From an uncultured Clostridia bacterium (GTDB lineage: Bacteria > CAYTYR01 > UBA6262), in assembly GCA_964441745.1 (NCBI GenBank), contig CAYTYR010000011.1, forward strand, positions 56,477 through 76,476: a stretch of 20,000 bases of DNA, read 5' to 3'. The position numbers were made by a program, and so were the translations under genes. Below, piece by piece: positions 1 to 20,000 of the stretch (position 1 is its first letter; each line of letters begins with the position of its first letter). The notes below the pieces were generated by a model, which saw only the letters and a list, made by a program, of their open reading frames with translations, was not told the origin of the DNA and ran no database searches.

Positions 1-486
1 ACTCCGGGGATCATCGTCTGCTTTTTTATTGTAAAAATTATAGTTAAATCTCAGGTTGAAGGTATCGGTCAGGTTAAGATTAGAGATCAATGCCAGGTTA
101 TGGCTGTTAAAATCTGTTTCGGTATTGATCTTGTCATTATAGTTACGGAAATTGTATCCCAGTTTTAACTGCCCCTGCTTACCAAATATAGGCATGAGCC
201 CCTGGGTAAATCCAATTCCGCCCTGATTCTCGCGTACCGGTGTCACTAACTGGGTTTCTTCAGTCATCAGGTTGAAATTAAGCAACCGCTCCTGGGCGAA
301 CGGCATATAAGCGTTCAGGCCAAGATTGAGCGGAGTAATGGAGTTTGCCACTCCATAGGCGTCTGTGTAAGAATAGCGGGTGAGAGCGCCACTGGCTGTC
401 CCATTTAAATGCAGCTCGGCATAAACAGGCCTTGATAAGGTCGCAATAAAAATGAGACTAGCTAAAACAATGAAAAATTTTCTCAT
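1..486 (-). CDS. Secreted, probably outer-membrane beta-barrel protein (5' part only; runs off the window edge)
   Basis: Not in the ORF track. Open frame from ATG at 486 to base 1 (162 codons), MRKFFIVLASLIFIATLSRPVYA|ELHLNG... It has a Sec signal peptide, GGAGG upstream and alternating beta-strand patterns (LKLGYNF, NLRFNYNF). Confidence 0.75.
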   Translation of the reverse strand, partial: MRKFFIVLASLIFIATLSRPVYAELHLNGTASGALTRYSYTDAYGVANSITPLNLGLNAYMPFAQERLLNFNLMTEETQLVTPVRENQGGIGFTQGLMPIFGKQGQLKLGYNFRNYNDKINTETDFNSHNLALISNLNLTDTFNLRFNYNFYNKKADDDPRS

Positions 487-554
487 GCAGACACCTCCGA
501 GAAAGATGGGGAAACAGAATAAAAAAATGGTTTTATTGATTAATTTTATATTGT

Positions 555-583
555 TTTATACACTTTAAAGTTGATATTGTCAA
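555..583 (-). promoter_or_regulatory. Sigma70-like promoter for the 1..486 gene
   Basis: Minus strand reads TTGACA-N17-TATAAA. Confidence 0.65.
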
Positions 584-639
584 TAAATATATACAATAAA
601 ATAAGACCTGAATTTTGACTTTTTTGGTTTAAAGTTAGT

Positions 640-1707
640 TTATTTATATTTTTTGATGTCTTTGAGGACCTTTTTTACATGCTTCCCGAAAGTTTTGTCC
701 TTTTTCCTTTTTTCTACATAGGACATCTCATTATAGCGCGCTTCTTTTTGGAGTTTCTGGTAGCTAGTCAATCGCCCGGCCAATATTTGGCCTTTATGCA
801 AAGCTTCAATAATCGCACAGCCAGGTTCATTAGTATGGGTACAATCCTTAAACCGGCATTTTAAGGCCAGAGAAGTTATTTCGCTAAAAGTCTCTGTTAA
901 TCCCGTAACGACAGAAATGTTCCCAAACTCCCTCATGCCGGGAGTGTCTATGAGCAATCCTCCTGAATCCAGGATTATGAGATGCCTTCTATTGGTGGTA
1001 TGCCTCCCATGGGAATCACTGACTCTTACTGCCGCGGTTTTATAAATATCTGCCCCTATTAGTTTGTTCAGCAGGGTGGTTTTCCCGACTCCCGAAGAAC
1101 CAATAAGGGTATAGGTCCTGCCAGGTTCAATGCTGCGCTGGATATCTTCCAGCCCCAGGCCGGTTTTATTGCTAAAAGCCATGACCTTAATATCTATATC
1201 TAGATCGCGAACAGTGGCGATCTTTTCTTGTATCTCCTGTTCCGTCATCAGATCTGTTTTACTTAAAAGAACAACGGAATTGATATTGTCTTCCTTGACC
1301 GCAGCCAAGTAGCGCTCCAGCCTTCTGAGGTTAAAATTAGCATCCAGCGATTGCATAATAAAAGCAGTGTCAATATTAGCTGATAATAGCTGGTATTCTA
1401 TTTTTTTACCCGCAGTCTTTCTGCTCAGTAGTGATTTTCTGGGTAATATTTCATGGATGATCGCCAGGGTATCATTATTATGGTACTTTACATAGACCCA
1501 ATCTCCTACGGTAGGCAGGTCCATGCTTGAACTCGCCTGGAACCTGAGCTTACCTTCTATTTCCGCGAAGGTCTCATTTTTCTCCCCGATGACGATATAA
1601 CCATCCCGGTCAACTGCCGCCACCCTGGCCAACTGATACGCTTTTCGCGCGGAATCCCCGGCTTTTTCGGCAAACCAATCGTCAAATCCTAATTGTTTTA
1701 GTTCCAT
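640..1707 (-). CDS. rsgA: Ribosome small subunit-dependent GTPase A (long N-terminal form)
   Basis: OB-fold region with VGDWV, circularly permuted GTPase motifs G4 SKTD, G1 GSSGVGKTT, G2 GRHTT, G3 DTPG, and a C-terminal Zn site CRFKDCTHTNEPGC. Confidence 0.95.
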   Translation of the reverse strand: MELKQLGFDDWFAEKAGDSARKAYQLARVAAVDRDGYIVIGEKNETFAEIEGKLRFQASSSMDLPTVGDWVYVKYHNNDTLAIIHEILPRKSLLSRKTAGKKIEYQLLSANIDTAFIMQSLDANFNLRRLERYLAAVKEDNINSVVLLSKTDLMTEQEIQEKIATVRDLDIDIKVMAFSNKTGLGLEDIQRSIEPGRTYTLIGSSGVGKTTLLNKLIGADIYKTAAVRVSDSHGRHTTNRRHLIILDSGGLLIDTPGMREFGNISVVTGLTETFSEITSLALKCRFKDCTHTNEPGCAIIEALHKGQILAGRLTSYQKLQKEARYNEMSYVEKRKKDKTFGKHVKKVLKDIKKYK

Positions 1708-1757
1708 TTAATTTCCTTTCCCAGCTTAAAAGTGCCCCGGATTACCAGATTGTTTTA

Positions 1758-1787
1758 TTTATATCCCCTGCCGCCGCTGCCTGTCAA
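1758..1787 (-). promoter_or_regulatory. Sigma70-like promoter for rsgA
   Basis: Minus strand reads TTGACA-N18-TATAAA, about 50 nt upstream of the rsgA ATG. Confidence 0.55.
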
Positions 1788-1812
1788 CCCATATTACCAT
1801 TTCCCCTTTTGC

Positions 1813-1841
1813 TTTACAATTAGGTAATTTGCTATTATAAA
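1813..1841 (+). promoter_or_regulatory. Sigma70-like promoter facing the corA-like ORF
   Basis: TTTACA(1813-1818)-N17-TATAAA(1836-1841); the last A is the A of the ORF's ATG. Confidence 0.45.
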
Positions 1842-2521
1842 TGGATGTTTTCCTGGGCCGTAATTTTATTATCACCGTGCATGGATATCCGGTCAAGATT
1901 ATCAATGAACTCCTGACCAGCGAAAACGGCAAAAACCAGAATACTATTCTCCCTAAGGGAATTGATTATGCGGCTTATACTTTACTGGATAAATTCATTG
2001 ACAGCTATTTCCCGGTCATTGATAATTACAATACGCTTTTTGATATTCTTGATGATAAGATCTTCAAAGACTCCAATCCGCTACTAATGAGCAAGATACT
2101 GAAAGCCAAAAAAAGCCTGCTCCTGGTCAGGAAGTACCTCGGGCCGCTGCGCGCCGTAATGTCACAATTGGTCCGTACTAATACTGTTTTCGTCCGGGCC
2201 AAATCCCTGGTCTATTACCGTGATGTTTATGACCATGTTATGCTGTTATATGATCTGGCGGAGAACTTCCGTGATATGTTCAACTCGATCATGGAAGCGC
2301 ACCTGGCCAATACTTCCAATCGGCTCAATGAAATAATGAAGACTCTTACCGTGGTCGCAACTATCATGATGCCCTTAACCCTGATCACTAGTTTTTACGG
2401 GATGAACGTGAAGGCTCCGGAATTTGAATGGGGATTAGCCGGTTATATTTTTGTCTGGTTAATTCTAATTCTGACCTTGATCTTTATGCTTATTTTCTTC
2501 AAACGCCGTAAATTATTGTAA
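1841..2521 (+). CDS. corA: CorA-family Mg2+/Co2+ transporter, N-terminally truncated (226 aa; possibly a pseudogene)
   Basis: Stalk helix LNEIMKTLT, TM1 ending in YGMN, a PEFEW loop and TM2 ending FFKRRKLL. The ORF begins at the internal 'FLGxNFIITVH' strand, an in-frame TAA lies directly before the ATG, and there is no Shine-Dalgarno. Confidence 0.8.
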   Translation: MDVFLGRNFIITVHGYPVKIINELLTSENGKNQNTILPKGIDYAAYTLLDKFIDSYFPVIDNYNTLFDILDDKIFKDSNPLLMSKILKAKKSLLLVRKYLGPLRAVMSQLVRTNTVFVRAKSLVYYRDVYDHVMLLYDLAENFRDMFNSIMEAHLANTSNRLNEIMKTLTVVATIMMPLTLITSFYGMNVKAPEFEWGLAGYIFVWLILILTLIFMLIFFKRRKLL

Positions 2522-2536
2522 AGAAAACAAATTTAT

Positions 2537-3073
2537 TTATAAATTGGGAGTATAAAGCAGAATACCAGCCAGGCCGGCTCCAGCCAGGATGTAAAGAATA
2601 TTCAGCTTGGTCGCTGTCGCCAGGGTAAAAGCAGCCAAGGCAATAAAAATGGACCGGAAATCACTGATCCCTTCCCTGGCGATAGAGAGCGCGGCAGTCA
2701 GGACCAGGGAGAGAACCACCGGAGACATCGCCGAGAAAAAGATTTTAACTGATTCTTCGCCTTTGGCCAGGTATTTTTTGAAAATATAATATAATAAAGA
2801 CACGATAATTATAGATGGTAATATTACCGCGATTGTCGCTACTGTACTGCCGAGCACTCCTCCCACCCGGTAACCGACAAAGGTGGCGCAATTGATCCCT
2901 ACTGGGCCAGGGGTCATCCCAGCCACTGCCACTACCTGGTAAAATTGGGGCAAGGTCAGCCAATGATGGATGGTAATGATCTCTTTTTCGATCAAGGGGA
3001 TAGTGGCATAACCACCGCCAAAACTAAAGATCCCGATCTTGAAAAAAGAAATAAATAACTGCCAGAAGATCAT
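2537..3073 (-). CDS. Short-chain chromate transporter (CHR family), second subunit
   Basis: FFKIGIFSFGGGY and TPGP motifs, 178 aa hydrophobic; ATGA overlap with the upstream partner. Confidence 0.9.
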   Translation of the reverse strand: MIFWQLFISFFKIGIFSFGGGYATIPLIEKEIITIHHWLTLPQFYQVVAVAGMTPGPVGINCATFVGYRVGGVLGSTVATIAVILPSIIIVSLLYYIFKKYLAKGEESVKIFFSAMSPVVLSLVLTAALSIAREGISDFRSIFIALAAFTLATATKLNILYILAGAGLAGILLYTPNL

Positions 3074-3606
3074 GCTTTTCTCCGGTAGGTAATGAATAAG
3101 GCCACGGCCAGGCCCAGAATTATGATCAGTATTGGATTTATTTGCCAGAATACCAGTAAAGCCGTGGCTACTAGCAAAGCTGCATATTGATAAAAACCTT
3201 TAAGGTTTTTCCGCGCCAGGACAAATACCACCGCCGCGATCACCCCGCTGGTGGCTGGTACTGCTCCTTGGAAGAAAGCTTTCAGCCAGGTGGTTTCAAA
3301 ATACCTCAGGAACAGCATAGCGATCAGCAGGATAGAAATAAAAGATGGCAGGACCGCTCCCAATAGCCCGCTTAATGCCCCGCTAAAACCATTCAGTTCC
3401 CAGCCGAGAACCAAAGAGAGATTAACCGCCATCACTCCGGGTGAAGACTGGGCAATGGTCAGAAAATGCATGAAATGTTCTTCGCTGATCCATTTTCTCC
3501 GGTCGACGACCTCCTGCCTGATCAGAGGCAGCATGACAAATCCGCCGCCGATGGTGAAAGCGCCGATTTTAAAGAAACTCAGGAATATTTGAAGATTTTT
3601 ATTCAT
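3070..3606 (-). CDS. Short-chain chromate transporter (CHR family), first subunit
   Basis: FFKIGAFTIGGG, EVVDRRKW, AQSSPG and LPSF motifs; 178 aa; paired arrangement typical of short-chain CHR proteins. Confidence 0.9.
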   Translation of the reverse strand: MNKNLQIFLSFFKIGAFTIGGGFVMLPLIRQEVVDRRKWISEEHFMHFLTIAQSSPGVMAVNLSLVLGWELNGFSGALSGLLGAVLPSFISILLIAMLFLRYFETTWLKAFFQGAVPATSGVIAAVVFVLARKNLKGFYQYAALLVATALLVFWQINPILIIILGLAVALFITYRRKA

Positions 3607-3612
3607 GCTTTA

Positions 3613-3641
3613 TAAATACACTTTAATTTAATTTTTGTAAA
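3613..3641 (-). promoter_or_regulatory. Possible sigma70-like promoter giving a leaderless transcript of the CHR pair
   Basis: TTTACA-N17-TATTTA, then 6 nt, then ATG(3606); no Shine-Dalgarno. Confidence 0.4.
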
Positions 3642-3643
3642 GT

Positions 3644-3672
3644 AAAAACCCCCGGAGTTTCCTCCGGGGGTT
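3644..3672 (-). terminator. Rho-independent terminator after the Spy/CpxP-like gene
   Basis: Perfect 11-bp stem AACCCCCGGAG / CTCCGGGGGTT with a 4-nt loop, followed by a T tract on the minus strand. Confidence 0.85.
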
Positions 3673-3700
3673 GGTTAATTATCTTTACTTGTTCTATTCC

Positions 3701-4141
3701 CTATTTCTTTTCCATCATCGGCATTTCTTCCTTCAGCGACTGACACTCTCCATTCTTGTGCCTTTCTCTCATCCTCATCCGGCCCATCCCTCTGCCTTCG
3801 CCCATTTTCTTCTGCATTTCTGCTTTCATTTCATCAAATTTCTTGGCCTGATCCGGGGTTAATACCGCCTTAACCTTTTTTTCGCGGGCATCACGAACGG
3901 CTTTCATCTCCTCCTGCGTTTTATCCATGATCGCACTCACCTTATTTTTCTGCTCCGCAGTCAGATTAAGCTCCTTGGCCATCCGGTCGAGCCGCTTGGC
4001 TTGCCAATCTCCCTGTTTCTGCTCCATTTTCCCATCCGGCGCGCATGGGCGCTGGCATTGGCGCTGCATCTCCCTGGCCAAAGCCAATCCAGCTCCAAGC
4101 ATAAAAACACTTACTAATACTACCCCTAACAATTTCTTCAT
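3701..4141 (-). CDS. Spy/CpxP-family (LTXXQ) periplasmic protein
   Basis: Signal peptide ending LALA, two LTxxQ motifs (LNLTAEQK, VLTPDQAKKF), and Met/Gly/Arg-rich flanks. Confidence 0.85.
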   Translation of the reverse strand: MKKLLGVVLVSVFMLGAGLALAREMQRQCQRPCAPDGKMEQKQGDWQAKRLDRMAKELNLTAEQKNKVSAIMDKTQEEMKAVRDAREKKVKAVLTPDQAKKFDEMKAEMQKKMGEGRGMGRMRMRERHKNGECQSLKEEMPMMEKK

Positions 4142-4180
4142 AGCTTTTTCCCCTTCTTTTTAGTTTGCCTTTCTCATAAC

Positions 4181-4210
4181 TTAGACTACGGCCAACCGAA
4201 AAAAGTTTCA
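4181..4210 (-). promoter_or_regulatory. ECF sigma factor-type promoter for the Spy/CpxP-like gene
   Basis: Minus strand TGAAACTT-N16-GTCTAA, resembling RpoE/AlgU-type GAACTT-N16/17-TCTAA. It lies just after the RND terminator and 40 nt before the ATG. Confidence 0.6.
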
Positions 4211-4214
4211 AGAT

Positions 4215-4250
4215 AAAAAAAAGCCATCCCGGATCATCAGGGATGGCTTT
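4215..4250 (-). terminator. Rho-independent terminator of the TetR-TolC-adaptor-RND operon
   Basis: 11-bp stem AAAGCCATCCC / GGGATGGCTTT with a 9-nt loop and a long T tract on the minus strand. Confidence 0.85.
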
Positions 4251-4271
4251 AATTATATCAGTTCATATATC

Positions 4272-7200
4272 TTACTTATTAAGCGGTAGTTTGGCCTTAC
4301 TAAACTTACCGGTAAACCAAACTTTAAGCCTCTCTATATACAATAAACAAATCGGCACAAAGACAAAAGTGAACAAGATCGAGGCGAGGATGCCTCCAAC
4401 CATTACCGCGCCCATGGACCTTTCCATTGACTCACTTGACCATAACTGCGGCAACACTCCCAGGATAATAGCCAGCGAGGTCATTAATATGGCCCTGAAC
4501 TTGTCAGACGCGCCCAGCCAGAGCGCTTCCTTAACCTCAATTCCTTCTTTCATCTTTTGTAAGGCATGATCCAGCATCAGGATGGCGTTATTGACCACGA
4601 TACCCACGACCATAACCATCGTCAACATCGAGGCCATATTTATGGACATCTCCATAAAGAATAACGCATACATAACACCAATATATGAAGTGGCCACAGT
4701 GGTCATGATCACCAGGGGATAGATCATTGAATCCAGGACCGCGCATAAGAGCATGAAGGTCAGGATCACTGCCAGGATGAAAGCCGTGCTTATCTCCTGG
4801 ACAGATTCTTTTTGCATCTCAGCCATGCCGACATAATCATAGCCATACCCTTCCGTGAACGGCAGTTTTTTAAACCGCGCGTCCAATACCTGTCTCACGT
4901 AGCCAAGGGACGACTTGGACAAATATCCTTCCAGGCGTATGACCCGTCTCTTGTCCGCGTGCTTGATCGACGGCAGGGATTTGTCATTCTTAAGCGTCCC
5001 CAGGGCAGTGATCGGGATCAAACCCCTGGTAGATACTAAGGAGATCTCCCGCAGGTCATTGAAATCCACGGTATAGCCTTTATCTAATCCGACATGGATA
5101 TCGTATTCTTCACCCACTTCTTTATACTTATTTTCATCATTACCGTAGATAGAAGAGCGGATCGCCGGACCGATCTTATCGGCAGTCAAACCATATTGGA
5201 CGAGCTTCTTCTGGTCAGGTATGAATTGCAGTTCCGCTTTGGGCGTTTTATAAGAACAACTCACTGAACGGAAATATCCGGTTTTTTCCATCTCTGTTTT
5301 CATGAGCTGGGAAAGTCCGATCATCTTATCGTAATCAACGCCATAGAGATCAATAGAAACATCGCCAGCCGATCCGGCCATATGCTGGCCGCGGCTGACG
5401 TCGATCTCGGCATCAGGGATCTGCGCCATGAATGGAATAAGCTCATTAATGATATCCAGATCGCTGCGCTTACGTTCGGCGGCAGGCTTAAGATCAAGCG
5501 TTATACTGGCATTTTCCACTCCGTTCTTGCCGATATTCGTCAGTATTGATTCTTTTTCCGGAATACTGTTCAGCCTTTTTTCAATAGTGAGCACTGTCTC
5601 CAATGTGCGTTCAATTGTTGATCCTTGCGGCATGGCAATACTGATCATGACCTTGTCCGCGTCTGATGAAGCCATAAAATCAGAGTCTATATAGGGCAGG
5701 ATGAATAACAGCGACGCTAAAAGAATGACCACGAACAATATAGTGGCTTTCGGGAATTTAAACTGCAGGTCGAATAAATACTTAGTTTCCTGTCTCAGGA
5801 AATCAACCATTTTAGTGGTCCAATTCACCACCAGCCGGAGAGGATTATTGTTTTTCTTTTGTTCCGGCTTTATATCTTCTTTTTTCAATAACAATCCGCA
5901 AAGCATGGGCGTTAAGCTATACGATGCCAGCAAGGAAAACGTAGTGGCATAGATAATGGTTAGTCCAAACTGGTGCATGAATAAACCTATTATTCCGCCC
6001 ATCATAGCCAAGGGCGCGAATACCACCAGGTTAGTGCCGGTGGAGGCAAAGACTGCCACCGCCACTTCCTTGGTGCCGGCAATCGCCGCCTGTCGCGGAT
6101 CTTCATGATGCTCCAGATGCACCAGGACGCTTTCCACGATCACAATGGCATTCGCGATCAAAGTACCCAGGGAGGTGGCGATCGCCATCAGGGTGATCAT
6201 ATTAATGGAGAATCCCGATCCGCTGATCGCGGCCAGGGTAGAAACCAGTGAAGTGGGAATAACTATGCCGGCAATGAAAGTCAGCTTGGCTTCCCCGGTA
6301 AAAAAGTATAAAATGAGCACTGTTAAGAGGATACCGATAAAAATGCTCCAGTATGTATTATTGGTCCTGTTGATAATGACCGGCGTAGTGTCTGAGGCAA
6401 TATCCAGATCCATTCCTTTGGGCAGGCCGGCGCGGAATTCATCCAGCCGTTCGTTCATAGCCCGGGAAATATTGACCGCGTTACCGTCACTGACCATATT
6501 TACTGACAGCCCCACCACATTCTTCCCGTTAAAGCGGGCCATAGTCTCCACTTTCTTGTAACTATCCTCAACCTTGCCGATATCCTTCAAGGGGAAGGAT
6601 GTCCCATCCTTGGAAGTGATCACCATATCCGCTATCTTGGACACATCTTGGAATTCCCCGATAAAACGGACATTCAGGGAAGAACGGTCCTTTTCCAGCA
6701 GGCCGCCGGGGATATTCTGGTTCTGGGCTTTGATCGCGTTGATCACTTCAGAAATAGTGATATAATGCTGTTTCATCAGCACCGGGTCCAGTTTTACTTC
6801 TATCTGGCGCTCTTTTCCGCCATAAACATCCACCTTGGCCACACCGGACACGGAAGATACTTTATTTTTCAGGGTTTTATCCGCGTACTCATAGAGCTTC
6901 AGGCCGTCCATATTGTCGCTGTAGAGTACCAGGTCCATGACCGGGGTCATCAGCGGGTCAAACTTTTCAATGACCGGTTTTTCGCATCCGTCCGGCAAGT
7001 CATTCTGGATCGCCTCAACCTTATCCTTGACTTCAATCGATTTAACATTAACACTTGTTCCCAGTTGGAACTCAATAAAGATCATCCCGTAATTATCATA
7101 TGACTGGCTGCTGATATTCTTGATCTCTGATAACTGTGAAACCACGTCTTCGATCTTTTTGACCACCAGCGTCTCCACTTCCACCGGCGTGGCGCCGGGG

Positions 7201-7346
7201 TAAGTGACGGCTATGGTGACGATCGGGAAATCGATCTTTGGTGAGCTTTCAATCGGTATCTTAGCTAAAGCAAATACACCCAAGACCACGAAAACCAATA
7301 CGAACATTATGGTAGTAACAGGACGTTTTACAAAAAATTCAATCAT
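4272..7346 (-). CDS. RND efflux permease (AcrB/AcrD/AcrF, HAE1-like) with atypical TM4/TM10
   Basis: 1024 aa; FFVKRPV start, YPGATPxEVE, NIPGG, ARFNGK, SLTPML and RAILMTSLA motifs; two periplasmic loops and about 12 TM segments. Confidence 0.95.
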   Translation of the reverse strand: MIEFFVKRPVTTIMFVLVFVVLGVFALAKIPIESSPKIDFPIVTIAVTYPGATPVEVETLVVKKIEDVVSQLSEIKNISSQSYDNYGMIFIEFQLGTSVNVKSIEVKDKVEAIQNDLPDGCEKPVIEKFDPLMTPVMDLVLYSDNMDGLKLYEYADKTLKNKVSSVSGVAKVDVYGGKERQIEVKLDPVLMKQHYITISEVINAIKAQNQNIPGGLLEKDRSSLNVRFIGEFQDVSKIADMVITSKDGTSFPLKDIGKVEDSYKKVETMARFNGKNVVGLSVNMVSDGNAVNISRAMNERLDEFRAGLPKGMDLDIASDTTPVIINRTNNTYWSIFIGILLTVLILYFFTGEAKLTFIAGIVIPTSLVSTLAAISGSGFSINMITLMAIATSLGTLIANAIVIVESVLVHLEHHEDPRQAAIAGTKEVAVAVFASTGTNLVVFAPLAMMGGIIGLFMHQFGLTIIYATTFSLLASYSLTPMLCGLLLKKEDIKPEQKKNNNPLRLVVNWTTKMVDFLRQETKYLFDLQFKFPKATILFVVILLASLLFILPYIDSDFMASSDADKVMISIAMPQGSTIERTLETVLTIEKRLNSIPEKESILTNIGKNGVENASITLDLKPAAERKRSDLDIINELIPFMAQIPDAEIDVSRGQHMAGSAGDVSIDLYGVDYDKMIGLSQLMKTEMEKTGYFRSVSCSYKTPKAELQFIPDQKKLVQYGLTADKIGPAIRSSIYGNDENKYKEVGEEYDIHVGLDKGYTVDFNDLREISLVSTRGLIPITALGTLKNDKSLPSIKHADKRRVIRLEGYLSKSSLGYVRQVLDARFKKLPFTEGYGYDYVGMAEMQKESVQEISTAFILAVILTFMLLCAVLDSMIYPLVIMTTVATSYIGVMYALFFMEMSINMASMLTMVMVVGIVVNNAILMLDHALQKMKEGIEVKEALWLGASDKFRAILMTSLAIILGVLPQLWSSESMERSMGAVMVGGILASILFTFVFVPICLLYIERLKVWFTGKFSKAKLPLNK

Positions 7347-8035
7347 TATTTGTCTCCCCCATCCATGATCCTCACCCGGTCCCCTGGCTTGATTAAAGCT
7401 TGGCCCTGGGATATCACTATATCCCCCGGCTTAAGCCCAGAGCTGACGATAGATCCATAGCCATTCCTGGCCTTGACAGATATCTGTGTTTTTACCGCCA
7501 TACCATCTTTAATTTCCCAGACGTAGTATTTGTCACCGACTATATCCACGATCTCGTTAGGCACAGAGATCGCCTTCTCATAAGTATTAGTACAGGCATA
7601 AGCCACCAGGATCTGCCCTGGCTGGCCGGTTACACCGTTAAAATTGATCCGCACGGGAAACATCCCGGTATTCATATCCAGATTATCGTCCACAGAAGCC
7701 ACGACGCCCTTGATCCGCCCTTGAGCAGTCTCGACATACGTTTCCTGGCCGGCAGCCAGTTTGCTACGCACATCCCTGACCACAAAACCATTACCGCTCA
7801 TAGGGGAGGACAACCGAATGGATACTTTAGTATATTCTTTAACCGCTTTTTCCGCTATCCGGTTAACCTGTACCGGCTTTCCCTTCTTATCCCATTCCTC
7901 CAGCATGCTGACGATCTGTTTGGTCCGATGCCCCCTGACCACGTTCTGCTTCCAAAAAACCGCCAGTACGCAAACCAGGATAATTAAGACATACCCTTGT
8001 GCCCTGATACTGAACTTGCTCATTAATTTTGCCAT
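7346..8035 (-). CDS. RND periplasmic adaptor subunit, unusually short (229 aa)
   Basis: N-terminal membrane anchor, KPVQV strand, beta-barrel motifs (KLAAGQ, KGVVASVD, DMNTGMFPVR), AISVP and SGLKPGDIVISQGQ. An alternative start at 8023 gives a TAATG overlap with tolC. Confidence 0.85.
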   Translation of the reverse strand: MAKLMSKFSIRAQGYVLIILVCVLAVFWKQNVVRGHRTKQIVSMLEEWDKKGKPVQVNRIAEKAVKEYTKVSIRLSSPMSGNGFVVRDVRSKLAAGQETYVETAQGRIKGVVASVDDNLDMNTGMFPVRINFNGVTGQPGQILVAYACTNTYEKAISVPNEIVDIVGDKYYVWEIKDGMAVKTQISVKARNGYGSIVSSGLKPGDIVISQGQALIKPGDRVRIMDGGDK

Positions 8036-9333
8036 ATTAGTTTCCCTGCCATTTTCTCGATTTTAGCTATCGTCGCGTTAAGATTGAACAACGTAACTTG
8101 CAGTTTAAGCTTTCCGCTCGTCAGCAACAGCTCTGAATCATTCAGGTCAGTTAAAGAAACTTGTCCTGAAGCCAGCAGATCCTGCATCATTTTAAATGAA
8201 TCCTGAGCCAGTTTTACCGCGGCTTGATTGGCTGCCAGGGTATCAATATACTCGTTGTATTCGGCGACCGCGTTATTTAGCTCCAAGACCATAGCTTTAT
8301 CAACCATCTGCAATTGCAGTTGAGCGTTTTGCAGGTCGATCTTGGCCTGCTGTAATTGGGAGGAAGTCTGCCCGCTGGTCCACAAGGGGACGTTCATTTG
8401 TAAACCAAACACACTATAACCATCAAGATTATTATCGCCAATATAGTAATCCGTACCGCCGCCCTTGTAATCCCAGGTCGCAAAAGCAGCTATGGTCGGG
8501 TAATAACCGGCTTTCCTGATCTTGGTTAATTCCTCATATACGGCTATATTCTGGTACAGAGCTTGCAGTGTCGGTTCATTTTCCCGCATACTCTTAACCA
8601 GGGCCGGGCCGTCCAGAGGCTTATATTCGGCGGCATAGGTATCTGTCATTATAACCTCTGCTTCGGGAGCCGCACCGATCATTACTTTTAAGCCACGCAA
8701 AGCCGAGCTTAAGCTGGTACCGGCTTCATTTACCTGGGGGACTCGCGCGGCAATATCAGCGTCCATTTTGATAATATCCCGCCTTGAACTGCGGCCAGCG
8801 GAAGAACGCTGGATCACCAGTTCCTTATTTCGCCTGGTATTCCCCAGGGATTCCTGCAATATATCCAGCGAGCTTTTCGCCAGCAAGGTGCTATAATAGC
8901 GTATCTTAGCCGCATAGATAACCTCTTGTTTTGTCGTATCTTTATTCATGCGGCTGCCGGCCAGCAACTTGTCAGCCAAGCGCACCGCTGATGAAACTTT
9001 GCCAAACGACCAGACGATCTGGCTCGCCGTTATGCCGGCATCAAACGCATAATCAGTCATTTGCGCTTTCGCCTTATCAGGATATTCATAATTGTTTAGC
9101 CAGGTGACCGCGCCATTAACCTGCGGGTAGATCGCTGATTTGGCTTCGCGATACTGTTGCTCCAGTTTCTTTACCGTATTATCCTGGATCTGGTATTGTT
9201 CGCTTTCGATGATCGCCTTATTGATCACCTGTTCCATGTTCAAGCTCAGGATTTCCTGTCCCTGCGCCTGGCTGGCCGCCGGGCAAAGGAACCTGATCAT
9301 GACCACTATCATTACTAGCTTGTTCATTCTCAT
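8023..9333 (-). CDS. TolC-family outer membrane efflux protein
   Basis: Signal peptide, two OEP repeats (AIYPQV...ASQIVWSFGK; AGYYPTI...MNVPLWTSG), long helices and SGQVSLTDL. Confidence 0.92.
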   Translation of the reverse strand: MRMNKLVMIVVMIRFLCPAASQAQGQEILSLNMEQVINKAIIESEQYQIQDNTVKKLEQQYREAKSAIYPQVNGAVTWLNNYEYPDKAKAQMTDYAFDAGITASQIVWSFGKVSSAVRLADKLLAGSRMNKDTTKQEVIYAAKIRYYSTLLAKSSLDILQESLGNTRRNKELVIQRSSAGRSSRRDIIKMDADIAARVPQVNEAGTSLSSALRGLKVMIGAAPEAEVIMTDTYAAEYKPLDGPALVKSMRENEPTLQALYQNIAVYEELTKIRKAGYYPTIAAFATWDYKGGGTDYYIGDNNLDGYSVFGLQMNVPLWTSGQTSSQLQQAKIDLQNAQLQLQMVDKAMVLELNNAVAEYNEYIDTLAANQAAVKLAQDSFKMMQDLLASGQVSLTDLNDSELLLTSGKLKLQVTLFNLNATIAKIEKMAGKLIWQN

Positions 9334-10013
9334 TGATTACCCCTGTCGTATTTTCTGTCTAAAGCTTTCCACAGCAACTTCAACATCTTCCTATTCCAGA
9401 ATTTAAGGTCTTTGATTTTTTCTCTTTTAATCGCTAATGGTATCCCAGCCAGAATCGTTTTCAGGAAGAGCACTGCTTCATTGACATCTGTCGTCTCTGG
9501 CAATTCCTTATTTTTAACCGCCTTTTTAAGGATCTCTTCAAAATAGTCTTCAAACAATATCAATGGCGGGTTGATATCTTCTATACCCGCGCACTCGGGA
9601 AAAGCAAAATGCTTTTCTGCTTTAGTGATCTTGGTCCTATGTCCTATAACCTGTTTCTGCCCGATAAAAGCAGCAATGATCTCATAGATCAAATTAGTAC
9701 AATTTTCAATGGCTTCCCCTAAATAATAAAAAATATTATCGATATTATTCAGATAATTTTTTTCGTCATTTTTCTGGTCTGCTTTCCAAATGATATGGGA
9801 AGTTATCAAATCAGTAAAATACCGGATGACATCTATTTTGCGCGGGAAATAGTTGAAAAAAGTCCCCTCCGCCACTTCCAGATCAGCGCATAATTCGCTG
9901 ATACTGATCTCTTCGAAACGTTGCGTCTTAAGCCGCTCGATAAAAGCGTAAACCAGGGAGAGCTTGGTTTTCGCGTGTTTTCTTTCCCTTAAGGAGTATT
10001 TATCCTGGTCCAT
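9330..10013 (-). CDS. TetR/AcrR-family transcriptional regulator
   Basis: SLRERK...ISISELCADLEVAEGTFFNYFPRK helix-turn-helix; GGAGG RBS; ATGA overlap with tolC. Confidence 0.92.
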   Translation of the reverse strand: MDQDKYSLRERKHAKTKLSLVYAFIERLKTQRFEEISISELCADLEVAEGTFFNYFPRKIDVIRYFTDLITSHIIWKADQKNDEKNYLNNIDNIFYYLGEAIENCTNLIYEIIAAFIGQKQVIGHRTKITKAEKHFAFPECAGIEDINPPLILFEDYFEEILKKAVKNKELPETTDVNEAVLFLKTILAGIPLAIKREKIKDLKFWNRKMLKLLWKALDRKYDRGNQ

Positions 10014-10043
10014 CGAAAACCTCCCTTATTTTAATGTTACCTT

Positions 10044-10076
10044 TATATATATAGCACACTATAAATATATTGTCAA
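10044..10076 (-). promoter_or_regulatory. Sigma70 promoter of the efflux operon with an overlapping palindrome (candidate TetR operator)
   Basis: TTGACA(10076-10071)-N17 with TGn-TATATA(10053-10048). An imperfect inverted repeat at 10044-10069 pairs 10 of 11 positions around a 4-nt centre. Confidence 0.65.
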
Positions 10077-10147
10077 CTACAATTAATAAAAAAAATAACC
10101 CTGTACTTTCTGGATTGTTTTGTTTAAAGCAAGTTAATTATCCCGTT

Positions 10148-10717
10148 TTACCAGGTATGGTTCACTCGAACACCTAAATATGAAGTACCTGCCGCTGGCT
10201 GGATATTCCAATCTTGATTTGGCTTGGTAATAAAAAAAGAGCTGACAAAGCCAATTGCCGCTCCGGCCAAAACATCCCGTATATAATGCTCGTCTGATCT
10301 AACGCGGCTGTATCCCACATACGCTGCAATAACGTAGGCGGGGAGGCCATATTGCCACCCGTAACGCTGACGCAGGAATTCTGCGCCCTGGACAGTAATC
10401 GCAGTATGCCCGGAGGGAAATGATTGAGGATCCCCGTTAGGCCGGCGGGAATGCACTGTGTATTTAAGGGTAACAACGATCCCCATCGCTAATACTGCGG
10501 ATTCAGAGAATTGTTTCATGCCTTCATCATCTTTCGCCCCGAGGGTCATGCCAAAAGCTGCCGCCGGTACGATATAGATCAAAACATCACCAAAGTTCTT
10601 GATCACATCAGTCGGCGTGTTCGATTCTCCGTCTGCCCGAACTACCGAGGCTGCGGACAAACAAAAAAATGCCGCGAACAGGATAAGCACAATAGTTCTA
10701 TGAGCGCATCGCCTCAT
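10148..10717 (-). CDS. PAP2-family phosphatase, paralog 2
   Basis: C1 KYTVHSRRP (Kx6RP), C2 PSGH, C3 SRVRSDEHYIRD (SRx5Hx3D); N-terminal signal peptide. Confidence 0.9.
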   Translation of the reverse strand: MRRCAHRTIVLILFAAFFCLSAASVVRADGESNTPTDVIKNFGDVLIYIVPAAAFGMTLGAKDDEGMKQFSESAVLAMGIVVTLKYTVHSRRPNGDPQSFPSGHTAITVQGAEFLRQRYGWQYGLPAYVIAAYVGYSRVRSDEHYIRDVLAGAAIGFVSSFFITKPNQDWNIQPAAGTSYLGVRVNHTW

Positions 10718-10754
10718 GTTGTTATTCCCTTCTATTTATGCTGTCTGCTTTATT

Positions 10755-11309
10755 TTACCAATTACGGCTTAAATTAACGCCTAAATATGAAGAACTTACC
10801 ACGGGCTGGACATTCCAGCCTTCGTACGGCGTAGTAAACCAATAAGTGCCCACGAAGCCAATTACCGCTCCTGCTAAAACATCCCGCATATGATGCTCAT
10901 CAGCCCTAACGCGGCTGTATCCCACATATGCGGCAACAATGTAAACAGGGAGACCAAATTTCCACCCATAACGTTGGCGCATAAATTCAGCGCTCTGAAC
11001 AACTATCGCGGTGTGCCCTGAAGGGAAGGATTGAGGATCACCATTGGGCCGGCGGGAGTTTACCGTGTATTTTAAGCCGGTGCAAACACCCATTGTTACT
11101 ACCGCAGATTTAGCGAATTGCCACATGCCTGTATTGTCTTCCTCCATGAGGGTCATACCAAAAGCTACTGATGGAGCCATATAGATTAAAACATCACCAA
11201 AGTTCTTCATAATATCACTTGGCGTTTCCGACTCTGCTCGAGCCACCGAAACCCAGAAGAAACAGCAAAGCGACACAAATAGAATAAGCACAATAGCTTT
11301 ATACTTCAT
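10755..11309 (-). CDS. PAP2-family phosphatase, paralog 1
   Basis: KYTVNSRRP, PSGH and SRVRADEHHMRD. The start is reassigned from 11342 to 11309 (MKYKAIVL), which gives an ATGA overlap with the upstream stop and aligns with the paralog's signal peptide. Confidence 0.9.
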   Translation of the reverse strand: MKYKAIVLILFVSLCCFFWVSVARAESETPSDIMKNFGDVLIYMAPSVAFGMTLMEEDNTGMWQFAKSAVVTMGVCTGLKYTVNSRRPNGDPQSFPSGHTAIVVQSAEFMRQRYGWKFGLPVYIVAAYVGYSRVRADEHHMRDVLAGAVIGFVGTYWFTTPYEGWNVQPVVSSSYLGVNLSRNW

Positions 11310-13078
11310 GGTGTATTTCCTTTCTCGGTTTCGTCGCGCCATTCGACTGGGCCGAACCCGGAATCACCAAGTAACGTATAAACAAGGCTGAAGGTTCCTA
11401 GTGACTGATGGCTGTTAGGCCAATCAGGATACGTCGCGTTACGGATGGAGGCGATGTATTGGAGCCCGAGGGCGTGACGGCCATAAATATGGAAAGTAAA
11501 TCCCATATTTAGGCGGTTGATGGATTCAGTTCCACCAGGATCATTTCCTCCCCTGCCAGAAATATAATAAGCACGTTCTGTTAAGTCGAACATGGCTATT
11601 TCGCCGAAGTTTAAGCGGAGCGCGATGAGCCCTTGCGGGGCAACACCATAGTGGTAGTCGCGTTCACCTGTTTGGGCGACATTGCCAGCCGCGGCATAAC
11701 CGATTCCCCCGAGGACCGAGCCCTGGAGCGCTACTACTCGCGAAAGCCACCATTGATAGGTAGTGCCAATAGAGGCGGAAGTGCTAGAGACGCGGAAGAC
11801 ATGCGGGGATATATAGTCATAGCCGCCATAGAGGCCCCATATCCCGCGATAACCGTCGCCAGCCTCGTATTCTTTTCCGAGGAGGAGACCGCGAAGCATG
11901 ATGTTATCAAAAGGGTTAGTTGAGTTGGCGAGAGTGGAGAATTCAAAATGAAAGTAATCGAAAGGACGATTGTAGCTATAGTGAGCCTTCCCGGGTAATC
12001 CATAGGCTATGGAATAGTCAGCAGTCGCTTCGTTTTTATTGATAAGACTATCGTAGCCCTTGTCTTTCAGACTCGAATTAAGACTTGCCCCGAACCGCAG
12101 ACGCCAGGAAATGGCTGGATTGTTGCTTGGAAATACCGGCTTGAACCTTTCTCCAAAGGCCAAGCGATTGATGCCCAGGGAAGGTTTGAGTATCGCCGCG
12201 CTCAACTCGCGCCAGAACCCGGGTTTGTCTCCATGGCTCTCCAGCACCCGGCTAGCCATCCTGAAGAGCGCCTCTCCGAAGAAGCTACCGCCAACACCAC
12301 TGGCGATCTGGTCATTGATCGACGGACGTGTGGTCTCTCCGCCAGTTTCCCAGAGAAAGCTGCCTATGTTGGTATAGATGAATGACTGCCAAAAACTGAG
12401 GCCGGCTGATCGCGCGTAACCATAATACATTAATCCCTGGTACGGATGCCCGAACTGATTCATAGCAAAAGAGTCTGTGTCAACTGTCCAGGGTCCGTGC
12501 AAGACGTGTCCCCGGAAAGTGGACAAACTAGAGGAGTAGACTTTTTTTCCATCCTCCATTAGGTTGGGGTAGATAAGACGGTCAGCCCCGTTGAGGAGAA
12601 GGATGAAAGCCGGGATTTCGAGGGCTGGGATAAGGTAGCTTTTGCCAGACTCTGTATCCCAATATAAGGGCGGTGTCGGTCCCTCGCGCTGTTCCTTTAA
12701 CCACGCATACCTGCCCATAGAGACATTTACAGTCAGGTCCTTTGTTATATCGGAAAGCTCGATAATATTCAAGGCCGTCATATTCCTATATCCATATTTG
12801 GCCGCCAAAAGAGTATATTTTCCTAAAGCTGAAATACTCACTGCGTAGTTACCCAACGCATCGGTAGTCCCTTTTCCTGCCAATTTACCGGTACTTTCAT
12901 CTTTTACCGTGATAGCTACTCCTGGGATACCTTTATCGTTATAGAGATCCTTTACCGAACCCGCGATGGTGCCTCCCTGGGCAAAGACCAAACTAGTGAT
13001 CATGATCACTGCGCCTGAAAGGAGTACAGCGAAAATCGCCTTGAATGATTTCTTAGCTCGTTTCATTGAGGTCCCCAT
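11306..13078 (-). CDS. DUF3943-domain outer-membrane protein with an N-terminal carboxypeptidase-regulatory-like beta-sandwich
   Basis: Signal peptide (VFA|QG) and a GTIAGSVKD...IPGVAI...TTDALGNY domain, then WTVDTDSFAMNQFGHPYQG...ARSAG...LWETGGETTRPSIND...FGEALFR, then a beta-strand-rich C-terminal half. The start may be 13066. Confidence 0.75.
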   Translation of the reverse strand: MGTSMKRAKKSFKAIFAVLLSGAVIMITSLVFAQGGTIAGSVKDLYNDKGIPGVAITVKDESTGKLAGKGTTDALGNYAVSISALGKYTLLAAKYGYRNMTALNIIELSDITKDLTVNVSMGRYAWLKEQREGPTPPLYWDTESGKSYLIPALEIPAFILLLNGADRLIYPNLMEDGKKVYSSSLSTFRGHVLHGPWTVDTDSFAMNQFGHPYQGLMYYGYARSAGLSFWQSFIYTNIGSFLWETGGETTRPSINDQIASGVGGSFFGEALFRMASRVLESHGDKPGFWRELSAAILKPSLGINRLAFGERFKPVFPSNNPAISWRLRFGASLNSSLKDKGYDSLINKNEATADYSIAYGLPGKAHYSYNRPFDYFHFEFSTLANSTNPFDNIMLRGLLLGKEYEAGDGYRGIWGLYGGYDYISPHVFRVSSTSASIGTTYQWWLSRVVALQGSVLGGIGYAAAGNVAQTGERDYHYGVAPQGLIALRLNFGEIAMFDLTERAYYISGRGGNDPGGTESINRLNMGFTFHIYGRHALGLQYIASIRNATYPDWPNSHQSLGTFSLVYTLLGDSGFGPVEWRDETEKGNTP

Positions 13079-13135
13079 CTCATTTCTATTAACACAATTT
13101 ATTCCTTTTCAGACCAGGCTTTGTGTTTACGTCCC

Positions 13136-13597
13136 TCAGGCCTGATGTAAAGCAACACGATAATTTTTTATTCCTGGCAAAACATCCGCAAAATACATCA
13201 TCATCTCATCAATAGATTTTAGTCTATATATCTCCAGATTATCCTGGTTTAGCTTTACCGCATACCCTGTTTCTTTTTGAACGATCTTCTCGATAGTTTC
13301 ATTAGTATAATTCTCAGGGTCAAATCTTACCTGTTTCATGTCTTTTAGATCCAGGGGACCCCGAACTGTCCCAGGCAGGTAAATCGTCCCATTGGAAAAA
13401 TCAACAGCGTAAGCAATGACCCCCGGAATCAGGAAAAACAATAATCCTATCCCATCCAGCAGGGCAACTCCGATATCAATTCTCCCGCCTCTTTGTCCTT
13501 TGCGTTCAGGGTACATAATAGTCCCGCAACCCACAAACTGAATAATCAAAATGGCACAGACCAATATATGTAACATCTTCACAACTTTTTTAACCAT
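13136..13597 (-). CDS. Conserved hypothetical lipoprotein
   Basis: Lipobox FVG-C followed by CGTIMYPERKGQ...DGIGLLFFLIPGVIAYAVDFSNGTIYLP, a hydrophobic hairpin I recognise as a conserved uncharacterised family. Confidence 0.75.
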   Translation of the reverse strand: MVKKVVKMLHILVCAILIIQFVGCGTIMYPERKGQRGGRIDIGVALLDGIGLLFFLIPGVIAYAVDFSNGTIYLPGTVRGPLDLKDMKQVRFDPENYTNETIEKIVQKETGYAVKLNQDNLEIYRLKSIDEMMMYFADVLPGIKNYRVALHQA

Positions 13598-13625
13598 CCT
13601 TACCCCCCCATCCGTTAAGGCCCCC

Positions 13626-14648
13626 TTATTTCACGATGATTTCAAAAAGAACTCTCATGTTCGCCTTGGCTGCTGTTGAGTAAAGCTCTTTAGGCGCTGC
13701 TTCAGGCATTGCCGGACGTGTCTCGCCATAACCGATCATAGAAAGCCTGTCCCGTGAAATAATGCCTTCGTTAATGAGGTATTCCTGTACAGCATTGGCT
13801 CTTCTTTCACTCAAGCTTTGGTTGTAGTCTTCAGCCCCGGCAGCAGAGGTATAACCGGCAATACGGATCTGGGCGTTAGGATTAGCTTTCAACAGCTGGA
13901 TATTCCTTTTCAGGATAGACTGGGCTTCCGGCTTAAGGGTCGCCTTATCGAAATCGAAATGGATGTCCTCAAAAGCCAGGATAATGATCTTCGGCTCAAC
14001 CGCGGCCAACATGACTTTCTCTTCAACCTTTGGCTCAGCTGCCATGATGACTACTTTCTCTTCAGCTTTTATGGGCTCGGCTATTGGGACAGGAGCCGCT
14101 TTGGCGCCGCCAAAATAGAAAGATAATCCCAGCGAGAATTCCATATCTATCATGCTGTCATCAAATACATAGATCCTACGGGCATCGCCCCGCAGGGCCA
14201 GATCATCGGTAAAGAAAAACCTCACCCCGCCGCCATAGGCAGCGGCAGAAGAGTTTTTATTGGAAACCTGCGAGGGATAATCGATACGCTGGCCGCCAAC
14301 ACTAATGAAGATAAACGGGACAAGGCGATCATCCGGAAGCAGATTAAAAATACCATCCATGCGATAGTTAATGACTTTGGTTACCCGTGAATAAGACACT
14401 GGCAGGTCATACTTTGTGTCAATGTAACCTCCGGCGGCTTCCACTCCGAGATACTTAGTGAAATTGTATCCCAGGCTAATACCATAAACAGGGTCATTAT
14501 CGAGGTTCTGGTCTACGTCGAACACGAAACTCCCTATATAAGGCGTCACATAGAAGGCGTGAGGCCTCCCCTGGGCGGATACGACGTTGCTTAGAGTCAA
14601 TAGGAACAGGCTGCAAATAATACTGTAAATCAATTTTTTCATCATCAT
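13626..14648 (-). CDS. OmpA/OprF-like protein (N-terminal beta-barrel plus C-terminal OmpA-like domain)
   Basis: Signal peptide, barrel strands (LGYNFT, YGGGVRFFF, LALRGDAR, FSLGLSFYFG), an Ala/Pro/Glu linker, and IHFDFDK...NQSLSERRA...GYGE. Confidence 0.9.
   Translation of the reverse strand: MMMKKLIYSIICSLFLLTLSNVVSAQGRPHAFYVTPYIGSFVFDVDQNLDNDPVYGISLGYNFTKYLGVEAAGGYIDTKYDLPVSYSRVTKVINYRMDGIFNLLPDDRLVPFIFISVGGQRIDYPSQVSNKNSSAAAYGGGVRFFFTDDLALRGDARRIYVFDDSMIDMEFSLGLSFYFGGAKAAPVPIAEPIKAEEKVVIMAAEPKVEEKVMLAAVEPKIIILAFEDIHFDFDKATLKPEAQSILKRNIQLLKANPNAQIRIAGYTSAAGAEDYNQSLSERRANAVQEYLINEGIISRDRLSMIGYGETRPAMPEAAPKELYSTAAKANMRVLFEIIVK
13989..14063 (-). repeat. 39-nt-period tandem duplication in the OmpA linker
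   Basis: Encodes EEKVVIMAAEPK-V-EEKVMLAAVEPK. Confidence 0.7.
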
Positions 14649-14680
14649 AATACTCCTTTTATTGTTATTGCTAATGCCGC

Positions 14681-14995
14681 CTATTTTACGATCAGGTCAT
14701 TCTTTACAGCTTTAGTTCCTTGAATGCTCCTGGCGATTTGACCGGCTTTATCAAAAGCCTTTTGAGAATTAACAAAACCACTCAATTGAACGGTTCCCTG
14801 GAAAGTTTCCACACTGATCTGAAATGACTTAAGAAAATCGTCAGCCGCGATCAGGGTTTTTACTTTGGTGGTGATGACTGAATCGTCAACATATTGGCCG
14901 GCGCTTTCCTGTGTCCGTGTCGAGGCACAGCCGGCAAAGACAACGATCAACGTGAGAAGCGCTAAACAGTAAATAACGATTTTTCTCTTTTTCAT
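14681..14995 (-). CDS. Single-BON-domain lipoprotein (OsmY-like)
   Basis: Lipobox FAG-C; GQYVDDSVITTKVK...ISVETFQGTVQLSGFV...VKNDLIVK. Confidence 0.92.
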   Translation of the reverse strand: MKKRKIVIYCLALLTLIVVFAGCASTRTQESAGQYVDDSVITTKVKTLIAADDFLKSFQISVETFQGTVQLSGFVNSQKAFDKAGQIARSIQGTKAVKNDLIVK

Positions 14996-15027
14996 AAAAA
15001 GTTACTCCTCTCTATCCTGTATAGTTA

Positions 15028-15174
15028 TTAAAGTTTCTTTCCCTGGATGACCCTGACCAGTATGACGATGATGGCAATGACCAAAAGGAGATGAATAAAA
15101 TATCCCATCGTATAGCCGGTTATCAAACCCAACAGCCATAAAATTATCAGTACTACAGCGATTGTCCACAACAT
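15028..15174 (-). CDS. lmo0937-family (DUF5670-type) small membrane protein, 48 aa
   Basis: Below the ORF-track cutoff. MLWTIAVVLIILWLLGLITGYTMGYFIHLLLVIAIIVILVRVIQGKKL, with a strong AAGGAGG RBS. Confidence 0.9.
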   Translation of the reverse strand: MLWTIAVVLIILWLLGLITGYTMGYFIHLLLVIAIIVILVRVIQGKKL

Positions 15175-15192
15175 AGGATCCTCCTTTCTGAG

Positions 15193-15675
15193 TTACTTGT
15201 TTTTACCATGTCCTTTATTACTATTACCGCCGCGGTTATTCTCTTTATTTTCCTGATTTCCCTGTTTTTCTTGCTGTATTTCGTGTTTCTCCGGACGATA
15301 TTGTTTACCCTTATAGTTATTCCGGTCACGTTCATAACTCCGGTACTCGTCATCCCTGACCTTGATGATATGTTCATATTTATGACGCCTCAGTCCCCGC
15401 GGCAGTCGCCGATATTGGACCACAGCCCACGGGCCATTGTAGCCGGAGCTTATATACCATCCGCCGCCCCTGTACATATAATAATTCATATCAATGAAAA
15501 ACATATCGTAGGGCACTCCCACCGCCACATAAAAACCAAGAGCGGGCGGAGCAATAAAAACAGGAGGTTCCCCTATGTTGAGATTAAGGCTAAAACCTAC
15601 GTCCGCAGCCTGTACCAGGCCAGCAGCGCTGGAAAGGGCAACTAAAACAGCTAAAACGCGCATTAGATTTTTCAT
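15193..15675 (-). CDS. Secreted hypothetical protein with a Pro/Tyr/Trp-rich core and a charged low-complexity tail
   Basis: Signal peptide (VQA|AD), VGFSLNLNIG, YYMYRGGGWY...YNGPW, and a K/E/N/G-rich tail; AGAAGG RBS. Confidence 0.75.
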   Translation of the reverse strand: MKNLMRVLAVLVALSSAAGLVQAADVGFSLNLNIGEPPVFIAPPALGFYVAVGVPYDMFFIDMNYYMYRGGGWYISSGYNGPWAVVQYRRLPRGLRRHKYEHIIKVRDDEYRSYERDRNNYKGKQYRPEKHEIQQEKQGNQENKENNRGGNSNKGHGKNK

Positions 15676-15692
15676 ATGACCTTCTTATGGAT

Positions 15693-15758
15693 ATCTGGGG
15701 ACATAATACTTATTTTGTTTAATTAATACTATGTCCCCGGATTCCCCCGGATTTCCGG
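15693..15758. repeat. REP-like intergenic inverted repeat with an adjacent short tandem duplication
   Basis: ATCTGGGGACATA(15693-15705) pairs with TATGTCCCCGGAT(15730-15742) with 1 mismatch; CCCCGGATT occurs twice at the right end. Confidence 0.6.
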
Positions 15759-15763
15759 TATTA

Positions 15764-17335
15764 TTAATGAACCCGCGCCGATGTCTCGATCACTTCACCG
15801 CTCAAAACTATCTCTACCCGGCGATTCATTTGCCGTCCTTGAGCCGTGTCATTTGATTCGATCGGGTTGCTTTTCCCAAACCCGCGCGACACAATGGAAC
15901 TAGCCAGCACACCCTGGCTGACGAGGAAATCCAGCGCTGATTGGGCTCTGTTTTCCGATAACCGCTGATTGTAGGCATCGCTCCCGACACTGTCGGTGTG
16001 GCCTTCAACAACCAGTTTTAAGCCAGAATAAGACGATACGATCCCGGCAATTTTTGCCAATTTCTCGCGGACTAGCGGCTGCAACTCCGCACTTCCCGTT
16101 TTGAAAAGAGCGTCAGACATGTTGACGATGAGGCCCCGAGCGGTATCCCGCGTTTGCAAGATCAAATTTAGCTGTTGCAAGAGTTGAGCGCGTAGGACTA
16201 CTTTCTCGCTCTCCGCTTTTTGCGCTTTATCATCTGCCATTTGGGCCCGGCTATTGGCGTCATCAGCCTGTCCTTTTGATTCCACGGCCGCGGCCCGAGC
16301 CATCGTCGCGTCTGCTTGAGAGGCAGTTGATGATGCGGCGGCATTAGTGGCCAGGGTCAGAGCCGCGACGCGTTCGTTATCAGATTGTACTTTTGCTTTC
16401 TCGGCTTTGGCTTGAGCATTTTCCGCTTTTGTCTGGCCGGCAGCGGCGATAGAAGCCTGGCTATTAGCGCTGCTGATCTGCTTCTGCGCTTTCTGGCGTT
16501 CTTTCATAATTGCTTCATCCGCTTGTAGTTTCACGGCCATAGAGCGGCTGTCCTCAGCTATTTGCACAGCTTCACGCGCCGTCATCGAACGGCCTTTCAT
16601 ACCGCCCTCTTTTGTTTCAGATAAGGCCAGAAGTCTCTGCGCGTCTTTGAAACCATCAACCGCATAGGTTTCCGCACCAGCGGCTTTGGCTATCAGCACG
16701 GCATTCCGGGCTTGATAAACGTAGAATGGCGTCTTCTTATCCATCGTCTGCGGCTGCAGGTCCGTAGCAGCAATGTTCTTGCTGTATTGCCCTCTCGGGA
16801 GTAACTCGTATTTAGCATCAACTAATTCAATTTTCTCTTTATTATCCGGCTTGATCGCATTTTCCAGGATTACCACATTGCTTGGTTTTGAAACAGCGAA
16901 GTAAGGCTCCGCGGTTACGAGTAAACTCAAGGTCTGAAGGGTTGTTTTTGCGTCCAATTTACTTTCACCATCCTTAACGATCAGTTCACCGAGGTTGGTC
17001 GCCCGTCCATCCGGGGAGATAGCCCATAAGACATAGGTCAAATACTCAGAGCCAAACTGAGTTGGGGTCGTCAAGTTCTCAATTCTCGCCTGAATCCCTA
17101 TGATGCCGGCTTTGTTCTTAATAACAGCGTAGCCTTTGGCCGCGGGCAGAAGCACGGTGCCTTTGAAATCAATGTTAACGGATCCATTGAGATTCCGGTA
17201 ATTAATAGCTTGCGCCGGAGTCTGCACGACTGTGACTTGGTAAAGCGGCTGCTCAATAACCGGAGCTGCCGGAAGCTGGCTTTGCATCATCAATAGTGCT
17301 GTGAAAATGAACAATACGATCAGTGTTTTCTTCAT
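15764..17335 (-). CDS. OmpA-C (peptidoglycan-binding) protein with an N-terminal beta domain and an Ala-rich coiled coil
   Basis: Signal peptide, N-domain with YLTYVLWAISPDGRATNLGE...VTAEP, Ala/Gln/Lys-rich helix, and RGLIVNMSDALF...EGHTDSVGSDAYNQRLSENRA...GFGK...NRRVEI. Confidence 0.88.
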   Translation of the reverse strand: MKKTLIVLFIFTALLMMQSQLPAAPVIEQPLYQVTVVQTPAQAINYRNLNGSVNIDFKGTVLLPAAKGYAVIKNKAGIIGIQARIENLTTPTQFGSEYLTYVLWAISPDGRATNLGELIVKDGESKLDAKTTLQTLSLLVTAEPYFAVSKPSNVVILENAIKPDNKEKIELVDAKYELLPRGQYSKNIAATDLQPQTMDKKTPFYVYQARNAVLIAKAAGAETYAVDGFKDAQRLLALSETKEGGMKGRSMTAREAVQIAEDSRSMAVKLQADEAIMKERQKAQKQISSANSQASIAAAGQTKAENAQAKAEKAKVQSDNERVAALTLATNAAASSTASQADATMARAAAVESKGQADDANSRAQMADDKAQKAESEKVVLRAQLLQQLNLILQTRDTARGLIVNMSDALFKTGSAELQPLVREKLAKIAGIVSSYSGLKLVVEGHTDSVGSDAYNQRLSENRAQSALDFLVSQGVLASSIVSRGFGKSNPIESNDTAQGRQMNRRVEIVLSGEVIETSARVH

Positions 17336-17450
17336 ACTAATATCTCCTTTTCATTTTTTTTGCCAAACCTCTGTATATTCTAACTAATGGCTTTAGTTTG
17401 ACACCCTTCTCCTCTGATCTTAACACCCGTACCCCCCTTCTATATTACCT

Positions 17451-19613
17451 TTATATATACTGTATAGATTCGGCTAACAGCTTTGGTTCAAACTGGGTTC
17501 CTGATCTGCTTTTCAACTCTGTCAAGGCTTCTTGTTTGCTAACACCTTTGCGATAGGGCCTTATATTGGTCAGGGCATCATAGGCATCCATTATGGAGAA
17601 TAATCTGTCTTCCAGAGGTATTTGCTCTCCTTGTAACCCCTCCGGATACCCCTGCCCGTCCCAGTATTCATGATGATGGAGAATAAGACCAGCGATCGGG
17701 GATAAAGCCTTTGAACGATTAGCGAGATTATATCCTTTTTGAGCATGCTCCTTCATTTTCGCTCTTTCTTCATCAGTCAAAATATCAGGCTTAAATAGTA
17801 TTTTATCCGGGATACTTACTTTTCCCAGGTCATGCACCTTGGCCAATAGGACCAGATTTTTTCTTGTATCATCATTAAGATGCATTTTGTCGGCCATCGT
17901 CTCGGCCATTTTTGAAAGCCGTTCCGCGTGCCCCTGGTTGATAAAGTCTCTTTCGGCTAAGGCGGTTAATAAGATATCGACTATTTCATCCTTGGGGTGG
18001 ACCGTGCGAATATTTTTTATTTTATACATTTCCTCGTCTGCTCTTTGATAAAGTCCATAAATATTTTCGTTTTCATCATCCTGGGAGGTGGCCACCCCAA
18101 TGGACATATGCAGGTGGATGGCCGGATTTTCATTGCTATACGCTTTGACCATATCCGCAATTTCATTCCTTTTTTCGAGCGCGGCGAGATTATCAGTATG
18201 CGGCAGGATAACGCAGAATTCATCGCCGCCTAACCGGGCAACGATATCGATGCGCCTAAAAGGCCTGAGTATTAATTCAGCCGCCGCTTTTAATAAGGCA
18301 TCGCCAGACTGATGGCCAAACGTATCATTTATAAGTTTTAGCCCGTCTATATCTATGGACATGATACTCACGGGAGTCGAACGGGCGAGATCCTTATCCA
18401 GGCGAGTCATGGTTTCCGCGAAATATGTCCTATTATAAAGGCCGGTCAAGGAGTCATGAAAACTAAGTTTTTTAAAGCGTTCTTTGCTTTCAAAAAGCGC
18501 TTTTTCTATATTCCGGCGCGCGGTGATGTTGCGGATATTGCACTGGATCACTTTAAGACCATCGACACCGTACACATTGCTGACGAATTCAACGTCGATT
18601 ATTTTTCCGCTTTTTGTTTGCAGGGGCATATTTTCATACCGGATATATTTCTTAGTTTGCAGTTCCACAAACGCGTTCTTGCTTGTCTCCACGTCTTTTA
18701 TCGGCCCGATCTCCCATAGTTTTTTCCCCACAAATTGTTCCCGTGGATATTCCAGCATATCGATCAAATATGGATTAACGTCAACAATATATCCGGTGTC
18801 CGCATCGAGGATTAAGATACCGTCCTGCGCTGTTTCAAAAAGCCGGCGATAACGCGATTCAGAAAAGCTTAACGCTTCCTCTGCTTCCTTGCGCCCGGTG
18901 ATGTTTTGGACCTGAAATATATAATAAACCGGCACATCCAGCTTATTGTAGATCAGGGACGAATTCAGGGCGATCCAGAGACTAATTCCTTTTTTATTAA
19001 CACAACGTATTTCTAAGCTCGTGTCGTGGTTTTTGCCGTTAAACAGTTTGTCTTTAAACGTCTCTCCCGGACTAAGGTCATTTTTATTGATAATATCAAT
19101 GAAATTCATGGCCAGGAGCATTTTTTCCGTGTACCCCAAGATCTCACATAAAGAACAGTTTACTTTCAGGAAACTACCGCCCGTACCAACCAGGGCCATC
19201 CCAATGCCTGATAATTCAAACATGCTGCGAAATCGTTCTTCACTATCCTGTAATTTATCCGCTACCTTTTTGCTATCATCAATATCATGAAATATTTCCT
19301 GTATTATTTGCTTGCCTTCCACAATAGTCAGCGCTGAGGTCATCTGGACGAACCGTATCGTTCCTGAACTGGATATCACTTCTGCTTCCTCGTCAATAAC
19401 ACCGTATTTTTGGGTAAGTTTAGTGAACATATCAGTATAATATTCTGCTTGCTGGGAAGCATAAATTGTCGAATGATGCCGCCCAACGATCTCTTCTTTG
19501 CTTGATTTAAAGAGTATTTCCGCCGCTTTATTGCAGTTTATGATCAAGCCTGTCTGGGGGTCTGCCCAAATAATCGCATTTTTAGTATTTTGGGTCGTAA
19601 AACTCATTTCCAT
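17451..19613 (-). CDS. Cytoplasmic PAS-PAS-PAS-GGDEF-HD-GYP c-di-GMP enzyme
   Basis: Three PAS/PAC repeats, HDSLTGLYNR, DIDGLKLINDTFGH, RRID-x5-GGDEF (18216-18230), HDLGK, HHEYWDGQGYP and RPYR; no TM segment. Confidence 0.93.
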   Translation of the reverse strand: MEMSFTTQNTKNAIIWADPQTGLIINCNKAAEILFKSSKEEIVGRHHSTIYASQQAEYYTDMFTKLTQKYGVIDEEAEVISSSGTIRFVQMTSALTIVEGKQIIQEIFHDIDDSKKVADKLQDSEERFRSMFELSGIGMALVGTGGSFLKVNCSLCEILGYTEKMLLAMNFIDIINKNDLSPGETFKDKLFNGKNHDTSLEIRCVNKKGISLWIALNSSLIYNKLDVPVYYIFQVQNITGRKEAEEALSFSESRYRRLFETAQDGILILDADTGYIVDVNPYLIDMLEYPREQFVGKKLWEIGPIKDVETSKNAFVELQTKKYIRYENMPLQTKSGKIIDVEFVSNVYGVDGLKVIQCNIRNITARRNIEKALFESKERFKKLSFHDSLTGLYNRTYFAETMTRLDKDLARSTPVSIMSIDIDGLKLINDTFGHQSGDALLKAAAELILRPFRRIDIVARLGGDEFCVILPHTDNLAALEKRNEIADMVKAYSNENPAIHLHMSIGVATSQDDENENIYGLYQRADEEMYKIKNIRTVHPKDEIVDILLTALAERDFINQGHAERLSKMAETMADKMHLNDDTRKNLVLLAKVHDLGKVSIPDKILFKPDILTDEERAKMKEHAQKGYNLANRSKALSPIAGLILHHHEYWDGQGYPEGLQGEQIPLEDRLFSIMDAYDALTNIRPYRKGVSKQEALTELKSRSGTQFEPKLLAESIQYI

Positions 19614-19628
19614 AATTACGCTCTCCTC

Positions 19629-19823
19629 TTACTTTTTCACTACTCCTACTAACCCGGCAACGCTGGCGGCCAATCCGCCACCCAACAGCCAGAGCGCCTT
19701 ATCGGTAGGTTCGCCTGTGAAAAAGCGGGAAAGGTCTGAGGCTGCTGAATGATAGGCATTATACCCAAAAACCAGCAGGACCACTCCGGCAACTAACAGT
19801 ACAACTGATATACTTTTATTCAT
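19629..19823 (-). CDS. DUF3185-family small membrane protein
   Basis: LLVAGVVLLVFG...SDLSRFFTGEPTDKALWLL with two TM helices; AAGGAG RBS. Confidence 0.85.
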   Translation of the reverse strand: MNKSISVVLLVAGVVLLVFGYNAYHSAASDLSRFFTGEPTDKALWLLGGGLAASVAGLVGVVKK

Positions 19824-19842
19824 AGTATTCTCCTTTTGTTCT

Positions 19843-20000
19843 TTATTTCTTTAGGCCTGGCCCCTGGCGCTTTTGGTCAATCAAAAAGTAAATTACCATA
19901 CCAATAACCGGCAAAATAACTATTAACAGTATCCACAATGCCTTTTTGCCATTATCCATGGTACTTTTCAGGACATCAATAATGGCAACAATGTCCAGTA
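19843..20000 (-). CDS. PLDc_N-type (cardiolipin synthase N-terminus-like) small membrane protein, 3' part only
   Basis: Not in the ORF track. Reads ...LDIVAIIDVLKSTMDNGKKALWILLIVILPVIGMVIYFLIDQKRQGPGLKK*, matching the KxxWxxxxxxxPxxGxxxY pattern, and stops right after the domain. Confidence 0.85.
   Translation of the reverse strand, partial: LDIVAIIDVLKSTMDNGKKALWILLIVILPVIGMVIYFLIDQKRQGPGLKK

Follow-up and report, generated by a model that had tools for sequence, protein, structure and literature searches.

The window, a stretch of 20,000 nucleotides from an uncultured Clostridia bacterium, carries on its minus strand (positions 10076 to 4215) an RND module that consists, in the order of transcription, of a promoter, a gene for a TetR-like regulator, a gene for an outer-membrane factor (OMF), an adaptor gene, a permease gene and a terminator. 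The four corresponding open reading frames (9330-10013, 8023-9333, 7346-8035 and 4272-7346) are all intact, with neither frameshifts nor internal stops, and by their coordinates overlap at successive junctions by 4, 13 and 1 nucleotides. The promoter (10048..10076, minus strand), which was read directly from the sequence, comprises a -35 hexamer TTGACA (10076-10071), a 17-nucleotide spacer that ends with TGC (an extended -10), and a -10 hexamer TATATA (10053-10048); a ribosome-binding site, AAGGGAGG, was read in the same manner, and the layout of TTGACA, 17 nucleotides and TATA(T/A)T is also found 5' of orthologous regulators in other genomes. The intrinsic terminator (4215..4248, minus strand), likewise read directly, displays a 9-base-pair G+C-rich stem, a 9-nucleotide loop and a T-run. 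A consensus scanner passed over both elements, owing to the constraints it places on the final base of the -10 hexamer and on the length of a loop (at most 8 nucleotides). The order of regulator, OMF, short adaptor and permease is constant throughout the lineage, and the neighbouring genes in the window are envelope genes, encoding PAP2 phosphatases, OmpA-family proteins, a BON protein and a Spy/CpxP-like protein.

The first gene of the operon (9330..10013, minus strand) encodes a protein of 227 residues that by itself shows weak similarity to TetR in profile searches (TetR_N, E 0.034; MtrR C-terminal part, E 3.8e-6). With a profile built from 21 orthologues, the PDB yielded 53 different chain sequences, of which almost all are labelled as TetR-family regulators (best E 1.3e-8); the protein is accordingly assigned to the TetR-family repressors, which have an N-terminal helix-turn-helix and a helical ligand domain. 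A candidate operator, the palindrome TATAG-N4-CTATA (10050..10063, minus strand), was read directly over the -10 box; it recurs exactly in 12 of 23 regions upstream of orthologous regulators (500 shuffles gave a mean of 0.00), and with at most one mismatch in 19 of the 23 (shuffle mean 0.23), part of the one-mismatch matches sitting on the -35 region rather than on the -10. Repression of the operon probably comes about through binding of the regulator to this palindrome, until a ligand, likely a pump substrate, frees the promoter.

The second gene (8023..9333, minus strand) encodes a TolC-family OMF of 436 residues with a signal peptide, in which two stretches, corresponding to two repeats, match Pfam OEP (PF02321, E 4.4e-42); its score against TIGR01844 (126 bits) lies under the cut-off of 225. 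A profile of 20 orthologues aligns along the full length of SilC, CusC and CmeC (profile positions 34-407) and of TolC (48-419); a signal peptide and two OEP repeats over the full length are what is expected of the family. This two-repeat architecture is common to the canonical HAE-1 pumps, which also share with the window operon a local TetR-type repressor (AcrR, MtrR). An earlier note on this DNA had described an operon with TetR and TolC genes, a promoter, a candidate operator, overlapping junctions, a terminator and no frameshifts; each of these elements was recovered on re-reading the sequence, and both gene assignments were borne out by the orthologue profiles and the paired OEP repeats.

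The short adaptor and docking

The third gene (7346..8035, minus strand) encodes an adaptor of 229 residues, recognized by a partial match to RND_mfp (TIGR01730) and by an AlphaFold model. Residues 104-223 are the sole part that matches RND_mfp (profile positions 200-321 of 322), with a score of 61 bits that falls below the cut-off of 94.9, and a Pfam search returned no matches at E<=0.01. The model (pLDDT 94.5) consists of a long N-terminal helix (residues 4-38), one short helix and otherwise beta-strands; past residue 51 it contains no helix except a four-residue turn (87-90), and hence no alpha-helical hairpin of the kind that contacts an OMF. The periplasmic part, approximately 178 residues in length, is wholly assigned in the model to two domains that are neither lipoyl nor hairpin, and which are those that clasp the permease in solved pumps. 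No match to a lipoyl (barrel-sandwich) family was found in the adaptor at E<=0.1, while the adaptors of two Omnitrophota loci, L080 and L081, do produce such matches. The model superposes on the retained domains of BesA, AcrA, MexA, MacA and CusB with Z scores of 12-17. As modelled, then, the adaptor is a membrane helix and two domains only, having lost both the lipoyl domain and the hairpin (two of four domains); the description 'hairpin-less' in the earlier note was correct as to the hairpin and too mild in that the model and the domain search indicate that the lipoyl domain is absent as well.

In an exhaustive HMMER search, 970 representatives of this adaptor family reached E<=1e-3, and 167 reached E<=1e-10. 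For the 150 top-ranking relatives that were listed, the length is 206-243 residues in 139 and 275 residues in one, while 10 are shorter partial matches (110-199 residues); none is of canonical length. One close relative is annotated as 'hypothetical protein' in one source.

The closest known system is the BesABC pump of Borrelia burgdorferi (BesCAB; BesA structures 4KKS, 4KKT and 4KKU), which is a tripartite RND system with an adaptor that, as here, is devoid of an alpha-hairpin. The adaptor model has its closest structural counterpart in BesA (VIA Z 17.3, rmsd 2.5, 179 aligned residues; Foldseek E 8e-11), at a sequence identity of only 10-15%. In one report, BesA is described as a lipoprotein of about 318 codons that has kept its lipoyl domain, and the BesABC-type adaptor as a combination of a lipoyl domain with a beta-barrel domain and a membrane-proximal one, with no hairpin (PMC3807786). 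In contrast, the window adaptor lacks a lipoyl domain and is anchored by a membrane helix; membership in the BesABC type, which the missing hairpin would fit, is ruled out by the missing lipoyl domain (as judged from the model and the domain search). For BesB, 'no major differences' relative to the remaining RND permeases were reported, and besC, encoding the OMF, seems to be the first gene of the Borrelia operon too, judging by the polar effect described for an insertion in besC (PMC2279261).

Since an adaptor without lipoyl domain and hairpin cannot reach the OMF, the latter, which is dedicated to the module and always co-encoded, probably docks directly on the crown formed by the permease trimer, which the adaptors would clamp from the sides. 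Counting against such docking, the OMF looks ordinary in its length and tip motifs, an extended domain for docking is lacking in the permease, and no sequence feature positively marks a new interface. It is also conceivable, and in our judgement very unlikely, that the module is incomplete by itself and depends upon an unlinked partner, which would be a bridging protein in place of the lipoyl/hairpin ring or else an energising subunit. The gap that is spanned by six hairpins in the solved AcrAB-TolC and MexAB-OprM pumps is too wide for a two-domain adaptor, and RND pumps are known to have small accessory proteins, with AcrZ and YbjP present in PDB entries; against this, the overlapping genes leave no space in which a small gene could hide, the permease is followed by a terminator, no additional gene is conserved beside the module across all loci, and a lipoyl or hairpin piece is never fused to or found beside the adaptor among its best 150 relatives.

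The permease and its membrane core

The fourth gene (4272..7346, minus strand) encodes a permease of 1024 residues that Pfam searches and alignments place in the AcrB/HAE-1 type. Pfam ACR_tran (PF00873), a profile of 12 helices and two periplasmic loops, is matched over its full length (residues 1-1000 cover positions 1-1016 of the 1021 in the profile, E 2e-217), and 83 solved RND chains match the permease at E<=1e-20, of which MdtB is the closest (E 7.7e-99). Entries 2hqc, 2hqd and 2hqf, which we take to be mutant forms of AcrB, are found among its PDB matches. The score against NCBIfam RND_permease_2 (NF033617) is 652 bits with a cut-off of 1250, and no equivalog model is reached; matches to MMPL (E 2.4e-10) and to HpnN and SecDF (E between roughly 1e-5 and 1e-4) are weak and confined to the C-terminal membrane half. 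Fold and length are shared with the permeases of the canonical HAE-1 systems (AcrAB-TolC, MexAB-OprM and MdtABC), from which the window module differs, besides its NCBIfam scores, in the following respects: (i) the lipoyl/hairpin ring is absent; (ii) Ala/Ser-Asn replaces Asp-Asp in TM4, and Asn replaces Lys in TM10; and (iii) the genes are ordered as regulator, OMF, adaptor and permease.

In particular, TM4 (residues 384-408; 6123..6197, minus strand) carries Ala398 and Asn399 at the positions of AcrB D407 and D408, and TM10 (residues 904-927; 4566..4637, minus strand) carries Asn919 at the position of K940, followed by Asn920, equivalent to N941. Alignment to MdtB (9lyq_B) and to 8f3e_A likewise places the TM4 'DD' opposite 'AN' and the TM10 Lys opposite Asn, and the relay triad (that is, two Asp in TM4 and one Lys in TM10) is therefore absent from the window permease. 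In the TM11 motif R-x-R-P-I-L-M-T the first Arg (presumably R971 of AcrB) is a Lys, and the Thr (presumably T978) is retained. Position 949, that of the first Arg, holds Lys in 107 of 115 homologues, the remainder having Arg (3), Glu (4) or Thr (1); 111 of 114 retain the TM11 Thr, and residue 951, the next basic position, is Asn in 7 of 114. Because Lys949 and the basic residue at 951 both vary, no single ionisable residue of the membrane core is strictly invariant. By comparison, a set of neutral polar residues is fixed: in the best 120 homologues (48-99% identical) T395 and N399 of TM4 and T438 and N439 of TM5 are present in all 120, as is A/S at position 398, and in those homologues that reach TM10 and TM11 the same is true of N919 and N920 (115/115) and of Q967 in TM11 (113/113). 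The term 'relay-less', which the earlier note had applied to this permease, holds for the equivalents of D407, D408 and K940, and overstates the case for TM11, where the Thr and, in most homologues, a Lys at the first Arg position are found.

Related families such as MmpL3/MmpS, HpnN, SecDF and Dispatched/Patched use transmembrane sites other than the AcrB triad, in some cases coupled to Na+, and the MmpS proteins, which a membrane helix anchors, serve as small accessory partners. To our knowledge, MmpL3, HpnN, SecDF and Dispatched/Patched have all kept one carboxylate or more in TM4 or TM10.

Distribution and maintenance of the two traits

At genome loci with a short adaptor, an OMF gene lies upstream and an RND gene downstream in 34 of 34 cases; the TM4 pair is A/S-N in all 33 readable segments, and TM10 reads NN in 31 and ND in 1 of 32. 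A full-length short adaptor is encoded in 31 of 401 sampled Omnitrophota genomes, and the same 31 have a clade permease at adjacent coordinates. Among 80 metagenome loci, an adaptor of 208-247 residues is present in all 75 that offer at least 650 nucleotides upstream, an OMF in all 62 with room for one, a TM4 without Asp in 73 of 73 and a TM10 without Lys in 64 of 64; these loci were picked by clade-specific permease motifs, and they test whether a clade permease is accompanied by a short adaptor, not whether any Asp-less RND protein is. The counts do not represent independent events, because the compared genomes are related. The co-occurrence of short adaptors with Asp-less TM4, which the earlier note had proposed to check, was found in every case examined.

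The window genome (98% complete) has this permease as its only full ACR_tran gene, and a heterotrimer with a canonical RND protein is for that reason unlikely here. With regard to Na+, the same genome contains Rnf-type genes, as well as a K subunit of V-type ATPase for which the sole PDB match is subunit K of the Enterococcus hirae Na+-ATPase (E 2.4e-31) and in which the residues we take to be the Na+ ligands (L61, T64, Q65, Q110 and E139) are all kept. In roughly 10 of 33 Omnitrophota loci a gene of HD-GYP type and one for a patatin-like phospholipase lie 3' of the permease; the window and the majority of loci have neither.

In the permease tree, the Omnitrophota loci L080 and L081 form a sister branch to the clade. 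They resemble it in having Asn at the TM10 Lys position and hairpin-less adaptors, and differ from it in that those adaptors (292-299 residues) include a contiguous lipoyl-like domain and in that one TM4 Asp is kept ('DN' or 'DA'); judged by these sequences, they look like an intermediate state. That state suggests gradual change, and together with the canonical fold, length and domain order of the permease, and the retention of the TM11 Thr and a basic residue, it would suit an ordinary proton-driven multidrug pump in a distant lineage, where residues were lost by drift, protons pass via residues that canonical pumps possess too (E405, D926 and the TM11 basic residue) and the mechanism holds nothing new. 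Such a pump is nonetheless quite unlikely: any single substitution of D407, D408 or K940 abolishes the activity of AcrB and MexB, the residues that stand in their place do not drift but are invariant, and the loss of the relay is coupled one-to-one with reduction of the adaptor.

All four genes are under purifying selection. Between the window and locus L001, dN/dS is 0.10-0.22 (regulator 0.22, OMF 0.10, adaptor 0.15 and permease 0.11), and for three Omnitrophota pairs it is 0.04-0.22; within the permease, mean column conservation is 0.89 in TM4, 0.86 in TM10, 0.85 in TM6 and 0.83 in TM5, compared to 0.70 overall. A decaying operon or an annotation artefact, in which a truncated adaptor gene accompanies a dead permease, could be read from the scores of the adaptor below curated Pfam and NCBIfam cut-offs and from the 'hypothetical protein' label of its relative, but is extremely improbable given reading frames free of frameshifts and internal stops, the dN/dS of 0.10-0.22, the recurrence of the same architecture in hundreds of full-length relatives from several phyla, and the conservation of the promoter and candidate operator. 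The relaxed selection that the earlier note had named as grounds for abandoning its reading was not seen at dN/dS of 0.04-0.22, and its view of a co-evolved subfamily, rather than decay, is upheld by the co-occurrence of the two traits, the low dN/dS, and conservation that, within the permease, is highest in the transmembrane core.

Coupling and function of the module

We consider there to be about an even chance that the locus encodes a working, TetR-controlled envelope export module of a distinct and widespread AcrB-type (HAE-1-like) lineage, with docking, coupling and repression as proposed here. Being better conserved than the remainder of the permease, the transmembrane core is presumably still a functional site; the coupling ion would probably be bound or relayed by the remodelled neutral polar site, candidates being a proton carried on Lys949 or Na+ held in the Asn/Thr/Gln cluster. 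The favoured reading thus joins direct docking of the OMF to ion coupling by the neutral polar site and a Lys. Counting against it, a positively charged Lys next to a Na+ site would be unfavourable, and Lys949 is replaced in a few homologues (Glu or Thr).

A permease that is not coupled to an ion at all, so that the module forms a passive or substrate-gradient conduit (through which, for instance, an envelope lipid or amphiphile synthesized in the cell would leave downhill) and its polar core serves structure or substrate passage, is unlikely. It would agree with the uncharged equivalents of D407, D408 and K940 in every clade member examined, with a membrane core that has no strictly invariant ionisable residue, with the HD-GYP-type and phospholipase genes that follow the permease at some Omnitrophota loci, and with the envelope genes that surround the module in the window. 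It is opposed by the constraint on TM4, TM10, TM5 and TM6 and by the fixation of seven new polar residues in the helices, which are easier to reconcile with a working than with a retired site, by a TetR repressor at the promoter, which is typical of inducible efflux, and by the absence of the patatin and HD-GYP neighbours in the window and at most loci.

Returning to the ion-coupled export module, it is a tentative suggestion, at well under even odds, that this would be the first natural AcrB-type lineage to work without a membrane-core carboxylate, with transport coupled to Na+, or to a proton on a lone Lys, through an Asn/Thr/Gln site and the OMF joined directly, without an adaptor bridge. 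If true, both the Asp-Asp-Lys relay and the adaptor hairpin/lipoyl ring would be dispensable in the design of a tripartite RND system. In either case the module, with its reduced adaptor and a motor that lacks the acidic residues thought to drive the pump, offers a natural test case for how RND pumps are assembled and powered.

An adaptor without its upper domains and a permease without its charged relay

Tripartite RND pumps are generally regarded as sharing two near-universal features, an Asp-Asp-Lys relay distributed between TM4 and TM10 of the permease (D407, D408 and K940 in AcrB), and an adaptor that reaches the outer-membrane channel. The permease of the module under study (4272-7346, minus strand, 1024 aa) matches the Pfam ACR_tran profile from end to end (E 2e-217) and has MdtB as its best solved relative (E 7.7e-99), but with 652 bits against a threshold of 1250 it stays below all curated NCBIfam subfamily cut-offs; databases label the permeases generically. 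HMMER alignments to MdtB and to 8f3e_A place Ala398-Asn399 at the TM4 'DD' and Asn919 at the TM10 lysine, and the TM11 motif R-x-R-P-I-L-M-T reads K-F-R-A-I-L-M-T, in which, by AcrB numbering, Lys949 occupies the R971 position and T978 is retained as Thr956. A search of the permease helices for a compensating acidic residue returned no clade-specific one, and new polar residues (T342, S369, S377, T395, N439, T863, S887 and Q967) have become fixed in the clade.

The adaptor (7346-8035, minus strand, 229 aa) falls below every curated threshold, with residues 104-223 alone matching the C-terminal third of the RND_mfp profile; this is an annotation gap in which at least one source calls a relative a 'hypothetical protein'. 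An AlphaFold model built from 98 relatives (mean pLDDT 94.5) begins with a helix (residues 4-38) in which the hydrophobic anchor lies; a second, short helix spans 44-51, and only strands follow. Its top structural match is BesA, the adaptor of the BesCAB pump of Borrelia burgdorferi (Foldseek E 8e-11; VIA Z 17.3, rmsd 2.5), with an alignment that covers just 179 of the 275 residues of BesA; against AcrA or MexA, 172-177 residues align. Residues 63-155 correspond to the six-stranded beta-barrel, a domain whose known likeness to the N-terminal barrel of F1-ATPase subunits shows here as well, and structural comparison assigns residues 51-62 and 156-229 to the membrane-proximal domain. Since these two domains account for all of residues 51-229, the adaptor has neither a hairpin nor a lipoyl domain, the two elements that in the AcrAB-TolC and MexAB-OprM structures build the ring and tube reaching the channel. 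The description 'hairpin-less' in the earlier note thus holds for the hairpin and is too mild as a label, given that the adaptor lacks the lipoyl domain as well. With the adaptor as query, an exhaustive HMMER search recovered 970 cluster representatives at E<=1e-3, of which 167 reach E<=1e-10; among the best 150 relatives, 139 are 206-243 aa in length, ten match only in part and are shorter, and one has 275 aa.

The OMF (8023-9333, minus strand, 436 aa) carries two OEP repeats in Pfam, and a profile of 20 orthologues aligns from end to end with SilC, CusC, CmeC and TolC, with no large gaps. Truncation or odd tip motifs were looked for in this protein, and nothing unusual was found.

Co-occurrence, maintenance and ancestry

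The full-length short adaptor is present in three of six genomes of the window's genus (its own included) and in no other genus (nine genomes of the phylum). A search of 401 sampled Omnitrophota genomes returned 33 matching genomes at E<=1e-25, of which 31 carry a short adaptor matching the profile to its ends (one with two copies, and one, G305, with a match cut by the contig start); the other two give partial matches within frames of 292-303 aa. In the regions around these matches, the OMF gene lies immediately upstream and the permease gene immediately downstream of the short adaptor at 34 of 34 loci; TM4 reads Ala/Ser-Asn in all 33 permeases that reach it, and of 32 readable TM10 segments 31 have Asn-Asn, the exception being Asn-Asp. 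The reverse search, with the permease against the same 401 genomes, found 31 genomes at E<=1e-150 (identity 54-65%), which are exactly the 31 with the short adaptor, at adjacent coordinates; these counts come from related genomes.

Broader sampling gave the same picture. Among the best 120 of 937 permease homologues (E<=1e-10 in a collection of 5.8 billion proteins; 48-99% identical to the window's), T395, A/S398, N399, T438 and N439 occur in all, and N919, N920 and Q967 in every sequence of sufficient length. A metagenome scan seeded with two permease motifs yielded 80 loci with 77 distinct permeases, and although these loci were picked by clade-specific motifs and some duplicate the genome-derived ones, a 208-247-aa adaptor was present in 75/75 with at least 650 nt upstream, an OMF in 62/62 with room for it, and neither the TM4 Asp (absent in 73/73) nor the TM10 Lys (absent in 64/64) was retained. 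The lineage comprises hundreds of sequence clusters, mostly from Omnitrophota, with further members in Bdellovibrionota, Elusimicrobiota, Syntrophales and Waddliaceae according to source labels and one Atlas cluster. The whole lineage has shed the hairpin and lipoyl domains together with the charged relay, and the pairing of a short adaptor with an Asp-less TM4 that the earlier note had seen in one operon recurs across genomes.

Some genomes hold more than one pump. One Omnitrophota genome (G159) has the complete module twice, far apart on a single contig (L066 and L067). In another, a canonical pump (L003 3-5773, plus strand; 347-aa adaptor, 1061-aa permease and 499-aa OMF) lies directly upstream of the variant module, and its permease keeps the DD and K residues, so that a single genome can hold both kinds of pump.

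Between the window and a congener (locus L001), dN/dS is lowest in the OMF (0.10), followed by the permease (0.11), the adaptor (0.15) and the regulator (0.22); in three Omnitrophota pairs the permease has values of 0.04-0.10 and the adaptor values of 0.14-0.22. These values speak against relaxed selection, and the module is maintained, not decaying. Conservation within the clade is higher in four membrane helices (TM4 0.89, TM10 0.86, TM6 0.85, TM5 0.83) than in the whole permease (0.70) and its periplasmic loops (0.65-0.72); by this measure the membrane motor is held in a new state, where drift would be the expectation for a motor out of use. The linked traits, low dN/dS and conserved transmembrane core together support the view of the earlier note that the variant has co-evolved and been maintained.

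In a FastTree phylogeny of permeases, the short-adaptor clade is monophyletic, and its sister is a pair of Omnitrophota loci (L080 and L081). The adaptors of that pair (292-299 aa) are BesA-like in that they lack the hairpin and have an uninterrupted lipoyl-like domain. Their permeases keep one TM4 Asp, but the TM10 Lys position is already occupied by Asn, and the pair looks like an intermediate stage. The window permease is nested inside Omnitrophota sequences; this placement, together with the presence of the module in only half of the window's genus, suggests lateral transfer.

Operon layout and neighbourhood

The module forms a single compact transcription unit on the minus strand, from 10076 to 4215. 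Its promoter (TTGACA, a 17-nt spacer and TATATA, with TGC right before the -10 box) is followed by a ribosome-binding site, AAGGGAGG, and by the regulator gene (9330-10013, 227 aa); the three ORF junctions of the module overlap by 4, 13 and 1 nt, and the unit closes with a G+C-rich hairpin of 9 bp and a T-run (4248-4215). Promoter and terminator were read by eye, and a consensus scanner listed neither, since A is the last base of the -10 box and the loop of the terminator measures 9 nt. The TetR_N-like signal is faint in the window regulator alone; a profile of 21 orthologues matched 53 distinct PDB chain sequences, with a best E of 1.3e-8, nearly all of them labelled as regulators of the TetR family. 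Upstream of 23 orthologous regulators, TTGACA and TATA(T/A)T recur at a distance of roughly 17 nt, and a palindrome, TATAG-N4-CTATA (10063-10050 in the window), spans the -10 box; it is exact in 12 of the 23 and has at most one mismatch in 19 (shuffle means 0.00 and 0.23), with a few of the one-mismatch matches sitting at the -35 region instead. This conservation fits a candidate operator for TetR autorepression. The promoter, candidate operator, overlapping junctions and terminator described earlier were all recovered. At one Omnitrophota locus (L060 7688-8494, minus strand), the regulator upstream of the module is broken into two ORFs of 107 and 139 aa, which may reflect a frameshift or a sequencing error.

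Just past the pump terminator lies a gene for a Spy/CpxP-like periplasmic chaperone (3701-4141, minus strand; LTXXQ motif, Spy profile E 5.4e-12). It has a ribosome-binding site of its own, and a 137-aa counterpart occupies the equivalent place in the congener (65% identity, dN/dS 0.13). A perfect 11-bp G+C-rich hairpin (3647-3672), scored by the scanner as terminator-like on both strands, separates it from two overlapping 178-aa genes (2537-3073 and 3070-3606, minus strand), each a full Chromate_transp match, that look like a split two-gene ChrA-type transporter. Directly upstream of the pump, on its strand, are tandem PAP2-family phosphatase paralogues (10148-10717 and 10755-11342) preceded by a 590-aa CarboxypepD_reg/DUF3943 protein (11306-13078), with OmpA-family and BON-domain genes farther upstream; these genes make up an envelope-related neighbourhood. 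At 17451-19613 (minus strand), a signalling protein of 720 aa combines PAS, GGDEF and HD-GYP-type (HD_5) domains. In one Omnitrophota subclade, the permease is followed after 4-34 nt by a gene of roughly 185 aa whose sole domain is HD_5 (L003 11779-12339 and about ten other loci, including L053, L056, L058, L065-L067 and L076), often with a patatin-like phospholipase gene next and sometimes a MarR gene; the window contains none of these three.

Assembly, energization and significance

The closest described system is BesCAB. Its adaptor, BesA, keeps the lipoyl domain that the module adaptor is without, and its permease, BesB, was reported as unremarkable (PMC2279261). BesA, without the hairpin only, was described as 'unprecedented' in one paper (PMC3807786), and another saw in it 'perhaps the biggest challenge' to the tip-to-tip model of assembly (PMC4446572). 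Within a full-text literature that leaves most subscription journals outside, as far as its searchable content extends, BesA was the only described adaptor without a hairpin found, no description of the short-adaptor, relay-less variant was found, and titles and abstracts contained no AcrB-type permease without the relay. The same literature held no paper joining Omnitrophota with RND, efflux and TolC, and none with a phrase on absent proton-relay residues.

Because the adaptor would be too short to span the distance to the channel, and an OMF gene accompanies it in every case, the OMF most likely docks directly on the crown of the permease, and the adaptors would clamp the sides. Direct docking of the channel on the permease has already been proposed for BesABC (PMC2279261, PMC4446572).

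With regard to energization, the frozen state of the polar permease core leads us to infer a working ion or water site. Its chemistry could involve either (i) Lys949 as proton carrier in a hydrogen-bond network of Asn, Thr and Gln residues, or (ii) Na+ bound by a neutral Asn/Thr/Gln cluster. Dependence on a single essential core residue is argued against by the homologues, in which position 949 is Glu or Thr in 5/115 and position 951 is Asn in 7/114. As context only for Na+, the window's genome contains Rnf-type genes (contig C2; L083 and L084) and two V/A-type ATPase proteolipid genes (L086 1204-1713, contig C1; and L085). The double-hairpin K subunit has an E. hirae Na+-ATPase subunit as its sole PDB match and, likewise as context, keeps all the residues that serve as Na+ ligands in E. 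hirae NtpK; the second proteolipid is a single-hairpin form without the ligand pattern. A heterotrimer in which a canonical RND subunit would assist the relay-less one is unlikely in the window genome, since this permease is the only full RND gene found in an assembly that is 98% complete.

The lineage represents a natural experiment on two questions: whether an RND permease can dock and open a channel unaided, and whether the functional-rotation motor can run without its carboxylate relay.
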